In this document: positions 1 through 64,000 of the stretch, piece after piece
Layout: each line of letters starts with the position of its first letter
Numbering within the stretch: the first letter of the stretch is position 1
Made by a program: the position numbers and the translations under genes
The notes under the pieces: model-generated
Databases searched by the model: none
Seen by the model: the letters and a program-made list of their open reading frames with translations, nothing else
Told to the model about the DNA's origin: nothing
Source: Patescibacteria group bacterium
GTDB taxonomy: Bacteria; Patescibacteriota; Patescibacteriia; PEXW01
DNA length: 64,000 nucleotides
NCBI GenBank assembly: GCA_041665345.1
Contig: JBAYJA010000001.1
Coordinates: 73,206-137,205, forward strand
Reading direction: 5' to 3'

Positions 1-253
1 TCTCCGCGGAGGTCGGCGAGTTTGTCGTCAAGGTAATCCTTGGTCACCATTCGGGTTTCGAATTGTCCGAGTTGGTGTTTCAGAGCATTCTTGGTTACCA
101 TGTTTGCCCGCAACGACTGTAACTCGTGCTGCACTGGGATTAGCTGTTCTGCCAGATGGGTTTTTGTTACCATCTGCCGTTCAGTTATATCCGCTAAGCT
201 GTGGACAGCTTCCAGAACATCTTGGATTGTGGGTTCAGATTCTTTAGGCATAA
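1..253 (-). CDS. Partial ORF running off the window start (start codon at 251-253). Repetitive hypothetical protein with three ~20-aa repeats, each beginning MVTK.
   Basis: Minus-strand translation MPKESEPTIQDVLEAVHSLADITERQMVTKTHLAEQLIPVQHELQSLRANMVTKNALKHQLGQFETRMVTKDYLDDKLADLRG has no stop before the window edge. Nucleotide repeats YTTGGTYACCAT occur at about 41, 91 and 160. Confidence 0.3.
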
Positions 254-347
254 ATAGGTGCGAAATGAGTGAGAATCCGCCTCTTGTCGGATTCCCAGCA
301 TAGCGCGGCTTTTGGGTGCGTGCAAGTTTGGGGTGCGGGGTATGATA

Positions 348-376
348 TTGACGTTTCTTTTGCTTCACATTAAGGT
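348..376 (+). promoter_or_regulatory. Candidate sigma70-type promoter TTGACG-N17-TAAGGT upstream of 542..1204.
   Basis: TTGACG at 348-353, a 17-nt spacer, TAAGGT at 371-376. The same architecture recurs at 13078, 14887 and 55961. Confidence 0.35.
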
Positions 377-408
377 AAGAGACCTACACGACCTTTGAAA
401 AACCTCCT

Positions 409-456
409 GCCATAGCTGAAAGTCCCTGCATTTTTCTGGGGGTTTCCAGCTGTGGC
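409..456 (+). promoter_or_regulatory. 5' leader stem GCCATAGCTG / CAGCTGTGGC enclosing 28 nt, related to the leader element at 17737..17839.
   Basis: 10-bp long-range pairing with one G-U wobble. The enclosed loop starts AAAG and ends TTTC, and the left arm contains CATAGC. The paralog leader shares all three features. Confidence 0.3.
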
Positions 457-541
457 ATGCGAAACATACCACCCAGCCGGCCCGTTTCTGATTCTGGCAA
501 GGTGCCTGAACAGAGAATGAGCTGCAACGCAGAAAGGAGCG

Positions 542-1204
542 ATGACGATGCGCAAAACATCGATCACGCCTCAGCAACTTGATCAGTTTCGTCAGTTAGG
601 CGAGGCTCGATTGAAAAAGATGGGTATCACCAGCGAAGAGTTCCAATTGGCAGTTATTGCCCAAGGTGGTGTCTACCAAGATAAGTTGGAGGAGATCATT
701 CGGGAAATGATAAAATTCCATCAACGTTCCATCGAGCCGCACATCCTTGCCCGCAAGACCTTTGACCCCGAGCAGTTCATCGGGGAAGGTTGGACGATTG
801 ACGAGCGGATCGGTAAGCGATCTGATGGCAACCTGGACGCCGGGCAGATTACACGAAAGGATTATTCCACATCCGATGTATCGTACATCAACGGCGAAGA
901 ACGCTTGCAATGCATCAAGATCACTCCGGATGACATTCAACTGGATGGCGAGGATTTCCTCGCTCTCTATGAGGAAAAAGATCAGTTGACTTTGCGATGG
1001 CTCTACGAAACCAAGGGTTTCGAATGGCTTTCCTTCTGGGGAATTATTCTGCGTGACCCAGAAGGCAACCGTAAGGTCCTGTACCTGTACCGGGACGTCG
1101 GCGGTTCCTGGGTCTGGCGCTGTCTCTGGGTCGACATCGACGATTGGTATTCCAGCATTCCTTCGGCTGTGCTCGCAAGCCCGCTCGCCGAAGCCAAAGC
1201 GTAG
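542..1204 (+). CDS. Hypothetical protein, 220 aa, paralogous to 17890..18552.
   Basis: ORF with RBS AAAGGAGCG upstream. Shares blocks with the second copy: FDPEQFIGEGWTIDERIGKR, DDIQLDGEDFLALYEE, YETKGFEWLSFWG, VLYLYRDVGGSWVW, IDDW. Confidence 0.6.
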   Translation: MTMRKTSITPQQLDQFRQLGEARLKKMGITSEEFQLAVIAQGGVYQDKLEEIIREMIKFHQRSIEPHILARKTFDPEQFIGEGWTIDERIGKRSDGNLDAGQITRKDYSTSDVSYINGEERLQCIKITPDDIQLDGEDFLALYEEKDQLTLRWLYETKGFEWLSFWGIILRDPEGNRKVLYLYRDVGGSWVWRCLWVDIDDWYSSIPSAVLASPLAEAKA

Positions 1205-1269
1205 GCGAATCAGCAGGCATATTGTTCTACTTTGGCGCTTTGACTTAGACACTTGGTCTTTCGTAAAAT

Positions 1270-1300
1270 CCCCGCATCATCACTGGTGCGGGGCTTTTTT
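1270..1300 (+). terminator. Rho-independent terminator.
   Basis: CCCCGCA-N10-TGCGGGG followed by TTTTTT. Confidence 0.6.
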
Positions 1301-1465
1301 ACAAACCAAAAGCCGAGGCATGAAAGCCTCGACTACCCAGCTCATTCTTCATAGCGACTTCAGTCGCGTAAGGAAAGGAATGTCTAACCGCACTTCCGCC
1401 AAAGGCGGATCCGGCTTCGCCGGAAAAGTGCGTTTGAAGGTTTTAGATTAAAGTCCGTTGGAAGT

Positions 1466-2035
1466 TTACTCCCCAGCCCGTGCCGTGTACTCGCCCGTCT
1501 CGGTGCTGACCATGATTCGTTCCCCAGATTTGATGAAGAGGGGAGCTTTGACTTGCAGGCCGTTGTCCAAGGTGATGGTCTTGGCGGTGTTGGTGGCGGT
1601 GTCCCCGCGCACGGCGTCAGGTGAGTCTGTCACGGTGTACTCAATTTTTTTGGGTAATTGAATGGTGACGGGCTTGCTCTCAAACTGCAGCACGTCCACC
1701 ACCAAACCCTCTTTTAGGTACTTCACCTGGTCACCCAGTTGCTCGGTGGTCAGGAAGAACTGGTCGTAGGTCTCCTGGTCCATAAAGTAGTGCTCCGTGT
1801 CCTGGGCGTACAGGTAGCTGGCTTTGGTGCGGGATAAATCTGCCTCCGGGATTTTGTCCCCAGGTTTGAAGGTTTGCTCCAGCACCCGGCCGGAAATAAG
1901 GTTCTTCAGCTTCGTCCGCATCACCGGTTTGCGTTGCGCTGTGCGCATGAAGTCAGACCACAGTACCACGTAGGGCTCGTTGTCGATGGTGATGGCGACC
2001 CCAATGCGGAGGTCATTCATGGTGAGGACGGACAT
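1466..2035 (-). CDS. efp: Elongation factor P.
   Basis: 189 aa. N-terminus NDLRIG..IDNEPYVV and KPVMRTKLKNLISGRV match the EF-P family. Confidence 0.9.
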   Translation of the reverse strand: MSVLTMNDLRIGVAITIDNEPYVVLWSDFMRTAQRKPVMRTKLKNLISGRVLEQTFKPGDKIPEADLSRTKASYLYAQDTEHYFMDQETYDQFFLTTEQLGDQVKYLKEGLVVDVLQFESKPVTIQLPKKIEYTVTDSPDAVRGDTATNTAKTITLDNGLQVKAPLFIKSGERIMVSTETGEYTARAGE

Positions 2036-2037
2036 AG

Positions 2038-2080
2038 GTTACGAATTACGAAATAAAGATACGAATATACGAATTACGAA
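2038..2080 (-). repeat. Tandem heptamer array (W)TACGAA, six units; TTCGTAA in gene sense. It ends 5 nt before the efp start codon.
   Basis: Plus strand reads GTTACGAATTACGAAATAAAGATACGAATATACGAATTACGAA. In efp sense it reads ...TTCGTAATTCGTAACCT-ATG. A G10 homopolymer follows at 2082-2091. Confidence 0.6.
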
Positions 2081-2202
2081 TGGGGGGGGGGAGGATGAGG
2101 AACGAAGAAGAGAGAACCAGATAAACCAAGCCTGGATCTCAATTGCGCCTTCCATCATCACCTTATAACCATACTCGCCGCCACACCCAAACCCTCAACC
2201 TC

Positions 2203-2445
2203 TTACCGCGGCGTATACGGCACGAGCGCCATGAAGCGTGCGCGCTTGATTGCTTCTGCCGTCATCCGTTGGTGGCGCATGCACAGACCCGTGCGGCGGC
2301 GGGGGAGAATCTTGCTGTAGGAGGAGATGAACTTCTGGTAGCCACGGGGATCTTTGTAATCCAAGGAGGTATTGCCCAAGACGCAGAAGTGGCACTGCTT
2401 GGGTGGCGGGGGGAGCGTGGCTTGTTTTTGACGTTGTTGGCGCAT
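2203..2445 (-). CDS. rpsR: 30S ribosomal protein S18.
   Basis: 80 aa with CHFC...LDYKD...FISSYSKILPRRRTGLC...QR...AIKRARFMALVPY. Confidence 0.9.
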   Translation of the reverse strand: MRQQRQKQATLPPPPKQCHFCVLGNTSLDYKDPRGYQKFISSYSKILPRRRTGLCMRHQRMTAEAIKRARFMALVPYTPR

Positions 2446-2463
2446 ACAGGGAGCAGGGGAGGA

Positions 2464-2898
2464 CTAGAATGGAATATCTTCGACGTTCACTTCGGGTTCT
2501 GCGTCTGCAGGAGCCGGGGTGTCCGTGGGGGCTGGGGCGTCAGCTGTTGGTGCAGCAGCGCGTTGGCCAGGGCGATCTAGCATGATGAGGTTTTCGGCCA
2601 CAATTTCCGTACGATACTTCTTCTGGCCAGAGGGGTCATCCCAGGAGCGGGTCTGCAACCGGCCTTCCACAAAGACTTTGGAACCCTTCTTGACGTACTG
2701 GCCAATAATTTCCGCCAGCTTGCGCCAGGCAACCACGCTGTGGAATTCCACTTGCTCTTTCTTCTGCCCGGCCGTGTCGGTCCAGGTGCGGTTGGTGGCA
2801 ACGCTGAAGAGGGCAACCTGCTGGCCGCCGCCGGTGGTGCGCACGTCGGGGTCGCGGGTGATGTTCCCAATGATCATGACCTTGTTGAGGTTCATCAT
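2464..2898 (-). CDS. ssb: Single-stranded DNA-binding protein.
   Basis: OB-fold N-terminus MNLNKVMIIGNITRDPDVRTT, a Pro/Ala-rich linker, and the acidic C-terminal tail EDIPF. Confidence 0.9.
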   Translation of the reverse strand: MMNLNKVMIIGNITRDPDVRTTGGGQQVALFSVATNRTWTDTAGQKKEQVEFHSVVAWRKLAEIIGQYVKKGSKVFVEGRLQTRSWDDPSGQKKYRTEIVAENLIMLDRPGQRAAAPTADAPAPTDTPAPADAEPEVNVEDIPF

Positions 2899-2936
2899 AT
2901 GTTCGTACGGGTAAGATGGAGTGTGGGAATGGAAAA

Positions 2937-3446
2937 TTACTTGACGGCGTCCTCGTCCAGGATCTCGTCAATCTTCTTGTCCAACTCATCCAGGGAGAGG
3001 GGGGCAGCATCCACAGCCGTCCGCTTGGGGGTGGCAGTTTCTGCCAGGCGGTCTGCAGCTTCCCGGGTTTGCCGAGCTTGCGCGTCTTCGCGGGCTTTGC
3101 GGGCTTGGATTTTCTCTTGGATCCGGGCTTCTTCTTCCAGTTCTTTGGCAGTCTTCAGCTTGGTTTGGATGGGCAAGAACCGAATGACTTCGTCCACCAA
3201 CTTCAATTTTCCCGTGAAGCCATTGAAGGCTGCGGGTTCCAGGTTGAAGTCCAGGTCCACGTAGGTGCCGGTTTTGTGCTTGCCAATGGGGTAGGCGAGC
3301 TTGCGCTTGCCAATGACGTGGCTGTTCAGAACCTCGCCTCCAGCTGCGGTCACCAGGTCGCGAATTGTTCCCAAGACGCCATCAGCTGCTTCAGGGGCAA
3401 CTTGGGAGCCAACGATGGCGAGTAGGTCGTAGTGTTTTGTAGCCAT
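2937..3446 (-). CDS. rpsF: 30S ribosomal protein S6 with a long C-terminal low-complexity extension.
   Basis: Starts MATKHYDLLAIVG. The rpsF-ssb-rpsR gene order is conserved. Start chosen at the internal Met of the 195-aa ORF. Confidence 0.85.
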   Translation of the reverse strand: MATKHYDLLAIVGSQVAPEAADGVLGTIRDLVTAAGGEVLNSHVIGKRKLAYPIGKHKTGTYVDLDFNLEPAAFNGFTGKLKLVDEVIRFLPIQTKLKTAKELEEEARIQEKIQARKAREDAQARQTREAADRLAETATPKRTAVDAAPLSLDELDKKIDEILDEDAVK

Positions 3447-3598
3447 GGAAAAAATGCCAAAAAATGTGTACCCACCGTACCACGTGGGGGGAAGGGAGTC
3501 AAGGGAATGGGACTGGCAAAGCACCGGAATCCATCAAATAGCCCCAGGTAGGCGGCTTTTGCTTTACGCCCTAGACCCGCAACCGCTACACTGCACCT

Positions 3599-4831
3599 AT
3601 GCACACTGGAGATTGGATTGCCTGTTTTGGCCGCGAACCCTCACTTTCGGCCTGGGAACTGTACCGCGTTACCGGGCAGGATTTTGGCACATTGCACAAG
3701 GAAGTGGCTGTCCTGCCGCCTATGCCTGGACATAGCTTGGTGCAGCTCCAGCAGCGCTGTGGGGGGCTGGTGAAGGTTGGGGAGGTCTTGGGCATAGCGC
3801 CTGACTTGGTGAGTCTCCACGCCACCCTGGTGCAGGCATGGCCGCAGTTGGTCCCGGCTGGGAGTACGGCCCGGGTCCACTTTGGGGTGAGTGTGTACGG
3901 TGCTGGCGGCGCGACGTTGCCACAGGTTCGAAAAGAAGCGAAGAACCTGGCGCAGGGTTTGAAGCGAGAGCTGGTGGAACGGGGTCGGTCTGCGCGGTTG
4001 GTCATTGCCAAAGAACCAGTCTTGCCAGCAGCAGCACTGATCCAGGGAAAAATCTTGGAACGGGGATTTGAAATTCTCATCCTCACCACCCCAGATGGTT
4101 TGGTCTGGGGGAAGACCGTGGCCGTGCAAGATATTAGCGGGTATGGCAACCGAGACGTGGGCCGGCCGCGGCGGGATGCAACGTCCGGCATGCTGCCGCC
4201 CAAGCTGGCGCAGATTATGGTGAACCTCACTGCGCCCCGGCCACAGGCAACGTTGCTGGATCCGTTTTGCGGTTCTGGCACGATTCTGCAAGAAGCTGCA
4301 CTCTTGGGGGTGGAGCACATCGTTGGTTCGGACATGAGTGACAAAGCTGTGCAAGATTCCACGGTGAACATTGCCTGGTTGCAAGAGCACAGCCAGGTCA
4401 CGAAAGACATCCGCGTCTTCCGGGCTGATGCTGCAGAAATTGCCAAGCATGTGAAACCAAACTCCATTGAGACCATTGCAACTGAGCCGTACTTGGGTCC
4501 ACCCCAACGAGGTGTGCCGCGCGGCAGAGTTCTCCTGCCACTCATCTCCGCACTCAGCCGGCAGTACGAGCAGTGGCTGCAGGCCATGGCCGACGTATTA
4601 CAACCGGGTGGTCGTTTAGCCATGGTCTGGCCTTTCTTTCAGGTGGAAAAGCAGGGGTACTTTTTGCAAGTGCAAGACGCAGCAAAGAACGCTGGTTTCC
4701 AGGTCATACAGCCGCCAACCTGGATGCTGGAGCAACCCTGGTTCCGCTCCACGCCGCGCGGCACTGTGCTGTACTCTCGACCTGACCAAGTAGTGGGCCG
4801 GGAAATTGCCTTACTGGAAAAACATGCGTAG
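3599..4831 (+). CDS. THUMP-domain class I SAM-dependent RNA methyltransferase (RlmL/Trm14-like).
   Basis: SAM-binding motif LLDPFCGSGTILQEAALLG, catalytic-region motif TEPYLGPP, and an N-terminal THUMP-like region. The start codon is uncertain. Confidence 0.6.
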   Translation: MHTGDWIACFGREPSLSAWELYRVTGQDFGTLHKEVAVLPPMPGHSLVQLQQRCGGLVKVGEVLGIAPDLVSLHATLVQAWPQLVPAGSTARVHFGVSVYGAGGATLPQVRKEAKNLAQGLKRELVERGRSARLVIAKEPVLPAAALIQGKILERGFEILILTTPDGLVWGKTVAVQDISGYGNRDVGRPRRDATSGMLPPKLAQIMVNLTAPRPQATLLDPFCGSGTILQEAALLGVEHIVGSDMSDKAVQDSTVNIAWLQEHSQVTKDIRVFRADAAEIAKHVKPNSIETIATEPYLGPPQRGVPRGRVLLPLISALSRQYEQWLQAMADVLQPGGRLAMVWPFFQVEKQGYFLQVQDAAKNAGFQVIQPPTWMLEQPWFRSTPRGTVLYSRPDQVVGREIALLEKHA

Positions 4832-5795
4832 CAAATGGTTCGGGGTGCTTGTCATCTTCGGCCTCACCTTTCCGGGTTTTGCCCACGCCAGCGCAACTTT
4901 GGTTTTTAGTGGTGACGTAATGCTGGGTCGATCAGTCCGCGATCAAATCAACCGTCGCGGTGGTGGAAATGGCGCCTGGGTAACGGCGAATCTTGCCAAA
5001 GTTTTTCGGCAAGCTGATTTGGCATTTGTCAATTTGGAGTCGCCGTTCCTCGCGGGCTCAGCTTCCAGCCAGGAAATGATTTTCCGCGCTGACCCAAAGC
5101 ACGTCACCGCGCTCACGGGCGCGGGTATTGACGTGGTTTCCTTTGCGAATAACCACAGCCGGAACCAGGGGAGCGCAGGCATTCAAGCCACGGTTGATCT
5201 GCTGCAGAAAAACCGGATCCTCGTTGCTGGCGCCGGCAGTACGTCAAAAGTCGCCTACGCGCCCCGCTTCTTCCAGGCTGGCGCAGTTCCGGTTGCGGTC
5301 TTGGCGTACACGTATGGCGAACGAGTGCTGACGACGAATATCCAGAAAACAACCATTGCTAATGTGGATATCTGGTTAATGCAAGCAGAGGTGAAGAAGG
5401 TGCGTGCCACAGGCAGGTTTGTGGTGGTGTCATTGCATGCGGGGAATGAGTACACCGTGGTACCAAACTCGCTGCAGAAGACTTTTGCCCATGCCGCTGT
5501 GGATGCAGGCGCCGATCTGGTCATTGGCCATCACCCGCACTGGGTGCAGCCCGTGGAAAAGTACAAAGGCAAGCACATTCTGTACTCCTTGGGGAATCTG
5601 GTTTTTGATCAAACGTGGTCGAAGAATACCCAGGAAGGTGCGGTGGCGCGGGTAACGGTGTCTGACCGGCGTCAGGTGACGCTAGAGGTGTTGCCAGTGA
5701 AAATCGAACGCACCAGCCAGCCGCGGTTCATGTCGGCTAGTGAGGCAAAACCGGTACTGCAGCGGATGCTGGTCCCGATCAGTGGGAAATTGTGA
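4824..5795 (+). CDS. CapA/PgsA-family metallophosphatase-like protein with a signal peptide.
   Basis: N-terminal signal MRSKWFGVLVIFGLTFPGFAHA. Motifs GDVMLGR, NLESP, FANNH and GHHPHW are typical of the CapA family. Confidence 0.65.
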   Translation: MRSKWFGVLVIFGLTFPGFAHASATLVFSGDVMLGRSVRDQINRRGGGNGAWVTANLAKVFRQADLAFVNLESPFLAGSASSQEMIFRADPKHVTALTGAGIDVVSFANNHSRNQGSAGIQATVDLLQKNRILVAGAGSTSKVAYAPRFFQAGAVPVAVLAYTYGERVLTTNIQKTTIANVDIWLMQAEVKKVRATGRFVVVSLHAGNEYTVVPNSLQKTFAHAAVDAGADLVIGHHPHWVQPVEKYKGKHILYSLGNLVFDQTWSKNTQEGAVARVTVSDRRQVTLEVLPVKIERTSQPRFMSASEAKPVLQRMLVPISGKL

Positions 5796-5800
5796 GCGAA

Positions 5801-5828
5801 GAAAAAGCGCTGACCTTTCAATCAGCGC
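5801..5828 (+). repeat. 28-bp direct repeat, copy 1; it forms a terminator hairpin AGCGCTGA-N8-TCAGCGCT.
   Basis: AAAAAGCGCTGACCTTTCAATCAGCGCT is repeated 27/28 at 6545..6572. Confidence 0.6.
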
Positions 5829-5842
5829 TAGGAATCGTAGAG

Positions 5843-6448
5843 TTACCACCGAGCAGTAATGAAATATGTCCCCGACTCATGGCTTTTTCTGTTTGCGTTT
5901 GGCACGCAGGGCGTGAGGAGCTGAATTTCGGTAGTGAGATTGAGGATTTTACAAACGGTGTAGATCTCAAAACTACGGAAATCCTTCAGCCAACTTGGAT
6001 TGAAAATGTGCTTTGCTCCCTGCTTCTCGTTCGGAGGGACTGAGTAGTCACTTGAGGTTAGCTCCATTACGAGCATTCGATCGATCCCGGCTTGTGCAAG
6101 GTACTGGACTATCCCAGGAAGTTTTTTTGCGAATTCATGAAACGGCATGAATCGATGTTGGCCAACTGCACGTTGTAGGTCGGTCACGCCATGATCAGTA
6201 TTTTCGCAACAGTGGAAACCTGGTTGCGGTAGAAAGTAGTGCTGCTGTTTGCAGCCCGGGCATTGGATTGTCAAACATTCGACAATGGACAATCCCACAC
6301 AGAAAGCCGAAGTGTGAACATCTTTTTGGTCGGTTTCCGTAATTTTGTACGTGTACCCAGATACCGGACAGTGGAAAGTTTTGCCCAGAAGTTCCTTAAA
6401 GTGTGTTGGGAATTGGTGTTTAAAGGTTTCGTCAACAATAGCACGCAT
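5843..6448 (-). CDS. Hypothetical Cys-rich protein, 201 aa, in a low-GC segment bounded by direct repeats.
   Basis: ORF with Cys motifs HCPV, CPGC and HCC. GC content is clearly lower than the flanks. No family recognised. Confidence 0.5.
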   Translation of the reverse strand: MRAIVDETFKHQFPTHFKELLGKTFHCPVSGYTYKITETDQKDVHTSAFCVGLSIVECLTIQCPGCKQQHYFLPQPGFHCCENTDHGVTDLQRAVGQHRFMPFHEFAKKLPGIVQYLAQAGIDRMLVMELTSSDYSVPPNEKQGAKHIFNPSWLKDFRSFEIYTVCKILNLTTEIQLLTPCVPNANRKSHESGTYFITARW

Positions 6449-6544
6449 GGAAACTCCTTTTTATTGCGTTTGTTCATGTACGTTTGTAGTTTCTTACCCT
6501 ATCAGCACAATTTCCACTCGTCAAGAAAGGCGCTTTGTGGATAA

Positions 6545-6572
6545 AAAAAGCGCCGACCTTTCAATCAGCGCT
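6545..6572 (+). repeat. 28-bp direct repeat, copy 2.
   Basis: AAAAAGCGCCGACCTTTCAATCAGCGCT; one mismatch to copy 1. Confidence 0.6.
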
Positions 6573-6978
6573 TATATATGGTTGCCCGTGACAAGGTCAT
6601 CAGTGAGAGGGGATTAGCCTCTCGTAGATGGGATCACCTCCTTTACCGTAATGACCTGTACGGATGCAATCGGCTCAAAAGAATGCTTTCGAATCACTAT
6701 AGCCTCCTGATGCTTCACACCCAGCACCTGGGGTTTTGAGGTTGCGTACCATGGTGTCGTTTTGGGTAACGAACCGTTTCGTCTTCAGTATAACGAAAAA
6801 ACCTACACCCAGGGAAGAACTGGGTCAAGGTTTTGGATGTCGATAGGAGTATGGAGGGCAGGTAGAGTTGGAAGGTTAGCAGAGATGCTAATTTTCCCCT
6901 CCTTTCCAAGGAGCCGTCTGCGGCGGGTGCGAGCGAGTGCAGCACCCCCAGGTTAGGGGTGGTTCTGCTCTCCTTCTT

Positions 6979-7065
6979 TGTCATTCTGAGCCTCACTGCA
7001 GTGGGGCGAAGAATCTCCGTGGTTGGTTACAGTCTTCAGAGATCCTTCGAAGACTCAGGATGACA
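6979..7065 (+). repeat. MITE-like element with 12-bp terminal inverted repeats TGTCATTCTGAG / CTCAGGATGACA.
   Basis: A second copy at 38282..38388 shares the terminal inverted repeats and a 25-nt right-end block GAGATYCTTCGAAGACTCAG. Confidence 0.4.
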
Positions 7066-7153
7066 AAAAGCACCAAAGATCTCTACAGCTTTATGGCTCT
7101 ACCCCGACGATCCCACTGCGGGATGTCGGGGCGGGTGGCTTTCTGGCTTCTTC

Positions 7154-8245
7154 CTACACTCCGACGCGGAAATGCGCCACGTCGCCATCGCGCATGACGT
7201 ACTCTTTGCCTTCAATGCGCAGCAAGCCTTTGTCTCGGCAGCCAGACTCGCCGTACTGCACCAGATCTTTCCAATCCATTACCTCCGCACGGATGAATGC
7301 ACTTTCAAAATCGGAGTGGATAACCCCCGCCGCTTCTGGTGCCAGCGCACCTTGGCGGACAGTCCAGGCTTTGGTTTCCATTTCTCCAGAGGTGAAGAAG
7401 GTGAGCAGCCCCAGGGTGTGATACGCCTTCTTTATCAACCGGTTCAAGCCGGGTTCAGTGAGGCCTAAGTCTTTCAGGTACGCGTCAGCTTCCTCCGTTG
7501 TGAGCTCTGCAAGTTCTGCTTCAATTTTTGCTGAGATGACCAGCACATCCTCCACGTTGAATTTGTTCGCCTCGGCAAACTGTTTCTGAAGAGTGTCCGC
7601 ATTTTTTAATTCTGCTTCATCGGCGTTGATGACGTAGAGTACAGGTTTGCCAGACAAGAGCTGTAACTCCTTGATAAGCGGTCCCAAATCAGCATCTTCT
7701 CGAAACGTGCGAGCCGGGGTGCCAGCCGCCAACGCCTGTTCCAGTTTTTCCAAATGGGGGAGCTGTGCCACGCTGAGTTTATCTCCCGACTTCACTTTCC
7801 CCCGTGCTGTCTCCACCCGTTTCTTCACTGCCTCCAAATCCGCCAGAGCAAGCTCAGTGTCAATGGTAGCCACATCTTCAATCGGATTGACCCGGTTATC
7901 CACATGGATGACGTCGGGATCGGTAAAAGACCGAACCACGTGGGCAATGGCCGCCACCTCTCGAATGTTCGCCAAAAACTTGTTGCCCAAGCCTTCACCC
8001 TTGTGCGCGTCTTTCACTAAACCAGCAATGTCTACGAATTCAATAATCGTGGGCACAATTTTGCCCGACGCGCTGACCTTGGCCATGGGCGCCAGGCGTT
8101 CATCCGGCACTTCCACCACGCCCACGTTGGGATCTATGGTGGTAAAGGGGTAGTTTTCCGCGGGCACAGCCTTCTTCGTAAGGGCGCGGAATAAACTGGA
8201 TTTTCCGACGTTGGGGAGACCAACAATTCCTATTTGGAGTGACAT
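7154..8245 (-). CDS. ychF: Ribosome-binding ATPase YchF.
   Basis: IGIVGLPNVGKSSLFRALT and NYPFTTIDPNVG, with a C-terminal TGS domain. Confidence 0.9.
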   Translation of the reverse strand: MSLQIGIVGLPNVGKSSLFRALTKKAVPAENYPFTTIDPNVGVVEVPDERLAPMAKVSASGKIVPTIIEFVDIAGLVKDAHKGEGLGNKFLANIREVAAIAHVVRSFTDPDVIHVDNRVNPIEDVATIDTELALADLEAVKKRVETARGKVKSGDKLSVAQLPHLEKLEQALAAGTPARTFREDADLGPLIKELQLLSGKPVLYVINADEAELKNADTLQKQFAEANKFNVEDVLVISAKIEAELAELTTEEADAYLKDLGLTEPGLNRLIKKAYHTLGLLTFFTSGEMETKAWTVRQGALAPEAAGVIHSDFESAFIRAEVMDWKDLVQYGESGCRDKGLLRIEGKEYVMRDGDVAHFRVGV

Positions 8246-8301
8246 GTTGTGGATACTACCAGGCTTCTGCACTTTCTCCTAGTCAGGTATACTATAGGCA
8301 T

Positions 8302-9300
8302 ATGTTTGAGAACATCCCATCGCCTTCGGGTTCTCCAAATCCAATTCCACCAACGCCACCCCCGCAGCCCTGGGCGCAACCCACGGGTGGGGTACCGCAA
8401 CCTGCAATGCCACCAGCACCAGTCCAGCCAATGCAGGATGGGAAAGACTGGGGACCGTTGAAGCCAATACGGAAAGTGCCCAAGCCTGGCGAAGAGCGCA
8501 TGCAGTCCACACTGGCGGTTGCAACCATGCCCCAGGTGGCGGATGTGGAAACCAAAACGAAGCTCGGTTTAATCTTAGGGCTGGTTGGCCTTGTCGTCAT
8601 CATTGGTGGTGGCACGGCAGCCTTTGTATTCTTTGGGAAGAAGACGGATGACTCGAAGCTGAACGATAACGCGAACAGCGTGGCTGTGCTGAGCAATGCC
8701 AACACGAACCGGTCAGTTTTCCCAGAGGGGAACAGCAATGTGAACCAGGCGGTGAATCAGAATGTAAATACTGCCGGAAATGTAAACACGGTAGGGAACG
8801 TCAATGCAGCGGGGAATGTGAATCAGGCTATTGTTCCAACTACTGCTGACACGGATAAGGATGGCATTTTTGATCAAGACGAGCTGTACTTGGGTACAGA
8901 CCCGGCCAAAACTGATACGGATGGCGATGGGTACTCTGACAGCAGTGAGCTACGTAAGGGGTATTCTCCTGTGAGTACTGCAGAGCTCACAGTTGCGAAC
9001 TACCACACCTACTGTACGGCGATGGTGGGTGGTGATGTCCCATTTGCTACTTGGACTAGCTCGGAAAGAGAAACGTACTGTACGAACTCGGAGACAGCGA
9101 CGAGCCGGCTCCTTCCTCAGCAAAGATCATTAGATACCGCTGCCTTCACGCAGCTGGTTGGCGACGAAATAAACACGACAAAAACTTTTTGCACGGAACT
9201 CTTCTCCCAAGTCACCAATGAGCAAGAGACAAAGGCAAAAAACTGTGTCTTTAGTCTCAGTAGTAGTTTTGCGGTTTTCTTTCAGCTCCCAGCCTCTTAA
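8302..9300 (+). CDS. Membrane-anchored protein with a Pro-rich N-terminus, one TM helix, an Asn-rich NVN linker and thrombospondin-type-3-like calcium-binding repeats.
   Basis: TM segment LGLILGLVGLVVIIGGG. Repeats NVNTAGNVNTVGNVNAAGNVN. Ca-binding motifs DTDKDGIFDQDE and DTDGDGYSD. Start chosen at MFENIPSP. Confidence 0.55.
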   Translation: MFENIPSPSGSPNPIPPTPPPQPWAQPTGGVPQPAMPPAPVQPMQDGKDWGPLKPIRKVPKPGEERMQSTLAVATMPQVADVETKTKLGLILGLVGLVVIIGGGTAAFVFFGKKTDDSKLNDNANSVAVLSNANTNRSVFPEGNSNVNQAVNQNVNTAGNVNTVGNVNAAGNVNQAIVPTTADTDKDGIFDQDELYLGTDPAKTDTDGDGYSDSSELRKGYSPVSTAELTVANYHTYCTAMVGGDVPFATWTSSERETYCTNSETATSRLLPQQRSLDTAAFTQLVGDEINTTKTFCTELFSQVTNEQETKAKNCVFSLSSSFAVFFQLPAS

Positions 9301-10124
9301 TTCTCAGCTAGTCGCAGAGTTCGCTCCAGCAGCATCGCCACGGTCACGGGCCCAACGCCGCCAGGTACGGGTGTTAGCCAGCCGGGCTGATTTGCCATAC
9401 TCGCTGCGTCCACATCGCCCACCACTTTCCCGTCTACACGGTTAAACCCCACGTCAACAATAATGACGTCTGGTTTGGTATGTTCAGCTTTGAGGAAACC
9501 AGCTTTGCCAAGGGCAATGACAATGAGGTCGGCGTCTTTTGTTGCTTGGGCAAAGTCACGGAAGGGGGGGTAGAGCAAGGTCACGTCCAAACCTGCACGG
9601 GTGAGCAGCATGGCCATGGGTTCGGCGAAGATGGGGCCATTTGCCAGCACCACCGCTTTTTTTCCGTCTAGAGGTACGCCGGGAACTTGTGCCAAAGCCA
9701 AGACACCTTCGCACAAGCCAGGAGCCAGTGCACCCGGCACATTCTGCTTGTAGCGTTCCAGGTTGGTTTTGTGAAAGCCGTCTGCGTCTTTTGCGGGATC
9801 AATGGCGGAAACCACCGTGTCAGCATTCAGCTGGTTTGGCAGCGGGAGCTGGACAATCATGCCACTGATAGCTGCGTTGGCATTGAGTGCTTGGATTTTT
9901 TGCACCACCGTTGCTTCATCCACTGTTGCGGGAAAGCGGTGTACTTCGGCATGGATGCCAACCTGTGCAGCAGCTTCTTCTTTGAGGCGAACGTAGGTGA
10001 CGGAAGCTGGGTCGTCACCAACCAAAACAATTGCTAAGCCAGGTCGGGTGCTGCTTGCGGCGCAGTGTGTCTTCACACTGCTGAGTATGCTATTAGCTAA
10101 TGCACGACCGTCAATCTTCTGCAT
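9297..10124 (-). CDS. folD: Bifunctional methylenetetrahydrofolate dehydrogenase/cyclohydrolase.
   Basis: 275 aa with GRALA and YVRLK motifs and a Rossmann-type GxG region. Confidence 0.9.
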   Translation of the reverse strand: MQKIDGRALANSILSSVKTHCAASSTRPGLAIVLVGDDPASVTYVRLKEEAAAQVGIHAEVHRFPATVDEATVVQKIQALNANAAISGMIVQLPLPNQLNADTVVSAIDPAKDADGFHKTNLERYKQNVPGALAPGLCEGVLALAQVPGVPLDGKKAVVLANGPIFAEPMAMLLTRAGLDVTLLYPPFRDFAQATKDADLIVIALGKAGFLKAEHTKPDVIIVDVGFNRVDGKVVGDVDAASMANQPGWLTPVPGGVGPVTVAMLLERTLRLAEN

Positions 10125-10126
10125 GA

Positions 10127-10169
10127 GTTACGAATTACGAATAGATACTACGAAAATACGAATTACGAA
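10127..10169 (-). repeat. Tandem heptamer array (W)TACGAA ending 2 nt before the folD start codon.
   Basis: Plus strand reads GTTACGAATTACGAATAGATACTACGAAAATACGAATTACGAA. In folD sense it reads ...TTCGTAATTCGTAACTC-ATG. Confidence 0.6.
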
Positions 10170-10353
10170 AAGGATATGTATGTAGAGAAGAGGAATTTTG
10201 ATGGAGGGGGTCGCCACCCACCCACCTTCGCCGAAGCGGCTTCGCGCAGGCAGGTATCGGTATACGGCATCGTCAATCGCGTAACGTACCGAGTACCGGA
10301 TCCGAAGCCTTACTTACGATACAGGCTGCGACACCGTCCTACGTTAGCCGAGT

Positions 10354-11652
10354 TTATTTCTTGGGGAAAGAACTTCGCTGTTCCACAATCTCCCTCTCAG
10401 CGTACCACATTTGGCGCAATTCACCGGCAAGGTAGAAGGAGCCGGTGATGAGTATGGCATCAGCCGGTGTGGCTGAACGGCGGGCTGAACGAAATGCCTG
10501 CAGGGAGGTGTGGTGCATGGAGGTTCGTTTTTTCGTTCCTAATGCTCGGAGTGCATTTGCTAATTCTCGCGGTTGGAGTGCTGGGGGATAGGGCTGACTA
10601 GATGCCGTGCAAAACCAGCCTGTCACTATGGGCAGCAGCGGCCGGAGGATACGCTGAGGTTTTTTGTGCGCGGTAATGCCAATGATGCATTTGACCTTTC
10701 GTATTCCTTGGGTGCGGAGGGCGGCTACCAGAGCCTGGGCTTTCAGCTGGTTATGACTCCCGTCAATGATGACCGGCAAGCGGTCAGGCATGCGTTCCAC
10801 TCGAGCCGGGAGACGGAGGTGGCGCAAGGTTGTCTGGATCACCTCAGGCTTGAGTTGTAAGAACTGGCAGGCAGCCTGGATGATTGCTGCATCTAGTTGG
10901 CTTGCTGGGCCCCGGAGAGTGCCAACCTGCAGTTTTGTCGAAGGACGCACCACGGTCACTTTTGCCCGCGCCTGCCTAGCCTGCTGTTGAATGATGCCCA
11001 ACAGTTTTGGTTCAGTCACGCCGGTGATTACCGTACAGCCAGGTTTGATGATTCCGGCTTTTGCGCGGGTGATAGCTTTTCGCGTCCGGCCCAGGATCCG
11101 TTCATGGTCCATGCCAATAGCAGTGATGATTGCTAGCTTCGGCGGGCGGATGATATTCGTAGGGTCATTTTTCCCGCCCGCGGCCACTTCAATGACCGCC
11201 CACTGGATTTTGCGTTTCTGGAAGATGAGTAAAGCCATGGCAAACAGCGCTTCAAAGTGTGAAGGCTGGAATTTTTTTGCAAGTGTACGAATTGCCTTCT
11301 GCACTTTCGCAAACGCCCAGAGAAAATCTTGCACCGATGTTAGTTTGGCGCCGACGGTTATACGTTCCAGGGTGGTGGTCACGTGTGGAGAGGTGAATGT
11401 GCCAACGCGTTCTCCTGCAGCGTGCAAGGCTGCGGCAATACCCGCGACCACCGTGCCTTTGCCCGCTGTCCCGGTCACGTGGACGTACCGGAACCCTCGC
11501 TCCGGATTTCCAAGCAGGTCAAGCAGTGCCTGGGTCCGCTGCAGACCCAAGGCAGGATCCACGCTTCGGGGCATAAAAACCTGCTGTGGCAAAGCCTCCA
11601 GGAATTTCTGGCTGCGTCGGTAGGCGTGAAAGTGAGCAGGGGAGAGTGCCAT
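10354..11652 (-). CDS. folC: Dihydrofolate synthase / folylpolyglutamate synthase.
   Basis: P-loop HVTGTAGKGT, TSPH, and Mur-ligase-type middle and C-terminal domains. Confidence 0.8.
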   Translation of the reverse strand: MALSPAHFHAYRRSQKFLEALPQQVFMPRSVDPALGLQRTQALLDLLGNPERGFRYVHVTGTAGKGTVVAGIAAALHAAGERVGTFTSPHVTTTLERITVGAKLTSVQDFLWAFAKVQKAIRTLAKKFQPSHFEALFAMALLIFQKRKIQWAVIEVAAGGKNDPTNIIRPPKLAIITAIGMDHERILGRTRKAITRAKAGIIKPGCTVITGVTEPKLLGIIQQQARQARAKVTVVRPSTKLQVGTLRGPASQLDAAIIQAACQFLQLKPEVIQTTLRHLRLPARVERMPDRLPVIIDGSHNQLKAQALVAALRTQGIRKVKCIIGITAHKKPQRILRPLLPIVTGWFCTASSQPYPPALQPRELANALRALGTKKRTSMHHTSLQAFRSARRSATPADAILITGSFYLAGELRQMWYAEREIVEQRSSFPKK

Positions 11653-11679
11653 AGGGTAAAGAAGAGAGCCGCTTGAAGT

Positions 11680-12438
11680 TTAATCAGAGCGGCTCTGGGA
11701 AGCAAGGTGCTTGCGAAGGAAGGCCAGGAATTCCCTGGGCGTCGAAAAGCTCAGCAGCGTGTCCGGTAGTACCACAACGGTTACTTGATGGACATTGGGC
11801 AAGAGTCTGCGAATGGCCATCACCGGGTGGACAAGGTTAGCTATAGGAATCTCCGTTACTTTTTTGGAGCCATTCCCGGCATGCATGCAGCTCGTTGGGC
11901 TGGTGGCTAGTGCCACGTGGCCAATCCCCTCGGGGAAATCCTTGTGTCGCCACGCACGTGGCCCAGACGTGAACAGTAAGTCGCCGGCCTGGGGTTCGGT
12001 CACCGCTACTCCTGCTTCAATCTGCAAATGCGTGTAGCGTTCCAAAAAAATGCCCGCATGGGCGTACACGATTTTTGTGAGGCTGGAGCAATCAAAGGCG
12101 GTAGGTGCCAAGGCAATTGCCGCACCTAAACGGCTGGGTGTATCCAGAAATGTTCTGGCTACCTGCATCAGGTCATGCGTAACCAGTCGGCAGCTGAGAT
12201 CGCCGAAGATTTTTTCCACAACCACTAGGGGTAATGGCGATGACCGACTGAGCTCCTGCAGCGCGGTTGGAATGTCCAAGGCAAGGAAGCCTAAGGTCGG
12301 ATGAACGTCGCGGAGTTGCACAGGCACTCCTTTCTGGTTGCAAGGTTCAGGGTTTATTCTGGGGCTACTGTAGCGGAGTGTAGGCGAGTCGGCAAGGATC
12401 GGGGTATGGAAGCTAGTTAGGGTTTTGAAGGAGGGCAT
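11680..12438 (-). CDS. NlpC/P60 (C40) family peptidase-like protein; the N-terminal start is uncertain.
   Basis: Catalytic Cys context FDCSSLTKIVYAHAGI, GDLLFTSG, and His context GHVALATS. Confidence 0.5.
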   Translation of the reverse strand: MPSFKTLTSFHTPILADSPTLRYSSPRINPEPCNQKGVPVQLRDVHPTLGFLALDIPTALQELSRSSPLPLVVVEKIFGDLSCRLVTHDLMQVARTFLDTPSRLGAAIALAPTAFDCSSLTKIVYAHAGIFLERYTHLQIEAGVAVTEPQAGDLLFTSGPRAWRHKDFPEGIGHVALATSPTSCMHAGNGSKKVTEIPIANLVHPVMAIRRLLPNVHQVTVVVLPDTLLSFSTPREFLAFLRKHLASQSRSD

Positions 12439-12502
12439 TTGTATACTTTTTACCTATATCCTTCCATCCAACAACCATTCTAGCGTCAAAACCTAAACCT
12501 AA

Positions 12503-13090
12503 TTAATCTAGCAACGTCTTCCACCCCTTCATCCGCACCACGTACGCGGCACGGGTGATGAAGTACGCCAGCACCGGATCTTCTACCTTACCAGTCATGG
12601 CCAGTTCCTCGGCTTTGGCTAAGGGCATTGGTACTGGCCGAATGTCTTCCCCCGGGTCACCCGGAAGTTTGGATGGTGTAAGACCAGTGGCGATGAAAGC
12701 CATTATTGGCCAGTGCTTGTGCCGCGGGGAGCGGTAGAAGAGCTTGAGCTTCTTAGCCTTGAACCCGGCTTCTTGCTGCAGTTCAAGTTGCGCAGCTTGC
12801 TTGGGTGTGTAGCCCTTGTCCACTTTGCCAACCACCAGGTGCCAGATGTGCCGCCGGGCAAGCTCTTTGTATTCCCGAGTCATTACCAGCCGGCGTTTGG
12901 CATCAAACGCTAGAACTACGGCCGTGGGGACGCGGTGTAGGTACTCAAAGGTTTTCTTCTGGCCATCCGGCAGCGTCGCAGTTGTGTGGCTGATGTTGTA
13001 GATGATTCCCTTGAAGACCATGCGGTGCTTGCCCAGGGTGGTATGTTTACGTGTCATAATTGTAGTGTACGCATTCCTTGACAGGCGCAC
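12503..13090 (-). CDS. Putative NUDIX-family hydrolase; weak match.
   Basis: Loose Nudix-box-like segment GKVDKGYTPKQAAQLELQQEAGF. Confidence 0.4.
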   Translation of the reverse strand: MRLSRNAYTTIMTRKHTTLGKHRMVFKGIIYNISHTTATLPDGQKKTFEYLHRVPTAVVLAFDAKRRLVMTREYKELARRHIWHLVVGKVDKGYTPKQAAQLELQQEAGFKAKKLKLFYRSPRHKHWPIMAFIATGLTPSKLPGDPGEDIRPVPMPLAKAEELAMTGKVEDPVLAYFITRAAYVVRMKGWKTLLD

Positions 13091-13106
13091 AACTCAGGCG
13101 TAAGGT
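13078..13106 (+). promoter_or_regulatory. Candidate promoter TTGACA-N17-TAAGGT for 13143..13520.
   Basis: Hexamers at 13078-13083 and 13101-13106. A GTG start with RBS AGAGGAGG follows. Confidence 0.35.
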
Positions 13107-13142
13107 CGAGGCAGAAAATCGTCTCTTTACAGAGGAGGAAAC

Positions 13143-13520
13143 GTGAAAACCGTAGTAATGGAGCAGCTTGACGGAAGATCGCAAACTCTGGATCTGCCTG
13201 AACTCACTGATGAGCAGCTGCATGATTTAGCCGACGCCCTGGAGATTTTGCGGGGCAATTGTTCTATGAGCCCTCGAAAGTTACAAGGCGAGCATGCTCG
13301 TATTGCCTCGTTGGTGCTTCGGGGGATGCCATTTGACCAGCTGATTGACCAACTCCATGGCCAGCCTACAGGAAGGCGAGACGTTCGGTGGGATATTATC
13401 AGAATGCCAGATCAATTCTTTTGGCGATTTATGCTTCTTGCATATGAAGTCGCTCAAGATAGTACCATTTGCTTGAAGTCCTTAGAACGCGTGGTAAAAG
13501 ACTTCGGGCTTTCATCGTAG
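13143..13520 (+). CDS. Hypothetical protein, 125 aa, GTG start.
   Basis: ORF preceded by the RBS AGAGGAGG. Confidence 0.45.
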   Translation: MKTVVMEQLDGRSQTLDLPELTDEQLHDLADALEILRGNCSMSPRKLQGEHARIASLVLRGMPFDQLIDQLHGQPTGRRDVRWDIIRMPDQFFWRFMLLAYEVAQDSTICLKSLERVVKDFGLSS

Positions 13521-13547
13521 GATGTCAAACGAATTTTGATCATTAGA

Positions 13548-13577
13548 AAGCCGTCTCTCTCGAGACGGTTTTTTTCA
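13548..13577. terminator. Bidirectional rho-independent terminator between convergent genes.
   Basis: GCCGTCTC-TCTCGA-GAGACGG followed by TTTTTTT. Confidence 0.6.
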
Positions 13578-13591
13578 TCCAAGATACCAAA

Positions 13592-14857
13592 TTAGTACAG
13601 CGGATGTGCCTGAGTCAAACTCTTCACCTGCACCCGCGCAGCATCTAAGACTGCTGTATCACCAGGATGTTTGAGGACGTTCACCATGACCTCGCCAATG
13701 ATTTTCATGTCAGCTTCGGTAAAGCCACGCGTGGTAAGCGCGGGTGTGCCCAGGCGAATTCCAGATGGGTCCAGCGGTTTGCGGGTGTCGTAGGGGATGA
13801 GGTTGGCGTTGAGGGTAATGCCAACCGTGTCCAGCAAACGCTCAGCTTCTTTGCCGGTAATGTTGTACGGTGAAACATCCGCCAGAATCAGGTGGTTGTC
13901 CGTGCCGCCGGTAATCAGTCGGAGACCAGCACTGGTAAGCGCTTCGGCTAGCACTTGGGCATTTTTTACAATCTGTTTTCCGTACTCCATGAAGCTGGGT
14001 TGGCTGGCTTCCAGTAAGGCTACGGCAATAGCCGCGGTTTGATGATTGTGTGGTCCACCTTGCAGGCCGGGGATAATGGCTGAGTCAATTTTTTGGGCTA
14101 GGTTTTTCTTTGCCTCAGGCCGGAGGCGATCCGCCACCTTAGGCACCAGGATCATTGCTCCGCGTGGACCGCGGAGGGTTTTGTGCGTGGTGGTCATGAC
14201 CACATCGGTATACGGAACAGGGGAGGGATGGACGCCAGCGACGACCAAACCGCTGATGTGGGAAATGTCCGCGACCAAGTACGCGCCCACTTCGTCGGCA
14301 ATTTTGCGAAACGCAGCAAAGTCAATAATCCGTGGATAGGCGGTGGCGCCGCACATGATGAGCTTTGGCTTCACTTCCACGGCTTTGGCGCGGATGGCAT
14401 CGTAGTCCAAGCGATGCGTTTCCGGATGGACGCCGTACCCTGCGCTGTGGAAGAATTTTCCAGAAACATTGAGCTTGTACCCATGCGTCAGGTGCCCGCC
14501 CTGCGCCAGGTCCATACCAAGAATGGTGTCCCCGGGCTCCAGCAAGGCAAAGTAAATGGCCAAGTTCGCCGGCGAACCAGAGTAAGGTTGGACATTCACG
14601 TGCTCCACGCCAAAGAGTTTCTTCGCACGTTCCCGTGCAAGTTCCTCTACTTGGTCAATGACCTGGTTGCCGCCATAGTACCTGCGGCCAGGGTAGCCCT
14701 CGCTGTACTTGTTGGTCAGGACTGAGCCCATGGCTTCCATCACTGCTTGGCTGGTGAAGTTTTCCGATGGAATCATTTCCAAACCCTCGCGTTGGCGGGC
14801 GAGTTCCTGCTGGATGAGTTCAGCAATCGCGGGGTCGGTTTGTTGGAGGGTGGACAT
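13592..14857 (-). CDS. glyA: Serine hydroxymethyltransferase.
   Basis: 421 aa with DPAIAELIQQELARQREGLEMIPSENFTS, the PLP region, and TTTHKTLRGPRG. Confidence 0.95.
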   Translation of the reverse strand: MSTLQQTDPAIAELIQQELARQREGLEMIPSENFTSQAVMEAMGSVLTNKYSEGYPGRRYYGGNQVIDQVEELARERAKKLFGVEHVNVQPYSGSPANLAIYFALLEPGDTILGMDLAQGGHLTHGYKLNVSGKFFHSAGYGVHPETHRLDYDAIRAKAVEVKPKLIMCGATAYPRIIDFAAFRKIADEVGAYLVADISHISGLVVAGVHPSPVPYTDVVMTTTHKTLRGPRGAMILVPKVADRLRPEAKKNLAQKIDSAIIPGLQGGPHNHQTAAIAVALLEASQPSFMEYGKQIVKNAQVLAEALTSAGLRLITGGTDNHLILADVSPYNITGKEAERLLDTVGITLNANLIPYDTRKPLDPSGIRLGTPALTTRGFTEADMKIIGEVMVNVLKHPGDTAVLDAARVQVKSLTQAHPLY

Positions 14858-14886
14858 ACAGGGAGTGTAGCGGGTTTATTATCGTA

Positions 14887-14914
14887 TTGACAACAGGGGA
14901 TAGTGCGCTAAGGT
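14887..14914 (+). promoter_or_regulatory. Candidate promoter TTGACA-N16-TAAGGT for 14957..15445.
   Basis: Hexamers at 14887-14892 and 14909-14914. RBS GAGGAGG precedes the ATG. Confidence 0.35.
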
Positions 14915-14956
14915 ACGGGTAAACTCGAAAACAAAAACTTATAGCAGAGGAGGAAA

Positions 14957-15445
14957 ATGTACCTTACGGAAATTCCAGAAATGCTTTTTCGTGCCTTTGG
15001 GCAGAAACCGGTGCAACGTGAGGGGAAAGCGGTGGCTCAGCTTGTACATGGGTCAGTGATCGTCCTGAGGCTGGCAGCTGAAGAAAATCAGGTCAGTGTC
15101 TATCCCAATGAGCGGCTGGCGCTGAACACAGATGACGAAGATCATCCCGATTTTACCCTCAGCGCGGTTGAACTCATGACCAAGAATTTTCATTCCAAAT
15201 TTGGTAATGAAGTGCAGACACGAATTATCCACCGACTTCGAGACAGCGAGAGTTTGCTGCGAAACCCAAACGGCGTGACGGTGTATAAGATTCTGGCGCG
15301 GGCGGCGGAACTTGCCTGTGGATCCGGCTGCCTGACCCAAGCGTGGTGGAAAGATTTTCCCAAGCAGAAGTGGGATTTTCCGGCTAGTCCATGGGAGCAA
15401 TTCTACCTTCGTTCGGCAGAGCACATTCCAACCCAAGAAAAGTAA
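14957..15445 (+). CDS. Hypothetical protein, 162 aa.
   Basis: ORF with RBS GAGGAGGAAAATG. Confidence 0.45.
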   Translation: MYLTEIPEMLFRAFGQKPVQREGKAVAQLVHGSVIVLRLAAEENQVSVYPNERLALNTDDEDHPDFTLSAVELMTKNFHSKFGNEVQTRIIHRLRDSESLLRNPNGVTVYKILARAAELACGSGCLTQAWWKDFPKQKWDFPASPWEQFYLRSAEHIPTQEK

Positions 15446-15451
15446 AACAGT

Positions 15452-15481
15452 ATCCTGGTCACAATGGCCAGGATTTTTTTT
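15452..15481. terminator. Rho-independent terminator.
   Basis: ATCCTGGTC-ACAAT-GGCCAGGAT followed by TTTTTTT. Confidence 0.55.
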
Positions 15482-15529
15482 CGAATAGAAAAACGCGCAC
15501 TCGTGGGTTACGATGGTGCGCGTTGGGGG

Positions 15530-16552
15530 TCAAGAGCGTTTTACATTGTCTGCAATGAGCTGGTTGATGTTTGCGTGTACAGCCGATCGAGCGGCAGCGA
15601 TAGCACTGAGAATTGCTTTGGGCGTGGATTTGCCGTGGGCAATAATGACGGTGCCCTGAATACCCAAGAGGGGAGCGCCGCCATACTTCTCAACGTCGAA
15701 GGTTCGTTTGAGGGCTCCGATCGTTGGTCCCAGGAAGACTCCTTTGGCGAGTAAGGCGAAGCCCTGTTGGTCGAGTCTGCCACGACGAAGAATTTTCTTT
15801 ACAATCGCATTGAGGGCTGGCAGGAAACTCTCCGCTAGTTTAAGCAAGATGTTTCCGGTAAATCCATCGGTAACCATGACATCGGCTTTGCCCCACAGAA
15901 TATCACTCCCTTCAAGATTTCCGATGAACCGATGCTCATTGTGCGTCGTCATCGCTTGCAGCAGTTCGTGGGCCTTCCGAGTAGCGTCGTTTCCTTTGGC
16001 AGGTTCTTCTCCAATGCTGATGAGCGCAATCCGAGGGGTTTTAATTCCGAGGATATGCTGGGCGTAGATACTACCCATCATCCCGAAGTCGGCAAGCTGC
16101 TGGGGCGTGCAATCAACACTGGCGCCAACATCGAGAATGACACAGGGCCCCTCCACAGTTGGCATGGTGACTGCAATGGCGGGACGCTCAATGCCAGGCA
16201 ATGGTCGGAGCGTTACTACAGCCAAAGCCATGACCGCCGCAGTATTGCCCGCACTAATGAAAGCCTGGGATTGTCCCAGGGTTTGCTGCTCGAGTCCAAG
16301 CATGATGGACGATCGGCGTTTCCGCCTGGCGCTTTCCAGTTTTTCGTCCATCGCGATAACCTCGGATGCATCGCAGATATGCAATCGAAGATTCGAATAT
16401 GTTTTACCCTTGAGGTACTCCTGAATGACTCCGCTGTCGCCAATAAGATTGATAGAGAAGTCCTGAGGCAGTTCCTGTAAGGCAAGCAGCGCGCCATCTA
16501 TTGGGACGTCAGGGAAGCTGTCGCCACCCATAGCATCAACGGTAATAATCAT
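15530..16552 (-). CDS. plsX: Phosphate acyltransferase PlsX.
   Basis: MIITVDAMGGD N-terminus with RBS AGGAG; GNLEGSD and DGFTGNILLK motifs. Start chosen at the internal Met of the longer ORF. Confidence 0.9.
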   Translation of the reverse strand: MIITVDAMGGDSFPDVPIDGALLALQELPQDFSINLIGDSGVIQEYLKGKTYSNLRLHICDASEVIAMDEKLESARRKRRSSIMLGLEQQTLGQSQAFISAGNTAAVMALAVVTLRPLPGIERPAIAVTMPTVEGPCVILDVGASVDCTPQQLADFGMMGSIYAQHILGIKTPRIALISIGEEPAKGNDATRKAHELLQAMTTHNEHRFIGNLEGSDILWGKADVMVTDGFTGNILLKLAESFLPALNAIVKKILRRGRLDQQGFALLAKGVFLGPTIGALKRTFDVEKYGGAPLLGIQGTVIIAHGKSTPKAILSAIAAARSAVHANINQLIADNVKRS

Positions 16553-16660
16553 GCGTTCTCCTATCGAACATTGTGAAACTTCAATTTTTGGAGTGTGAAA
16601 AGTAACCTCCTTTTGGTGTTGGAGGCATTTTGGCACACCTGTGCCAGGGGTCAAGCTGGC

Positions 16661-17644
16661 CTACGGCTGCAATCCAACCTGCCGCATGACTTCCTGCAGA
16701 GTTTGCTCTGCGACCTTTGCAGCCTGGGCATTGCCTTTTGCCAGGGTTGCGACCAGTTTTTTTGGTTGAGCCAAGAGGGCTGTGCGTTCCTCGCGGAAAT
16801 GCCCAAAAGTGCGGTCTAGCACGCCAGCCAGTTCGCTCTTCAAATCCGAGTAGCGGATGGTGCCCGCAGCTTCTTCACGCTTGAAGTGCTTGGTAGCAGT
16901 AGCGTCAAATTGGTCCAGGATAGTCAGGAGATTTTCCACTCCAGGGTTTGCTTCGCCGCCTTTGGTGGCTGTCACTGCTCGGGCAAGTTTCTTGGTGATC
17001 GTCTCAGGCTCATCTGACAGGTTTATGACATGCTGGTCACCCAAGGACTTGCTCATTTTTTTGGTTGGCTCCAACAAGCTCATCACTTTCGGGGTAGGCG
17101 TCAGAATTACCTTTGGCTCTGGGAAAGTTTCGCCAAACCGAGTATTGAATTTCCGTGCGAGGGTGCGGGTGAGCTCCACGTGCTGCACCTGGTCTTGGCC
17201 CACGGGCACGCCAAAGGGTTTGTACAGCAGAATGTCGGCAACCTGCAGCACTGGGTAGGTGAAGAGGCCCACGTTCACGTTTTCTTTCTGCCGAGCAGCC
17301 TTGTCCTTGTACTGGGTCATGCGCTCCAGCTCGCCCATGGGGGTGAGGGTATTGAAAATCCAAGCCAGCTGGCTATGGGCCGGAATGGCAGACTGCAGGA
17401 AGATGGTGGAGAGCTTGGGGTTTAGCCCTAGTGCCAGGAAGGTTGCGGCCACTTCCAAAATGTCTTGGGTTTTTTGCTTGGGGTCAAAATTCTCCGTGAG
17501 GGAGTGCAGGTCAGCAATGAAGAAGAAGCAGTCGTACTTGCCGCTGTCCTGTAGGTCAACGAAGTTCTTCAAAGCGCCCAGGTAATTTCCCAGGTGGAGC
17601 TTGCCAGTAGGCTGGATGCCAGAAATGATGCGCGGTTTGGACAT
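16661..17644 (-). CDS. trpS: Tryptophan--tRNA ligase.
   Basis: KPRIISGIQPTGKLHLGNYLGA (HIGH-type motif) and KMSKS. Start chosen at MSKPRI. Confidence 0.9.
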   Translation of the reverse strand: MSKPRIISGIQPTGKLHLGNYLGALKNFVDLQDSGKYDCFFFIADLHSLTENFDPKQKTQDILEVAATFLALGLNPKLSTIFLQSAIPAHSQLAWIFNTLTPMGELERMTQYKDKAARQKENVNVGLFTYPVLQVADILLYKPFGVPVGQDQVQHVELTRTLARKFNTRFGETFPEPKVILTPTPKVMSLLEPTKKMSKSLGDQHVINLSDEPETITKKLARAVTATKGGEANPGVENLLTILDQFDATATKHFKREEAAGTIRYSDLKSELAGVLDRTFGHFREERTALLAQPKKLVATLAKGNAQAAKVAEQTLQEVMRQVGLQP

Positions 17645-17663
17645 GAGGGTAGTATACCTACCT

Positions 17664-17692
17664 ATTGACATAACTGCCAACCTGTGGTAGTA
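17664..17692 (+). promoter_or_regulatory. Candidate sigma70 promoter for 17890..18552: TTGACA-N17-TAGTAT with an extended TGn.
   Basis: TTGACA at 17664-17669; TGgTAGTAT at 17684-17692, with TATAAT overlapping at 17690-17695. Confidence 0.4.
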
Positions 17693-17736
17693 TAATTTGT
17701 TTCATAGCACCTTAAAAATTACTTGCAAAACCTAGG

Positions 17737-17839
17737 TAGTCATAGCCAAAAGTGACCGAAGGTCATCCTCTGGTCCCGCTCTACAGCGGGATGAATTCCG
17801 CGATAGAGTCCATTCTCGGTATTTTCTGGCTATGACTAC
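17737..17839 (+). promoter_or_regulatory. Structured 5' leader: a 13-bp closing stem enclosing at least two internal hairpins (possibly a third, weaker one). Candidate cis-regulatory RNA.
   Basis: GTAGTCATAGCCA (17737-17749) pairs perfectly with TGGCTATGACTAC (17827-17839). Internal hairpins TGACCGAAGGTCA and TCCCGCT-CTACA-GCGGGA. Related to the leader at 409..456. Confidence 0.45.
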
Positions 17840-17889
17840 TCACAGTGAGTATTTGAGCATTTACATAAACCAAGAAGGAGGATGTCGCC

Positions 17890-18552
17890 ATGTCAGATAA
17901 CATGCCCCCATCCACAGATACACCGATAACTAGCGAACAGATTGACCGGCTCTATGAACGGTTTGTCGCCGGTCTGAAGAGTGGGATCGCGAAGTACGTC
18001 CATGAGAGCGAAGGTACTGCGTTGGTTGACGAGTTCGTTGCTCTAGTGGGCCGACGTGTCGAAGCGCGTATGCACGTCGCGAATATGCGTATTGAACTAG
18101 ATGTGCTTAGTCGCCGACCCTTTGACCCCGTACAGTTCCTCGGGAATAACTGGCGTATCGTCGACCGGATCGGAAAGCGTGGCGGTGACAGTTTGCGTGC
18201 TAGCGACATTGTCAGTAAGGTCTATTTACACGAAGGCGAGACCAGTATCAATGGAGGAGAGCTCCCCAATCGTATCAAGGCTAACCCTGATGATGTACAG
18301 CTTGATGCCGAAGACTTTCTTGCCCTCTGGCAGGAAAACGGTCATAAGATGCTGAATACGCTCTATGAGACAAAGGGTATAACCTGGTTGTCATTCTGGG
18401 GAACCATTCTGAAGTCTATGGGCAGACGTTACGTTCTCTATCTGGGTCGGCACGACTACGGTTCCTGGTTTTGGAGCTTTGCTTTCATTGACGCCGACGA
18501 CTGGGATGCCGATCATCCCGCGGGTGTGTACAAAAGAAGTTCTTTGGGCTGA
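17890..18552 (+). CDS. Hypothetical protein, 220 aa, paralog of 542..1204.
   Basis: RBS AAGGAGGA. Shared blocks with the first copy: FDPVQFLGNNWRIVDRIGKRG, DDVQLDAEDFLALWQE, YETKGITWLSFWG, YVLYLGRHDYGSWFW, IDADDW. Confidence 0.6.
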   Translation: MSDNMPPSTDTPITSEQIDRLYERFVAGLKSGIAKYVHESEGTALVDEFVALVGRRVEARMHVANMRIELDVLSRRPFDPVQFLGNNWRIVDRIGKRGGDSLRASDIVSKVYLHEGETSINGGELPNRIKANPDDVQLDAEDFLALWQENGHKMLNTLYETKGITWLSFWGTILKSMGRRYVLYLGRHDYGSWFWSFAFIDADDWDADHPAGVYKRSSLG

Positions 18553-18563
18553 ATCTCAAAATC

Positions 18564-18611
18564 CTGCATCTTGATTTCGTTACAAACGAATGATGGATGC
18601 AGGGTTTTTTT
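18564..18611 (+). terminator. Rho-independent terminator.
   Basis: CTGCATC...GATGCAG hairpin followed by GGTTTTTTT. Confidence 0.6.
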
Positions 18612-18639
18612 GTCCAATGAATGATGGCAATAAGTATAT

Positions 18640-18829
18640 TTTCCGCCTCCCCCAACGGCATTATCGGGGTAGGGACGTAGAGACTTATTCATAAAACCCA
18701 GAGCGGCTTTTCTAAGCCGCGGTGGTTTGTTGGTGACGAACGGGCGGGAGGATCTCCGAAGAGTGTAACCTCCCACGGAGATTCTAAGTCCCACTACTGT
18801 GGGACTTAGAATGACAGTAAAGGGATAAT
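18640..18829. ncRNA. Candidate small structured RNA in a convergent intergenic region; several hairpins and an H-type pseudoknot. Identity unknown.
   Basis: No ORF. Hairpins GCGGCTT-TTCT-AAGCCGC and TTCTAAGTCCCAC-TACT-GTGGGACTTAGAA (13 bp). Stem GGGAGG/CCTCCC with loop segment ATCTCCG pairing to the downstream CGGAGAT. Confidence 0.25.
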
Positions 18830-18861
18830 CCAAAACCCCCGCCTCAGGTGTGGGGCGGGGG
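18830..18861 (-). terminator. Rho-independent terminator for the giant gene.
   Basis: Minus strand reads CCCCCGCCCC-ACACCTGA-GGCGGGGG followed by TTTTGG. Confidence 0.55.
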
Positions 18862-18883
18862 AGCGAGTTATGTAGATCTTCGC

Positions 18884-21800
18884 TTACTGCGTTTTCACAC
18901 TCACAGTGCCGGAACAACCATCTGGGTTCACCACTTTCATGGTGTAGGCCTTGTTTTTGGTAAGCAGCGTTCCATTGAGCGTAGCGGTGATTTGTCCGCT
19001 ATTTTTGAATTTAACAGCCGTTGGCACGCCGCCAATACTCACGACCACGTTCCGGTCAAAGTTTTTACCCGTGATTGTCAGTACAGCCTTCGCGTTTGTC
19101 GTTGCAAGTTTCCCAGTGACTTTCAGAGAGGCTGGTTTGAGAACCTTGAGACGCACTGCGGTGCCAGCAATGCTAATGCGTGCGCTGCTCTCATTGAGAC
19201 TGGTGGGGGTAAATTTTCCCTTGCTAAAGCCGTAGACCTTTAGGCTGTTCTTCCCTCGGTTCTGTACCAGGACGGTGAGGCTGGCAACACCCGCCTGCTG
19301 CGCTTCCAGCGTGGTGACCCGAACCGTACTGTTCGATTTTGCGCCAGTGTCTACGGCGTATGATGCAAATTTTTTCATTGCATCAAAGACGAGCACTTTG
19401 TTCTTCCCTGTTGACTGACTGGTCACAATATCACTCTTGCCGTCTTTGGTGATATCCGCCAACAGTAGATTAATGGCGCCATTGTTCTTAAACGGGGCTA
19501 GCGTTTTGTACAACTTTCCACTGAGGGTGAATACTTTCACGCTGCTCGTGCCTTTCTTCAGATTCTCACTTGGGGAGACGAAGATGAGCTGACCTGTTTT
19601 CCCACCAAAGTTCGTGGTTGCAACATTCAGCGCAGTCCCAGCAAAGGCGGTAATGGTCTTTGCTTTCTTGCCTGTCCCAATGGTGAATTTCCCTTTGTTC
19701 TTCCCGGTGCCCACGCTCACCGCAGTGTTGGCTTTCGCTTTCCCGTTGGAGGTTGGGCTCCACTTGGAGAAGTGGTCACTGGTGACGGTCAACGTGTTAT
19801 TCGTAGCATCTTGCGTGGCATTTGATGGGGTTTTCCACGTATTCGTGGTGTCGTCAAAGTAGCGGGGGAGTAAGGCGCTTTCATCAACGCCCGCACCCTC
19901 CAGCATTTTGTCCGTGTACTTGAAGGTGATCGTGACGTTCGAATTGAACTTCGTGATCTCCGCCCCGGTTGTAGCATTCGTCGCTTTGAAGTCGTACCCG
20001 TACCAGGCGGGTTTCGCATCTGCCTGGCTCATCAAATTGGCTGTTGGCGTTGCCGTGATGGTGACATTCCCACTCGTCGCGAAGGCAGAAGCGCCAGCGA
20101 CCACGGTGGTACCATCTTCCAGGGTCATGGAGAATGCTTGGGTCGCATCTGTGGTTTGTGAAACTGGATTGGGGATGCGGAAGTTCGCATTCTTTGACAG
20201 GACGAAGTTCTGCGTAATGGCTTTTTGCGTGCCGTCGACGACAATGGTCACCTCTTCGCTGCGGAAGAAGTCATTGCCAGCCGGAGCATCACAGCCAATG
20301 TGCCACACACCCTTGGAAACGTTGATTTCGTACTTCCCAGCTTGGACTTGCCCACCGGAGAAGTTCCCAGATTCCTCCCAGCCGTGGCACCAACCAAACT
20401 GGCCACCCCCCACAACCTTCCCGGTGATTTTGGCGTCTGCTTGGCGGAGGGCGAAGGTGAGATTCGCAGTTCTCGCACTCCCGCGGAAATCAACCGTTTG
20501 CGCTTGGGCAGGCATCCAGGGCGAACCCGGCGGGGGATTCACGCGTACTTCGTACAGGTGCCCGCTTAGAGTCGAAAGCGTCGCAACGCCTTTCGCATTC
20601 GTCATGGTGTTCGTGTGCAGGACGTTTTTAAAGTCCTCTGGTTTTGGCCCACTTCCCATGACTTGATTTCCTTGATCAGTGCTTTCACCTTTCACTTTGC
20701 CCTTAAAGAAAGACGCACCGGTGAGACCGCTTTCCCCACCAGCTGGCGGAGCGAAATCTCTACACATTTTTTCATTTTCCGGTTTTGAGCAGACCGCCTT
20801 GCACTCCGCTTCGGATTTGCAACCACCGGGGCCGGTCTGCGGGCCACTTGGGCCTTTGTCTGGTCCTTTAAATTTTCCACACTCCGCTTGGTTCGTCGGC
20901 ACCATGCAAAATTTCACACAGCTACCCACGTTTTTGCAACCACCTGGGCCAGTGGAAATGTCAGGCAGCTTCATTGCCTCACACTTCTTAATTTGCGCTG
21001 CGTCCTTCTTTTGGTAGGCTTTCATGCACACCTCAAATGCATCACCTTCTTTCCCATTCTTGTCCTTAAACTGGGCAGCGCCAAGATCCTTCGGGCCGTT
21101 GTTGGAACCACCTTGGTCTCCGGGTTTCCCAAAGAGTTCAATTTCGTTTCCCGCGTCAGCAAATGCCTGCACAGGGGCGCCGGTGGGATCTACCACAGAA
21201 ATGTTGATTTTTGCATCACCAACCAGAGCGGTAATGTTCTTCACCACATTCTCACCTGCGTGCACTTCAACCTTGTCTTGGCCTTGGTTCGTGTTCAGCA
21301 AGCCCGTACCGTCACTGAAGTGGTAGTTAAACTGGTAGGTACCAGCCACCACTGAGACTTTGTAACTGCAATCCGACATGAATTGCACGCCTCGGCCGCC
21401 TTTTTCCGTGCTATTCACAAAGATATCGCCGAAGCTGAACTGACCAGCCGGTGGGGTGCAGGTCGTTAGCGGAATGCCATTCTGGTCCACCAGCGCGCCG
21501 TAGATGGAGGAGTTGTTCTTGACGACCCGAAGCGTTGCGGTGCTTGTGCTGTCTGCAACCACGGAGACGGTCGTGGCTTCTGCCATGGAGTACTCAGCCT
21601 CGGGTGGCAGGTTAATACCTAGTTTGACCAAGGAGAAGACGGAGGACGGCATTTTAATGGTTGCGTGCCCATCTTGCATCAGCGGGCCGCCAAAGTTCTG
21701 GCCAGGGCCAAATTGGTCCTCACCGGCTTTTTGTGCGTACACGTAGCCATTCAGGCCGGTCGCCAAGGTGCCGTCTTCCTTCATCACGCTCACGAGGATA

Positions 21801-22798
21801 GTGGCATCGGCTTTTACGATTGTAATGTCGCCAAAGCCAAATGCGGAGGTGTCGGTATCGAGTGTCGTCTCCAGAGGCTTCCCATTGTAGACGTAGGATG
21901 GTAAACCAGCATCTTCAGGTCGCTGGTAATTGTCCACGTTCAAATTGCAGCGCCCGGCAAGGATTGCAAGATCAAAGGTGCCATCCGCACCTGAGGTGGC
22001 ATTGCCGTTGACCCCCGGCTGTGGGCCATTCTGGGCTCCAGACGCACCCGGAGTCATGCAGAATGCATTCATACGAATTCCCGAGACAGGCGTACCACTT
22101 CCATCAATCAGCCGACCGGTGAGATGCGCGGTCTTTGCTTTCACCACGAAGTTTGCGGTGATGGTTTGGCCATCAGCAATGACCACTGCGGTTTGCGGGG
22201 CAGACAAGGTTTGATCTGGGCTCCAGAAGCCAAGGTTAAAAGATCCCGCTGGTACGCGCATGGTGTAGCTGCCGTCCGTCACGCGGGCATTGCCACCTCC
22301 ACCCGGGCCGCTCGTTGACCAAGCGTTGATATTTGCATCCGTAATCGCTACCCCGTCCTTCGTGACGGATCCGGTGATTGTGGCCGTTGCTTTGGTCACT
22401 TGGAAATTGAGTGTACGACTTTCTGTTGTTGCATCAGCACTGAATGCAATATCCGGGATTTGCTCATTGAACGTCCAGTCAGTAGCGGAGTTTGTGTCAA
22501 AGTTTGCCCCGTACAATGATCCTGCAGGCAGGAAGACACTAAAATTTCCGGAAGCGTCGGTTGTGGCGTCGCCACCCCCAAAACCCGTTTGGGTTTTTGG
22601 CCAGAAGTGCAGTAGTGCACCGGCAACTGGGGTGGTGGTTCCTTTGTACACCACCGTTCCGGTAATGTTCTTTGGTCGTTCTTCGGCTCGGGCGGAAAAG
22701 GTGTTGAAGACATTTCCCCCCAGCGGACCAGCGAGGGTGATGAGCACTGTCAGCATACCTACGCTGGCACGGACTATCCGAAACGTTGACTTCTTCAT
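18884..22798 (-). CDS. Giant secreted/surface protein of about 1300 aa with a signal peptide, repeated beta-sandwich-like domains, duplicated Cys-rich modules and a C-terminal IPT/TIG-like domain.
   Basis: N-terminus MKKSTFRIVRASVGMLTVLITLAGP. Two GPGGCK...C...C...EC modules. FG-GAP-like DITKDGKSDIV. A C-terminal Ig-like fold. Start chosen at MKKST. Confidence 0.8.
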   Translation of the reverse strand: MKKSTFRIVRASVGMLTVLITLAGPLGGNVFNTFSARAEERPKNITGTVVYKGTTTPVAGALLHFWPKTQTGFGGGDATTDASGNFSVFLPAGSLYGANFDTNSATDWTFNEQIPDIAFSADATTESRTLNFQVTKATATITGSVTKDGVAITDANINAWSTSGPGGGGNARVTDGSYTMRVPAGSFNLGFWSPDQTLSAPQTAVVIADGQTITANFVVKAKTAHLTGRLIDGSGTPVSGIRMNAFCMTPGASGAQNGPQPGVNGNATSGADGTFDLAILAGRCNLNVDNYQRPEDAGLPSYVYNGKPLETTLDTDTSAFGFGDITIVKADATILVSVMKEDGTLATGLNGYVYAQKAGEDQFGPGQNFGGPLMQDGHATIKMPSSVFSLVKLGINLPPEAEYSMAEATTVSVVADSTSTATLRVVKNNSSIYGALVDQNGIPLTTCTPPAGQFSFGDIFVNSTEKGGRGVQFMSDCSYKVSVVAGTYQFNYHFSDGTGLLNTNQGQDKVEVHAGENVVKNITALVGDAKINISVVDPTGAPVQAFADAGNEIELFGKPGDQGGSNNGPKDLGAAQFKDKNGKEGDAFEVCMKAYQKKDAAQIKKCEAMKLPDISTGPGGCKNVGSCVKFCMVPTNQAECGKFKGPDKGPSGPQTGPGGCKSEAECKAVCSKPENEKMCRDFAPPAGGESGLTGASFFKGKVKGESTDQGNQVMGSGPKPEDFKNVLHTNTMTNAKGVATLSTLSGHLYEVRVNPPPGSPWMPAQAQTVDFRGSARTANLTFALRQADAKITGKVVGGGQFGWCHGWEESGNFSGGQVQAGKYEINVSKGVWHIGCDAPAGNDFFRSEEVTIVVDGTQKAITQNFVLSKNANFRIPNPVSQTTDATQAFSMTLEDGTTVVAGASAFATSGNVTITATPTANLMSQADAKPAWYGYDFKATNATTGAEITKFNSNVTITFKYTDKMLEGAGVDESALLPRYFDDTTNTWKTPSNATQDATNNTLTVTSDHFSKWSPTSNGKAKANTAVSVGTGKNKGKFTIGTGKKAKTITAFAGTALNVATTNFGGKTGQLIFVSPSENLKKGTSSVKVFTLSGKLYKTLAPFKNNGAINLLLADITKDGKSDIVTSQSTGKNKVLVFDAMKKFASYAVDTGAKSNSTVRVTTLEAQQAGVASLTVLVQNRGKNSLKVYGFSKGKFTPTSLNESSARISIAGTAVRLKVLKPASLKVTGKLATTNAKAVLTITGKNFDRNVVVSIGGVPTAVKFKNSGQITATLNGTLLTKNKAYTMKVVNPDGCSGTVSVKTQ

Positions 22799-23038
22799 AC
22801 AGAAGGAAGAGTTAAGGAGAAACGAAAAACCGACCGCCGACAAACGATCGGAAAAAAAGTGAAGAAATTTGGGCGAAGTCACTCATGGAGTAGCCGACAA
22901 GCAAACGACCTTGAGGACTGAAAAGTGATTATACTATACCAAACTCCTACCTGAGTAGGCAAATGAAGGATCAAGACTATCCGAAACCTCAACCTTCTGC
23001 GTTGTCAGTTGTTCGTCGTGCGTTGTCTGTTGTTTACC

Positions 23039-24781
23039 CTACACGTCCAGAATCACTGGGATAATCATGGGCCGGCGTTCGGTCTTCTGGAAGAGGAAGG
23101 TGCCCAGGCCATCGCGGAGGCGGGTACTCAGGTAGCCTTCGTTCACCCCCGTGCGTTTGTCAACGTCTTTCAGCAGCGCGTGAACTTTCTTCTTTATCTC
23201 TTCCAGGAGGCGGGTGTTGGTCTTGGCGTACACAAACCCATGGGTGATGATGTGCAGGTCGTTGACCAGCTTCCCAGTTGTTCGTTCCACTTTGGCAATG
23301 ACCACCACCATGCCGTCACTGGCCAGGGTTTGGCGGTCACTGAGCACAACGTTGGATACGTCACCGACACCCAGTCCATCCACAAATACGTAGTCGGTCC
23401 GCACTTTCTGGGGGTAGAGTTTGGGCTTGCCGTGGGTGAACTCCAAGACGTTGCCGTTGTCCAGCACAAAACTTTTGTCTTTTGGAAAACCTTCTCGAAG
23501 TGCCAGCTTCTGTGCTTCTTTCAGGAAGTAGTGGTTGGCGTAGACGGGTAAGAAGAAGGTGGGCCGGATTTGCTTCAGCACGGCCATCATATCCGTGGCG
23601 GTGCTGTGGCCAGACGTGTGCACGTCCATGATGTCGCTATGAATGACATTATCCGTGAGTCGGTAGAGGTTGTCCTTCAAGCGCTGGATCGTCCGCTCGT
23701 TCCCCGGGATGACCGAGGAAGAGAAGACAATGGTATCCGTCTTTCGGATTTTCACCGTGCGGTGGTCGCCATTCACAATCCGGGACAGGGCAGCATTACT
23801 CTCGCCTTGCGCGCCGGTGCAGAGAATGATGACGCGACGGTCGGGGTAGTCATGAATGCGGTCAATGGGAATCAGCAATTCTTTCCGCATCTGGATGTAC
23901 CCAAGCTGCTTGGCGATTTCCACATTGGTTTTCATACTGAATCCATCCAAGGCAACTTTCTTGCCCAGTTTTTGGGCAAACTCCAGGAGGTGCTTGATGC
24001 GCTCCAGCTGGCTGGAGAAGGTGCCAATGATCAACCGGCCTGGTGCCTCGCGTACGAGTTTTTCCAAATTGGCGTACATCACCCGTTCTGGCACGCGCTC
24101 TTTGGTGCTCATGGAACCCAAGGATTCCAACATGAGAATGGACGGCTTGGGTACGTTGCGGAGTTGGGTGTACTCAATGCTCTGCCGACCCACTGGGTCT
24201 TTCTCGTACGTCCAGTCACCTGGGTGGATGACGGAGCCGTGTGGGGTTTGGATCACCACGCCCACTGCGTCCATGATGGAGTGGTCGACGGGGAAGAAGC
24301 TAATCTGGAAAGCGCCCAGCCGCAGCCGGTCTGTCACTTTCTTAATGACAATGGTGCGCAAATTCTTTGCTGCGCCTTTCTGGTAGTCCTCCACGCGGTG
24401 CTTGATCATCGCCAAGGTGAGCGGGCGGCCAGCAATTTGCGGGTAGCCCAGCTGCTCCAGCAGAATGGCGGAGGCGCCAATGTGGTCCAGGTGGCCGTGG
24501 CTGAAAATCACCCCGCGGATGCGGCGCTCTTTACCTTTCAGGTAGGAGAGGTTGGGAATGATGTAATCCACCCCGGGCATGTCCTCCTCCGGGAACTGCA
24601 CGCCCATGTCCAAGATAATGATGTCATTTCCGTATTCGAAGATGGTGCAGTTGCGTCCCACTTCTTCGTTGCCGCCAATGGGAATAATCCGCAGGCAGTC
24701 CTTGGGCGGGAGGTTGAGCGAGGGTTCTGGCCGCACGAAGCGGCGGGTTGGTGTTGGTCGTTGTCGTCTATTTTTTGCCAT
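23039..24781 (-). CDS. rnj: Ribonuclease J.
   Basis: Metallo-beta-lactamase motif FSHGHLDH, a beta-CASP region, and a C-terminal domain. Start chosen at MAKNRRQR. Confidence 0.9.
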   Translation of the reverse strand: MAKNRRQRPTPTRRFVRPEPSLNLPPKDCLRIIPIGGNEEVGRNCTIFEYGNDIIILDMGVQFPEEDMPGVDYIIPNLSYLKGKERRIRGVIFSHGHLDHIGASAILLEQLGYPQIAGRPLTLAMIKHRVEDYQKGAAKNLRTIVIKKVTDRLRLGAFQISFFPVDHSIMDAVGVVIQTPHGSVIHPGDWTYEKDPVGRQSIEYTQLRNVPKPSILMLESLGSMSTKERVPERVMYANLEKLVREAPGRLIIGTFSSQLERIKHLLEFAQKLGKKVALDGFSMKTNVEIAKQLGYIQMRKELLIPIDRIHDYPDRRVIILCTGAQGESNAALSRIVNGDHRTVKIRKTDTIVFSSSVIPGNERTIQRLKDNLYRLTDNVIHSDIMDVHTSGHSTATDMMAVLKQIRPTFFLPVYANHYFLKEAQKLALREGFPKDKSFVLDNGNVLEFTHGKPKLYPQKVRTDYVFVDGLGVGDVSNVVLSDRQTLASDGMVVVIAKVERTTGKLVNDLHIITHGFVYAKTNTRLLEEIKKKVHALLKDVDKRTGVNEGYLSTRLRDGLGTFLFQKTERRPMIIPVILDV

Positions 24782-24949
24782 GTTGTTTGATAATTGAGAT
24801 TCGAGAGTTGCAGGCATTGCCTACAGTAAAAAGTGAGATTAGTGGTGAACGTAATTGAGGTTACCGAAGAAGGTTACAGGTTTTGCATTCCCGGATCCCC
24901 GTTGAGCGGAAGCACAGCCCGCTCTGGGGCGAGCACTGAACACTATCTT

Positions 24950-25006
24950 GGGGTCCCCACAGACGTGGCGCGCAACCATGTCTTCATGGTGAGCACGCGT
25001 CTGTGG
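24950..25006. repeat. Hairpin repeat element X, copy A: an 11-bp outer stem with a variable apical hairpin.
   Basis: GGGGTCCCCACAGACGTGGCGCGCA-[ACCATGTCTTCATGGT]-GAGCACGCGTCTGTGG. Copies B and C lie at 55466 and 59108. Confidence 0.5.
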
Positions 25007-25050
25007 ACCGGTGTGCCAGTCTTTTGTCCCACAAAGTTGTGAATTCAGAT

Positions 25051-25149
25051 GGCTCGCCAGCCGTAGCCCGAGAACAAACGTCGTGTCCTCCTACGCTCGG
25101 AAGCTTCGGAGGACAGCCTTCGCCCTCGTCAAAGCCCGAGGGCGAAGGC
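25051..25149 (-). repeat. Conserved module immediately 3' of tRNA-Leu, copy A: two strong hairpins plus GGCTNGCCAGCCGTAGC.
   Basis: Minus strand after the tRNA CCA end: hairpin AGCCTTCGCCCTCG...CGAGGGCGAAGGCT, then GTCCTCC...GGAGGAC, then GCTACGGCTGGCGAGCC. A near-identical module follows tRNA-Ser at 55656..55754. Confidence 0.5.
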
Positions 25150-25236
25150 TGGTGCCGGAGAGAGGACTTGAACCTCCATGGGATTGCTCCCACACGGCTC
25201 TGAACCGTGCGTGTATACCAATTTCACCACTCCGGC
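25150..25236 (-). tRNA. tRNA-Leu(CAG).
   Basis: Minus strand reads GCCGGAGTGGTGAAATTGGTATACACGCACGGTTCAGAGCCGTGTGGGAGCAATCCCATGGAGGTTCAAGTCCTCTCTCCGGCACCA. 7-bp acceptor stem, long variable arm, anticodon loop TTCAGAG, TTCAAGT T-loop, encoded CCA. Confidence 0.85.
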
Positions 25237-25539
25237 GTATGGTTCGCCATTTCTTATAAACGGCGGCTAACGAATGACGTGCCCCGCAGAACGCAGGGGA
25301 AAGCACTGATACTACCAGGGAAAAGGTACTTTGTCAAGCCTTCATGCTGGTATTGTACCGTGAGGCTGGGGACTTACCTAGTAGCAAGTATTTGCTACAC
25401 GATAGAAGGTTTCGTTTTCGGTAGCGGTATTGATGGAGGGGCGAGGCATGCTCGAAGACGTGCATTGCTTCCTATCATATTGCTCACAACTTCTATCAAT
25501 ACCTCCATCCCAACCAATACCTTCAATCCAAAACCCCTG

Positions 25540-27360
25540 CTAGGGGCTCCACTTCCACACTCGATGCGTTTCCACGTACCACTCGGTAGCGTTGGTGAAA
25601 CGCTGGCCACCCGCAAGAATCGTTGGCGTTTCCAAGGTGGAGATACGCTTCTTGGTTACCAGGTTCGCCAGGGGCTGGTAGAGGAAAATTGCCGGCGCTT
25701 CTCGGCTCACAATGGACTGCACCGTGCTATACGCTTTCGCTCGGTCCGCAGCGGTGACATTTGCTTTCCGTGCGTTGGTGAGTGCCTCATCTAAGTCTTT
25801 GCTGTAGAAACTGGTTAGGTTCAGCCCTGGATCAAAACTTTGTGTGGAATGCCAGAATGGGTAGAGATCCAAACTGCCGTCGTACCGGTCAGCATAGAGG
25901 AGTGCAGAAAAATTTCGTTCTTTCACAATCTCTTTCCCAAGGGTATTGGGGTCAACTACATCCACCGTGGCAACGGCGCCAATATTTTTCCACGCATTGA
26001 CAATGCCATCAGCCGCGGCTTTATATTCCTCAACGTCTGGCACGGTTAGCGCAAAACGGAGCTCAACGTCTTTTTTCTTCCGTACCTCACCCTCCAATTT
26101 CCATCCTGCATCGTCAAGCCGCTTCGCTGCCCCCGCCACATCAGCAGTGCGGACAGCTGGGTTGGGGTCAGCACCCGGCATGCCAAACAGTACTGGCCCA
26201 ACAATGACTTGCGCATTATCCCCCCGGGCAGTTTGCAGTACGGTTTTTGGGTCAACCACATCCCGGAGCGCGGTACGAACGGCTTGCTCGGTGAAAAGCG
26301 CTTTCTTGAGGTTGAAGAAAACAGCAACAACTTGCGGAAGGGGGAGAGGGGTGAAATGTACCCCACGGATTTTTTGGGCTCGGGCAAGCGCATCAGTATT
26401 CACTAGGCGAACCCCGTCCGCCTCACCGTTAGAAAGGACGTCCACCGCACCTTCGCTATCAGCCACGAAGCGAATTTTCAAAGTATGCAGCAACGCTGGG
26501 GTTGCAGCATCGGGAAAGCGTTCCAGTGTTAAACCCCGAATATCACCGCTCAATTCTTTTTTCCGGAATTCTTTAAACTTGAAAGGCCCATTGCCGATAG
26601 GTTTCAGGTTATAATCCGTGGTGCTCATAGAGGCCGGTGGGATGTCCCCCCAAATGTGTGCCGGGAGAATGCCCACAGTCAAGAGTTCGTGCAGTCGTGG
26701 CGATGCGGTTTCCAAGGTGAGGGTGACCGTCCGATCATCAGCTGTCGCAACCTGCATGCCTCGGAAGAGGGTGTACCTTGGGCTGGCCACGTTGGGGTTT
26801 TGGATGGTCTCAATGGTGAAGCGCACGTCATCCGTGGTGAGCGCTGTGCCATCATGCCAGTGGAGATTTTGGCGGAGCAGAATGGTAACCGTCTTTCCAT
26901 CAGGCGCTTCAGTTACTTTTTCGGCGAGATCATTCACGTACTCACCATTCGGGTTCTGCCGAAGCACACCGCTGAAGAGCAACGGTGTAAGCGCCAAATC
27001 GGTGTCGCTGCTTGCTAGTACTGGATTCAAATAGCGTGGTGTACCCATGACTGCCTCGGTGTAGGTGCCGCCAATGGTGGGCTCGGGTATCCAGTGTCGG
27101 TTGATGTAGCGCCCAACTAAAATAGCAGCCGAACCGAAGAGGAAGAGAATAGCAATCCGAAGCACCCACGCTTCTTTGGGCTTGAGGTAGCGGAATAAAT
27201 AGGTGAATTGGCTCCAGGTTGGCAAACGAGAATGGTTCAAGTGCTGTACCAGGGCATGATCCGCGTCAACCGAAACTGCCGGCGCAGGGGTTGCCCGGTT
27301 CCGGAAATGATCCGTAAGATTTTTTCTGACGCGCGACAGCGAAGAGAGGGGATTGCGCAC
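25540..27360 (-). CDS. ABC transporter substrate-binding protein, family 5 (peptide/nickel type), membrane-anchored.
   Basis: N-terminal TM helix ILFLFGSAAILVGRYI, then a long SBP_bac_5-like body. Confidence 0.75.
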   Translation of the reverse strand: MRNPLSSLSRVRKNLTDHFRNRATPAPAVSVDADHALVQHLNHSRLPTWSQFTYLFRYLKPKEAWVLRIAILFLFGSAAILVGRYINRHWIPEPTIGGTYTEAVMGTPRYLNPVLASSDTDLALTPLLFSGVLRQNPNGEYVNDLAEKVTEAPDGKTVTILLRQNLHWHDGTALTTDDVRFTIETIQNPNVASPRYTLFRGMQVATADDRTVTLTLETASPRLHELLTVGILPAHIWGDIPPASMSTTDYNLKPIGNGPFKFKEFRKKELSGDIRGLTLERFPDAATPALLHTLKIRFVADSEGAVDVLSNGEADGVRLVNTDALARAQKIRGVHFTPLPLPQVVAVFFNLKKALFTEQAVRTALRDVVDPKTVLQTARGDNAQVIVGPVLFGMPGADPNPAVRTADVAGAAKRLDDAGWKLEGEVRKKKDVELRFALTVPDVEEYKAAADGIVNAWKNIGAVATVDVVDPNTLGKEIVKERNFSALLYADRYDGSLDLYPFWHSTQSFDPGLNLTSFYSKDLDEALTNARKANVTAADRAKAYSTVQSIVSREAPAIFLYQPLANLVTKKRISTLETPTILAGGQRFTNATEWYVETHRVWKWSP

Positions 27361-27369
27361 AAATCTACG

Positions 27370-27606
27370 TTAGACCGACTGCGTTCTGAGGATGAGCGTA
27401 GCAATTGCCGCCCCTGCGAAGAGCGTAGCCAGAACAATGGTTGCAATGAAAAGGACACGCTCTGCACCGCGCTTCGTTTGGTACACATTTCCCTCACCAC
27501 CAAAAGCCGCGCCCAGGCCACTGCCCTTGCTTTGGAGGATGATTGTCACAGTGAGGAGAACCGCGGTGACCAGCACCACAATACTCAAGATCTTTTCCCA
27601 ATTCAT
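27370..27606 (-). CDS. secG: Preprotein translocase subunit SecG.
   Basis: 78 aa with two TM helices and the glycine-rich loop QSKGSGLGAAFGGEG. Confidence 0.8.
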   Translation of the reverse strand: MNWEKILSIVVLVTAVLLTVTIILQSKGSGLGAAFGGEGNVYQTKRGAERVLFIATIVLATLFAGAAIATLILRTQSV

Positions 27607-27699
27607 ACGTGGATTTGAGTGTACGAATTTTACCTGTACTTGTCAAGGCGAGCCTATCATCGTACCCTAGAGAGAGAATCGAAACTAAGCCAAAAAGGT

Positions 27700-28782
27700 A
27701 TGTATAAACCCACTGGGTTCATCGCCCTCCCCACCCTGGGTCTGCTCATTCTTGTAGCAGCCGGCATTGCTTTTGCCTCCTGGTGGTTTGCGGGCAGGGA
27801 AGAAGCAGTAGCGCCAACCATTTCCAATTTTACGGAGTGCGCGGCAGCCGGGAATCCAGTGATGGAAAGTTACCCCCGCCAGTGTAATGCGAATGGCCAG
27901 AATTTTGTGGAGGTGATTGTGAATACGAATGCAGTGGTGAATGAGAATGTGCCCGGCGAAGCCGGGTCCGGCTCCGCCGGAAATGTTGGAGTGAACAGTA
28001 ATACCAACGCTGCGACGAACACGAATGTCGCGGTGAATGGAAATACAAATATTGTTGCAGATCCAACCGCGGGGTGGAAGACGTACACGAGTACGACGCA
28101 CGGTTTTTCGCTGAAATACCCAACAACAATGCGTGTCTTGGAAGTGAACGAAACGAATGGGATTATTCTTCGTGTTGGGGTCGCTGGTAGTTCTAATGGA
28201 GATAATATTTTAATTTATAATAAAAGTGCTAATTCTGGTATACCGTATAGTACGGTTAAAACTGGGAATGGTAGAACGTTTGTCATTTCCCATGTTGGAA
28301 CTGAGGCTGATCTAATCCTCTCCACCTTCACTATCCTTGATGCGACTAAAAATTGGAACGAGTTTACAAATAAACCCTGGGGTTTTTCCTTCAAGTACCC
28401 GAAAGAGTGGAAAGTATTGCAAAATTCTATCCAGGCAATTGATACAATGGGGCTGCCGGAAAACGTACTGAAGATCGGGGCAAGTCCACGGCCTATATTC
28501 GTATTGTATGTCGATCCAATGGGTTGGGGGGTTGGAAATGTGCACTATGCAATGACGGTAAAAAAGCAAAACGACAAATTTATCATTGTTGAAGGAAAAC
28601 CTACTGGTGCAAAAACAGGGGAATTTGGGTTAAGTGAATACTATTCAGTAAGTGTCAGGCAAGAAAATGCAGAAAATCCTCGAATATACATTAGCTTTCA
28701 TTCAGCAATAAAAGCTGAAGAATCTGCTGAATTTAATTCCTTGGTAAGACAAATTATTTCAACCTTTACTTTCACAAAGTAA
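27700..28782 (+). CDS. Membrane-anchored hypothetical protein with an Asn-rich linker and duplicated DPTAGWKTYT..YP modules; tandem paralog of the next gene.
   Basis: TM helix IALPTLGLLILVAAGIAF, linker NTNAVVNEN...NSNTNAATNTNVAVNGNTN, repeats DPTAGWKTYTSTTHGFSLKYP and KPWGFSFKYPKEW. The C-terminal half is markedly AT-richer. Confidence 0.55.
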   Translation: MYKPTGFIALPTLGLLILVAAGIAFASWWFAGREEAVAPTISNFTECAAAGNPVMESYPRQCNANGQNFVEVIVNTNAVVNENVPGEAGSGSAGNVGVNSNTNAATNTNVAVNGNTNIVADPTAGWKTYTSTTHGFSLKYPTTMRVLEVNETNGIILRVGVAGSSNGDNILIYNKSANSGIPYSTVKTGNGRTFVISHVGTEADLILSTFTILDATKNWNEFTNKPWGFSFKYPKEWKVLQNSIQAIDTMGLPENVLKIGASPRPIFVLYVDPMGWGVGNVHYAMTVKKQNDKFIIVEGKPTGAKTGEFGLSEYYSVSVRQENAENPRIYISFHSAIKAEESAEFNSLVRQIISTFTFTK

Positions 28783-28786
28783 GTAT

Positions 28787-30004
28787 ATGCATAACCACCC
28801 CAAAGGTTTTCTCCCCATCGCGGTGGTCCTGGTTGCAGTTGTTGCCGCACTGGTTGTTGCCGGTGCGTCGTACTGGTACACCAAGGATAAAGCTGAGGAA
28901 GTAGTGAATACCAATACTGCCGTCCTTACCAATACGAACACGGTGAATGAGAATGTGAATGTTGCAGTGAATAGCAACGTCAATGCGACGAACACGAATG
29001 CGGCCGTGAATAACAACACGAATGCCGCTAACGGAACAAGTAAAACGTATACGTCAGCTACACGGGGTATCTCTTTCACCTACGCGCCAACATACGCTGA
29101 CTACAAGATTTTAGTGAAAGAAACTTCAAGTATGCTCTATGTCTACACTGAGGACATGAAACCCGAAGCCGGTCAGTTTGTTCAGTGGTTTACAAAAACA
29201 GCGTCGACCCCACTGAAGTCCGCAATTGAGCAACAGTTTTTGAAAGGCTACTCGTCCGCAGATTGCTTCGTTATCACGCCTGATACATACTCTGCTTCCA
29301 AGATGGGGTCAGGTTGGAACACTGCACGCATTGCGTACCCGCCCGCAGCGGTTAACGCGGAAAATCCATGGGTCGGCGCTGAGAAGTGTCCAAAGGTATA
29401 TACTGCGAGTAATGGTCTAAGTTACTTTGCGGAGGACAAGGATGATCCAACAAAGTTTTTCTTCTTTAGTATTGGGCAGTACATGATCCCCGCTGGGTCC
29501 GCCACGGTTGGTGAAAAAGGCTGGGAGGAAACGGTCACAATTGATCCAACGGTGGGGTGGAAGACGTATACGAATATGTCCTACGGGTACTCAATAAAAT
29601 ACCCAGCTGACTGGATTTTGGATATAGCATCAATTAGCTCTGGGGATTTGTATATTCTCACTAAGGAACGACAAGAAAAGTTAGACGCGAAAAAAATGAT
29701 TAGAGTTATGGACATTGGGGTCAAGGTATACACATCGGCATCAGACTTACCAAACAATTCAGTAAAGAAGCTAGGCTTTGAGGATTGGATTGATCAAGAG
29801 GCTGACTCATATGGTTTTATCAAACGCAAATCGATCACCCTGGATGGGGTTGTAGGCTATCAAGGCGTAGGCTCTGGTGATGGTGCTTCGTACCTAATTT
29901 TTATACAAAAAAGCGGGAGGATATATGAAATCCAGACCGGTGATACGCAATCTCCTTCACAAATTGAGCAGCTGGTGATAAATTCATTTATTTTTACGGA
30001 GTAG
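28787..30004 (+). CDS. Membrane-anchored hypothetical protein, paralog of 27700..28782.
   Basis: TM helix LPIAVVLVAVVAALVVAG, linker NTNTAVLTNTNTVNENVNVAVNSNVNATNTNAAVNNNTN, modules GTSKTYTSATRGISFTYAP and DPTVGWKTYTNMSYGYSIKYPADW. Confidence 0.55.
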   Translation: MHNHPKGFLPIAVVLVAVVAALVVAGASYWYTKDKAEEVVNTNTAVLTNTNTVNENVNVAVNSNVNATNTNAAVNNNTNAANGTSKTYTSATRGISFTYAPTYADYKILVKETSSMLYVYTEDMKPEAGQFVQWFTKTASTPLKSAIEQQFLKGYSSADCFVITPDTYSASKMGSGWNTARIAYPPAAVNAENPWVGAEKCPKVYTASNGLSYFAEDKDDPTKFFFFSIGQYMIPAGSATVGEKGWEETVTIDPTVGWKTYTNMSYGYSIKYPADWILDIASISSGDLYILTKERQEKLDAKKMIRVMDIGVKVYTSASDLPNNSVKKLGFEDWIDQEADSYGFIKRKSITLDGVVGYQGVGSGDGASYLIFIQKSGRIYEIQTGDTQSPSQIEQLVINSFIFTE

Positions 30005-30202
30005 GCGCTTTCTCCGCTTAGCGTGTAGTCGCACAATCTGAAAGACTCGTTTACCATGCACAGCCATGGCGGGTTTTTTCTTTTTCTCGCGGCGTTTTAC
30101 CTTCAGGTCAAGTTTTCGTTCTTCAAGGGTAGGCATATGCATTATTCCCTAAGCGCAGGCCGCTGTGCCTGCGCGCGGGCAGGGACGCCCGCGCTGGGAA
30201 AA

Positions 30203-32047
30203 TTATAGTTTCTCCCTGATGACTTTGAACAGTGCGGGTCCCACGGCTTGTCGCAACTCCTCATCCGTCGCGCGGCGTACCCCGGCCACCGAACCAAAGG
30301 TTTGCAAAAGTTTTTTCTTCATCACTGGGCCAATACCAGGAATCGTATCCAAGGCTGATTGGATGCTTGCCTTCCGGTGCTTCCCGCGGTACCCGGCAAT
30401 GGTGAAGCGATGGGCTTCGTCGCGGATGCGTTCAATGAGGAACAAGCCGTCGGACGGATTTTGCAAACGGATGGTTGGCGCATCTGGCCGGAAAATCTTT
30501 TCTCGTTCGCCTTGCTGGGGTTCGCGGGCGTGGCCGCCTTTGGCTAGTGCAACGATTGGCACGGTAACGTCTTTTGGAATCACTTTTCGCGCCACGCTCA
30601 GCTGACCTGCGCCGCCATCGAGAATGAGTAAATCAGCCGTAGGCCAGGCAGCTGTAGGCCGTACGTTGAATGTATCTTGCTTATGGCTTACGGCTGTAGA
30701 GCTTATGGCTTCAGCATGTCCAAACCTTCGTTGTAAGACTTCAGCTAACATGGCTGGATCATTCGACCCTTGCACCGTCTTGATGGTGAAGCGGCGGTAG
30801 GCTTTCTTCTCTGGCCGGCCATCCACGAAGACCACCATGCCGCCCACGGCGTGCTCACCTTGGACATTGGCAATGTCGTAGGCCTCAATGCGGTGCGGGA
30901 TTTCTGGTAAGTCCAGAGCCTTTGTCAACTCGCGCAAGCCTTTCAGCAGCCGAGTATCATCTCGTTCAAAGCTGGCTTTCTGTTGGCGTAAAAATTCTTG
31001 GGCATTGAGGTTGCTCACGGCCAAGAGTTTCTTTACCCTGCCGCGCTGGGGGATGAAAGGTTCGGCGCTGGTGACATTGTGGAACGCCTTGGACAGTTTC
31101 AGTGGAAAGGGGAGTGCCAAGCGTGCCGGCGGGTCTGTCACCTGGGTGTAGAATTGTTCCAGGAAACTGGCCAAGACATTTTCCGGTGTTTCATCCAGGA
31201 CATGCTGGAGCAAGACCACCTGCTTATCGATCATTTTCCCATTGCGAATGATCAAGCGATTGGTGGCGGCCAGCCCGCCTTCGGCGGCGTAGCCAATCAC
31301 ATCCACATTTTCTCGGCTCAGCAGAATGGCGTGCTGCCGTTCCATAATCTTGTGGATGGCGCGGAGTCGGTCCCGTGCCAAAGCCGCGCGTTCAAATTGC
31401 TTTGCCGCACTAGCTTTCGTCATCTGGCTTTGAAGTTGCTTTTCAATCTCCTTCGTCTGGCCACCCAAAAAGCGCATGAGCTGTTGAATAACTTCTCGGT
31501 ACCGAGCCTTGCTGGCTTCATTTGTCCCATGCCCCAAGCAGCGGTGGAGGTGGAATTCAAAGCAAGGTTTCTCCGGCGAGTTGGTACAATTTTTGTACGG
31601 GAATACTTTTTTGAGGAGCTTCAGGGTTTCATACACCGCACCCGCAGACATGTATGGCCCGTAGTACCGACTGCCGTCTTTGCTCAACCGGCGTACGGTG
31701 GTGACTGAAGGAAATTGTTCCGCTAAAGCAATTTTAATGTGCAAAAAGTTTTTATCATCCCGCATCACAATGTTGTACGGCGGGTGGAGCTGCTTGATGC
31801 GCGTGGTTTCCAGCATCAGGGCTTCTAATTCGCTGCTGGTCACAATCGTGTCTAGCTTCGCAATCTTGCTCACCATAATCCGTTTTGCCTGCGACAAGCT
31901 GGACTTCTTGCTGAAGTATGAGCCAACCCGTGATTTCAGGCTGGTGGCTTTGCCCACGTATAAAATTTCGCCCTTCTCGTCAGAAAAGGTATAGACGCCG
32001 GGCTTGGCCGGTAGGACTTGCAGTTGGCGTTTCAGAGCAGGGGACAT
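30203..32047 (-). CDS. uvrC: Excinuclease ABC subunit C.
   Basis: GIY-YIG N-terminus KPGVYTFSDEKGEILYVGKA, UvrBC-interaction region, RNase H-like endonuclease and (HhH)2 C-terminal domains. Start chosen at MSPALKRQ. Confidence 0.9.
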   Translation of the reverse strand: MSPALKRQLQVLPAKPGVYTFSDEKGEILYVGKATSLKSRVGSYFSKKSSLSQAKRIMVSKIAKLDTIVTSSELEALMLETTRIKQLHPPYNIVMRDDKNFLHIKIALAEQFPSVTTVRRLSKDGSRYYGPYMSAGAVYETLKLLKKVFPYKNCTNSPEKPCFEFHLHRCLGHGTNEASKARYREVIQQLMRFLGGQTKEIEKQLQSQMTKASAAKQFERAALARDRLRAIHKIMERQHAILLSRENVDVIGYAAEGGLAATNRLIIRNGKMIDKQVVLLQHVLDETPENVLASFLEQFYTQVTDPPARLALPFPLKLSKAFHNVTSAEPFIPQRGRVKKLLAVSNLNAQEFLRQQKASFERDDTRLLKGLRELTKALDLPEIPHRIEAYDIANVQGEHAVGGMVVFVDGRPEKKAYRRFTIKTVQGSNDPAMLAEVLQRRFGHAEAISSTAVSHKQDTFNVRPTAAWPTADLLILDGGAGQLSVARKVIPKDVTVPIVALAKGGHAREPQQGEREKIFRPDAPTIRLQNPSDGLFLIERIRDEAHRFTIAGYRGKHRKASIQSALDTIPGIGPVMKKKLLQTFGSVAGVRRATDEELRQAVGPALFKVIREKL

Positions 32048-32192
32048 GAGGGGAGTATAGCAAGCTGCGAAAAGGGTTTGGGTGGTGGTGTGGCGGCGAG
32101 TATGGGTATGGTATAAGGTTGGAGGTTTTCCAAATCGCTCCACCCTTTAACCCCACTCGCTGCCACACCTAAACCCCCACCGCTCCATAGCC

Positions 32193-32221
32193 CTTGACCT
32201 CCCTTGACACGCCGTGTATAC
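32193..32221 (+). promoter_or_regulatory. sigma70-type promoter for uvrA: TTGACC-N17-TATACT.
   Basis: Hexamers at 32193-32198 and 32216-32221. Confidence 0.5.
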
Positions 32222-32232
32222 TGCTCCCACTC

Positions 32233-32248
32233 TGCTGCACCTGTGCAG
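32233..32248. promoter_or_regulatory. Perfect 7-bp inverted repeat GCTGCAC-CT-GTGCAGC between the -10 and the uvrA start codon; candidate operator, possibly SOS-type.
   Basis: Palindrome located 12 nt downstream of the -10 hexamer. Confidence 0.35.
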
Positions 32249-32274
32249 CGTCGCTCAACCAACCACCCCATTCT

Positions 32275-35145
32275 ATGGCCGATGTCATCAAGATCCGCGG
32301 TGCTCGGGTGCATAATCTAAAGAATGTTTCCCTGGATATCCCACGGAACGCCTTTGTGGTTTTTACCGGTCTATCCGGTTCCGGTAAATCCTCACTGGCG
32401 TTTGACACGATTTACGCCGAAGGCCAGCGCCGGTACGTGGAATCCCTGTCCGCGTACGCGCGGCAGTTCTTGGGGCTCATGGACAAGCCAGATGTAGACC
32501 AAATTGACGGTTTGTCACCCGCAATTTCCATTGACCAAAAATCCACGTCCCACAATCCACGTTCCACCGTGGGCACGGTGACGGAAGTGTACGACTACCT
32601 ACGCCTGCTCTACGCCCGCGTGGGTGTGCCGCACTGTCCTACCTGTGGCCGGAAAGTGCAGCGGCAAACTACGGAGCAAATTCGGAATCAGGTACTGAGC
32701 AGCCCTAAAGGGACGCCCATTCTCGTCTTGGCGCCCATGGTGCGGGACATGAAAGGGGAGCACAAGCACGTGTTTGCGGATGTGCGCAAAGCAGGGTTTG
32801 TCCGCGTGCGTTTGGATAACGTGGTGGTCTCCCTGGATGAGGCTGAGCAGGTTGAACTCAACAAGCACAAGAAGCACAGCATTGAAATTGTCATTGACCG
32901 GCTGACCATTGAGCCCGATATGGACAAGCAGCGGTTAACTGAATCGTTGGAAACTGCTGGACGCTTGGGCAAAGGCTTGATTGTGGTGGCGAAAGGAGCC
33001 CCTGGCACTGATCCAACGAGAAAAGCAAAAGACAGCCTGTTCAGCCAGCACTTCGTCTGCCCGCACGACGGCACCAACCTGCCGCCGGTGGAGCCCCGCA
33101 ATTTTTCTTTCAACAATCCACACGGTGCGTGTGCGGAGTGTACGGGTTTGGGCACGAAGTTGGAAATTGATCCGCAGCTCGTCATCCCAAATCCAAAACT
33201 CTCCATTGCCGAAGGCGCCATTCGCCCGTGGTCCCGTACTGCTTCCAACCAAACCTGGTACACCAGGATTTTGGACGCGGTGCTGGCTAACCTGGGTACC
33301 TCTGGCCGCATTCCGGTGAAAGATCTGCCCAAGAAAGTGCTGGACGTGGTACTGCATGGCGCAGGCGACAAAGAGTTTGACGTGAACAACCCCACCGGCC
33401 AAGGCAAGGTGAAAGCCTTCATGACCACGTATGAAGGAGTTATTCCAAACCTCATGCGCCGGTACCGGGAAACCGATTCAGACTACATCCGTTCGGAAAT
33501 CGAACGCTACATGCGCGTGTGGCCCTGCCCCACCTGCAAAGGCCGCCGCTTGAAGCAAGAAGTGCTGGGCGTGCTCATTCAGGACAAAAATATTTCTGAA
33601 ATCACCTCACTGACTGTAGAAAAAGCCAGCGCCTTCTTCGCGAGCTTAGCCAAGCCCAAAGTGCTCAGCGACCGGGACATGATTATTGCCAAGCAAATTC
33701 TCAAAGAGATTCGCGCGCGCTTGGGTTTCCTGAGCAACGTGGGTTTGGACTACCTCACCCTGGATCGTGCTGCCTCCACCCTCTCCGGTGGGGAAGCACA
33801 GCGCATTCGCTTAGCCACGCAAATTGGGTCGTCCCTGGTGGGGGTGCTGTACATTCTGGATGAGCCATCCATTGGTTTGCACCAGAAGGACAATGCGAAG
33901 CTCATTTCCACTTTGCAGACGTTGCGAGATTTGGGGAACACGGTTTTGGTGGTGGAGCATGATGAAGAAACCATTGAAGCCGCAGACTACGTGGTGGACA
34001 TTGGGCCCGGCGCAGGGGAGCACGGAGGTACCGTGGTCGCTGCTGGGACACCTGCCGAGATTAAGAAGAACAAGCATTCCTTAACCGGGCAGTACCTCTC
34101 GGGCAAGAAATTCATTCCTATTCCCAAGGTGTCCCGGAAAGGGAATGGGAAGTTCATCACCATCAAAGGCGCCAAGGAATTCAACTTGCAAAACCTTACG
34201 GTGCACATCCCACTTGGCACTTTCGTCTGCGTCACGGGTGTGTCTGGTTCTGGGAAGTCAACGCTCATCACCGACATTCTCTCCCGCGCGCTGGGCCAGC
34301 ACTTCTACAATGCCAAAGACATGCCAGGGGCGCACGACACCATCACCGGCATTGATCATTTAGACAAGGTCATTACCATTGACCAGTCACCCATTGGCCG
34401 CACGCCGCGTTCGAATCCAGCCACCTACACGGGCGTGTTCACTCCCATTCGCGATCTGTTCACCCAAATTCCAGAAGCGAAAGTCCGCGGGTTTGGTCCA
34501 GGTCGCTTCTCCTTCAACGTTCCGGGTGGCCGCTGCGAAGCCTGCCAAGGTGACGGCCTGGTGCGCATTGAAATGCACTTCCTGCCAGACGTGTACGTGG
34601 AGTGCGAAGAGTGTCATGGCAAGCGCTACACCAGCCAGGTGCTGGAAATTCTCTACAAGGGCAAGAACATTGCCGACGTGCTGAGCATGACCGTGGAAGA
34701 AGCCTTGCAATTTTTCCGGCACATTCCCGCCATAAAAGGAAAATTGCAGACGCTGATGGAAGTGGGTCTGGGCTATGTGCACCTGGGTCAATCCGCCACT
34801 ACCCTCTCCGGCGGGGAAGCGCAGCGCGTGAAATTGGCCACCGAACTTTCTCGGCGCGCCACCGGGCGGACGCTGTACATTCTGGATGAGCCAACCACTG
34901 GTCTGCACGTGGACGATGTTGCTCGTCTACTCGCTGTATTGAATCAGCTTGTTGAAAAAGGAAATACCGTATTAGTCATTGAGCACAACCTGGACGTCAT
35001 TAAGAGCGCCGACTGGGTTATTGATCTGGGTCCAGGCGGTGGCGACAAAGGCGGCAAGCTCGTCGCCGCAGGCACGCCCCGACAAGTCGCGAAAGTGAAA
35101 GCCAGTGCGACAGCGCAGGCCTTGAAGGCGGTACTGGAGAAGTAA
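32275..35145 (+). CDS. uvrA: Excinuclease ABC subunit A.
   Basis: Two ABC ATPase modules with Walker A motifs [10 protein letters not shown] and [10 protein letters not shown], signature LSGGEAQR twice, and zinc-finger Cys clusters. Start chosen at [15 protein letters not shown]. Confidence 0.95.
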
Positions 35146-35164
35146 GTATGTTGTGAAAAAGAAA

Positions 35165-35190
35165 GCCCCGACCTGGTGAGAGGCCGGGGA
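35165..35190. terminator. Hairpin terminator between convergent uvrA and 35192..35443.
   Basis: GCCCCGACC-N8-GGCCGGGG preceded by AAAAAGAAA. Confidence 0.5.
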
Positions 35191-35191
35191 C

Positions 35192-35443
35192 TTAGGGCAA
35201 TAGCGCTTTAAGAGCTCGCTTCACTGCGATAGCAGCATTGTAAGGAAAGTGCTTATTTCGCTCTGCTAATTTTCGGTCAATCGCCTCTTGAATGTCTTGG
35301 CGATAGATCTTGAATTTTTTTGAGCCATTAAACGACAAATTTACTGAACTTTTGCTGCACGAGTTCACAACGATGACACATTTTGCCCCCTTATGGTCAA
35401 TAGTTGTTTGCTCACCAGGCTTGACGGTGAGATTGAGGGGCAT
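35192..35443 (-). CDS. Small protein, 83 aa; weak resemblance to the carbon-storage regulator CsrA fold.
   Basis: RBS GGAGG upstream. N-terminus LNLTVKPGEQTTI resembles the CsrA L.L[ST].K..E...I pattern. The diagnostic GxxxxAP...R.EI motif is only partly present. Confidence 0.35.
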   Translation of the reverse strand: MPLNLTVKPGEQTTIDHKGAKCVIVVNSCSKSSVNLSFNGSKKFKIYRQDIQEAIDRKLAERNKHFPYNAAIAVKRALKALLP

Positions 35444-35545
35444 GTTGTGCCTCCGTTGAAGTAAGAACCAGGTTGGTGTGGATTTTTGGGAAACTTGTTT
35501 GAGTTCGGGGAGTATACCAGGAGTTGGGGGAATGTCAAGGATGCA

Positions 35546-35608
35546 GTTACGAAATACGAATATGGTTACGAATTACGAAATAAAGATACGAAACTACGAA
35601 TGTACGAA
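35546..35608. repeat. Tandem heptamer array (W)TACGAA, about eight units.
   Basis: TTACGAAATACGAATATGGTTACGAATTACGAAATAAAGATACGAAACTACGAATGTACGAAT, then GGGGAGGGAATGGG. A 28-nt block is identical to part of the 2038..2080 array. Confidence 0.6.
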
Positions 35609-35828
35609 TGGGGAGGGAATGGGAATACGGTGTGCAAGATTGTGCAACGTTTCCCTCGCCCTTTGAGGGAGAGGGAACAAGGGAGAGGGGGAGGCGGTTT
35701 GGGTGTGGCGGCGAGTGGGGTTATAGGGTATAGGCGTAGGTTGGTCCAAAGACCATTTTCCAAACCATCTACCCTAACGAGCCTCCATACCCTTCACCCC
35801 TGCCCCTGCTTCAAGGTAGGATACCAGC

Positions 35829-36755
35829 ATGACCCCTGTGGAAACCGCCATCCTCCGAACCCTTGCCTACTTCGACATTTTTTCCTACCCGCTGACCAGT
35901 TGGGAGCTGTGGAAGTGGGGGATTGGTGAGTTAGGGAAAGGTTTGGATTTTTCTCAGTTGCAACAAGCTTTCCGAAACAGTCCAATACTTCAATCCAAAA
36001 TTGGTCACCAGCACGGTTTTTTCTTTCTTCAGGGTCATGAGGAAATTATTGCCACGCGCCAAGCGCGGTACCGGTTGGCGTTACTCAAAGCCAAACGTGC
36101 CAGGCGGATTGTCCGCACGCTGGTGCGATTTCCATTCATCCAAGCTGTTGCATTGTGCAACTCCATGGGTTTGGCCAACGCTCGGCCGGAGAGCGACTTG
36201 GATCTTTTCATTCTCTGTAAACCCGGCCATGTGTGGCTGGTGCGCTTTTTCACCACGGCCTACGCGCGGCTCCGAAACATTCGGCCCCAGCCAGAGCATC
36301 GAGAAGATACCGTGTGCCTATCTTTCTTTTTGAGCACGGACCAACTATCGTTGCAGCCATACCTGTTGCCGGACGATCCATACTTTACTATGTGGCTGGC
36401 AACCTTGGTGCCGCTGCATGACCCAGCCGGATACTTCCCCCGGCTCTGGCAGGCAAACCCCTGGTGCGCGGAAAAGCTCCCGCACGCTCAGCCACGCGCG
36501 CTCGCGCCGCAGCGGGCTGTGTCCACCAGTTGGGTGGCCCGCGTGCTGGCGCCCGTCGTAGGTTGGCACTGGGTGGAACGTCTGGTTGCAAAAATCCAAC
36601 GTCGCATTCTCCCTGCACACCTCAAAGCACTGGCAAATCAGGACACGCGGGTGGTGATGAATAACCACATCCTCAAGTTTCATGACAACGACCGACGGGC
36701 GCAGTATGCGCAAGCATACCGCGAGCGCGCTGCCTCGGTTGGTGCGCCACTATGA
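35829..36755 (+). CDS. Hypothetical protein with a nucleotidyltransferase-fold-like motif.
   Basis: GLANARPESDLDLFI resembles the GS/GG...D.D motif of the polymerase-beta nucleotidyltransferase superfamily. It overlaps the next gene by 4 nt. Confidence 0.5.
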   Translation: MTPVETAILRTLAYFDIFSYPLTSWELWKWGIGELGKGLDFSQLQQAFRNSPILQSKIGHQHGFFFLQGHEEIIATRQARYRLALLKAKRARRIVRTLVRFPFIQAVALCNSMGLANARPESDLDLFILCKPGHVWLVRFFTTAYARLRNIRPQPEHREDTVCLSFFLSTDQLSLQPYLLPDDPYFTMWLATLVPLHDPAGYFPRLWQANPWCAEKLPHAQPRALAPQRAVSTSWVARVLAPVVGWHWVERLVAKIQRRILPAHLKALANQDTRVVMNNHILKFHDNDRRAQYAQAYRERAASVGAPL

Positions 36756-38128
36756 AACGCCTGGCCGCCATTGTTGGTTGGGGAGTTTGCCTGTACGTTT
36801 TCCTCTTGCCATGGCAAACCCGCTGGATTGCAGTGGCTGGGCAGTTGGGCAGTGGTACGTCTGAATTCCTCAGCGTCAGTGTGTACGCCACCGATCTCCT
36901 GCTTGTTGCGCTCTTTCTCGTCGGCGCGTACATCACTCTCTCCCCACGTTGGGGTGACCGGCGCGTGCTTGCCGGGATTCTGGCCTTTGCTCTGGTGGTG
37001 GTTGGTTCTGCGGTCATGGCGAATCGGACCGAACTGGTGGTCACGAGTTGGCGCCTGCTGCTCATTGGCGTGCTGCTGTACTGGATGGTGCAGCAAGCCT
37101 GGGTGTCACGTCAGCACCTAGTCATCGCCTTTGTGGCTGGCGCCACGCTCCAGGCTGGTTTTGGCCTAGTGCAGTTTTTCTCGCAAATCACCCCGGCACT
37201 AAGTTGGCTCGGGCTGGCCGCACATGACCCAGGGATGTTAGGCACATCCGTGGTGGAAGCCGGGGGCGAGCGGTGGCTGCGGGCGTACGGCAGCTTGCCC
37301 CACCCAAATATTCTTGGGGGTTACCTGGCCGTCGGCTTGCTCATGGCTTTTGGTTTGTACCTGCAGCGGTACCAGCACGTTCGGGAAGGGTTTCAATTGT
37401 GGAAGCGAGAGAATATTCACCGCTACCTGGAAGGGAAACGTTGGTACTGGAAGCAGGCGCTGCATATTCTCATCCTTTTACTGGCCTCCACCATCCTCGT
37501 ACTAGGGTTACTGCTGACGTTCTCACGCTCAGCTTGGATTGGCTTTGCCGTCGCCTGGGTACTCACCCTTGGCATTCTGCACCAGCTTCGGTGGCCCTGG
37601 GGACAGTGGCTGTGGTTCAAGTGGTCCGTGGTCATGGGCTGCATTGCCGTAGTTCTCATTACTGTCCTCCCACAGCCTTTCCTCACCCGCGCTACAGGCG
37701 AAGGTCGGCTGGAAGCACAGTCCGTGGATGTTCGGGAACAACTTATCACTGACGCACGAACCCTTCTCGCAAAACATCCGTTGCGTGGCGTTGGGTATGG
37801 CAATGCCGTGGCCGCTACGTACGACCAAATCAACCGTACTCGGGCAGTGACCGCCTACCAGCCAGTGCACAATATGTACCTGCTCAGTTTAGTTGAGCTC
37901 GGCACCATTGGCGGCCTGGTCTTCTTCGCGCTCATTGTCCTCATTGGCCGAGCCGGGGTGGAGACACTGGTTCGGGGTCGGTCAGCTTTTGCGCTTATGA
38001 GTCTCAGCGCATTTGTCTGCCTGCTCATCGTTGGTTTATTCGACCACTATCTCTGGACATTATCAGCGGGGGTAGGGCTCTGGTGGCTGGTGGCGGGGTT
38101 GGTGGGGAGGGGAGAAAGAGAGCAATAA
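36752..38128 (+). CDS. O-antigen ligase (Wzy_C) family polytopic membrane protein.
   Basis: About 10-12 TM helices, with LTFSRSAW and YGSLPHPNILGGYL motifs in the large periplasmic loop. Confidence 0.75.
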   Translation: MKRLAAIVGWGVCLYVFLLPWQTRWIAVAGQLGSGTSEFLSVSVYATDLLLVALFLVGAYITLSPRWGDRRVLAGILAFALVVVGSAVMANRTELVVTSWRLLLIGVLLYWMVQQAWVSRQHLVIAFVAGATLQAGFGLVQFFSQITPALSWLGLAAHDPGMLGTSVVEAGGERWLRAYGSLPHPNILGGYLAVGLLMAFGLYLQRYQHVREGFQLWKRENIHRYLEGKRWYWKQALHILILLLASTILVLGLLLTFSRSAWIGFAVAWVLTLGILHQLRWPWGQWLWFKWSVVMGCIAVVLITVLPQPFLTRATGEGRLEAQSVDVREQLITDARTLLAKHPLRGVGYGNAVAATYDQINRTRAVTAYQPVHNMYLLSLVELGTIGGLVFFALIVLIGRAGVETLVRGRSAFALMSLSAFVCLLIVGLFDHYLWTLSAGVGLWWLVAGLVGRGEREQ

Positions 38129-38281
38129 AGCTATAGAGTGGTAGAGCTATAGAGATCCTGGAAGCCTGCAACTAGCTATTATTGCGAGAAACGAATCCTT
38201 GAGTGACGTGGCCTGTCTGCCGACGAGGCAGGCAATCTTGCTGTAATACGGAATCAAGTTGACGGTCTGTGCTCTTTTTTT

Positions 38282-38388
38282 CTGTCATCCTGAATTATAT
38301 GACCTGTCCGCCGAAGCAGCAGCGTAGGTGGAATGATCCCCAGACGATGTATCAACTTCGGAGATTCTTCGAAGACTCAGAATGACAG
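38282..38388 (+). repeat. MITE-like element, copy 2, with terminal inverted repeats CTGTCATCCTGA / TCAGAATGACAG.
   Basis: Shares the terminal inverted repeats and the right-end block GAGATTCTTCGAAGACTCAG with 6979..7065. Confidence 0.4.
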
Positions 38389-38434
38389 AGGGAGGGGCGA
38401 GGAGTAGCGGGGAGGCACAGCAATGCATGCTTGA

Positions 38435-38689
38435 TTACTCAGGGAGTTTTTTCATCTCCTGCACTCGTTTATGAATTTGGTAAATTTTCCACCACCGATG
38501 CAAGGCAATTCCTGACCAGAAAATTTCCACTGACCCCAGGAGCCAAGCCTGCGTCAGGAGGCCGTAGATGCCACTGGCCAGGCACGCGGCAGCAAAACCC
38601 AACACCCAGTTGGGATGTCTGCGTTCCATGGCGTAGGTGAAGAGCATGGTCAGCACGGCGACAATGCCGAAAGCGGTGAGGAGATCCAT
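38435..38689 (-). CDS. Small membrane protein, 84 aa, two predicted TM helices.
   Basis: Hydrophobic segments LTAFGIVAVLTMLFTYA and VLGFAAACLASGIYGLL. Confidence 0.35.
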   Translation of the reverse strand: MDLLTAFGIVAVLTMLFTYAMERRHPNWVLGFAAACLASGIYGLLTQAWLLGSVEIFWSGIALHRWWKIYQIHKRVQEMKKLPE

Positions 38690-38781
38690 GCACCAAGTAT
38701 CATGGGTTTTTCACACATAGGCAAGCTGGGGCTGGCTCTTGACACCCCGTTTTTCCCTGCTACAATCAGGAGTACAGCGGT

Positions 38782-38808
38782 TTAGCACTCTCATGGTCGA
38801 AGTGCTAA
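38782..38808 (+). promoter_or_regulatory. CIRCE operator (HrcA binding site) upstream of groES.
   Basis: TTAGCACTC-TCATGGTCG-AAGTGCTAA against the consensus TTAGCACTC-N9-GAGTGCTAA (one mismatch). Confidence 0.7.
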
Positions 38809-38813
38809 AACTG

Positions 38814-38936
38814 GTTACGAAATACGAAATTTCGTACGAAAATACGAATTACGAACCCATTTACCAGCTAGTTGCAAGAGTAGTTGAAACCGTTCGTATT
38901 TCGTACTTTCGTAGCATTTCATTCGTAATTCGTAAT
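38814..38936 (+). repeat. Two inverted arrays of the (W)TACGAA heptamer, five TACGAA units then five TTCGTA units, flanking a 35-nt core; the array ends 5 nt before the groES ATG.
   Basis: GTTACGAAATACGAAATTTCGTACGAAAATACGAATTACGAAC ... GTTCGTATTTCGTACTTTCGTAGCATTTCATTCGTAATTCGTAAT, then TACTT-ATG. Confidence 0.6.
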
Positions 38937-38940
38937 ACTT

Positions 38941-39219
38941 ATGCAGCTCAAACCCCTGGGCGACAGAATTGTGGTGAAGCCCGCCACGCAGGAAGAAGTG
39001 ACCAAGTCCGGTATCGTGCTCCCAGACACCGTGGATAAGGAGAAGAAGGAGCAAGGTGAAATTATCGCCATTGGCTCCGGTGAAAAGATTGCCAAGCTCA
39101 ACCTCAAGGTTGGCGACATTGTGCTTTTTGGCAAGTACTCTGGCGATGAAGTAGATGTGGAAGACACAGAGTACAAAATCCTCAAGGACGAAGACGTCCT
39201 GGCAATTCTCCTCAAGTAA
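38941..39219 (+). CDS. groES: Co-chaperonin GroES.
   Basis: 92 aa with LKPLGDRIVVK and the mobile-loop region. Confidence 0.95.
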   Translation: MQLKPLGDRIVVKPATQEEVTKSGIVLPDTVDKEKKEQGEIIAIGSGEKIAKLNLKVGDIVLFGKYSGDEVDVEDTEYKILKDEDVLAILLK

Positions 39220-40890
<1,671 letters not shown>

Positions 40891-40949
40891 AAGAGAGCCG
40901 TAAAGCCTTAAAGCCGTAGAGCTGTAAGACTTTGATAAAAAAATTCCCC

Positions 40950-40980
40950 AAGCGCACCTTCTCCAAGGTGCGCTTTTGGG
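40950..40980 (+). terminator. Rho-independent terminator after groEL.
   Basis: AGCGCACCTT-CTCC-AAGGTGCGCT followed by TTTTGGG. Confidence 0.65.
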
Positions 40981-41043
40981 TATGTTTGACTTTGAGAAAG
41001 AAAGTTTTATACTTGAACCGAAGGAGAGGATATGAAAAAAATT

Positions 41044-41088
41044 GATCCGTTTCTTGAGTTTGCCGATCCAGATTAGGATTCAGTTGCA
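41044..41088 (+). CDS. 14-codon mini-ORF (MKKIDPFLEFADPD) with a strong RBS; possible leader peptide or small peptide.
   Basis: RBS GAAGGAGAGG 3 nt before the ATG. A strong terminator follows at 41142..41173. Confidence 0.2.
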
Positions 41089-41141
41089 CGGTAAGGCTTT
41101 CACCGGAGGGGACGTGGGCTAGCTATCAGCCTACGCATCAC

Positions 41142-41173
41142 GGGCGATCCATTGTGGATCGCCCACTTTTTTT
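41142..41173 (+). terminator. Rho-independent terminator or attenuator.
   Basis: GGGCGATCCA-TTG-TGGATCGCCC followed by ACTTTTTTTG. Confidence 0.55.
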
Positions 41174-41236
41174 GACACTGGCGGGGGAAGAGCATAAGCT
41201 AGGAGCAAGAGAAAACCGTGCAACCAAGGAGGAAAA

Positions 41237-41461
41237 ATGGCCTGGCATGTTGATTCAGAGGTACAACAGGCACTCGTGAAGTTGAATGATGCGCTGTGCA
41301 CCTTTGAGCGAAATACTTGCAGGAGGTATACGTTGGTGCTCATTCCCCATGCAGCAGATGAGCTGTGCCATGTATCACTCAGCGGGAAACCGATTTCTGA
41401 GGATTCCCAGCTCAAACCAGACGAGGCAGTTGCTATTGCCATAGCAGAGCGTGGGCACTAA
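41237..41461 (+). CDS. Hypothetical protein, 74 aa.
   Basis: ORF with RBS AAGGAGGAAAA. Confidence 0.35.
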   Translation: MAWHVDSEVQQALVKLNDALCTFERNTCRRYTLVLIPHAADELCHVSLSGKPISEDSQLKPDEAVAIAIAERGH

Positions 41462-41573
41462 GTCAGCCAAAATACTAGTTTTTTCCAGGTCAGCAATGGC
41501 CTGGATTTTTTTGGCAAAATGAAAACCGCACCGATGGAAATCCATGGTGCGGGAAAATGCGTGTGAATGTACT

Positions 41574-42083
41574 TTACTTTTTGGAAGCTTTGCAGGCTTC
41601 CAAGGCCACTTTCAGACCAGGCAACTGCTCATGAATGAACGGCTGCGGCAGGTCATCAACATTGTAGAATGTGCCTTCATATGGCACCGATTCATCCAGC
41701 ACACCCAGGTGGATGTTCTGCTGAATCTTCCCACGGTTGCCGAAGTCAGTGAAGAGCTCACCGACCATAACAGGCTTGCCGATCAATGCCCCTTTGATTT
41801 CTGTCCTAATGATGCGGGCGATCGCATCATCAATTGATGTATCGGTTTCCCGATACGTCGTGCCTGGGTAGTGCCAGGCAGACGGCCAATCCGGGTCACT
41901 GTCTGGGCGTTGGCTCAGGAGCACCTCAATGCTCTCGCCGTTTTCTCTCAGCACTATCAGCTCATAGGCTGGGCTGGGCATCTTGTTACTCAACGCCCGA
42001 AAAACCAGATACGGTTTTGGGCTGGGCATGCGGTTCAGTAGTTCGATAATCAACCGACTATCGTCTTCTGTCCATTCGAACAT
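41574..42083 (-). CDS. Hypothetical protein, 169 aa, in a low-GC island.
   Basis: ORF only; no family recognised. Confidence 0.45.
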   Translation of the reverse strand: MFEWTEDDSRLIIELLNRMPSPKPYLVFRALSNKMPSPAYELIVLRENGESIEVLLSQRPDSDPDWPSAWHYPGTTYRETDTSIDDAIARIIRTEIKGALIGKPVMVGELFTDFGNRGKIQQNIHLGVLDESVPYEGTFYNVDDLPQPFIHEQLPGLKVALEACKASKK

Positions 42084-42361
42084 CGTACCTCCTAAGGTTT
42101 GGATTCAAGTTGTAAAGGTTTTACTGCATATTGACTGCACAGTATTGCATAGGACAAGCGTTCTGTCAAGGGTTTGTACTGTGAACACCTAGAGGAGGGA
42201 GCCTAGCTAATCAAATAACGTTTGCATGAAAATGGGTCTTTGGTCATACTCTGGATAGAAATAAACGTTGACCAGACCTCTGTTTCGATGCCACGAGGGC
42301 GTAAAACTGCCGCAAGGCGGTTACCACGACAGGCGATCCATTCTGGGTCGCCTGATTTTTT

Positions 42362-42394
42362 GCAAAAAAATCCCCGCTACAATTTGCAGCGGGG
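42362..42394 (-). terminator. Rho-independent terminator for 42410..42991.
   Basis: Minus strand reads CCCCGCT-GCAAATTGT-AGCGGGG followed by ATTTTTTTG. Confidence 0.6.
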
Positions 42395-42409
42395 TAGATT
42401 TTACGTTTT

Positions 42410-42991
42410 CTACGTTGACGGAGCGTCACTTGCACGCTCTTTTTGTTGAGAGTTTTGGTTGTCCTCAAATAATTCTTCGATCATTGGGAACCGATCCCGT
42501 TGGTCGTAGTAGTCCTTGAGATTGTACATGACCTTTTGATCGATCGCACTGAGCGGCAGGCTGTGGGGGCAGTCTTTGCTTAAAAAAGTGATTCCAATCC
42601 GAGTGGTCAATGACATAGCAAAGTTTTCAGGTGCAACGATGTGCAGAGGCACATTCGCCTGATGGCACCAGGCACATTTGGAAATAATAAATGGATGGTG
42701 CCGCTGTATGCGCAAAGTCATACTTTCATGTAGAACGTTGCCATACCCCAGCCGTACGAGGCAATCATGAATTGCCACCCAAGTTTTTTCGAAAGCGTCT
42801 TGCAACGCGTGGAAGTGCTTACGCACAGCATCGTCTGAGAGCTTACCTTCCTCATAAAAAGCTGCTACTCGAACCGTGTCCTTCTGCGCCAGTGCTTGCG
42901 GATTGTCAAGCACCGACAGAATTTCCTCGAGTTCAATACTCTGCACATCTTCCATGTATTTCCTTTCGTTTGTAATGTTCTGTTTATTCAA
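42410..42991 (-). CDS. Hypothetical protein, 193 aa, in a low-GC island.
   Basis: ORF only. Confidence 0.45.
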   Translation of the reverse strand: MNKQNITNERKYMEDVQSIELEEILSVLDNPQALAQKDTVRVAAFYEEGKLSDDAVRKHFHALQDAFEKTWVAIHDCLVRLGYGNVLHESMTLRIQRHHPFIISKCAWCHQANVPLHIVAPENFAMSLTTRIGITFLSKDCPHSLPLSAIDQKVMYNLKDYYDQRDRFPMIEELFEDNQNSQQKERASDAPST

Positions 42992-43044
42992 GGCACAGTA
43001 CCATACATCGCGGCTTTGTCAAGCTTCTGGCAGGTGTATACTAA

Positions 43045-43352
43045 TGCATATGGATCCGCTTACCGAGAAAACGCAGAATACTGGCTTCAATCGGTCGGAC
43101 TACCTCCTTGCCGCGCTGGGCTACGTCTGGTTCGTCTGCGTACTCATCTGGCTCTGGAAAAAGGACGATGCATTTATCAGCCAGCACGCGAAAAATGGTA
43201 CGGCGCTTTTCGTGCTTTCCATTCTCTGGTTCATTCCCGGAGTTGGGTTCATTGTTTTGCTCTTTGAGCTGTACGGATTCTTTGTGGCCTTTGTGGGGAA
43301 GCCGTGGAAAATGCCGCTCATTGGCGATTGGTTGGAGAAGTTCAAGCTGTAA
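43045..43352 (+). CDS. Small membrane protein, 102 aa, DUF4870-like.
   Basis: Two TM helices (LLAALGYVWFVCVLIWLW; ALFVLSILWFIPGVGFIVLLF). Start chosen at MHMDPL. Confidence 0.45.
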
Positions 43353-43509
43353 TTTCCATAGATTCATTCGTTCGTACGAAACTTGACACTATGCCGTTCA
43401 TTGTCTAAGCTGTTTTGTCATGCGTTCTATTGTATGACGTAGTGCATGATCATTGAAATTTAAATAATTTAAGAGCCGAACATAGTTTAACAACCGAAGG
43501 AGGACAAAC

Positions 43510-45543
43510 ATGTCATTACGGCAACCGAGTGTTGGTACCTATCCAAAGGCATTAAGTTTTTGGAACGAAGGCACTGACCAAGTGACCATCATTAACCCTG
43601 AAGACTTCCCACGGGAAGCAATTTTGAAGGGGTTAGACCTGAGGAACCATCCCTTAGCCAAGGGCTTTGGAAACTGCGATGAGACCGAAGCCTATGAACG
43701 TATTGAGGTAATGCGTTTCTTAGGTGAGCACCCTGGGGTGCGCAAAGCAATCATTCAGCTCGCCAACACGTACAGCGTGCCGACGAGCCAAGAAAGATTC
43801 CAGACGTACTACGATCCCGCTCAGCCGGCAACCCCATTCTGGGCAGCCGTGCATACCCTGTGTGATGAGCTTGGTCCTACGGCTGCGCTACCCAAGCGCT
43901 TGCGGATTTTTGCCGGGACAATCCAGAGTTTTTTGGGTCTGGAAGCGGATGAACGTTTGATGGCCACCGCCGTCGCGGAAATTCTTGATTCTACGGCGGT
44001 TCTTGAAGGACTATTGGAGTTCGAAGTTTCGATTGACTCTGAGGAACGCTTCAGATCCTTTATGAAAGTGGGAAAGCCAAATTCCTTTGATGCTGTGGCA
44101 GCCGCATCGACCATCAGCTGCAAGCACTACGCAACGAAAGTGTTCCATGGTCATCGGACATTCAGCTTTGCGCTTTCGGAAGCCCGCATGAAGAAGTATC
44201 CGAAGTGGTTTGAGCAAAAGTGGAATCCCTGGCGATGGATTGCGCGGGGCATTCGGCAAGCCTGGATTGACTGGTCGAACAAACGCCAGGAAGTCAAGGC
44301 GAGTCGCCCCATGGTGATTACGCAGAGCAAAGAGGTTCTGGAAGATCTGGTGGAGGCTCTGCCCCGTATTCTCGCGAATAATGAGAAGCTTTATCGTAGT
44401 CTGCATTCGGGCACCATTCTCACGGTGTACTTTACCTACGGAAAGTACCAGGATGATTCCGATGGTCTGCAAATCCGTATTACAGACGCGCGAATGAAGA
44501 AGGAGCAAACAAACCCGAAAGAGTTTTTTTTCGAATTTGTAACCTTTGCTGGCTATTCTCGTGAGCGACTGAAGCTCATCGACCAAGCACGTCGGGAAAC
44601 TAGGGAAGCGATTCAACGCGTGCAAACGTCAGCCGCGGATGCATCACTGCGGAGTGAGCTTATTCAAGCAGATCCAATCTTCTTCACGACCAGCCTGCGT
44701 GTTCCATCGCCGAAAACCGATCTGGAGCATAGATGGAAGTCGGTGGGGAATTTGTACCAAACCAGAGATTTAGCCCCGACGTACAACGCGATGGTTGAGC
44801 TGCAGGTTTTCTGCCATTCCCACGCAAACATTCTCGGTCACATGTGCGACATTCTTTCCCGGTACACCAAACGAGCGAAAGAATTACATGCCACGGTCTC
44901 GTTCCCCGAGATCGTTATCAATGGCCATGAGAATGTTGTGGAGTTTGAGGAACTCTATCCGTTGCACCTTGGTGGCGCCCTCAAAGGCAACGTGGTACCA
45001 ATTAACGGCTTACCACCGGTAAATGGCACAATGATTGGTCTTACGGGCACGCATGGTGGTGGTAAGACCGTCACCGAGCATACCCTGGTGGCGAATATCT
45101 ACCTGGCCATGAGTGGCTTACCCATCCTGGGTCAGCGATTCCGATTGAATTGTAAGACTCACCTGGGGATGGTTTTCATTGAAGGAGTTAGTGGTCAGTC
45201 GGTCTGTCAGCTGCTCATCGATAAAACTGCCAGCGTGTTTAAAGCCATCGACAAGATCCCGGGTCGCAACGTGATCCTGGTCCTCGACGAACTTGGCTCG
45301 GCGACTCAGGAAAAAGATGGATCCCGGGTGGCCCTCCTCGTCCTGAAGGCGTTGTACGAACGCCAGGTTAGCCTCCTCTTTAGTACACAGATTATGGATG
45401 TGGCAGTTGCCGCCGAGAAAGAATTTGGCGCCAAGTGCTTCAAGGTGGATCGCAACCACCGTCTTGTTCCCGGTATTGGGAGTGGTGAGATTGACCAGTT
45501 GGTTCGTGACTCTGGCTTGGCCAAGTATCTGGTAAATAATTAG
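43510..45543 (+). CDS. MutS2-like ABC-ATPase domain (MutS domain V) fused to a roughly 470-aa N-terminal region of unknown function; no Smr domain.
   Basis: Walker A IGLTGTHGGGKTVTEHT (MutS2: ITGPNTGGKTVTLKT). Walker B VILVLDELGSATQEKDGSRVALLVLKAL (MutS2: [20 protein letters not shown]). STQIMDV (MutS2: TTHYPEL). RBS AAGGAGGA. Confidence 0.65.
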   Translation: MSLRQPSVGTYPKALSFWNEGTDQVTIINPEDFPREAILKGLDLRNHPLAKGFGNCDETEAYERIEVMRFLGEHPGVRKAIIQLANTYSVPTSQERFQTYYDPAQPATPFWAAVHTLCDELGPTAALPKRLRIFAGTIQSFLGLEADERLMATAVAEILDSTAVLEGLLEFEVSIDSEERFRSFMKVGKPNSFDAVAAASTISCKHYATKVFHGHRTFSFALSEARMKKYPKWFEQKWNPWRWIARGIRQAWIDWSNKRQEVKASRPMVITQSKEVLEDLVEALPRILANNEKLYRSLHSGTILTVYFTYGKYQDDSDGLQIRITDARMKKEQTNPKEFFFEFVTFAGYSRERLKLIDQARRETREAIQRVQTSAADASLRSELIQADPIFFTTSLRVPSPKTDLEHRWKSVGNLYQTRDLAPTYNAMVELQVFCHSHANILGHMCDILSRYTKRAKELHATVSFPEIVINGHENVVEFEELYPLHLGGALKGNVVPINGLPPVNGTMIGLTGTHGGGKTVTEHTLVANIYLAMSGLPILGQRFRLNCKTHLGMVFIEGVSGQSVCQLLIDKTASVFKAIDKIPGRNVILVLDELGSATQEKDGSRVALLVLKALYERQVSLLFSTQIMDVAVAAEKEFGAKCFKVDRNHRLVPGIGSGEIDQLVRDSGLAKYLVNN

Positions 45544-45556
45544 TTGCACTTTTCAG

Positions 45557-45587
45557 CACCGCTTCTCCATAGAGGCGGTGTTTTTTT
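45557..45587 (+). terminator. Rho-independent terminator.
   Basis: CACCGC-TTCTCCATAGAG-GCGGTG followed by TTTTTTT. Confidence 0.6.
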
Positions 45588-45662
45588 CATTAGGCAGATG
45601 GTAATTTTTTTGCTACACTACGATTACTATTTCGCTCTCGTTTCCGTAAAAATACACCTTTT

Positions 45663-48104
45663 ATGCCCAGCCGACGCCTGCCTACCCTCGCCCAGAAACG
45701 GAAGAGTTTTGTTTTGTGGTTTGATGAGATTACCATTGCCGACGTCCCGTTCGTTGGCGGCAAGAACGCCTCCTTGGGCGAAATGTACCGGGATCTGACG
45801 GCTAAGGGTGTGAAAATTCCTAATGGCTTTGCCATCACCGCGTATGCGTACCAGTACCTGTTGGAAAAGGCGGGGATTAAGGATGACATTCGGCGCATTC
45901 TGAAAGATTTAAATGTGAATGATCTGAAGAACTTGTACGAGCGTGGGCGCAAAGTGCGGGAAACCATTTTGAAAGCTGAGCTGCCACCAGAATTGGCGAA
46001 GGAAATTGTGGCTGCCTACAAGAAGTTGTCCCTGCAGTACAAAGTGAAGGCGGTTGATACCGCGGTGCGTTCCAGCGCCACGGCGGAAGATCTGGCCGAT
46101 GCGTCCTTTGCGGGTCAGCAAGAAACCTACCTGAATGTGCACGGTGACCATGCAATTTTGGAAGCGTGCAAGTCATGCTTTGCCTCGCTGTTCACCAACC
46201 GAGCCATAAGCTACCGCACGGAAAAGAAGTTTGACCACTTTAAAGTTTCTCTGTCCATTGGCGTGCAGAAAATGGTGCGGTCAGATTTGGCCGCCAGCGG
46301 CGTTATGTTCTCCATTGATACCGAGTCTGGTTTCCGCGATGCCGTGATGATCAATGCCAGCTACGGCTTGGGTGAGAACATTGTGCAGGGCGCCGTGACC
46401 CCGGATGAGTTCTACGTGCACAAACCCACCTTGATGCAAGGCTACAAGCCAATTGTGGGCAAGCACGTGGGGAGCAAGGAAATTAAAATGATTTACGCCA
46501 GCGGTGGCACCAAGCCAGTGAAGAACGTCCCCGTGTCATTACCCGATCGGCAGCGCTTTGCGATTACTGAACCAGAGATTCTTAAACTCGCACGTTGGGC
46601 CGTGATTATTGAGCAACACTACTCCAAGAAGGCCGGGCACTTTAAACCCATGGACATGGAGTGGGCCAAAGACGGGGAGACGGGCCAACTCTTCATTGTC
46701 CAAGCGCGTCCAGAGACGGTGACCAGCCAACGCAATCCAAACGTATTAGAAACCTACGTGCTGAACAAACGTGGGAAGGTGCTGACCGAAGGGGGCAGCA
46801 TTGGCGCGAAGATTGCCAGTGGGTTGGTGCACGTTATTGAGAATGTAAAAGACATTAGCCAGTTCAAAGCTGGGGAAGTGCTGGTGACGGAAATGACTGA
46901 CCCTGACTGGGAGCCCATCATGAAAAAGGCGGCAGCAATTGTGACCAACTCCGGCGGCCGCACGTGCCACGCAGCCATCATTTCTCGCGAGTTGGGTGTG
47001 CCCTGTGTCGTTGGTACGGGTACTGGCACGTCCGACTTAGCCAAGGCCAAAGATGTTACAGTGTCCTGCGCAGAAGGGGAGAAAGGGTTTGTCTACGCTG
47101 GTAAACTTCCCTTCACCATCAAGCGGACAGATTTGAAGTCTCTGAAGCGGCCACGGACCAAGGTGATGATGAACGTGGGTAACCCCGAGTCTGCCTTCGC
47201 CGACAGTTTCATTCCAAATGATGGCGTGGGTCTTGCCCGTGAAGAGTTTGTGATTAATGACTACATCAAAGTGCACCCCATGGCTCTGCTGAACTTCAGC
47301 AAGGTGAAGGACGCGCACGTGCGCCAGCAGATTGAAACCATCACGGCCGGGTACAGCAGCAAACCCCAGTTCTTCATTGATAAGCTGGCTGAGGGTGTGG
47401 CGCGGATTGCCGCCGCCTTCTACCCCAAGGACGTGATTGTCCGCTTGTCCGACTTCAAAACCAACGAGTACGCTAACCTCATTGGCGGCAAGCCTTTTGA
47501 GCCAATTGAAGATAACCCCATGATTGGCTGGCGCGGCGCGTCACGCTACTACGACCCCAAGTACGAACCCGCGTTCAAGTTGGAGTGTTTGGCCTTGCGA
47601 AAGGTGCGCGACGTGATGGGTTTGAAAAACCTGAAAGTCATGGTGCCGTTCTGCCGCACCGTGGAAGAAGGAAAGAAAGTGATTGCCACCATGAAGAAGT
47701 ACGGCTTGGTGCAGCACAAGGGTGGCTTGGAAGTGTACGTCATGTGCGAAATTCCTTCCAACGTCATTCTCGCGGACGATTTCTCGAAAATCTTCGATGG
47801 CTTCTCCATTGGTTCAAACGATCTTACACAGTTAACGCTTGGCGTAGATCGCGATTCCGCTTTGGTCGCGCATGACTACGATGAGCGGAGTATGGCGGTA
47901 AAAACTCTCGTCTCTCAGGTGATTCGATCTGCCAAGAAGAATAAGCGGAAGATGGGCTTCTGCGGACAGGCACCATCAGACTTTCCAGATTTCGCCCAAT
48001 TTCTGGCGAAGGAGGGGATTGATAGCATTTCCCTCAATCCAGATACTGTGGTGAAGACAACCATCGCCATTGGCCAGGCAGAAAAGAAGGCGCGGAGGAA
48101 GTAG
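45663..48104 (+). CDS. ppsA: Phosphoenolpyruvate synthase (pyruvate, water dikinase).
   Basis: FVGGKNASLGEMY and AVRSSATAEDLADASFAGQQETYLNV, with the phosphohistidine domain (GGRTCHAAIISRELGVP) and a PEP-utilising C-terminal domain. Confidence 0.9.
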   Translation: MPSRRLPTLAQKRKSFVLWFDEITIADVPFVGGKNASLGEMYRDLTAKGVKIPNGFAITAYAYQYLLEKAGIKDDIRRILKDLNVNDLKNLYERGRKVRETILKAELPPELAKEIVAAYKKLSLQYKVKAVDTAVRSSATAEDLADASFAGQQETYLNVHGDHAILEACKSCFASLFTNRAISYRTEKKFDHFKVSLSIGVQKMVRSDLAASGVMFSIDTESGFRDAVMINASYGLGENIVQGAVTPDEFYVHKPTLMQGYKPIVGKHVGSKEIKMIYASGGTKPVKNVPVSLPDRQRFAITEPEILKLARWAVIIEQHYSKKAGHFKPMDMEWAKDGETGQLFIVQARPETVTSQRNPNVLETYVLNKRGKVLTEGGSIGAKIASGLVHVIENVKDISQFKAGEVLVTEMTDPDWEPIMKKAAAIVTNSGGRTCHAAIISRELGVPCVVGTGTGTSDLAKAKDVTVSCAEGEKGFVYAGKLPFTIKRTDLKSLKRPRTKVMMNVGNPESAFADSFIPNDGVGLAREEFVINDYIKVHPMALLNFSKVKDAHVRQQIETITAGYSSKPQFFIDKLAEGVARIAAAFYPKDVIVRLSDFKTNEYANLIGGKPFEPIEDNPMIGWRGASRYYDPKYEPAFKLECLALRKVRDVMGLKNLKVMVPFCRTVEEGKKVIATMKKYGLVQHKGGLEVYVMCEIPSNVILADDFSKIFDGFSIGSNDLTQLTLGVDRDSALVAHDYDERSMAVKTLVSQVIRSAKKNKRKMGFCGQAPSDFPDFAQFLAKEGIDSISLNPDTVVKTTIAIGQAEKKARRK

Positions 48105-48184
48105 GATTCTATATTAAATAAGCAAAGCGTGGCTCTCCGTGGCCACGCTTTTCTGTTTGACATCATCAAGGTAGCCCTGTACTC

Positions 48185-48742
48185 TTGGTCAAAATAGCCA
48201 AATTGAAAACCGTTTTGAAAGGAGCAATAATGGGTATGTTTTCCAGTGTTCAAGTTATGATACTCGAAAGGCAGTTTCAGGTGCAGCGAGCACTGGCTGA
48301 GCAGGCAATCAAGCAGGTATCGGAAGAGCAGGTCATTGCATTGCTCAATCCAACACAGTTGGAGTCTAACTCCATCCGCATTCTCCAGAAGCACATTGCC
48401 TGGACGCTGTACTTCCGTGCCGCGACAATTTCTGGCAAGGAAATTCAGCCATTTTGCACCCGGGATGAAAGCCTTGTGCTGCTCCCACACGATGATGCCG
48501 CCCGTATTTGGCAAGAGTGGGGCGATGCCTGGTCGCTCATCAACAGGACGTTGCAGGGCTTGAGCATTTCCCGGCTTGCGGAAGAGGTTGATGTGCGTGG
48601 TAAAAATGTTGGCGTGCACGAGGTTGCGCTCATGCTCCTTACGCACGTTTCCCAGCATGTTGGTCAAATCATTATGCTGGCCAAGCACTGGGCGGGAGAA
48701 AGTTGGGTACCGTTGACGGTTGCAAAAACCAAAACTGCATGA
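48185..48742 (+). CDS. DinB_2/YfiT-like four-helix-bundle protein (putative metal-dependent hydrolase family); weak match.
   Basis: Size and His-containing helical pattern only. Confidence 0.4.
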   Translation: MVKIAKLKTVLKGAIMGMFSSVQVMILERQFQVQRALAEQAIKQVSEEQVIALLNPTQLESNSIRILQKHIAWTLYFRAATISGKEIQPFCTRDESLVLLPHDDAARIWQEWGDAWSLINRTLQGLSISRLAEEVDVRGKNVGVHEVALMLLTHVSQHVGQIIMLAKHWAGESWVPLTVAKTKTA

Positions 48743-48762
48743 GCGTGGAAGTTCTCATGTTT

Positions 48763-48794
48763 AAAACCGCAGGAAACAATCCCTGCGGTTTTTT
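48763..48794 (+). terminator. Rho-independent terminator.
   Basis: AAAACCGCAGG-AAACAATCC-CTGCGGTTTT followed by TTC. Confidence 0.6.
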
Positions 48795-48862
48795 CTATCC
48801 GTCGAGTATGTCTCAGTGTGATTTAACTCTACATGGAGTTCACAATAATAATTGTAGTAATG

Positions 48863-48891
48863 AAAAACGCCTCTCAGGGAGAGGCGTTTTT
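48863..48891. terminator. Bidirectional terminator hairpin.
   Basis: AAAAACGCCTCTC-AGGG-AGAGGCGTTTTT. A related hairpin lies at 49549..49587. Confidence 0.6.
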
Positions 48892-48900
48892 ACAAAGTAC

Positions 48901-49485
48901 TTAAACTGGCTCACCAGCAACAATCCATTCCGGATCTTTCAGTCGTCCGAATTTGATCTCCAACTTTGGTGGCAATTTCCACTCATTGCAAAGTTTTTCT
49001 ATGACGTGATCCCAAATGGCCGGCACCTTCATTTCCGGGTTGAGCGCTTGCCACTCTCCAAAACGGCAGGCGAAGAGGCCATCCGAACGCGTTTCGACTC
49101 GGAACGCGTGGTACCTTGGCGTCTTATGTAGTTGACTATCAGTCGTGCCAACCCACCCATGACGGTCAAGGGCTTTCTGGTAGCAGGAGGGACACGTTTG
49201 GTGAAGTTCGGAGTAGGTGTCGAATCTGTAGCATGAATTTTCGTACCCGCAGCTTTCCTCTCGCACACCTTCCAGGAGGATCAGCTGACCTTCTCCTTTA
49301 AAAATTTCGTGGCATTCTGTGCACCAGAAGAGCTGTTTACGTTTGAACTCTTTGTCAAAGTGGGATCGCCGTGCCTGGTTGTACTCGTTGATGGTCTGCG
49401 TCAGAGCATCTTCTGCTTGTTCAAGAAGCTGGGATTGCGTTCTGGCTTGTTCCCGCAAAACCTGTAGATTCTCAAGGTTTTCCAT
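48901..49485 (-). CDS. Hypothetical protein with two CxxC pairs (zinc-ribbon-like).
   Basis: CTEC...CPSC plus additional Cys residues. Confidence 0.45.
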   Translation of the reverse strand: MENLENLQVLREQARTQSQLLEQAEDALTQTINEYNQARRSHFDKEFKRKQLFWCTECHEIFKGEGQLILLEGVREESCGYENSCYRFDTYSELHQTCPSCYQKALDRHGWVGTTDSQLHKTPRYHAFRVETRSDGLFACRFGEWQALNPEMKVPAIWDHVIEKLCNEWKLPPKLEIKFGRLKDPEWIVAGEPV

Positions 49486-49548
49486 GATTTTTTCCTTTCT
49501 CCAATGTTTCCTTTTTCGCGACTAATCTAACACAGCCCTGCGTGCCTT

Positions 49549-49587
49549 GCAAGCAAAAAGAAAACGCCTCTCCGGTAGGGGAGGCGT
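49549..49587 (-). terminator. Rho-independent terminator for 49613..50122.
   Basis: Minus strand reads ACGCCTCCCC-TACC-GGAGAGGCGT followed by TTTCTTTTTG. Confidence 0.55.
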
Positions 49588-49612
49588 CATTAGGAAGAGC
49601 TTGTGTGATTTT

Positions 49613-50122
49613 TTACTGCTGCGGTTCTTTCGGTTTGCCGAATATGGCCACATCTTTCAGTCTCCAAAGGAGGGGGCTGGTCCTTGAGCAGTAGCTTGTA
49701 CCAAGAATCTTGTCGTCAGGGTTCAGGCGCCCATCATCGGGTAGTGATAATTGCGCCCCATCCTTTGTGCCCCACCCAGCTGCAGTTTCTTCATACGCGT
49801 AGACAAGGTACGTTTCACCTTCTATGAAATCATAACCGTCGCATGAGCATCGGTTTTCAACCGTATGCAACGTCATGCTGACACGCGCATTGCCCTTCCA
49901 GTAGGCACCTACTTGGAAGTGTACAATGGTGCGTGGTTCATCACAGCCAATCCCAGTTGAGTCATCGACGTAGATAACCTTCGTGACTTTGCCGGCAAAG
50001 ATTACGTCAGCGTCCTTGTACGATTCCTGAGCAGACGGAGGTATGCATGAGCACGCCTGCGCAGTGAGCGGGAAGGCAAGAAGCACCAGCATCAAACCTA
50101 TAAGTACCTTTTTCATCTTCAC
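49613..50122 (-). CDS. Secreted Cys-rich protein with a TIMP/NTR-like N-terminal module; mature N-terminus predicted to be CSC.
   Basis: Signal peptide MKMKKVLIGLMLVLLAFPLTAQA. The following CSCIPPSAQESYKDADVIFAGKVTKV resembles the TIMP N-terminus [24 protein letters not shown]. Confidence 0.55.
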   Translation of the reverse strand: MKMKKVLIGLMLVLLAFPLTAQACSCIPPSAQESYKDADVIFAGKVTKVIYVDDSTGIGCDEPRTIVHFQVGAYWKGNARVSMTLHTVENRCSCDGYDFIEGETYLVYAYEETAAGWGTKDGAQLSLPDDGRLNPDDKILGTSYCSRTSPLLWRLKDVAIFGKPKEPQQ

Positions 50123-50206
50123 TCCTCTTGTTTTTGGTGGTTCACCTTTTTTGGATTTGCATAGCTTAACAAGATGCCCGAGTATACGTCAAGCATAGGT
50201 TTTGAG

Positions 50207-50238
50207 AAAAGCGCCTTTCCGGTTGGAAAGGCGCTTTT
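50207..50238. terminator. Bidirectional rho-independent terminator.
   Basis: AAAAGCGCCTTTCC-GGTT-GGAAAGGCGCTTTT. Confidence 0.65.
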
Positions 50239-50296
50239 GAAAAGTACGCTGGGTTAACATGCCGGACGTCCGGAGCAGCTTTCAGTGAAAGAACTG

Positions 50297-50650
50297 CTAC
50301 TCGTTTACGTCTGGATGGTAGTCGGGATCGGGTTTTGCTCGTTTGCGTCCGAACTCCTTTTTCAGTGCCGTCTGCTTCTCCGCTAAGTAGTGTTCCCAGT
50401 TGAAGCTATTGGGAATTTTTTTCACGGAGACGTAGTGGACTTTTTTGCCTCCGCTAATGCCTGGCTCTACCTTCGTCACCGTTGCGCGACCCCCTTGGAT
50501 ATCATCACGTCCATGCGAGAGGTAGAGTTGCGTTGGTACGTAAATGGTGTCACCAGGCTTTGGAACTGGCAGGGTGGCAACTGCGGCCTTTCTCTCATTG
50601 ACACGACGCGGTTTCCTCACACTTTGAAGTTTCTGCTGACTCGTATGCAT
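50297..50650 (-). CDS. Hypothetical protein, 117 aa.
   Basis: ORF only. Confidence 0.45.
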   Translation of the reverse strand: MHTSQQKLQSVRKPRRVNERKAAVATLPVPKPGDTIYVPTQLYLSHGRDDIQGGRATVTKVEPGISGGKKVHYVSVKKIPNSFNWEHYLAEKQTALKKEFGRKRAKPDPDYHPDVNE

Positions 50651-50692
50651 TGGTATTTCTCCTTATCCTGTTTTTCGTCTAGTTCGTTTTGG

Positions 50693-52309
50693 TTACCCGC
50701 GTTCAATGGTCCGTGGAGGTTTGTCTGAAGTGTTGAAGCAGACTGCACCAATTTCCCGAATTTCGTTCGTCATGCGGCGGGAGATGGTTTTCATTACCTC
50801 CCAGGGAATTTCTGCGGCCTGGGCAGTGAACCCATTCACGCTCCAGAATGCCCAGCACTCCGCGACAAGTCCGAAATCTGCGCCGTCACCTTTCGTGCAC
50901 TTGGTGACTGAGTGGGTAAGAAAAACACCGGCCTGCCAGATGCTTTCATACAGCCCAGCTTTTCGGATTTCTTCCATGAAGATATCATCAAGGACTCGGG
51001 CGATACCCAGTTTGTCTTTTGTGATATCACCTTCTATGCGAAGAATGAGGCCAGGACCCGGGAATGGATGCCGGAGCAGGAGTGCTTCAGGCACGCCCAC
51101 TGCACGGCCGATGTTCCGGCCCGTGTCCTTCACCTGGTCAGCGAGTGGGGTGACTTCGGGTACGGAGAATTGCAAGCCCACATTGTGGTGCTGCTTGATA
51201 CGCGCCTTGGTGGCGCCGCTGTCGTAGCCTTCACCGCTCTCGGAAATGTCGGTGTAGAGCGTGCCCTGCGCAATAACGTTGGCACGCCAGCGCTCTGCCT
51301 CTGCTTCGAGCACTGCTTTGTACACATTCCGCATCGCCTCCCGCTTCTTTTCCATTGTGGTGACACCTTTGAGTGCCTCCAGAAATTGCTCGGTTGCATC
51401 TACAACCGTCAGTTGGAGCCAAGGTTGCTGGCCGAAAAACTCGCGGACGTGGGCTTCGTCATCTGGACGGTCGATACCCTTGATGTAGACACCAACAATC
51501 TGGATTGGGAGGGTCGCTCGTATCCGGGCAGCTTTCAGCAAGTATGCCACTGTGGAAGAGTCGGTTCCACCCGAGAGTGCAAGGAGAATTATTTTCCCAG
51601 CCAGCGTTTGGGCGAGGTGTGCAATTTTTTCCTGACTGACATCGCCGGCCGGGAACGTGTCCTTCGCCCCACAGATGGTGAAGCAGAAGTTTTCAAAAAG
51701 TTCCAGCCCATGTTCCGTGTCGCTGACCTCCGGGTGAAACTGGACGCCCCAGAGGTGCTGGTGGTGGCCGGCGGCCACGGGTGCGTGCTCGGTGGATCCC
51801 AGAATTTCCAAGTCCGGGTGAGGGAGAATTCGATCGCCGTGGCTCTCCAGCACCTGGAAACCAGTGCTGTACGTTATGCCCCCAATGAGTGGCGAGCTAT
51901 GGTCGGCAATGGTCAGTAGGTGGACGCCGAATTCCCGTTTGTCTGCTGGTTGTACTTGCACGCCGAGGTGCTGCGCCCAGAGTTGGAAGCCCAAGCAAAT
52001 ACCGAAGACCGGAATCCCGAGGTCGAAGATTGCCGCATCGAACGGCGGGGGATCGGTGTGCACTGAAGCAGGGCCGCCGGAGAGAATGATGCCGATAGGC
52101 TTGAGTAAGCGGACGTCATTGGCCGTGACGCGGGCTGGATCAGCCACGAGGCAGAAAACGCCAAGCTCATCGAGTTTTTGCTTGATGAGGTGGTCGAACT
52201 GACTGCCGAGTGCAAAAAGGAGGAAGACTTCCTGAGTGCGCCGAATGCCCATTTCTTTGGCAATTTCCCCTAAGGTTTCCGGAGTGACCTGGGTGAGTGT
52301 GCTAATCAT
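50693..52309 (-). CDS. guaA: GMP synthase (glutamine-hydrolysing).
   Basis: Type-1 glutamine amidotransferase region (GICLGFQ), PP-loop SGGTDSS, and a C-terminal dimerisation domain. Confidence 0.95.
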   Translation of the reverse strand: MISTLTQVTPETLGEIAKEMGIRRTQEVFLLFALGSQFDHLIKQKLDELGVFCLVADPARVTANDVRLLKPIGIILSGGPASVHTDPPPFDAAIFDLGIPVFGICLGFQLWAQHLGVQVQPADKREFGVHLLTIADHSSPLIGGITYSTGFQVLESHGDRILPHPDLEILGSTEHAPVAAGHHQHLWGVQFHPEVSDTEHGLELFENFCFTICGAKDTFPAGDVSQEKIAHLAQTLAGKIILLALSGGTDSSTVAYLLKAARIRATLPIQIVGVYIKGIDRPDDEAHVREFFGQQPWLQLTVVDATEQFLEALKGVTTMEKKREAMRNVYKAVLEAEAERWRANVIAQGTLYTDISESGEGYDSGATKARIKQHHNVGLQFSVPEVTPLADQVKDTGRNIGRAVGVPEALLLRHPFPGPGLILRIEGDITKDKLGIARVLDDIFMEEIRKAGLYESIWQAGVFLTHSVTKCTKGDGADFGLVAECWAFWSVNGFTAQAAEIPWEVMKTISRRMTNEIREIGAVCFNTSDKPPRTIERG

Positions 52310-52676
52310 TGTGTACCTTTCTGTATCTATAGTTCATTCATTTCGTTGTCAAAGGTCGATACCTCACTGTACGAAGTGAGCTACGGGATGTCAACTTCGT
52401 TGGGTGGGAGGTCGGGGTATGGATGCTAGTTTGGTGAAGATGTTGAAGGGTAGGGTTTTGTGTAATAGCCATTTTTCCATACCCTTTTCCCTAACTAGCT
52501 TCTCCTCCCAAGTACCTTCACCCCCCGCTTCCTTGACGAATTCCCTCCACGGGCGTAGGTTGGGATATCCGCACGTGTGTTTCTTTTTGCCAAGGAAGGA
52601 GGGAAGCCGACATAAAGATGACACGTTGTGGCGATGGGAGTAACTGATAAAAAACAAACATCCAGGAGGGAATGCT

Positions 52677-52946
52677 TTGCAAAAAAAAGTAGGCGACCAG
52701 AGTAGTTACGATCGCATTGCCGGGTTACGGAAGATTGACCGCGGCTTCTCATTTCAACCAAATGGCAAGCCAGATGAGCACAGGCTTGTTGCTCAAGCAG
52801 ACACTTTTGTGTCCGATCCCAAAAAGCTCCAGGAAGCGGCGGAAAAATTTTCCGTCAAATGCGCTGTGAAACCCAGAGGGTTTGTAGTGCTGCATGGCAA
52901 AGACAATGCGATCATCGCTGCTGTGGAGTTTGCACAGCAAGTTTGA
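52677..52946 (+). CDS. Hypothetical protein, 89 aa, TTG start.
   Basis: RBS AGGAGGG 6 nt upstream of the TTG. A terminator follows at 52965..52996. Confidence 0.4.
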   Translation: MQKKVGDQSSYDRIAGLRKIDRGFSFQPNGKPDEHRLVAQADTFVSDPKKLQEAAEKFSVKCAVKPRGFVVLHGKDNAIIAAVEFAQQV

Positions 52947-52964
52947 AACTAAAAAAGTACCTTT

Positions 52965-52996
52965 CCCCCACCAAGCAATTGGTGGGGTGATTTTTT
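52965..52996 (+). terminator. Rho-independent terminator.
   Basis: CCCCACCAAGCAATTGGTGGGG followed by TGATTTTTTT. Confidence 0.6.
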
Positions 52997-53053
52997 TACT
53001 ACCGTTAATGAAAAACGCCACCTCATAAACGTGAAGTGGCGCGTGAGCTGGGA

Positions 53054-53326
53054 TTATCGGAAGATGTACTTTTGAAAGAAATCACCAATCCAGTGTTGGT
53101 TTGATGCAAAGTAGTAGGTGACCCACATACTCGCATTGCCGATAACGAGGACGAAGACAAATGCTACTGTAAAGATCTGTCCTATCTCTTGCTGGCTCCA
53201 GTCTCGGAATCTGAGGAGTGCCAGGATAAGGCACAATACACTGATTCCAATGAGCACTGGCAATGCCAGGAAGTACCCTAGGACAAAGCCAACCAGAATT
53301 GGGCCACCCCAAAAGAGTAAAGTCAT
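53054..53326 (-). CDS. Small membrane protein, 90 aa.
   Basis: Three hydrophobic segments. A terminator hairpin sits at about 53010..53040. Confidence 0.4.
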   Translation of the reverse strand: MTLLFWGGPILVGFVLGYFLALPVLIGISVLCLILALLRFRDWSQQEIGQIFTVAFVFVLVIGNASMWVTYYFASNQHWIGDFFQKYIFR

Positions 53327-53552
53327 TCCACTTCCCTTCTATTGAAGAACGTTTTTTTGAGATGCTTTTAATGCGATACCATAGCACGCTCCCTCTGTGT
53401 GTCAAGTATCATTCTGGAATCACGTGATTTGATCATTCCATTACAAGCAGAAACAGGCATGGCATATTTTTTTCGACCTTGGAAAAGTCGCCCCGTCATC
53501 CGACGGGGCAAGCATATCCCGCGAAGCGCGACCTCATCAAGCGGGGATAGCT

Positions 53553-55367
53553 TTACTGTCCCGCTTCCAACTGGATAAAGAGTCTGGCCAGGCGGAGCTC
53601 TTCGTAGGTAAAATGTTCGCCCAAGATTTCCCGAACCGGGGAGAGTAACCAGCTCTTGGATTTTTTGAATGCTTGGGCAATTTCCTGGAGATCATTGGCA
53701 TGTGGCCGGAGGTACTCCACGTCGATATTTTTTCGAGTTTGAAGTAACTTCTCAATATGACCCACAATCGTGGTCGGGGACATACCCCGTCGACGAGCGA
53801 TTTCCGTAAGCGGTAATTTTTGGCGAAGCAATTCTTGCGTCGCGGTATAGGTTGTACCAAGCAGCGCAACCTTTGGTGTTCGAGCCAGAGCTGGTTCACT
53901 CCTGGCTTTTTCCGTTATATGCTTTTGCTTGGCGTATGCCTGAATGGCACGCACGAACGTCTCACCCAATTCTTGTAGCTTCCGCTGACCCACGCCGTAC
54001 ACGCGGGCAAAGCTCCCTAGACTTTGGGGGAAGTACGTCGCCATATCTTGGAGACTCTTGTCCCCAAAAATCACAAATGGTGGAACGCCATGTACATCGG
54101 CTAAACGTTTGCGCAGCGCCCGCAGTTCCTCGAAGAGTTCAGCATCATAGGCAGCTGGCGCATCAGCAACACCCTGGGTTTGTAGCGCAGGGACACATAG
54201 GTCGCAAGCGCCACAATTTTTGGTTGGCCAGCTTTCCCCAAAGTACTCCAGCAGGTATTTTCGGCGGCAGGTGTGCCCGTCGCAGTAGGCAACAACTTGT
54301 TGCAGTTTGTGCTCCACTTGTTGGCGTTCGGCAGGATCCGCAATTTGCTGGCTGAAGAAGCGGTGCTTCCGTGTGTCCCCGTAGGAGTAGTAGAGAATGC
54401 ACTGGCTGGGTAAACCGTCCCGCCCGGCGCGGCCAGTTTCCTGGTAGTACCCTTCAATGGACTTCGGCAGGTCGTAGTGGACAATCAACCGGACATCCGG
54501 TTTATCAATACCCATGCCAAAGGCAATGGTGGCAACGATGATCCGGACTTCATCGCGGATAAATTGTTCTTGGGTAGCCTGGCGAAGTGTCGGCTCTAAC
54601 CCAGCGTGGTAGGGCAAAGCCGAAAAACCCTGCTCGCGCAGATTCGCCGCCAGATTTTCGGTGTCCTTGCGGGAGAAGCAGTAAATAATCGCGCTGCCTG
54701 TGCTGTGGTGCAGCACGTCCACCAGTGCAGCAAAGGTTTGGTGCTTGGGGCGCACTAGGTAGGTGAGGTTGGGTCGGTTGAAGCTGGAGACAAAAAATTT
54801 TGGCGACCGCAGCGCCAGCTGTTTGATAATATCCTCGCGCACTCGTTCCGTGGCAGTAGCGGTTAAGGCAATGACGGGAACGTCTGGAAAATCTTGGCGC
54901 AGTTGGACTAAGTTTCGATAGTCAGGCCGGAAGTCATGCCCCCATTCAGAAATGCAGTGTGCTTCGTCCACAGCTATGTACGAAACAGCAACATCCTGTA
55001 ACCATTCCCGGAAGTAGGGGAGCGCCAGACGTTCGGGTGCCAGGTACAGAATTTTTAACCCCCCGGTCTCCACCTGGGTTTGCACCTGCCGAATCGTTTC
55101 AGCATCCAAAGTACTGTTAATAAACGCGGCGGCAATCCCATTCGCGCGCAGGGCGTCCACCTGGTCTTTCATCAACGAGATGAGCGGGGAAATAACCACA
55201 GTTACCCCATCCACCATGAGCGCGGGTAGCTGAAAACACAGCGACTTACCGCCACCAGTGGGCATGAGTACCAACGTATCCTGCTTTTGCAAAACCTGGG
55301 TGATGATTTCCTCCTGCAAGGGTCGGAACGCCTGGAACCCAAAATGTTTTTTCAATAATGCGTGCAT
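53553..55367 (-). CDS. recQ: ATP-dependent DNA helicase RecQ.
   Basis: N-terminus [33 protein letters not shown] box ([15 protein letters not shown]), a Zn-binding Cys cluster, and RQC and HRDC-like C-terminal domains. Confidence 0.9.
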
Positions 55368-55465
55368 AGTACAGACTTATGAATGAATCGCGAAATGAGT
55401 GTCTACTCGGTACAGAGAAGGGTAACGGATGGGTGGAAAGTTGGCAAGGCAGACGATTTTTCTTC

Positions 55466-55535
55466 GGGGCCCCCACAGATGTGGCGCGCAGTCCCGCTGC
55501 GGGACGAGCACGCGTCTGTGGGGTCAAGCGAGGCT
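55466..55535. repeat. Hairpin repeat element X, copy B.
   Basis: GGGGCCCCCACAGATGTGGCGCGCA-[GTCCCGCTGCGGGAC]-GAGCACGCGTCTGTGGGG-TCAAGCGAGGC. Confidence 0.5.
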
Positions 55536-55655
55536 TCGTGGGAACGGTGGAGCGGGATGCGCAAAAAGCGCGTCACGCGGAACTGTGACCACGAAACGAG
55601 CTGCCCTGAACCACTCCTCGCCCGACTCATCGGTTGCAGGGCATGAACCAGGACT

Positions 55656-55754
55656 GGCTTGCCAGCCGTAGCTCTTCCAACATACTCTATGTCCTCCTTC
55701 GCTAGGAGCTTCGGAGGACAGCCTTCGTCCTCAACAAAGCTTGAGAGCGAAGGC
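55656..55754 (-). repeat. Conserved module immediately 3' of tRNA-Ser, copy B.
   Basis: GGCTTGCCAGCCGTAGC, then hairpins GTCCTCC...GGAGGAC and AGCCTTCG...CGAAGGCT, in the same order and position as after tRNA-Leu. Confidence 0.5.
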
Positions 55755-55842
55755 TGGCGGAAGGGGCGAGATTCGAACTCGCGATACCTTTCGGTATACT
55801 CGCTTTCCAAGCGAGCGCACTCGGCCACTATGCGACCCTTCC
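55755..55842 (-). tRNA. tRNA-Ser(GGA).
   Basis: Minus strand reads GGAAGGGTCGCATAGTGGCCGAGTGCGCTCGCTTGGAAAGCGAGTATACCGAAAGGTATCGCGAGTTCGAATCTCGCCCCTTCCGCCA. Long variable arm, anticodon loop TTGGAAA, TTCGAAT T-loop, encoded CCA. Confidence 0.85.
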
Positions 55843-55903
55843 ACGAAATGCGAATGTAGCATACCTGGCGATTTGAGCAAGGGCAACTGCTATACTTTGG
55901 GCA

Positions 55904-55938
55904 TGCCACAATGCACCTGGCTAGGCGAAGATTCGCCT
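55904..55938 (+). pseudogene. Duplicated remnant of the tag 5' end (MPQCTWLGEDS vs MTNCTWPGEDS).
   Basis: ATGCCACAATGCACCTGGCTAGGCGAAGATTCGCC versus the tag start ATGACCAACTGCACCTGGCCAGGCGAAGATTCAC at 56574; about 30/35 identical. Confidence 0.4.
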
Positions 55939-55960
55939 TAACTCATGGTTAAAGGAGGTT

Positions 55961-55989
55961 TTGACGCCTGGGCATTCATATGATAAGGT
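55961..55989 (+). promoter_or_regulatory. Candidate promoter TTGACG-N17-TAAGGT for 56029..56517.
   Basis: Hexamers at 55961-55966 and 55984-55989. Confidence 0.35.
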
Positions 55990-56028
55990 GTCGAGCATTA
56001 ATAAGAAACCCGAATAGTAGGAGAAAAT

Positions 56029-56517
56029 ATGAAACCAACAATCGATGAAGTAAAAAAATTTTTCTTTGAAGCAAAGCTCCACGGTTGGGCAGCGGATGTT
56101 CCGTCGAGTTCTGTTCCGGGAAAGCCTGGGTACAAGCGAATAACATTCAAACGGGGCAGGTTCCTGTTGGTGGACGAGTGGTGTACGACTGGCCACAGCA
56201 GGATGAGCGCAGGAACGTCAACAATTTTCTGCGATAAGGAACCTGTATGGTTCATGTCGTATACCGGCTTCTACGAAAAAGTCGCCATACCCTTCCTCAA
56301 GCTCGCCCTCCTGCGGTCGTATCAGGCCAGAGAATTCAACGGAGGTCGTGGACCCAACGACTTCGAACAAAAGGGCATGGTCTATAGCAACGAGGTAGAT
56401 CTGGATGATTTCGAAAACTTCCAAGGTTGCGAGTCAGTCACCCGAAAAGGCCGCGGCCAAAAATTGCTAGGAGAGCATCATTACTACGGGGTAAGTTTAC
56501 TCCGTGAATCTGATTAA
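56029..56517 (+). CDS. Hypothetical protein, 162 aa, in a low-GC insert.
   Basis: RBS TAGGAGAAAATATG. Bounded by the tag-start duplication. Confidence 0.5.
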   Translation: MKPTIDEVKKFFFEAKLHGWAADVPSSSVPGKPGYKRITFKRGRFLLVDEWCTTGHSRMSAGTSTIFCDKEPVWFMSYTGFYEKVAIPFLKLALLRSYQAREFNGGRGPNDFEQKGMVYSNEVDLDDFENFQGCESVTRKGRGQKLLGEHHYYGVSLLRESD

Positions 56518-56528
56518 GAGTTTCCTAT

Positions 56529-56558
56529 AGCTGCCGGATAACCTGGCAGCTATTTTTT
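56529..56558 (+). terminator. Rho-independent terminator.
   Basis: AGCTGCC-GGATAACCT-GGCAGCT followed by ATTTTTTCG. Confidence 0.6.
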
Positions 56559-56573
56559 CGCTATACTTGATGT

Positions 56574-57140
56574 ATGACCAACTGCACCTGGCCAGGCGAA
56601 GATTCACTGATGATTGCGTACCACAACAAAGAGTGGGGTGTGCCGTTGTGGAATGAGCGGAAGCTGTTTGAGTTCATGGTATTGGATGCCTTCCAGGCTG
56701 GTTTGAGTTGGCGGACCGTGCTGCACAAACGGAAGAACTTTGCACGGGCTTTTGATAACTTTGATCCAAAGAAAATCGCGAAGTACGCCCCGGCGAAAAT
56801 CAACAAGCTCTTGAAAGACGTGGGGATTATCCGGAATCGTGCAAAGGTCAACGGTACAGTAAAAAACGCAAAGGCATTTCTGGCACTGGAAAGAGCGCAG
56901 GGGAGTGTGGCGGAGTATTTATGGCAATTTACCGGCGGAAAACCGAAAGTGAATCATTGGAAAACCACCAAACAAATTCCAGCTCGGAGTAAAGAGTCTG
57001 ATGCAATGAGCGAAGCTTTGAAGAAGGCGGGTTTCACTTTTGTTGGTTCAACTATTTGCTACGCGTTCATGCAGGCTGCCGGGATGGTGAATGATCACCT
57101 GGTGGAGTGTCCACGGTGGAGGGAAGTAAAAAAATTGTGA
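56574..57140 (+). CDS. tag: DNA-3-methyladenine glycosylase I.
   Basis: CTWPGEDSLMIAYHNKEWGVP and FEFMVLDAFQAGLSWRTVLHKR; HhH-GPD superfamily with zinc-site Cys/His residues. Confidence 0.85.
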   Translation: MTNCTWPGEDSLMIAYHNKEWGVPLWNERKLFEFMVLDAFQAGLSWRTVLHKRKNFARAFDNFDPKKIAKYAPAKINKLLKDVGIIRNRAKVNGTVKNAKAFLALERAQGSVAEYLWQFTGGKPKVNHWKTTKQIPARSKESDAMSEALKKAGFTFVGSTICYAFMQAAGMVNDHLVECPRWREVKKL

Positions 57141-57208
57141 TCTTCGCATCTGTCTTGTGCCAATAAGATTGGCCTGCTAAGGTGGTGAAAACGTAGGAGA
57201 AAAAATGT

Positions 57209-57730
57209 ATGTCTGAAAAAATATTATTGAAAGCCACGCTGGTGTTCCCTGTTCGAGACGACCAAGTTTTACTGGCGAAAAAGGTACGGAAAATTGGTGC
57301 CGGCTGCTTGAACGGTTATGGTGGCGGGGTGGAACCGGGTGACGCAACGCTCATTGATGCGGCTTTGCGGGAATTTACTCAAGAAACAGGCGGGCTTATG
57401 GCCAAGGCTGCGGATCTAGTCAAAGTAGCTGTGGTCGATTTTCACAATCGAACCGTTGAGGGAATTCGTTTCACGTGTCGTGTTCACGTCTATCTCCTCT
57501 ACGGCTTGCAAGGTCAGGCAAAGACTACTGAGGAAATGGCTGACCCAGCCTGGTTTTCTAAAAATGCCTTGCCGTTAGGTAAGCTTATGCCCGCCGATCC
57601 TTACTGGTTGCCCCGAATACTAGCCGGGGAATTCCTCTACGTAAAGGCTTGGTATGGGCCGGCGCAAAAGACTTTGGAAAAAGCAGTACAAGTCACTCCC
57701 GTGACGCCCAACGAACTTGACCGTCTGTAG
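57209..57730 (+). CDS. NUDIX hydrolase, MutT-like.
   Basis: Nudix box GGGVEPGDATLIDAALREFTQETGG (REUxEExG). Confidence 0.75.
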   Translation: MSEKILLKATLVFPVRDDQVLLAKKVRKIGAGCLNGYGGGVEPGDATLIDAALREFTQETGGLMAKAADLVKVAVVDFHNRTVEGIRFTCRVHVYLLYGLQGQAKTTEEMADPAWFSKNALPLGKLMPADPYWLPRILAGEFLYVKAWYGPAQKTLEKAVQVTPVTPNELDRL

Positions 57731-57831
57731 GCTTCCAAGCTTGCCGACGGTTTTTATCAACCCGACTTTTTACAAACCACGGGCAGGGAGAGTAATCTGC
57801 CGTAGAATGTTTAGGTGAGGGAAAGTACAGA

Positions 57832-57855
57832 AAAAAACGACCCGTGGGGGTCGTT
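57832..57855 (-). terminator. Rho-independent terminator for 57863..58099.
   Basis: Minus strand reads ACGACCCCCACGGGTCGT followed by TTTTTTTCTG. Confidence 0.55.
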
Positions 57856-57862
57856 ATCATCT

Positions 57863-58099
57863 TCAGTCAAGTACAAGTTGCTGACTCCCATCGATGGCTC
57901 CTTCTGTCTCCGAGAGTTTTTTGATCTTCACCTGAGCGCGCATGCGAGCTTCGGCTTCGCTCACCGCATTCTCTATGGTGAAGGTAAAGAGTGGCCCCAT
58001 GACCTGCTTGCGGTAGGAGAATGTGTAATCTCCAATCCGTGTGGTATGTACGTTGGGGCGGGGCGTCATTGCTGCGAAAAGAATTTTCAAAATGTTCAT
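57863..58099 (-). CDS. Hypothetical protein, 78 aa.
   Basis: ORF followed by a terminator. Confidence 0.35.
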   Translation of the reverse strand: MNILKILFAAMTPRPNVHTTRIGDYTFSYRKQVMGPLFTFTIENAVSEAEARMRAQVKIKKLSETEGAIDGSQQLVLD

Positions 58100-58204
58100 C
58101 TTGTCTCCTCTATTTTTTTCTATTTTGATTCAACACTATAGCGTACGGTAGTCCATTTGTCAATAGTTGGTAAGGTGGATACTTGATCATGGTACACTCT
58201 ACGC

Positions 58205-58465
58205 ATGCAGCGTGTATGGTTCAAAGCGAAGGAGTACGGCTACGGTTGGTACCCGGCGACCTGGCAAGGGTGGCTCATTTTACTCAGCTACCTGGCTGTC
58301 GTTCTTGGTGTGACCTTCCTCATTTTCGATTTTCGGTCAGACCAAGCAACCCTTGGTCAGATTCTGTGGTTCGTTGGCATTACTTTTGTGGCGACAATTT
58401 TGCTGATTGTGATTTGTTGGAAGACGGGGGAGAAGGCCGGGTGGAGATGGGGGAAGAAGAGATAG
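58205..58465 (+). CDS. Small membrane protein, 86 aa.
   Basis: Two TM helices and a basic C-terminus. Confidence 0.35.
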   Translation: MQRVWFKAKEYGYGWYPATWQGWLILLSYLAVVLGVTFLIFDFRSDQATLGQILWFVGITFVATILLIVICWKTGEKAGWRWGKKR

Positions 58466-58642
58466 AAGTTTTCGTTGTTGGTAAAGGTATGGGTTGAGGG
58501 AATAGATAAAAGACTCTTTCTGTCCTCTACCTCTAACTGCTCACCATACCTCCATCAAAACCCAAACCTTCTATCGCAGTTTTGCATCTTCCCCTAGAAC
58601 AGTAGTAGAATAGAAACATCTTTCCCTTAACCCCGTGCGCCT

Positions 58643-59050
58643 ATGCCAGACGTCACTATCAACTACGTCGCCGTGCTCGTGTCCGGTCTCATTGCCATGG
58701 TTTTGGGCGGTTTGTGGTACTCACCTGTGCTGTTTGGAAAAGTCTGGGCGCGCATTGCAAATATTGATGAAGCCGCGGCCAAGAAAGAGGCGCCCCTGGC
58801 CTACGTGAAAATGTTCATCTTGGCACTCATTTCCGCTTGGGTGCTGGCGCACTTCGTGGACTACACGCAGTCTACCACCTTCATGAATGGTGCCCTCACG
58901 GGTTTCTGGGTGTGGTTGGGCTTTGTGGCTACCGTCACCATGTCCGGGGTTATTTTTGAAAAGCGACCCTCCAAACTGTGGTTTTTGAACAACGGTTACC
59001 AGCTCATCCTCCTGGTCATTACAGGCGGGGTGTTGGCCATTTGGTCCTAA
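58643..59050 (+). CDS. DUF1761-like membrane protein, 135 aa.
   Basis: Four hydrophobic helices with a WYSP motif near the N-terminus. Confidence 0.5.
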   Translation: MPDVTINYVAVLVSGLIAMVLGGLWYSPVLFGKVWARIANIDEAAAKKEAPLAYVKMFILALISAWVLAHFVDYTQSTTFMNGALTGFWVWLGFVATVTMSGVIFEKRPSKLWFLNNGYQLILLVITGGVLAIWS

Positions 59051-59107
59051 GTTTTCATAGGTAAGGAAAAAGCGGCGTCTTCGGACGTCGTTTTTTTGCT
59101 CTTCCCC

Positions 59108-59210
59108 GGGGTCCCCATGAATGTGGCGCGGACCCTGAGTGAGCCCCGCAATCCTGCGGGATAAACTCCACGAATCGAAGGGGAGCACGCGTTCATGGGG
59201 TCAAGCGAGC
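59108..59210. repeat. Hairpin repeat element X, copy C; the outer stem carries three compensatory base-pair changes.
   Basis: GGGGTCCCCATGAATGTGGCGCGG-[long variable insert]-GAGCACGCGTTCATGGGG-TCAAGCGAGCC. ACAGA/TCTGT in copies A and B becomes ATGAA/TTCAT here. Confidence 0.5.
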
Positions 59211-59361
59211 CTGCCCCGTACCGGACCCCGAGCGGAGTCGAGGGGGACTGGTGCGGGGGCTTCGAACGGCCTCCGGCCCGGAGGGAACCCGTAGTGGAGC
59301 CGCGAATGCGGGTACACGGAGGGTGGAGTTCGAAATGAGCGTCTGCTACACTAACCAAGCT

Positions 59362-60000
59362 ATGGGAATCACCGATGCTATTGTCCATCTTGCGACCGAC
59401 ATTATCCAGCGCGCAGGCTATGCCGGTATTGGTTTTCTGATGGCCTTGGAGAGCATGATTTTTCCCGTGCCCAGCGAGGCGGTTATGCCCTTTGCGGGTT
59501 TTGCCTGGGCAGATGGTACCTTGCGCTGGTTTGGGATTTTTCTGGCCAGTACTATTGGTAGCTTGGTTGGTTCCTGGATTTCCTACGCCATTGGTCGGTA
59601 CGGTGGCCGGCCGTTCATTCGGAAGTTCGGGAAGTACTTTTTGCTCAACGAGCAACACCTGGACCAGACCGAAGCTTTTTTCCAACGCTGGGGCGAAAAG
59701 GCAATTTTCGTTTGCCGGTTCATTCCAGTGGTGCGGCACTTCATTTCCATCCCGGCGGGTGCGGGCAAAATGCACTTGGGGAAGTTTACCCTGTACACGC
59801 TCTTTGGCGCAGCAATCTGGAACATGTTCCTCACCTACCTGGGCTTCCGGTTGGGGAGTGACTGGGAGAAGATTCAGAAGTACAGCCACGTCCTTGATAT
59901 TGTGGTGATCGCGGTGATCATTTTGGGGATTGTGTACTTGGTGTACCGGAAAATGCGGAAAGGACGGAATGTCACTTCTCTCACGAAGAGCGATGGCTAA
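59362..60000 (+). CDS. DedA-family membrane protein.
   Basis: GYAGIGFLMALESMIFPVPSE and FIPVVRHFISIPAG motifs. Start chosen at MGITDAIV. Confidence 0.75.
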   Translation: MGITDAIVHLATDIIQRAGYAGIGFLMALESMIFPVPSEAVMPFAGFAWADGTLRWFGIFLASTIGSLVGSWISYAIGRYGGRPFIRKFGKYFLLNEQHLDQTEAFFQRWGEKAIFVCRFIPVVRHFISIPAGAGKMHLGKFTLYTLFGAAIWNMFLTYLGFRLGSDWEKIQKYSHVLDIVVIAVIILGIVYLVYRKMRKGRNVTSLTKSDG

Positions 60001-61777
60001 AGCACGGCACAACTTGGTAAGATTTTTTACAGGGTGTTTGTGCCTATGTAGCTGCTTTGGTTTGAACGGCGCTGTGGATGCATTGGCAGCTGCCGAAGAT
60101 ATTTTGGGAGTGAATGTGCATGCGGTCCAGCGGTACGCCCCAGGTGAATATTCCACCTTGGGTGATCATTTACAAGCTGATGCAATGCATTGGGCACGAG
60201 AAGAATTCTACTGGGATCGGATTGAACCCGCTGCCGGGAATTTCCAATGGGCTGGGTATGATGAGGTGGTTGCACTGTACCAGGCCAAAGGAGTCTCAGT
60301 TTTGGGATTACTGGCGTACAGCAGTCAATGGGCATCCAGTTGGGCCGGCGCGCAAACCGCAGATGATCATGTTTTTAGTTCGCCAGACCTCACCGCCTGG
60401 GCGACGTACGTTCGTACTGTCGTGAGCAGGTATAAAGGAACGGTGCATGCCTGGGAAATTTGGAACGAACCAGATGCCGCACATTTTCTCCGACCTTCAC
60501 CTGGGGCAGCGGCCTACTTGCCAGTGCTCAAAGCCGCGTATGCTGCGATTAAAGAAGTTGACCCCACGGCAACCGTTGTGACTGGGGGTACTGCTGGAGT
60601 CAATTACAGCTTTGCCAAAATGCTCTACACCCAGGGCGGGAAAGGATACTTTGACGCGATTGGTGTGCATGCCTACAGAACTTTAGGGAGTGACTTCCGA
60701 AGCGCGCCAGAAGTGAGCCAGTTTGGATTGCACTGTCTTGACGTGGATTTGGCCGCGCTAAACGCAGTGCTTGCGAAGTACGATGCAGGTCGCCCGGTGT
60801 GGATTACCGAATTTGGGTGGCCAACGCATGCGGCTGGGGTAACGCCAGCTCAGCAAGCTGCCTACCTCCAACGCGCTGTACTCATTGCGCGGAGCCAGGG
60901 TGTCGCCAAGTTTTTCTGGTATGACTATCGGGATGATGCGTCGGGGAGCGAGCAGGAGAAAAGCTTTGGTTTGTACCAGCGGGATTGGACACCAAAGCCA
61001 GCTCTGACGGCGTACCAAGAAATCCAACGACTCCTTGGCAACGCGACGTTTTCGTACTGGGAGCCAGTGCTGAGTGAGCGCGTGGAAGATTTTCGTAACG
61101 CCAAAGGATGGTACGTTGATGCTTGGCTGCAGGGTACGCTCCGTTCACATGTGCCGGCGCGGGTTATTAAAAATCCTGCATACCCGGGCGGGTCGCGAAC
61201 AGTCCTGCGTTACGATTTCCGCAACGCCAAGGGTTCAACTTTTGCAAACCTGGTTGGCTCCTTCCCAAAAACGTACACCGATATGTTTGAATTGTGGTAC
61301 CTGGGGGATGGGAGTATGCATGACCTGCGGTTCCGGGTGATTGATGCCCAGGGCGAAACTTTTCAGTTTACCGTGGGTCCGGTGGGCAGTGGCTGGCAGC
61401 GAGTGCTGGTAGACATTCGAACTGGCGTGCAGCGCGCTACCTCCTGGGGGAGCAAGAAGGATGGAAAAATTCAACAGCCCGTTAGCATTGGAAGCATCCT
61501 GTTGGAAAATCGTTCGGGAGCAGTTTCTCAGTACGGTAGTATTGGCATTGGCCCTATTCGTCGTGTGACGCAACCCCTTGGCGTTTTTGCACGTTGGCGG
61601 GGACCAAGTGGAAATGTTTGGACGGTTTGGTCTGATAGCCGAGGCCGGTTAGCAAATGTACGGTCGCCCATTGCCCGGGCAATGACGTTCACGCAATCAG
61701 CAATTGTGCAGTCTTTAGCGCCAACAGCAGGAAAGCTCCAGCTTCCCTTTGGAGATCGGCCGCAATTCCTTCAGTAA
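59993..61777 (+). CDS. Secreted glycoside hydrolase (GH5/GH39-like TIM-barrel) with a C-terminal beta-rich domain.
   Basis: Acid/base motif HAWEIWNEPD and nucleophile motif VWITEFGWP. N-terminal hydrophobic/Cys region. Start ambiguous (59930, 59969 or 59993); it overlaps the DedA stop. Confidence 0.65.
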   Translation: MAKARHNLVRFFTGCLCLCSCFGLNGAVDALAAAEDILGVNVHAVQRYAPGEYSTLGDHLQADAMHWAREEFYWDRIEPAAGNFQWAGYDEVVALYQAKGVSVLGLLAYSSQWASSWAGAQTADDHVFSSPDLTAWATYVRTVVSRYKGTVHAWEIWNEPDAAHFLRPSPGAAAYLPVLKAAYAAIKEVDPTATVVTGGTAGVNYSFAKMLYTQGGKGYFDAIGVHAYRTLGSDFRSAPEVSQFGLHCLDVDLAALNAVLAKYDAGRPVWITEFGWPTHAAGVTPAQQAAYLQRAVLIARSQGVAKFFWYDYRDDASGSEQEKSFGLYQRDWTPKPALTAYQEIQRLLGNATFSYWEPVLSERVEDFRNAKGWYVDAWLQGTLRSHVPARVIKNPAYPGGSRTVLRYDFRNAKGSTFANLVGSFPKTYTDMFELWYLGDGSMHDLRFRVIDAQGETFQFTVGPVGSGWQRVLVDIRTGVQRATSWGSKKDGKIQQPVSIGSILLENRSGAVSQYGSIGIGPIRRVTQPLGVFARWRGPSGNVWTVWSDSRGRLANVRSPIARAMTFTQSAIVQSLAPTAGKLQLPFGDRPQFLQ

Positions 61778-61857
61778 TCTAACCAGTTGACCGCTGCCCA
61801 AGTTTCCGTCAAGCTAGGAGCATTCCTGTACACCACACAGAAGACCCTATTCAACCC

Positions 61858-63636
61858 ATGATATCCGTGTCCCCAATTGAAGAAATCAAAGCCCGCCTGG
61901 ATATTGCCGAGGTTGTGGGTGAGTACGTCCCCCTGAAGCAAGCTGGGCCGGAGCGTTTGCGCGCGCGGTGCCCGTTCCACAGTGAACGGACGCCGAGTTT
62001 TATGGTCTCCCGGGACCGGCAGATTTACCACTGCTTTGGTTGCGGCGAAGGCGGGGACGTCATTAGCTTTGTGCAGAAAATGGAAGGTCTGGAATTTCCG
62101 GACGCACTCCGGCTCCTGGCGAAGAAGGCGAATGTGGAACTCCCCAGTTACGATCCAAAACTACAGAGCGAACGCGCTTCGATTCTTGAAGCCCTGCGTC
62201 TGGCTGGCTCCTTCTTCCACGAGTACTTGCTACACGCCAAGGCGGCAGAGCCTGCACGAACGTACCTGGTGGAAACCCGTGCGCTGACCGCAGATACCCT
62301 GGAGCAGTTTCAACTTGGGTACGCGCCAGATGCGTGGGATGGGTTGCTCAACGCGCTTCGGAAACGGAAGATCAGCGACGCGCATTTGGTGGCGGCTGGC
62401 TTGGCCGTGCGCCGGGAAAAGGGGAGTGGGATGTACGACCGGTTCCGCAACCGGATTATGTTTCCTATTCGTGATGCGCATGGCACGATTATTGGTTTTG
62501 GTGGGCGGGCAATGGATGCGAACGAACCAGCGAAGTACATCAACACGCCGCAGACCATGGTGTACAACAAGAGTGCCGTACTCTACGGTTTGGACCAAGC
62601 CAAAGCTGCCATTCGGCAGGAAAAAGTTGCGGTCGTTGTGGAAGGGTACATGGACTGCATTGCCTCGCACCAAGCTGGGGTGAAGCACGTCGTGGCTTCT
62701 TCTGGTACGGCGCTCACGGACGGGCAGGTGCACTTGCTCAAGCGTTTTGCTCCGGCAGTCGCGCTGAGCTTTGACATGGACCCGGCTGGCGAGACGGCGG
62801 CCAAGCGCGGGGTGGCGGTAGCCTGGCGGGAAGGTTTGGATGTCCAAGTGGTGTCTCTGCCCTTTGGGAAAGACCCGGATGAGTGCATTCGCAAAGACCC
62901 CAAAGCTTGGGCTGAAGCCATTGCCCAACGGCAGCCGATTCTGGATTTCTACTTCAGCCGAACCCTGAACCAGCGTGATCCAGAGAAGGTGGAGGACAAG
63001 AAAGCCGCGGCAAAAATTCTCCTTCCCGTGCTCACCATGGTTGCCGATCCAATTGAGCAAACCCACTACCTGCAGAAGTTGGGTCAGTGGCTCCAAGTTG
63101 ATGAGCAGATTCTCCGACGCAAACTTGCGTCCAGCACACCGGGTCAGCATTCGGCACCTGCCACTGCCACGCCAGCCCCAGTGATGGACCGAACCGAGCG
63201 CATTTGTCAGCAAATTCTTGGCCTACTACAGCTGGAACCAGATGCGATTCCCAGCATTGCCAAAGACCTCCCAGCTGAAGCCTTCCCACCTGGGGTTTGG
63301 CGAGACCTTTACAAATTTTTCCTGAATCAGTATAGTTCAGAGCACAATCCGTCGCCTGCAACCTGGGCTCAGGCTGCGGGTGAGCGTGATGCGAGTCTGG
63401 CTGACGCCCTGGCCGTGGCAAACCTTGCGGTCACGTCCTTTACCCGTGCCTCGTCCGTGGAACGGCACCGGGAAATTGAGGCCGCCGTGCGTGCGTTGCT
63501 CCGCGTCTGGGTGGATCAGGAAATGGCAAAAATCACCCCTGCGCTCCACGCCGCTGAAGCCCGGCATGATACCGCGGTCATGCAAGAGCTCACCACCCAG
63601 TTTACCGCCCTCACCCAGCAACTTCGTCGTCTCTAG
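61858..63636 (+). CDS. dnaG: DNA primase.
   Basis: Zinc ribbon CPFHSERTPSFMVSRDRQIYHCFGCGEGGDVISFV, and a TOPRIM domain (VVVEGYMDCIA, DxD). Confidence 0.95.
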   Translation: MISVSPIEEIKARLDIAEVVGEYVPLKQAGPERLRARCPFHSERTPSFMVSRDRQIYHCFGCGEGGDVISFVQKMEGLEFPDALRLLAKKANVELPSYDPKLQSERASILEALRLAGSFFHEYLLHAKAAEPARTYLVETRALTADTLEQFQLGYAPDAWDGLLNALRKRKISDAHLVAAGLAVRREKGSGMYDRFRNRIMFPIRDAHGTIIGFGGRAMDANEPAKYINTPQTMVYNKSAVLYGLDQAKAAIRQEKVAVVVEGYMDCIASHQAGVKHVVASSGTALTDGQVHLLKRFAPAVALSFDMDPAGETAAKRGVAVAWREGLDVQVVSLPFGKDPDECIRKDPKAWAEAIAQRQPILDFYFSRTLNQRDPEKVEDKKAAAKILLPVLTMVADPIEQTHYLQKLGQWLQVDEQILRRKLASSTPGQHSAPATATPAPVMDRTERICQQILGLLQLEPDAIPSIAKDLPAEAFPPGVWRDLYKFFLNQYSSEHNPSPATWAQAAGERDASLADALAVANLAVTSFTRASSVERHREIEAAVRALLRVWVDQEMAKITPALHAAEARHDTAVMQELTTQFTALTQQLRRL

Positions 63637-63672
63637 CCACGCCAAGTCTCTTGGTGTGTAGATCTCCTCTTT

Positions 63673-64000
63673 ATGCCCAAAAAGCATCCAGTGAAAAAAC
63701 GCCAGGCGGTCGCCAAGCACAAGCGGGTGGTGAAGCATGCAGGAAAGAAGAAGCCAGTGCGGAAGGTTGCTCCCAAAACCCACGTCCGTGCGGTTGCTGT
63801 GCCTAAGCGTCTTTTCCCTGCTGACCAAGCCGACGGTCTTTTGAAGAGGGCAAAGCAGCGCGGTTTCCTTACCGAAGGGGAAATTCTCTACACGTTCCCC
63901 GACATTGAAGAGTACCTGCCAGACGTCGAAGAGTTCATTGCTACGCTGGAGAGCCTGGGGCTGCGCACGGTGGAGAATACGAACATTCTGGGAGATCTGG
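63673..64000 (+). CDS. rpoD: RNA polymerase sigma factor RpoD, N-terminal part; runs off the window end.
   Basis: MPKKHPVKKRQAV... basic N-terminus, then LLKRAKQRGFLTEGEILYTFPD (sigma70 region 1.1/1.2 type). The dnaG-rpoD gene order is conserved. Confidence 0.75.
   Translation, partial: MPKKHPVKKRQAVAKHKRVVKHAGKKKPVRKVAPKTHVRAVAVPKRLFPADQADGLLKRAKQRGFLTEGEILYTFPDIEEYLPDVEEFIATLESLGLRTVENTNILGDL

Follow-up and report, generated by a model that had tools for sequence, protein, structure and literature searches.

A predicted secreted protein of a Patescibacteria group bacterium resembles the N-terminal domain of animal TIMPs and belongs to a very large prokaryotic family

Tissue inhibitors of metalloproteinases (TIMPs) are textbook animal proteins in which Cys1 chelates the catalytic zinc of the protease through its alpha-amino and carbonyl groups and residue 2 (Ser or Thr) faces the S1' pocket. 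A 64-kb stretch of DNA from a Patescibacteria group bacterium, called the window, encodes a small protein whose mature chain appears to begin in the same way. This raises the question of whether the likeness reflects common ancestry with TIMPs, and whether a protein of this kind could act as a metalloprotease inhibitor in a bacterium. The original prediction had proposed a TIMP-like or netrin-like module that would be unusual in bacteria and that might inhibit a metalloprotease. To address these points, we examined the gene and its borders, the relationship of its product to TIMPs, the extent of its prokaryotic family, and the genes that surround it and its relatives.

The gene, its borders and the signal peptide

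The following features of the gene were identified:

49613..50116, minus strand: coding sequence, stop codon included, for the TIMP-N-like secreted protein of 167 aa (from the ORF list, NCBI protein identity and dN/dS)
50122, minus strand: alternative GTG start, adding two residues relative to the ATG at 50116
50122..50127, minus strand: Shine-Dalgarno-like GAGGAG, read from the sequence, preceding the ATG at 50116 by 5 nt
50054..50116, minus strand: predicted signal peptide, residues 1-21, consisting of MKK, a hydrophobic core VLIGLMLVLLAFPL and TAQA (from the sequence, the family pattern and the model)
50181..50208, minus strand: weak sigma-70-like promoter candidate TTCTCA-16-TATACT upstream of the TIMP-like gene, from a consensus scan
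50207..50238, minus strand: strong 14-bp hairpin that closes an upstream 117-aa ORF and separates that ORF from the TIMP-like gene
49553..49588, minus strand: intrinsic-terminator-like hairpin GACGCCUCCCC...GGAGAGGCGU, then UUUUCUUUUU, directly past the stop codon, from RNA folding

The ORF as listed (49613..50122, minus strand) is 169 aa long with a GTG start, and the ATG at 50116 is the likelier start because GAGGAG lies 5 nt upstream of it. The resulting 167-aa product, MKKVLIGLMLVLLAFPLTAQA|CSCIPPSAQESYKDADVIFAGKVTKV... (the bar marks the predicted signal peptidase cut), is 100% identical over its full length to MFA6473354.1, annotated as 'hypothetical protein [Patescibacteria group bacterium]', and carries further cysteines at residues 58, 90, 92 and 143. 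Comparison with two orthologs gave a dN/dS of 0.21-0.23, and the gene is thus under purifying selection; together with the ORF list and the NCBI identity, this establishes the proposed ORF as real. The protein nevertheless evolves fast, as a secreted protein, with its ortholog at a related locus (L004) being only 69-70% identical while the neighboring PEP synthase is 96% identical. A related-locus search with five close orthologs led to one genome locus.

Overall, the gene looks monocistronic. Its promoter candidate is weak, because the scan returned one site against 0.9 expected by chance. RNA folding gave -21.7 kcal/mol (z -2.85) for the hairpin past the stop codon, which a consensus terminator scan did not call, and -36.6 kcal/mol (z -4.97) for the upstream region at 50190-50296 (minus strand).

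A signal peptide ending in A-Q-A and followed by CSCIPP...ADVIFAGKV, as first described, can be read directly in the translation. The sequence suggests that signal peptidase I cuts at A21|C22, and in the AlphaFold2 model a helix spans residues 2-14 and the folded domain begins at Cys22. The same arrangement recurs among the relatives described below: CxC directly follows the signal peptide in about 150 of 156 family sequences, 147 of 152 (97%) have Ala at position -1, position -3 is A/V/S/T/G with Leu in a single one of the 152, and Tyr, Phe, His, Trp and Gln are frequent at position -2. This family-wide [AVSTG]-x-A|C reads as a signal peptidase I pattern and not as a lipobox, and the c-region of the window protein, T-A-Q-A-C, does not fit L-[ASTVI]-[GAS]-C. 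A cut directly before CSC, on which the original prediction depended, is thus consistent with the small-x-Ala site that precedes Cys1 here and across the family.

Relationship to TIMPs and extent of the prokaryotic family

As a single sequence, the window protein matches the Pfam TIMP family (PF00965) with E 5.8e-4 over profile positions 1-65 of 183, its 20.1 bits falling short of the gathering threshold of 23.1 bits. When the mature protein was compared by pairwise BLASTP with TIMP-2(1-102), whose N-terminus as originally quoted agrees with PDB chain 1br9, the match had E 8e-5 across the first 35 residues. A phmmer search of the PDB with the single protein returned only noise and no TIMP, so a family profile was needed to reach TIMP. 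Built from 71 relatives, this profile matched human TIMP-2 in the PDB (hmmsearch, E 1.2e-8) in an alignment running from Cys1 to Cys101, with TIMP-2 C1, C3, C72 and C101 all in register, and hhalign gave a probability of 97.5% (E 5.5e-12, 97 columns); among the PDB matches listed for the profile, no NTR protein other than TIMPs appeared. Half of the relatives (36 out of 71) match Pfam TIMP at E<=0.01, and 4 out of 10 longer members pass the Pfam cut-off (P0124, 35.2 bits; P0126, 31.2; P0087, 28.8; P0025, 26.6). Matches of relatives extend to about profile position 113. NCBIfam and PADLOC contained no match for the window protein.

The predicted structure points in the same direction. The AlphaFold2 model (pLDDT 92.1, pTM 0.83) is consistent with the NTR fold, a five-stranded OB-fold barrel flanked by helices, and the top 24 Foldseek matches in the PDB are all TIMP-1/2/3, agrin NtA, PCOLCE NTR or meteorin NTR, with top probabilities of 0.99-1.00, TM-scores by N-TIMP length of 0.57-0.70, and only 13-19% identity to TIMPs in the structural alignments. 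Both the proposed resemblance to TIMPs, which exceeds chance in the BLASTP, profile and hhalign comparisons, and the proposed NTR/TIMP-N fold are borne out by these analyses. On the alignments and the model, the window protein is a genuine distant homolog of the TIMP N-terminal inhibitory domain. The domain features that follow from the alignments are:

49616..50053, minus strand: mature chain, residues 22-167, a single predicted NTR / N-TIMP-like OB-fold domain (AlphaFold2, Foldseek, hhalign)
50045..50053, minus strand: Cys22-Ser23-Cys24, mature residues 1-3, aligned to TIMP-2 Cys1-Ser2-Cys3
49841..49843, minus strand: Cys92 (mature 71), aligned to TIMP-2 Cys72, putative partner of Cys22
49688..49690, minus strand: Cys143 (mature 122), aligned to TIMP-2 Cys101, putative partner of Cys24
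49847..49945, minus strand: extra, clade-specific cysteine pair, Cys58 (49943-49945) to Cys90 (49847-49849)
49712..49783, minus strand: about 24 inserted residues, roughly 112-135, which separate the strand YLVYA from Cys143 (from alignments)

Cys22-Ser23-Cys24 aligns as the counterpart of the TIMP Cys1-Ser/Thr2-Cys3 zinc-binding tip. C1 and C3 are invariant in the family, whose residue 2 is mostly Ser (239 of 265 sequences, 90%) and occasionally Thr (8 sequences, 3%), so that Ser23 agrees with the Ser or Thr found at this position in TIMPs. The additional cysteines pointed out in the original prediction occupy, by alignment, the places of the partners of TIMP Cys1 and Cys3: Cys92 and Cys143 are each invariant in 271 of 271 sequences, and we infer disulfides Cys22-Cys92 and Cys24-Cys143. 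In the mature chains of the family, the median positions of the third and fourth cysteines are 71 and 97, close to 72 and 101 in TIMP-2 and to 70 and 99 in TIMP-1, whose Cys70 and Cys99 are the counterparts of Cys92 and Cys143. The third cysteine is preceded by S-A-S-C-G in the family versus S-A-V-C-G in TIMP-2, and Pro is common at mature positions 5 and 6.

The extent of the family became visible only with an exhaustive HMM search, which was needed since a word-indexed homolog search with the single protein gave only 7 relatives. Counted as clusters at 50% identity, its matches comprise 14,301 representatives at E<=1e-3 and at least 3,775 at E<=1e-10, the latter having a common signal-peptide-CxC architecture. 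Many of these prokaryotic relatives already carry PF00965, and UniRef calls some of them 'Tissue inhibitor of metalloproteinase'. The module is therefore not unusual in bacteria, contrary to what was first supposed. Aerobic Bacillaceae and cyanobacteria are rich in members of the family, and a scan of viral contigs found no relatives. About two thirds of the relatives have a C-terminal hydrophobic anchor, one of them being named LPXTG-anchored in its source, which leaves the N-terminus free. One clade has the TIMP-like domain and a complete serpin domain in a single fusion protein (P0119, Serpin E 4.6e-109). An apparent 1164-aa 'fusion' at another locus (L035) was rejected, as the ORF had been called in error across a gene for valyl-tRNA synthetase.

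Our literature search retrieved no description of a bacterial TIMP family, returning the paper on Listeria Tim alone, and no inhibition assay on any prokaryotic family member. The authors of that paper reported that they had found no record of bacterial TIMP-like proteins (PMC8235301), and recent evolutionary work places the origin of TIMPs in eumetazoans (PMC10755359). The window protein is one more divergent member of a very large, experimentally untouched prokaryotic family. Its CPR clade is atypical in three respects, namely the lack of a C-terminal membrane anchor, the 24-residue insertion, and the extra cysteine pair. The insertion is typical of the soluble subfamily and is missing in typical members and in TIMP-2, where hhalign places a gap. 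Cys58 and Cys90 co-occur in five close orthologs and are both missing from the other 269 sequences; they may form a third disulfide, at positions that differ from those of TIMP Cys13-Cys124.

Proposed function and alternative explanations

We propose, with moderate confidence, that the gene encodes a soluble, Sec-exported N-TIMP homolog that acts outside the cell as a free-Cys1, zinc-chelating, tight-binding inhibitor of a zinc metallopeptidase. Signal peptidase I would cleave past Ala21 and thereby expose Cys22 as the free N-terminal residue, and disulfides would tie Cys22 and Cys24 to Cys92 and Cys143. The C-S-C-I-P-P segment would then be pinned on the loop ...C-S-C92-D-G of the OB-fold barrel, forming the same wedge that TIMPs push into the active-site cleft of metzincin zinc proteases. 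The most conserved segments of the family coincide with the TIMP reactive ridge (265-271 relatives), and we also count the serpin fusion in favor, as it would tie the family to protease inhibition. Together, these observations suggest that the window protein probably inhibits a metalloprotease. Speaking against this are the missing third N-TIMP disulfide (Cys13-Cys124), the missing C-terminal TIMP domain and the sub-threshold Pfam score of the single sequence.

A search for the partner gene that the original prediction had anticipated found no metalloprotease in the 64-kb window or beside relatives. Specifically, no HExxH ORF lies within the window, Pfam identified no peptidase among ten secreted or large window proteins, five annotated contexts of relatives contained none, and 107 neighbor ORFs from 26 metagenome loci contained neither a peptidase nor a recurrent family among the 25 most frequent of 80 matched Pfam families. 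The lone HExxH ORF adjoining a relative (L025) turned out to encode a serine beta-lactamase-family protein and not a metalloprotease. A family-wide link to an ECF sigma factor, which was a neighbor in two to three of the first six contexts, was also set aside, since it did not recur in the 26-locus census. Because no partner gene is located nearby, the target would probably be a protease of other cells (of the host or of competitors of an episymbiotic CPR bacterium) or one encoded at an unlinked locus.

The lack of a linked protease in the window and in the contexts examined is also what would be expected of a non-inhibitory NTR-type binding module, with a cell-wall or S-layer component, a polysaccharide or a protein as its ligand and with a purely structural role for the CxC and the disulfides. 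There is precedent for this: agrin NtA binds laminin and, like PCOLCE, netrin C and C345C, is one of the many NTR modules that do not inhibit proteases. Foldseek gives such modules (agrin NtA, PCOLCE, meteorin and complement C345C) scores similar to those of TIMPs, and the membrane or wall tethering of typical members would also fit an adhesin or scaffold. We nevertheless consider this explanation unlikely, albeit the strongest of the alternatives. The Cys right after the signal peptide is near-invariant in the family, whereas the first cysteine of non-inhibitory NTR modules is internal and not a free N-terminus. Moreover, the best sequence matches are TIMPs, with no other NTR protein listed, conservation peaks at the reactive ridge, and a serpin fusion exists.

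Alternatively, the C-x-C...C...C cysteines might stay reduced and serve as a redox center or as the binding site of a metal ion, for instance Zn, Cu or Fe. All four are invariant, and the corresponding TIMP disulfides adjoin each other. In addition, CPR bacteria are often anaerobic, and disulfide formation outside their cytoplasm is doubtful. However, the same family is plentiful in aerobic Bacillaceae and cyanobacteria, and its cysteines align one to one with cysteines that are disulfide-bonded in TIMP-2. With neither His, Asp or Met ligands nor known metal-site motifs, and no match to a metal-binding family in Pfam or NCBIfam, we regard a thiol or metal function as improbable.

If signal peptidase II instead cleaved at a lipobox and the conserved Cys were its lipidated +1 residue, lipidation would block the alpha-amino group or thiol of this Cys and so exclude the TIMP mechanism. 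A +1 Cys is the hallmark of lipoproteins, and T-A-Q-A-C agrees with PS51257, the permissive lipobox pattern of PROSITE. Listeria Tim, the one bacterial TIMP-like protein studied so far, is a lipoprotein as well (PMC8235301). We find this reading very improbable given the near absence of Leu at -3 and the frequent aromatic residues, His or Gln at -2, which are unlike L-[AS]-[GA]-C, the conserved putative disulfide partner of Cys1, and the C-terminal anchor that most relatives already have. Finally, a chance or convergent likeness of a Cys-rich secreted protein to TIMP across about 35 residues, which the sub-threshold Pfam score, the phmmer result and the low structural identity might suggest, is scarcely credible, since profile significance spans about 100 residues, fold prediction leads independently to TIMP as well, relatives score above the Pfam cut-off, and the four cysteines are in register.

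Proceeding with metalloprotease inhibition as the preferred reading, we more tentatively raise the possibility that the prokaryotic CxC proteins in general are true TIMP-mechanism inhibitors of zinc metalloproteases, of ancient, pre-animal origin, and that the window version is a diffusible effector. If true, this would reveal a widespread, ancient and unstudied layer of extracellular protease control in bacteria and would make TIMP/NTR modules older than animals instead of eumetazoan inventions; the anchorless, fast-evolving CPR version would then neutralize metalloproteases of hosts or competitors. If the family is inhibitory, it would also represent a new class of cell-surface bacterial defense or regulatory factors, provide protein engineers with N-TIMP scaffolds of minimal size, about 125-145 residues, and offer evidence on the origin of the NTR module. 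The family appears to retain the parts with which TIMPs touch the protease, namely the Cys1-Ser-Cys3 tip, the two putative disulfide partners and the S-A-x-C-G loop. What makes the window protein itself interesting is that this soluble variant occurs in a CPR bacterium with a reduced genome, which is obliged to interact with other cells.

Comparison with known systems

Among known proteins, animal TIMPs (PF00965, MEROPS I35; TIMP-2 being the best match) have several features in common with the window protein. In both, Cys-Ser/Thr-Cys comes directly after the signal peptide, which is a predicted one in the window protein, the first strand is of the ADV[IV] type, and a [W/F]KG turn and a YL[VI] strand are present. 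S-A-x-C-G leads up to the third cysteine and L-C contains the fourth, and these two cysteines are spaced as partners of TIMP Cys1 and Cys3. The OB-fold NTR barrel, predicted for the window protein, is shared as well. Unlike TIMPs, the window protein is prokaryotic and has a single-domain mature chain of 146 residues, without the C-terminal TIMP domain and its three further disulfides. It has no Cys aligned to TIMP-2 Cys13, and thus lacks the Cys13-Cys124 disulfide, and its clade has Cys58/Cys90 and the 24-residue insertion before the fourth cysteine.

The prokaryotic PF00965-type proteins of Bacillaceae, Chloroflexota and cyanobacteria, mostly named 'hypothetical protein', belong to the same HMM family (relatives score 98-154 bits) and share the signal peptide, C[ST]C, AVF[AS]GKV, WKG, ASCG, YLVYA and the four invariant cysteines. 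A typical member has about 190 aa and a C-terminal transmembrane or LPXTG anchor, whereas the window protein is predicted to be soluble, is only 24-46% identical to them, has CDEPR in place of SSADP, and carries the insertion and six cysteines. The NTR modules of agrin (NtA), PCOLCE, netrin (C-terminal domain), meteorin and complement (C345C) have the same predicted fold. These modules are internal or C-terminal in large animal proteins, have no free N-terminal Cys, and for the most part do not inhibit proteases; the family profile gave no sequence-level match to them.

Two bacterial systems come closest in their proposed role. Serralysin inhibitors (MEROPS I38; Pseudomonas APRin and Erwinia/Serratia Inh) are exported small beta-barrels that contact the catalytic zinc of a metzincin with their free N-terminal residue, which resembles the mechanism proposed here. 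They differ from the window protein in their unrelated fold and sequence, their usual location in the protease operon, and the lack of a CxC tip. In addition, the serralysin inhibitor is noted to contact its cognate metzincin in a TIMP-like manner (PMC8235301). Listeria monocytogenes Tim, a TIMP-like lipoprotein paired with the metzincin Mtz, has the lipobox LTAC, its gene directly follows that of its metzincin, and its TIMP-like part starts only after about 50 residues and is freed by Mtz cleavage (PMC8235301). Compared by description, the window protein differs from Tim in its sequence-level homology to TIMPs, its predicted signal peptidase I site before Cys1, and the lack of an adjacent protease. 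Like Tim, which was studied alongside a metalloprotease (PMC8235301), it is a bacterial protein with predicted export and a predicted TIMP-like fold.

The gene and its flanking signals

The ORF listing of the window holds a 169-codon frame with a GTG start (49613..50122, minus strand). Two codons inside it lies an ATG at 50116, with GAGGAG at 50122-50127 and a 5-nt spacer, and this start gives a 167-residue product identical over its full length (100%) to NCBI MFA6473354.1, recorded as 'MAG: hypothetical protein WCV85_00595 [Patescibacteria group bacterium]' and encoded on a 1,075,605-bp contig. The N-terminal sequence of this protein, which we call TIMP-like after the animal tissue inhibitors of metalloproteinases (TIMPs), is MKKVLIGLMLVLLAFPLTAQA / CSCIPPSAQESYKDADVIFAGKVTKV..., exactly as read in the original prediction; later cysteines are residues 58, 90, 92 and 143. 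There are four close orthologues (66-81% identity), two of which share the gene order TIMP-like gene, 195-aa Cys-rich protein, PEP synthase. Together with a dN/dS of 0.21-0.23, the ORF and its orthologues confirm the original sequence observation, and the frame is a real gene under selection. Three flanking signals were recorded:

50208..50181, minus strand: promoter-like site of the TIMP-like gene (weak evidence)
50207-50238, minus strand: hairpin ending the upstream 117-aa ORF (perfect 14 bp; region fold -36.6 kcal/mol, z -4.97)
49553-49588, minus strand: hairpin and U-tract of the TIMP-like gene, directly after its stop codon (RNA fold)

Because of these signals the gene looks monocistronic. 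The hairpin that separates the 117-aa ORF from the TIMP-like gene is unusually strong, and it shares 2 nt with the candidate promoter.

Relationship to TIMPs

Taken alone, the protein provides marginal sequence evidence for a TIMP relationship. Pfam TIMP (PF00965) matched it at E 5.8e-4 over profile positions 1-65 only, its 20.1 bits falling below the gathering score of 23.1 bits, and a pairwise BLASTP of the mature chain (residues 22-167) against TIMP-2(1-102) aligned the first 35 residues (E 8e-5). Searches with the single protein returned no TIMP by phmmer among PDB sequences and no match in NCBIfam. When relatives are included, the relationship becomes clear at the profile level. Searched exhaustively with an HMM, 1.84 billion cluster representatives yielded 14,301 proteins at E<=1e-3, of which 3,775 reached E<=1e-10. 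A profile of 71 aligned relatives (A2) matched only TIMPs significantly among all PDB sequences; it aligned with TIMP-2 (E 1.2e-8) from Cys1 to Cys101, and each of the family's four conserved cysteines fell on a TIMP-2 cysteine (Cys1, Cys3, Cys72 and Cys101). Aligned by hhalign with TIMP-2(1-102), A2 gave a probability of 97.5% (E 5.5e-12, 97 columns). Pfam TIMP was reached at E<=0.01 by 36 of the 71 A2 members (best 5e-10), and its gathering score was exceeded by four of ten longer members tested.

AlphaFold2 models reached a pLDDT of 75 with a shallow alignment, and a pLDDT of 92.1 and pTM of 0.83 with the 71-sequence alignment. For both models, the first 24 Foldseek places against the PDB were taken only by TIMP-1, TIMP-2, TIMP-3, agrin NtA, and the netrin-like (NTR) modules of PCOLCE and meteorin, with TM-scores, normalised to N-TIMP length, of up to 0.69-0.70; generic OB-fold proteins (SSB, RPA) ranked after these, at much weaker E-values. 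The fold check proposed with the original prediction therefore returned TIMP/NTR proteins and not a non-OB fold. With the profile and hhalign results, it bears out the TIMP/NTR homology that was originally claimed, and the claimed cysteine pattern is likewise recovered in the four positions facing those of TIMP-2.

CxC was present in all 268 complete family sequences, and the third and fourth cysteines in all 271; the median mature position was 71 for the third and 97 for the fourth (72 and 101 in TIMP-2; 70 and 99 in TIMP-1). Mature residue 2 was Ser in 239 and Thr in 8 of 265 sequences, positions 5 and 6 were Pro in most, and S-A-S stood before the third cysteine and Gly after it, where TIMP-2 has S-A-V-C-G. 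Conservation in the family is thus highest in the segments that make up the protease-binding ridge of TIMPs, as assigned from established TIMP-MMP structures. C58 and C90 occur together only in the TIMP-like protein and its four close orthologues (5 sequences), which suggests a clade-specific third disulfide.

Genomic surroundings

Nearby in the window lie guaA (50693-52309), the 117-aa ORF, a 194-aa Cys-rich cytoplasmic protein, a DinB-family protein, PEP synthase and RecQ. The 194-aa protein (48901-49485, minus strand) has an N-terminal coiled-coil-like stretch, CxxC...CxxC motifs and no Pfam match; its gene is kept immediately downstream of the TIMP-like gene in both orthologous loci, a terminator hairpin lying between the two genes. 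One such locus, L004 (CAZBMC010000063.1), is a 5-kb contig labelled 'uncultured Gammaproteobacteria bacterium'. Its gene order is that of the window, with 96% identity between the two PEP synthases; the Gammaproteobacteria label of this MAG is probably a binning error. Identity to L004 is 69-70% for the TIMP-like protein and 49% for the 194-aa neighbour; such relatively fast divergence under purifying selection would fit an extracellular interaction protein, though it is no proof of one.

The metalloprotease partner gene sought in the original prediction was not found in the window or among the listed neighbours of relatives. HExxH was absent from the window ORFs selected (greedy longest non-overlapping, >=90 aa), no peptidase was found by Pfam among ten secreted or large window proteins, and no metallopeptidase occurred in five annotated contexts of relatives (Neobacillus, Bacillus, Ca. 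Leptofilum, the contig of a serpin fusion, and a CPR orthologue). In a census of 26 non-redundant metagenome loci (107 neighbour ORFs), no family appeared more than twice, and the 25 most frequent of 80 matched families included no peptidase. Therefore the family is without a conserved operon partner, and any target would be unlinked or come from other organisms.

Genes for ECF sigma-70 factors (L002 6887-7435, L005 8059-8559 and L006 8192-8740) follow the TIMP-like gene directly, on its own strand, in Ca. Leptofilum and on the serpin-fusion contig; in a Bacillus locus the factor gene is found 1.6 kb downstream. Since this family was not among the recurrent ones in the 26-locus census, the proximity may be lineage-specific or coincidental. 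Tandem TIMP-like genes with overlapping stop and start codons (L016 7998-8564 and 8561-9142; also L019) are a local family duplication. Elsewhere in the window, a 1332-aa protein (18884-22882, minus strand) starts with a hydrophobic segment, contains a CarboxypepD_reg-like domain and ends in an IPT/TIG domain; such a large protein is probably displayed on the surface of the CPR cell. Adjoining plus-strand genes at 27619-28782 and 28787-30004, which look like a tandem pair, encode weak PsbP_2-like domains, at and above the Pfam cut-off respectively; the second product has an N-terminal hydrophobic segment.

Proposed function and comparison with known inhibitors

We propose that the protein would be exported via Sec, cut by signal peptidase I before Cys22 and oxidised to form Cys22-Cys92, Cys24-Cys143 and Cys58-Cys90. 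C-S-C-I-P would then make up a rigid wedge together with the loop that ends in Cys92. Once this wedge had entered the active-site cleft of a zinc endopeptidase, Cys22 would chelate the zinc through its alpha-amino and carbonyl groups, and Ser23 would face S1'. What the analysis shows is homology, a predicted fold and a pattern of conservation; cleavage, disulfides, inhibition and target are inferences. An inhibitor function is plausible, and we lean slightly towards this free-Cys1 mechanism. One clade offers a Rosetta-stone type hint of such a role because a single exported chain joins two protease-inhibitor modules: P0119 and its cluster members P0160-P0164 (654 aa; L005 6001-7965; named 'serpin B' by JGI) carry a TIMP-like domain at about residues 22-149 and a complete serpin domain at 283-653 (Pfam Serpin E 4.6e-109). 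Recurrent fusions to DUF6174 (PF19671), in cyanobacteria and Ca. Obscuribacterales (P0124, P0220, P0258, P0262, P0265, P0267, P0268, P0270, P0271), are uninformative on function.

A non-inhibitory NTR binding module, of a superfamily whose agrin, PCOLCE and meteorin members stand beside TIMPs in the Foldseek results, is a rather unlikely reading, set beside the ridge-like conservation and the serpin fusion. A metal or redox site would use the same four invariant cysteines in reduced form, and we consider it distinctly improbable. A lipoprotein, to which a cysteine at mature position 1 might point, is very doubtful. Across 152 family sequences, residue -1 before CxC was Ala in 147, residue -3 was A, V, S, T or G (Leu once only), and residue -2 was often Tyr, Phe, His, Trp or Gln, so that the site reads as a signal peptidase I A-x-A and not a lipobox. 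Chance resemblance, conceivable from the single-sequence scores, is scarcely credible beside the profile matches.

For the putative inhibitor itself, we infer cleavage at A21|C22. A hydrophobic stretch beyond precursor residue 60, seen in the A2 alignment as a C-terminal membrane anchor, occurs in about two thirds of the first 156 relatives, and one relative is annotated as LPXTG-anchored. The TIMP-like protein is without an anchor (maximum 19-residue hydropathy 0.23) and belongs to a soluble subfamily in which ~24 residues are inserted after the YLVYA strand and before the fourth cysteine; solubility, insertion and extra cysteine pair are its subfamily peculiarities. In one 330-aa relative (P0126), possibly of haloarchaeal origin, the N-terminus is very acidic and ...ASACSC follows a twin-arginine-like signal, RRGVL, which suggests export by Tat.

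Sequence and predicted structure place the protein in a prokaryotic branch of the NTR / N-TIMP superfamily. It is not a TIMP sensu stricto because it has one domain, is predicted to form two of the three disulfides of the TIMP N-domain, and alone falls below the Pfam cut-off: Cys13-Cys124 is absent, as is the whole C-terminal TIMP domain. The original interpretation thus stands in part, for homology, cysteine pattern and the secretion signal (A-x-A before CxC here and across the family), but its claim of rarity in bacteria is wrong, given 3,775 cluster representatives at E<=1e-10. Many prokaryotic members carry a precomputed PF00965 match, and some Bacillaceae members are named 'Tissue inhibitor of metalloproteinase' in UniRef and hypothetical at NCBI. 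In the open-access papers and bioRxiv preprints searched, we found no description of or experiment on this branch. A 2023 phylogenomic study placed the origin of the TIMP family in the eumetazoan ancestor (PMC10755359), and further TIMP-evolution papers leave prokaryotes unmentioned. The protein is a new, divergent member of a prokaryotic family known to databases and experimentally uncharacterised; the gene is ordinary within the family, and the family itself is an under-appreciated, readily testable question. In the Listeria Tim paper (PMC8235301), the authors state that they had come across no record of TIMP-like proteins in bacteria. Tim differs from the TIMP-like protein: a lipoprotein whose resemblance to TIMP is purely structural, it becomes active when cut at about residue 50, and its gene adjoins that of its metzincin (PMC8235301).

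Follow-up and report, generated by a model that had tools for sequence, protein, structure and literature searches.

Does a hairpin that occurs three times in one stretch of a Patescibacteria genome stand by itself, and does it act as DNA or as RNA? The stretch of 64 kb that was analysed, here called the window, belongs to a 1.08-Mb contig of ENA ERZ27249449 and carries the hairpin in copies A, B and C, all on the + strand. A first-pass annotation had taken it for a self-contained element, either a structured RNA or a DNA hairpin of the REP/BIME or IS200/IS605-end type, with compensatory changes in the stem. The observation of three copies with a shared motif on the same strand is confirmed, with corrections, but the hairpin is not an element of its own. 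It is the 5' domain, P1, of a two-domain structured element of ~135 nt, here called R1.

Architecture of R1 and its copies in the window

The pattern TGGCGCG-N-GAGCACGCG matches copies A and B with a chance expectation of 0.00, and the 25-nt 5' arm of the hairpin constitutes a three-member repeat family in the window. A covariance model for R1, built from copies in other genomes and copy B only, identifies all three copies (Table 1) and no further one in the 64 kb.

Three positions of the outer stem change on both arms, since CAG/CUG in copies A and B is replaced by UGA/UCA in copy C, i.e., by three adjacent transitions, each of which is matched on the opposite arm; B and C are thus copies in the same genome that differ by compensated changes. 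The number of variable positions per arm is three (GAGCACGCG-T-NNN-TGGGG) and not five, and the stem, first described with 11 bp, has 13 bp, formed by CCCCANNNAYGUG and CGCGUNNNUGGGG; one of them is a U.G pair that is conserved, another a Y-G pair. Copy A forms only 9 of the 11 pairs first assigned to it, and 11 of 13 in the full register (24957-24967 with 24996-25006). This copy ends with GGAC, not GGGG, and it lacks TCAAGCGAG and all sequence 3' of it, so that the terminal GGGG and the entire domain 2 are missing. The apical region of the hairpin is variable, as first described.

The conserved unit extends ~80 nt past the hairpin in copy B, to 55603, and in copy C to 59342. In the consensus, P1 has a variable tip and an internal loop that hardly varies, GUG-GC-GC-GNA / GA-GC-A-CGC. 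A linker of 3 nt connects it to domain 2, where P2 (AGC/GCU), a GA/GA loop, one G-C pair, P2b (UUCGNNN/NNNCGAA), P3 and a P4 tip follow each other. In copy B the internal loop of P1 is GUG-GC-GC-GCA / GA-GC-A-CGC and the variable tip has 6 bp, while domain 2 has P2 (AGC/GCU), the GA/GA loop, the single G-C pair, P2b (UUCGUGG/CCACGAA), P3 (ACGGU/ACUGU) and the P4 tip. The minimum free energy of copy B is -81.3 kcal/mol (z -6.0) on the + strand and -70.7 kcal/mol on the - strand.

Table 1. Coordinates of R1 copies and neighbouring features in the window
Feature	Position	Strand	Evidence or remark
R1 copy A, P1-only remnant	24950..25008	+	R1 model E=3e-9; aligns to model positions 1-60 only
Module stretch of copy A, equivalent to that of copy B	25009-25149		
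tRNA-Leu(CAG), convergent with copy A	25150..25236	-	
Sigma-70-like promoter of the tRNA-Leu(CAG) region	25337-25309	-	
R1 copy B, complete two-domain element	55466..55603	+	R1 model 146.6 bits, E=2e-33, model positions 1-137
Order of parts in copy B: 5' GGGGC, P1, linker UCA, domain 2, end ...CGAAACGAGCUG	55466..55603	+	
P1 hairpin of copy B, the hairpin first annotated	55471..55523	+	Fold, covariation
P1 outer stem of copy B, 13 bp	55471-55483 with 55511-55523	+	
Domain 2 of copy B, long irregular hairpin	55527..55602	+	Fold, double changes
Stack of further small structured modules that separates copy B from the CCA end of tRNA-Ser	55604..55754		
tRNA-Ser(GGA), convergent with copy B	55755..55842	-	151 nt from the 3' end of copy B
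Hairpin and T-tract, 10 nt upstream of copy C	59070..59097	+	Read by eye as intrinsic terminator of the DUF1761 gene
R1 copy C, complete architecture, enlarged P1 tip, two internal insertions	59108..59342	+	R1 model E=6e-12
P1 hairpin of copy C, outer stem CCCCAUGAAUGUG/CGCGUUCAUGGGG, tip of ~60 nt	59113..59200	+	
First inserted hairpin of copy C, 49 nt, flanked by GCGAG and GCUUCG	59210..59258	+	Comparison with family consensus, fold
Second inserted hairpin of copy C, 15 nt	59270-59284	+	Family consensus, fold

Copy C is matched by the model in two pieces, 59108-59235 with 56.5 bits and 59258-59338 with 13.4 bits. It has no adjoining tRNA gene and lies directly upstream of, or overlaps, the start of a VTT/DedA gene; its locus is identical in two other samples, with no strain polymorphism. 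The putative terminator hairpin just upstream of it aligns with terminator-like stems of unrelated Rfam models and is absent from the list given by a consensus terminator scan of 55200-59500. Copies A and B are each followed by other small modules and a convergent tRNA gene, and these stretches share a repeat, D8 (25102-25152 and 55707-55757), with 88% identity. Copy B is displaced from tRNA-Ser by such small inserts, and the module CCCTGAACCA... that comes after it also follows R1 in two other loci (L040 and L070).

R1 is found across many CPR lineages and metagenomes. In a scan of one genome per species, constrained on the inner motif and the 3' arm only, ~21 loci had a complementary 5' arm, though the 5' arm was unconstrained, and the MAGs that host them are all Patescibacteria-group, Kerfeldbacteria or unclassified; the remaining ~65 matches are chance matches in GC-rich genomes. 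These copies and copy B have ~80 nt beyond P1 in common, ...GGGGUMAAGCGAGGCUUCG...CGAAACGAGCUGG. Truncated and tandem partial copies occur (copy A; L039, L046, L070), and at one locus, L078, identical P1 domains are joined to differing domain 2 sequences. There is also a sub-variant with a different P2 sequence and no tRNA, which ends with its own hairpin and U-tract on the + strand (L008, L157, L166). Intact copies within one genome are ~35% diverged and still fully paired; in L103, two copies from one genome differ by changes that are compensated. Free-standing variants stand upstream of lipoprotein genes in three loci, which may be explained by shared synteny.

Rfam 15, applied to the whole window at gathering threshold, returned two tRNAs only. 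Permissive Rfam scans around copies C and B gave matches at chance level (E>2 over the element), and twelve related loci gave tRNA and rRNA only. Neither pattern scans of IMG/VR nor blastn against phages and plasmids gave an R1 match, and literature searches for a tRNA-linked RNA or repeat in CPR bacteria gave no description. R1 is a new and well-supported structured family, absent from Rfam, for which a tentative function is proposed below. Readings of the C region by eye as a K-turn, a hammerhead (CUGUGA...GAAAC), an SRP-like AGCA loop or a tRNA-like structure were rejected, since not one of them fits the consensus or has support from Rfam or ARAGORN.

Selection on structure and its strand

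In a 13-sequence MAFFT alignment, compensatory changes occur at 13 of 32 pairs. A larger set of 49 metagenome copies was collected with a domain 2 pattern, and here standard pairs occupy 96.2% of the pair cells, a percentage that is partly inflated, since the collection patterns demanded intact conserved words and decayed copies are therefore under-sampled. After shuffling, 75.4% of the cells are paired, and when the partners are slid by 1-3 columns the value falls to 24-54%. Both sides change at 30 of the 32 pairs, and the observed values were reached by none of 500 shuffles. Covariation is found at every pair of the P1 outer stem except the invariant G-C, and double changes at all 15 pairs counted in domain 2, where helices 4 and 5 are paired in 98-99%. 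Selection on secondary structure, proposed from three copies, is in this way borne out far beyond them, with compensated stems in the further copies from related metagenomes.

It can hardly be right, then, that the copies are chance matches, simply decaying repeats or ordinary terminator hairpins, even though copy A is degenerate and a P1-only copy (L037) precedes a T-tract. Chance is contradicted by the pattern expectation of 0.00 and by conservation across many CPR lineages and metagenomes, and decay by the covariation statistics. No U-tract follows P1 in A, B or C: in B and C, P1 is followed by GGGGUCAAGCGAG, a terminator scan flags no R1 hairpin, and an extra terminator after R1 is found only in the separate sub-variant. 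Chance expectation, covariance-model scores and covariation together refute this explanation.

The pairing also distinguishes the strands. Wobble pairs are frequent on the + strand: for example, one pair is U.G in 33 sequences, a second is G.U in 28 and U.G in 9, and a third is G.U in 12, while A.C cells, their mirror image, are rare. Folding of the 43 copies with a length of 110 nt or more favours the + over the - strand in every case; the mean difference is 11.9 kcal/mol under RNA parameters and, again with the + strand ahead in 43 of 43, 5.6 kcal/mol under DNA parameters. From the better folding in every tested copy and the G.U bias follows that the structured strand is the + strand of the window. 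The structure of R1 is under selection, and on this strand only.

Register with tRNA genes and traces of insertion

The genomic context was examined for 70 copies, taken from the two scans and the window. In 39 of them the 3' end of R1 falls exactly at a convergent tRNA gene, such that the final CUGG overlaps the complement of CCA. A convergent tRNA gene lies within 400 nt of 15 further copies; 13 have no tRNA gene that could be found, 3 end with the contig, and none has a co-directional tRNA gene. All 54 copies with a tRNA gene within 400 nt are thus convergent with it, and tandem copies are arranged head-to-tail. The abutted tRNAs belong to more than 15 species, and the nucleotide-exact junction, GAGC/UGG, is identical in all 39 abutting copies. 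The anchoring of R1 to tRNA 3' ends is antisense and precise to the nucleotide. A link to the 3' flanks of tRNA genes had been noticed for copies A and B; the link exists, but it is far stronger and more specific than it appeared there, as the unit in other genomes ends exactly on the CCA complement. The neighbour on the upstream side, classifiable for 45 copies, is divergent in 25 cases and co-directional in 20, and the position of R1 is therefore set by the tRNA and not by the other neighbour.

Most displaced copies run, directly after GAGC, into the first 9-22 nt of the tRNA complement (exactly 21 nt in four of them). This tail spans the region from CCA to the T-loop and is followed by other small inserts and then by the intact tRNA gene. 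At locus L103 the insert between the displaced copy and the tRNA is a second R1; L040, copy B of the window and L093 are exceptions, which run straight into another module. Displaced copies also display, after the tail, a conserved insert of ~40 nt and then inverted T-loop/T-stem bases, an inverted repeat that varies with the tRNA species.

Copies similar to R1 also occur behind 5S rRNA genes, where they are co-directional and flanked by direct repeats, of 13 nt or ~33 nt, of the 5S 3' end; one of them precedes a second 5S-type T-tract. Nested arrays have the order direct repeat, spacer, R1, direct repeat. Repeats of 20-22 nt of tRNA 3' sequence that end in the T-loop are found at 6 loci, and direct repeats of tRNA 3' ends, 12-22 nt long, at L099, L103, L113 and L036. 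Target-site duplications of the kind known for SINEs are, accordingly, present in the nested cases and at 5S rRNA, while only 4 of 38 tRNA-abutting copies have a target repeat upstream. In the syntenic Ile-Val-Phe-Pro tRNA cluster occupancy varies (L020 and L028). The nested arrays, target repeats, remnants and recombinant combinations of P1 and domain 2 show that insertion or duplication has taken part in the history of R1.

Consider now the case that R1 is a cis-acting boundary of tRNA transcription units, which stops or processes antisense transcripts or aids the 3' processing of pre-tRNAs that encode CCA. It would then be natural that R1 always lies at the 3' end of the tRNA unit, often just past the terminator of a convergent gene, and that it occurs behind 5S rRNA as well. 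For tRNA genes that encode CCA, trimming of the RNase Z type is not the expected route of maturation. All 26 tRNA genes examined, with or without R1, encode CCA, and hence such trimming is not expected for them. The tRNA-type copies have, however, no U-tract after either hairpin on either strand, and 25 of the 45 classifiable upstream neighbours are divergent, so that no + strand transcription arrives from them. In all 43 copies folded, the strand with the tRNA sense has less structure than the other, and an insulator would not need a nucleotide-exact register. This role is decidedly unlikely. The encoded CCA was also considered as a test of RNA-level origin and discarded as uninformative, since the 26 genes encode CCA regardless of R1.

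The main rival to the reading preferred below is that R1 is a purely selfish, non-autonomous mobile element, similar to a SINE or a MITE, the structure of which would serve mobility only and the tRNA tail of which would be a by-product. Such an element would pass through a strand-specific RNA or single-stranded DNA intermediate, use an enzyme from elsewhere, and insert at the 3' ends of stable-RNA genes by target-primed or tRNA-CCA-primed reverse transcription or by att-type recombination in the segment from T-loop to CCA. R1 is indeed multi-copy and dispersed, with the variable occupancy, the truncated and tandem partial copies, the direct repeats at some inserts and the shuffled domains of L078 described above, and the same loci are riddled with other tiny hairpin insertions. 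Its junction is nucleotide-exact for more than 15 tRNA species, and a recognisable + strand promoter is missing, although the promoter scan gave a chance number of sites.

Several observations weigh against a purely selfish element. An upstream target repeat in 4 of 38 tRNA-abutting copies is a low number. Same-genome copies that are ~35% diverged and fully paired require either several long-lived master lineages or selection in place. The 5S-linked copies have the same direction as the rRNA gene, in contrast to those at tRNA genes, and this speaks against a simple priming by the 3' OH of stable RNAs; the viral, phage and plasmid collections searched gave no match. The genes nearby give no sign of an enzyme either. 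The ORFs of the window are housekeeping genes (RNase J, RecQ, DnaG, UvrA/C, GroEL, SHMT and others), with no transposase, TnpB, reverse transcriptase or integrase among them, in agreement with the first-pass annotation, which had seen no transposase nearby. Within 3.5 kb of 51 copies, 148 ORFs contain 165 Pfam families, each seen 4 times at most. Reverse transcriptases, integrases and transposases are missing from the 25 most frequent, in a census where families that occur once are not listed individually. That no protein family is linked to R1 is consistent with a partner acting in trans. All in all, we regard the purely selfish element as somewhat unlikely.

Mode of action and known systems

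A scan for sigma-70-like promoters gave none on the + strand upstream of A, B or C, a result of low power, as the scan found 3 sites, with 2.8 expected, over a region that has at least 8 genes; it was therefore not taken as grounds to reject transcription. The 68 aligned upstream regions have only T-richness in common, in the form of a T-rich, G-poor stretch of ~12 nt, which is often the U-tract of the neighbour's terminator. Some copies begin 17-70 nt from the start codon of a divergent gene. In the tRNA operon of L078, the complement of R1 is the operon spacer, and hence the - strand is certainly transcribed there, despite being the less structured strand.

We tentatively prefer the reading that R1 is a strand-specific structured RNA scaffold with a fixed-register tail, complementary to the 3' end of a tRNA, which acts on the neighbouring tRNA or its gene. 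The + strand would be made as RNA, and P1 and domain 2, with their near-invariant internal loops, would form a scaffold that binds a protein encoded elsewhere. Because R1 stands in fixed register to the tRNA, the transcript would continue as a tail that is complementary to it, from UGG through the discriminator and the 3' strand of the acceptor stem onward to the T-loop. Scaffold and tail together would act on the neighbouring tRNA or its gene, in the manner of a guide RNA or a primer-binding site. Insertions or duplications at the 3' ends of genes for stable RNAs would both spread the family and reshuffle it, and would leave behind truncated remnants such as copy A, fragments of tRNA 3' ends and nested arrays.

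The structure statistics, the + strand bias, the convergent anchoring at tRNA genes and the retained tails speak for this reading. Transcription of the + strand is favoured by the terminators of the sub-variant (L008, L157, L166) and by the co-directional copy behind 5S rRNA, and a functional over a selfish role by the diverged yet paired copies and the scarcity of target duplications. Against the scaffold with a tail stand the promoter scan, in spite of its low power, and an upstream region with a T-rich stretch only, the copies that begin close to divergent start codons and the transcription of the - strand in tRNA arrays. Copy C and the terminator-type variants are without a tRNA tail, the neighbourhood census gave no partner protein, and copy A and other P1-only copies imply that not every copy is maintained. 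The boundary, the REP/IS200-type hairpin and the chance explanations are all less likely than the scaffold with a tail and the selfish element.

A more specific proposal, in itself unlikely, is that the R1 RNA base-pairs through its 3' tail with the acceptor strand and CCA end of the tRNA next to it, or with the gene for that tRNA, either in an RNA-guided CPR system or in a retroelement similar to a SINE. In the former case a protein still to be identified would act with R1 on tRNAs or tRNA genes. In the latter, a bacterial SINE-like element would be copied from the 3'-OH of the tRNA CCA, or from a nick there, and the arrangement tRNA-CCA-complement(R1) would be a fixed "strong-stop" product. 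Either version, if true, would be without precedent in bacteria.

The CPR/Patescibacteria make up a large and poorly understood share of bacterial diversity and have tiny genomes. These genomes keep a 135-nt element at many tRNA genes, and therefore it is not idle DNA. What is unusual about R1 is that it is fixed, antisense and to the single nucleotide, at the CCA end of tRNA genes. The RNA, if it has a tail complementary to tRNA, could point to a new kind of action on tRNAs, for example in quality control, in regulation or in priming. A mobile R1 would represent a new class of small tRNA-targeted element, with which the dynamics of genomes in uncultured bacteria could be studied.

How, finally, does R1 compare with known systems? 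REP/BIME, ERIC, BOX, Correia/NEMIS and RUP repeats are likewise multi-copy, intergenic, imperfect palindromes, often at the 3' ends of genes; they too are modular, have structure at the RNA level and are mobilised in trans. R1 differs from them in that its two domains make up a fixed unit of ~135 nt, the internal loops of which scarcely vary, and in its one orientation and its anchoring, precise to the nucleotide, at the tRNA CCA end; no GTAG foot, terminal inverted repeats, RAYT or transposase were found with it. One explanation places R1 at the DNA level, as a repeat of the REP/BIME or IS200/IS605-end type whose hairpins a Y1 (HUH) transposase would recognise in single-stranded form. The intergenic location and the strand specificity of R1 agree with this, as G.T is tolerated in DNA and the + strand is favoured with DNA parameters too. 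However, a REP palindrome has ~20-40 nt and a 5' GTAG foot, whereas R1 has the foot GGGGYCCCC(A/G) and two different, irregular hairpins. BIMEs cluster in both orientations, whereas R1 is convergent with the tRNA in 54 of 54 cases and head-to-tail in tandem. The targets of IS200/IS605 elements lie 5' of the left end. R1 has its invariant flank, UGG and the tRNA complement, at the 3' side of the structured strand, and its 5' flank is T-rich and G-poor with no fixed word 5' of the hairpin. No RAYT, OrfB, Y1 or other transposase is present among the window ORFs or enriched among the 148 ORFs near the 51 copies. A DNA hairpin of this type, which the first-pass annotation had put forward, is very improbable.

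Integrase islands at tRNA genes have att identity from T-loop to CCA. Nested inserts at the R1 loci resemble them, as the direct repeats on both sides comprise the final 20-22 nt of the tRNA and break off in the T-loop, but these inserts are non-coding, have 85-200 nt and no integrase near them, and R1 abuts more than 15 different tRNA species. Repetitive hairpin-forming elements of mitochondrial genomes, for example the RHE of sponges (PMC2800124), are small, mobile and rich in GC, and in compact genomes they invade intergenic regions as well as genes for structured RNAs. They belong to different organisms, have no sequence similarity to R1, and are simple hairpins without its conserved two-domain architecture or CCA anchoring.

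A T-box leader has the hallmarks of a Stem I with a specifier, an antiterminator with UGGN, and a position upstream of aminoacyl-tRNA synthetase or amino-acid genes. R1 was rejected as one, with no Rfam T-box match and an antisense tRNA, not a synthetase gene, downstream.

Guide RNAs (the omega RNA or reRNA of TnpB, Cas12 crRNA, and the short crRNA of type V-K) likewise consist of a scaffold followed in fixed register by ~10-22 nt complementary to a target, and type V-K CRISPR-associated transposons home to tRNA genes. The resemblance of R1 is confined to this layout, in which a scaffold and a complementary segment meet at a fixed junction. Unlike guide RNAs, R1 has no overlapping or adjoining effector gene, no repeat-spacer array and no Rfam match to the omega-RNA or HEARO families; its "guide" or "spacer" is the neighbouring functional tRNA gene, read antisense, and there are dozens of copies per genome.

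R1 was compared as well with the primer-binding site that retroviruses and LTR retrotransposons have beside U5, and with retroelements that are primed by tRNAs or target them, namely the Mauriceville retroplasmid, the Dictyostelium TRE and Ty3. R1 is without reverse transcriptase, LTR or coding parts and has a full functional tRNA gene on the other strand, its tail stops at position 56/55 and not at m1A58, and the 5S-linked copies have the opposite orientation. As in a primer-binding site, the tail of R1 begins with UGG and reaches the T-loop (9-22 nt), and on the strand with the tRNA sense, tRNA-CCA precedes a sequence complementary to a structured RNA, as in a tRNA-primed strong-stop cDNA.

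Elements at and within tRNA genes

Between R1, the two-domain structured element of about 135 nt, and the CCA ends of the two window tRNAs, other conserved modules are stacked (see table). Among them are GGCTYGCCAGCCGTAGC and a pair of strong hairpins, of which the final one terminates ...GAAGGCUGG on the CCA complement; the D8 repeat pair overlaps these stretches. At L040 and L070 a related CCCTGAACCA...CAGGGCATGAACCA module lies 3' of R1, and at L031 it is GCCAGCCGTAGC that comes after R1. The CCA-abutting position is therefore common to several unrelated small elements. At L078 the order is tRNA-Ala, 37 nt, a second copy of the last 9 nt of tRNA-Ala (GGTCCACCA) and then R1; the same tRNA-Ala-like tail occurs at L150 without a nearby tRNA.

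The T-loop of tRNA 3' fragments is interrupted by a conserved sequence about 40 nt long, CCCC-nnn-GGGG CCGG CTTGC-TCCCGATGGGT-CGCAAG; at three further loci this insert is found 5' of R1. It is followed by T-loop and T-stem bases in inverted copy, which differ by tRNA species. A tiny palindromic insertion of about 35 nt, CCTGCCCGCCG...loop...GGCAGGCGGG, is hosted by one R1 copy, one tRNA fragment and one tRNA-Thr pseudogene, and a similar CCTGCCCCG opens the 49-nt hairpin that R1 copy C of the window carries as an insertion.

Coordinates of the features (L-numbers, related loci outside the window carrying R1 or R1-like copies; D-numbers, repeat families or pairs within it)
Feature	Locus	Positions
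Stacked modules, R1 to CCA end	window	25009-25149; 55604-55754
D8 repeat pair	window	25102-25152; 55707-55757
R1 at tRNA-Ala	L078	4980-5100
T-loop insert	L151	1116-1240
T-loop insert	L137, L092, L155, L158, L110	
Same insert, 5' of R1	L057, L123, L099	
Palindromic insertion	L047	4770-4810
Palindromic insertion	L137, L106	
Hairpin inserted in copy C	window	59210-59258
Copy C at VTT/DedA start	window	59331-59365
Copy 3' of 5S rRNA	L040	635-960
Copy 3' of 5S rRNA	L037	2300-2520
AT-rich repeats (D1, D15)	window	2033-2080; 10122-10169; 35560-35607; 38835-38855
GGTGTGGCGGCGAGT repeats (D18, D2)	window	32087-32127; 35702-35742
Reverse-complement-like members	window	2160-2200; 25488-25528; 58535-58575
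220-aa ORFs (D6, D7, D10)	window	542-1204; 17890-18552
Direct repeat (D14)	window	55889-55934; 56560-56605
R1-rich MAG CAZBMC01	L008, L026, L031, L039, L046, L047, L078	
R1-rich MAG CAZAMC01	L011, L037	

Copies at 5S rRNA and at a gene start

R1-like copies, or copies of its 5' hairpin domain only, also lie immediately 3' of 5S rRNA and co-oriented with it, and the 5S 3' end with its T-tract recurs on both sides as a direct repeat, which measures about 33 nt at L040 and 13 nt at L037. In copy C, CGAAAUGAGC stands in place of the conserved CGAAACGAGC and creates an ATG at 59335, which one gene call, with GGAG 7 nt upstream, uses as the VTT/DedA start; R1-C may therefore overlap this translation start. 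An alternative call places the start at 59362.

Other repeats and paralogues in the window

The window also holds an AT-rich family with TACGAA(T/A)TACGAA units and intergenic GGTGTGGCGGCGAGT(A/G)(T/G)GGG(T)TAT... repeats with reverse-complement-like members. Two paralogous 220-aa ORFs, 17,360 nt apart and about 75% identical in DNA, have no Pfam match. A 46-nt direct repeat, 80% identical, occurs 5' of tRNA-Ser and 5' of the methyladenine glycosylase gene.

Labels of the R1-rich genomes

The metagenome-assembled genomes (MAGs) with most R1 copies are recorded as 'uncultured Gammaproteobacteria'. Because their R1 copies and tRNA contexts resemble those in Patescibacteria MAGs, this label may be wrong.

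Follow-up and report, generated by a model that had tools for sequence, protein, structure and literature searches.

In the small genome (1.08 Mb) of a CPR/Patescibacteria bacterium, tag, the gene for DNA-3-methyladenine glycosylase I, is preceded by a second copy of its own first codons, and another gene lies between the two copies. How this arrangement arose, and how tag survived it, is the question raised by this locus, which we analysed within a 64-kb stretch of DNA (hereafter the window). A sequence-only reading had proposed that a single-gene cassette entered tag at its start, duplicating about 35 bp of the target, and, together with a companion case elsewhere in the window, that an unrecognised mechanism was at work. 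Comparison with relatives bears out both the insertion and the duplicated target, but the duplication extends over ~49 bp and includes the -10 box. As for the mechanism, it can no longer be called unrecognised, since the structure fits the already described insertion with long target duplication (ILTD; Nobusato 2000; Furuta et al. 2010, PMC2853133).

The ancestral order at this locus is tRNA-Ser on the minus strand, a divergent promoter region of ~60 bp and tag. In the window, tRNA-Ser(GGA) is found at 55755-55842 on the minus strand (ARAGORN, Rfam); it adjoins the segment, as had been noted, with its 5′ end facing tag, and is 100% identical to that of L088, a relative with an empty site. Native back-to-back promoters can be read from the sequence at 55858-55896: for tRNA-Ser, on the minus strand, a -10 box TATGCT (55858-55863) and a -35 box TTGCCC (55881-55886), and for tag, on the plus strand, an extended -10 box TGcTATACT (55888-55896) located 6 nt upstream of the ATG. 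Because this box is so close to the ATG, the tag mRNA is presumably leaderless. The motif TGCTATACT-N6-ATG is common to L088, L101, L095, the L090 stub and L100, and the spacer between the tRNA and the ATG is 56/60 (93%) identical to that of L088, whereas the tag DNA is only 81% identical; we infer that the region works as divergent promoters. The vicinity of the tRNA reflects this compact promoter region and not an integration into the tRNA. The tag gene itself (56574-57140, plus strand; Pfam Adenine_glyco, E=2e-76, residues 6-181) is intact and encodes 188 aa, and its closest Tag homologues, 87-89% identical, are those of the empty-site relatives. Replacement of the whole gene by a foreign tag was considered and is without support: the window Tag clusters with those of L088 and L101, which also match it in synteny, and the level of DNA divergence (81%) matches that of the neighbouring genes.

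The direct repeat joins 55889-55937 to 56560-56608, with 38/49 identical positions by our own count, and a repeat search returned 46 nt of it at 80% identity (55889-55934 versus 56560-56605). The recurrence of the tag 5′ end had been described as about 30/35 identical from 55904; it is real and unique in the window, but over the 35 coding nucleotides we count 28/35 identical positions, and the upstream ATG is at 55903. Its core, TGCACCTGGCYAGGCGAAGATTC, has exactly 2 occurrences in the 64-kb window, with 0 expected in shuffles, and the local alignment of the two copies outscores 2000/2000 shuffles. Relative to tag, the repeat spans -14 to +35 and contains the -10 box, the start codon and 11 codons; its 14 nt 5′ of the ATG take in the -10 box GCTATACT. 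Convergence on a common promoter motif was excluded as the source of the -10 box likeness, this octamer being rare (only 3 occurrences in 64 kb). Assemblies from ENA, JGI and Logan contain the same arrangement (99.95-100% identity), and since these three independent assemblies agree it is not an assembly artefact.

The two copies differ in their fate. The upstream one (55889-55937, plus strand) holds the native -10 box, the ATG (55903) and 11 codons. As anticipated, it encodes a short tag-like start followed by a stop, and is now a dead stub ORF of 12 codons, MPQCTWLGEDSP* (55903-55941). Its similarity to tag stops at ~codon 11-12, and a longer divergent tag paralogue, which would tell against an insertion, was not seen. 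Its orthologous sequence in L088 and L101 is the 5′ end of an intact tag and, given that intact tag starts at the place of the stub in L088, L101 and L095, the upstream copy is the native 5′ end. The downstream copy (56560-56608, plus strand) provides a -10 box GCTATACT, without an upstream TG, the ATG (56574) and codons 1-11 of the functional tag. A perfect palindrome, AGGCGAA-GA-TTCGCCT, can be read at the stub/cassette junction (55923-55938) and was partly recovered in an inverted-repeat listing; the downstream copy has AGGCGAAGATTCACTG there, and the palindrome shows no conservation at the empty sites. Gene callers put the start of these apparently leaderless tag genes wrongly at Met13, and also report a spurious 168-aa ORF spanning the tRNA-Ser gene and the stub.

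Divergence between the window copies is unevenly distributed. Indeed, 9/11 positions differ in the spacer from the -10 box to the ATG and in codons 2-3, versus 0/7 third positions of codons 4-10 (Fisher p=0.002), and a 24-nt block with one mismatch (23/24) lies beside the putative crossover, identity collapsing further away. By our own count, the cassette-proximal copy has 8-9/23 mismatches to L088 and the other copy 3/23. Non-uniform divergence together with a cassette-adjacent copy that is more diverged from the relatives is what an element-borne replacement 5′ end would predict. A molecular-clock case for regarding the downstream copy as foreign was dropped as unsafe, as the flank of the stub overlaps constrained promoters. 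Two derived states, a third-position A in the Pro/Leu codon and TCN as codon 11, are shared by both copies and missing from L088, L101, L090 and L095.

Between the copies lies a cassette of ~620 bp (55938-56559, plus strand) composed of a promoter-like element, a Shine-Dalgarno sequence, a gene and a terminator. The promoter-like element, TTGACG (55961-55966) with an N17 spacer and TGaTAAGGT (55981-55989), had been taken for a TTGACG-N17-TAAGGT promoter; a TG does precede its -10 box, but it was not called by the scan and the -10 box matches at 3/6 positions. A Shine-Dalgarno GGAG is present at 56020-56023. The 162-aa gene (56029-56517, plus strand), hypothetical in the sequence-only reading, is real: its product belongs to DUF5680 (Pfam PF18931, E=4e-9) and has 906 homologues at E<=1e-3. 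The terminator expected between the copies was likewise found by scan (56527-56553); its 11-bp stem is followed by TTTTTT (56527-56559). The low GC content attributed to the gene is marginal, with 47.3% for the cassette versus 48.7% for tag and 52.8% for the window. What DUF5680 does is not apparent from our searches. While its AF2 model has a pLDDT of 97, comparison with the PDB gave no fold neighbour (best TM ~0.3) and no nuclease or methylase fold match; its sequence had no match in the PDB, in NCBIfam, PADLOC and PHROGs, or in viral contigs and phage and plasmid collections. No names are attached to the members of its cluster, and nothing relevant was found in the literature. We found no terminal inverted repeats of the cassette. 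By Pfam, no integrase, transposase or Cas1 was detected in 20 of the 58 window ORFs of at least 90 aa, and no mobility gene in the cassette or in the genes within ~5 kb on each side. The precomputed domains of related loci, including L090, L084 and L097, contain no integrase, transposase or Cas1 either.

Comparing the tRNA-Ser-tag region among relatives, as the sequence-only reading had proposed, uncovered the empty site in three of them. In L088, L101 and L095, tRNA-Ser and the same promoter are followed by one intact tag, and the cassette is missing at the orthologous position. A DNA pattern across tRNA-Ser and the promoter matched 2 loci in metagenome contigs, both informative; in a Tag search of genome contigs, the matches listed were all at most 65% identical and synteny was not found. 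In L089, L090 and L096, the same tag 5′ position is occupied by a HigB/HigA toxin-antitoxin pair, bounded by nearly the same duplicated segment: in the two events, the left edge falls at -14/-15 and the right edge 0-7 nt beyond the Gly-Glu-Asp codons. The two occupied lineages sit in different clades of the Tag tree, each among unoccupied relatives, and are thus most simply explained by independent events. The locus is extremely fluid in relatives, where panD, Nramp, a 188-aa gene and an inverted tRNA are also found. As a control, 80 diverse tag loci were scanned for copies of the 5′ or 3′ end; none had a convincing 5′ stub, L018 (from Ignavibacteria) had a genuine terminator duplication, and L004 gave a tandem-repeat false positive.

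Altogether, a ~620-bp promoter-gene-terminator cassette carrying DUF5680 was inserted at ~codon 12 of tag in this lineage. The upstream copy, still on its native extended -10 promoter, probably reads into the cassette, and the downstream copy, behind the cassette terminator, is predicted to regenerate the tag promoter and start, so that tag survives.

Similar events are found at other targets. The companion case had been described as a similar insertion, which is supported by L103, where the site is empty and holds a single terminator copy: in the window, a terminator hairpin, AAAAAGCGCYGACCTTTCAATCAGCGCT, is duplicated with 27/28 identical positions (5802-5829 and 6545-6572; event A, 5802-6572), and the copies enclose an orphan gene of 201 aa on the minus strand (5843-6448). 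In a further case (event C, 41140-42361), a terminator hairpin is duplicated at 41140-41172 and 42329-42361 with 82% identity, the changes preserving the stem, around a 74-aa and a 169-aa gene; for this event no empty site was found. Outside the window, a distant Parcubacterium (L084) carries DUF5680 and a 121-aa gene between two copies of the ychF 5′ end (1/2000 shuffles), L097 a GIY-YIG gene between two copies of the 5′ half of tRNA-Ser, and the Ignavibacteria locus L018 the duplicated terminator mentioned above. The duplicated terminators of events A and C and the break in the anticodon stem-loop of L097 are inverted repeats whose spacers measure 4-8 nt. Across events, duplications range from 21 to ~50 nt and involve at least five unrelated target sequences. 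The boundaries of the tag cassette, of events A and C and of L090 share no motifs or terminal inverted repeats, and a recombination motif common to the tag cassette and event A, which the sequence-only reading had proposed to look for, was not found. A nudix gene (57209-57730) downstream of tag is followed by what is probably a decayed tag end (57802-57854, plus strand), made of the last 8-11 codons (57802-57836) and the native tag terminator (57837-57854), as aligned by MAFFT to the tag end of L088. The terminator match beats 2000/2000 shuffles; the match of the codons is weak, with ~17/23 identical positions counted by eye and no significance within the window. This arrangement suggests that nudix may be a second insertion, at the tag 3′ end.

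Among known systems, the closest architecture is that of ILTD, described by Nobusato et al. (2000, Gene 259:99, as cited in PMC2853133) and known from genome comparisons since then. In ILTD, cassettes devoid of mobility genes and smaller than 20 kb are flanked by target duplications of 30 to over 400 bp, often across a start or stop codon; the direct repeats (>30 bp, e.g. 46 bp in H. influenzae) vary in length and correspond to a single copy where a relative has the site empty, and the target gene stays intact (PMC2853133). The published cargo consists of restriction-modification systems, and DNA cleavage by the restriction enzymes carried was proposed as the cause (PMC2853133). At tag, the repeats are 49 nt long (38/49 identical), both align to the single copy of L088, L101 and L095, and the 0.62-kb insert is free of mobile-element genes, as are ~5 kb of flanks and the 20/58 ORFs scanned. 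The cargo differs: no restriction and modification genes are present, DUF5680 stands alone, and in the related events its place is taken by HigBA, GIY-YIG, orphan genes and possibly nudix. The tag locus is further distinguished from published ILTD by its host, a CPR genome of ~1 Mb, by a duplication that takes in a whole minimal promoter and by the independent use of the same site twice, and the repeats described here are older (78-96% identical versus 95-100%).

Other systems share part of these features. For IS1630/IS30-family elements, inverted repeats of 19-26 bp serve as targets and become duplicated on insertion (Calcutt et al. 1999, as cited in PMC2853133); in events A and C, too, the duplicated targets are hairpins or resemble terminators, and their length varies. 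Nonetheless, these elements have a transposase and defined ends, and the window cases have none. A DNA transposon or IS was rejected for the tag cassette given the lack of terminal inverted repeats and transposase and a duplication length varying from 21 to ~50 nt across events. We also rejected an integron gene cassette, as the sole hairpin is a terminator with a T-run and the ORFs scanned contain no integrase. Phage morons are promoter-gene-terminator units inserted between resident genes and are not defined by target duplications; the tag cassette resembles them in having its own promoter, one gene and its own terminator, but it lacks a prophage context.

We class the event as ILTD. Our best explanation, to which we give roughly even chances, is that it arose by repair or template switching without sequence specificity, followed by selection. 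Foreign DNA would have been captured at a chromosomal break, and the duplication would stem from fill-in of long staggered ends or, alternatively, from a template switch back upstream during repair or replication (MMBIR-like); a recombinase encoded by the cassette would not be needed. Selection would retain only those events whose duplication regenerates a functional gene or terminator end. Once present, the direct repeats could permit precise loss, amplification and spread via homologous recombination. This explanation draws on the empty sites, to which the flank of the stub corresponds, on the recurrence of the same architecture with other cargo and targets, on the apparent independence of the two tag events in the Tag tree, and on the absence of integrase, transposase, Cas1 and terminal inverted repeats from what was searched; moreover, varied duplication lengths at no fewer than five unrelated targets are hard to reconcile with one site-specific enzyme. 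Against it count the enzymology, which is unexplained in the published ILTD cases too, the donor locus of the cassette, of which none was found, and the uneven divergence of the two window copies, with the cassette-adjacent one further from the relatives. In addition, the nearly identical edges of the two tag events mean that random breakpoints would need selection or a local fragile structure to fix both.

These edges, reached in two lineages with different cargo, lead to a possible though less favoured alternative, in which a small circular cassette with its own copy of the tag promoter and first codons would have integrated in a site-specific (or Campbell-type) manner, through a tyrosine or serine recombinase acting in trans or since lost, with a crossover near codons 10-12. 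The 5′ end of the gene would then have been replaced as by SXT (at prfC) or the dusA islands, and the cassette would be an integrase-less remnant or a cis-mobilisable (CIME-like) element. As in those elements, the target 5′ end is displaced as a stub, and the element-side copy, with its predicted promoter, start and first codons, restores what was lost and diverges away from the crossover. [quoted passage not shown] The identity peak beside the putative crossover, the retention of the -10 box and ATG, and the greater distance of the cassette-proximal copy from relatives are in keeping with this alternative, as are the junction palindrome and the likeness of the inverted repeats of A, C and L097 to recombinase core sites. 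However, SXT and the dusA islands measure 10-100 kb and have a tyrosine integrase, an excision factor and a defined short core, while the tag cassette is 0.6 kb with one gene and no recombinase found. A recombinase gene is absent in or near all 6-7 events examined, their cargo amounts to merely 0.3-1.2 kb, and targets as unrelated as tag, ychF, tRNA-Ser and three terminators would need several specificities. Furthermore, the window and L090 cassettes share no arm-type motifs beside the repeats, and the palindrome is not conserved in empty sites. The shared edges would also be explained, without site specificity, if a single ancient duplication of the tag 5′ end had served as a neutral landing pad with cargo turnover, the empty relatives having lost the insert via the repeats. 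Deletion between 49-bp direct repeats is easy and the locus is fluid, but we consider this improbable: with occupied lineages in different Tag clades, it takes at least four losses versus two gains, and the derived states common to both window copies point to a lineage-specific duplication, barring gene conversion. As for the absence of any insertion, through chance similarity, an assembly chimera or a decayed tag paralogue remnant, only the shortness of the repeat speaks for it, and we give it next to no credence in view of the shuffles, the concordant assemblies, the end of similarity at codon 11-12 and a stub located exactly at the start of the intact gene in three relatives, whose empty sites contradict it.

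Returning to ILTD, what is new here is the occurrence of this architecture with cargo other than restriction-modification systems (DUF5680, HigBA, GIY-YIG) and in ultra-small CPR genomes, and the use, twice independently, of the ~49-bp promoter-plus-start segment of one gene. The tag locus is a naturally replicated hotspot with occupied and empty alleles, and as such provides material for testing the site specificity of breakpoints. We also put forward, as a speculative and rather doubtful proposal, that a trans-acting system of CPR/Patescibacteria, and possibly of other bacteria, inserts small promoter-gene-terminator cassettes at the boundaries of transcription units and regenerates the interrupted end. 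Its targets would be the segment from the -10 box to ~+35 of leaderless genes, the 5′ halves of tRNAs and terminator hairpins. If such a system exists, cassettes without mobility genes would repeatedly home to the same ~49-bp segment of tag, and they would constitute a new class of cis-mobilisable gene cassette that supplies the missing mechanism of ILTD.

The start of tag (56574-57140), which encodes DNA-3-methyladenine glycosylase I, is present twice in the window, which is part of a Patescibacteria (CPR) genome. ENA, JGI and Logan assemblies all contain the locus (99.95-100% identity), which is therefore not an assembly artefact. Upstream lie recQ (53553-55367, minus strand), a GC-rich non-coding stretch and tRNA-Ser(GGA) (55755-55842, minus strand); nudix (57209-57730) lies downstream. 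A repeat search returned a 46-nt direct repeat with 80% identity (55889-55934 and 56560-56605), which by our own count reaches 38/49 positions (55889-55937 and 56560-56608). The repeat proposed by the sequence-only reading is thus real but larger than claimed, and the upstream ATG lies at 55903, one base off the start proposed at 55904. A 23-nt core is found in both copies and nowhere else in the 64 kb, where chance predicts none, and the local alignment of the two copies is better than 2000/2000 shuffles. The repeat, whose left edge lies 14 nt 5′ of the ATG, contains GCTATACT, an octamer with only three occurrences in the window. The upstream ORF reads MPQCTWLGEDSP before a stop, and similarity between the copies ends at codon 11-12, which rules out a long decayed tag paralogue. 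A 168-aa ORF of public assemblies (55403-55909, minus strand), which overlaps the tRNA-Ser gene and this stub, is almost certainly spurious.

Between the copies lie, in order, a promoter-like site, a Shine-Dalgarno sequence, a 162-aa gene (56029-56517) and a strong terminator. The predicted gene and terminator were both recovered, the former as a Pfam DUF5680 member. The promoter read as TTGACG-N17-TAAGGT is TG-extended but otherwise weak, and the supposed low GC content is marginal (47.3% for the cassette vs 48.7% for tag itself).

Comparison of the tRNA-Ser-tag region across relatives revealed the empty site expected of an insertion into the tag start with target duplication. In L088 (Logan SRR28495930; Tag identity 88-89%, depending on the measure), tRNA-Ser is identical, the spacer matches at 56/60 positions and one intact tag immediately follows the promoter; L101 and L095 (Tag 87% and 73% identical) have the same arrangement. 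In blastn, L088 aligns to 55754-55932 and then skips to 56560-57135. Therefore, the upstream copy is the native tag 5′ end, and the ~620 bp between the copies were inserted in the window lineage. The insertion event is real and well supported. Over 43000-64000, synteny with L088 runs from PPDK through tRNA-Ser, tag, a 78-aa gene and DUF1761 to dnaG, broken by several window-specific blocks at ~48.1-52.5 kb, 53.0-55.5 kb (recQ) and 59.4-61.8 kb (a glycosyl hydrolase); gene turnover is rapid here.

The same position is occupied in a separate lineage (L089, L090 and L096; Tag identity 80%; many independent contigs). There, the shared promoter leads into a stub (ATGACTCGTTGTCCCTGGCCCGGCGAAGAT...). 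A terminator comes next, then oppositely oriented genes for a HigB-like (Gp49) protein and an HTH_3 antitoxin, and finally an intact tag that opens at a new TGCTAagaT-N6-ATG. The duplicated segment begins at -15 vs -14 in the window, and ends at the GAT of Gly-Glu-Asp plus 0-7 nt vs plus 4 nt. On the Tag tree, the window groups with L088 and L101, both empty; L090 falls in a different clade, along with the unoccupied L097, L098 and L100. Two gains explain this more parsimoniously than one gain and at least four losses.

Other targets are affected as well. In L084, a distant Parcubacterium, a 41%-identical DUF5680 gene and a 121-aa gene lie between an intact ychF 5′ end and a stub, MMQIGMVRTQLH, closed by a stop; the copies share a 33-nt match (76%, 1/2000 shuffles) beginning at a -10-like hexamer. 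A GIY-YIG gene (Pfam E=1e-14) in L097 separates intact tRNA-Ser from a partial copy of the tRNA 5′ half; this remnant breaks off in the anticodon loop and matches perfectly over 21 nt. Nested rearrangements adjoin this tRNA-Ser (1776-2660): beyond the remnant, a tag-type promoter is broken after GGGCAACTGC and followed by a 66-aa gene and terminator, then by GCTATACT-N6-ATG driving panD. Within the window, a terminator hairpin is duplicated (27/28 identical) around a 201-aa orphan gene at 5802-6572; L103, which comes from the sample that also gave L088, has one terminator copy and lacks the gene, which bears out the proposal that this case is also an insertion. At 41140-42361, two orphan genes lie between copies of another terminator, which differ by substitutions that preserve the stem; this case yielded no empty site. 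At the other end of tag, a decayed copy of its final codons (57802-57836) and then the native tag terminator (57837-57854) come after nudix, while in L088 the terminator directly follows tag. This suggests a further insertion, of nudix into the tag 3′ end (57209-57854), the coding part of the match being weak. In L100 and L102, too, nudix neighbours tag. As a control, 80 tag loci of diverse phyla were scanned; a convincing 5′ stub was seen in none of them. One, an Ignavibacteria MAG locus (L018, 6560-7300), has an 84-aa GIY-YIG-like gene twice in tandem with a tag terminator copy behind each, which looks like cassette amplification through flanking repeats.

Several other small elements were noted. 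A GC-rich, hairpin-rich module of ~105-150 nt (55603-55754 and 25050-25152, minus-strand sense; 82% identical) begins directly after the encoded CCA of tRNA-Ser and tRNA-Leu. After tRNA-Ser it is present in L101 and absent in L088, and thus behaves like a small insertion element targeting tRNA 3′ ends. A dispersed ~45-nt hairpin element, CTTCGCGGGATATGCTTGCCCCGTCG.ATGACGGGGCGAC, lies after the recQ stop codon (53480-53531, minus strand), at the tRNA-Ser 5′ end in L101 (173-223) with an 8-13-nt target duplication, and in L097 (~2200-2260). A GC-rich 30-nt repeat (55506-55535 and 59183-59212, 87% identical) lies inside non-coding GC-rich blocks (~55400-55600 and ~59100-59330), parts of both matching L088. 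Downstream of ychF, ~580 nt (6573-7153), partly conserved in L103, contain no ORF of at least 100 aa and no Rfam match, and carry GAGAGGGGATTAGCCTCTC and GGATCACCTCCTT, which resembles the 16S rRNA 3′ end.

Integrase, transposase and Cas1 genes were sought in the cassette, in the ~5 kb to each side of it, among 20 further window ORFs (58 ORFs of at least 90 aa in total) and among the genes annotated next to the related events; none was found. Terminal inverted repeats are absent from the cassette, and the proposed comparison of cassette boundaries yielded no common motif. The DUF5680 protein has 906 homologues (E<=1e-3, among 1.8 billion representatives) and a confident structure model (pLDDT 97). 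The PDB contains no structural neighbour of this model, and the protein has no match in defence, phage, plasmid or NCBIfam libraries; none of these comparisons gave a sign of a nuclease or recombinase, and we infer that the protein is not self-mobile. The remaining cargo consists of orphan genes, a toxin-antitoxin pair or small GIY-YIG nucleases. Rather than an unrecognised mechanism, the insertion belongs to a known kind, insertion with long target duplication (ILTD; Furuta 2010, PMC2853133; Nobusato 2000), itself mechanistically unexplained. Described cases carry restriction-modification systems, and the DNA breaks these make were proposed as the cause (PMC2853133), whereas the window cassette has no such cargo. 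It also lacks the integrase that defines 5′-end-restoring integrative elements (SXT/prfC, dusA islands).

We thus showed an insertion whose target duplication regenerated promoter and start, which recurred, and which encodes no recombinase in cis. As to how the duplication arose, we infer, at roughly even odds, that break-repair or template switching, not site-specific, would generate it and that selection for gene-end regeneration would filter the resulting insertions. This origin is favoured because targets are many and unrelated, duplication lengths vary and recombinases are consistently absent. Site-specific integration of a cassette bearing its own tag 5′ end is the main alternative and a real, if lesser, possibility: the duplication edges are nearly identical in two independent events, divergence changes sharply (9/11 vs 0/7 free sites, p=0.002) and a palindrome lies at the junction. 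A single ancient duplication with cargo turnover since is improbable, being less parsimonious on the Tag tree and in conflict with derived states common to both window copies.

In the native tag copy, TGcTATACT is followed by 6 nt and the ATG, without a Shine-Dalgarno sequence. With such promoter spacing, transcription would be expected to begin at the A of the ATG, giving a leaderless mRNA. This module also precedes tag in L088, L101 and L095, the stub in L090, and panD in L100. Gene finders place the start of several such Tag proteins at Met13, consistent with the absent ribosome-binding site, and several public Tag proteins are mis-started there. Cys4 of E. coli Tag is a zinc ligand. Here, the first codons encode a conserved Cys-x-Trp and the Pfam domain begins at residue 6, hence the first 11 codons are needed. 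After the insertion, the native TG-extended promoter would transcribe the stub and probably DUF5680. The cassette terminator would isolate tag, which would rely on a -10 box copy without the TG extension, so its expression is probably reduced. The direct repeats would permit precise reversion. The main value of the tag locus is as a naturally replicated hotspot.
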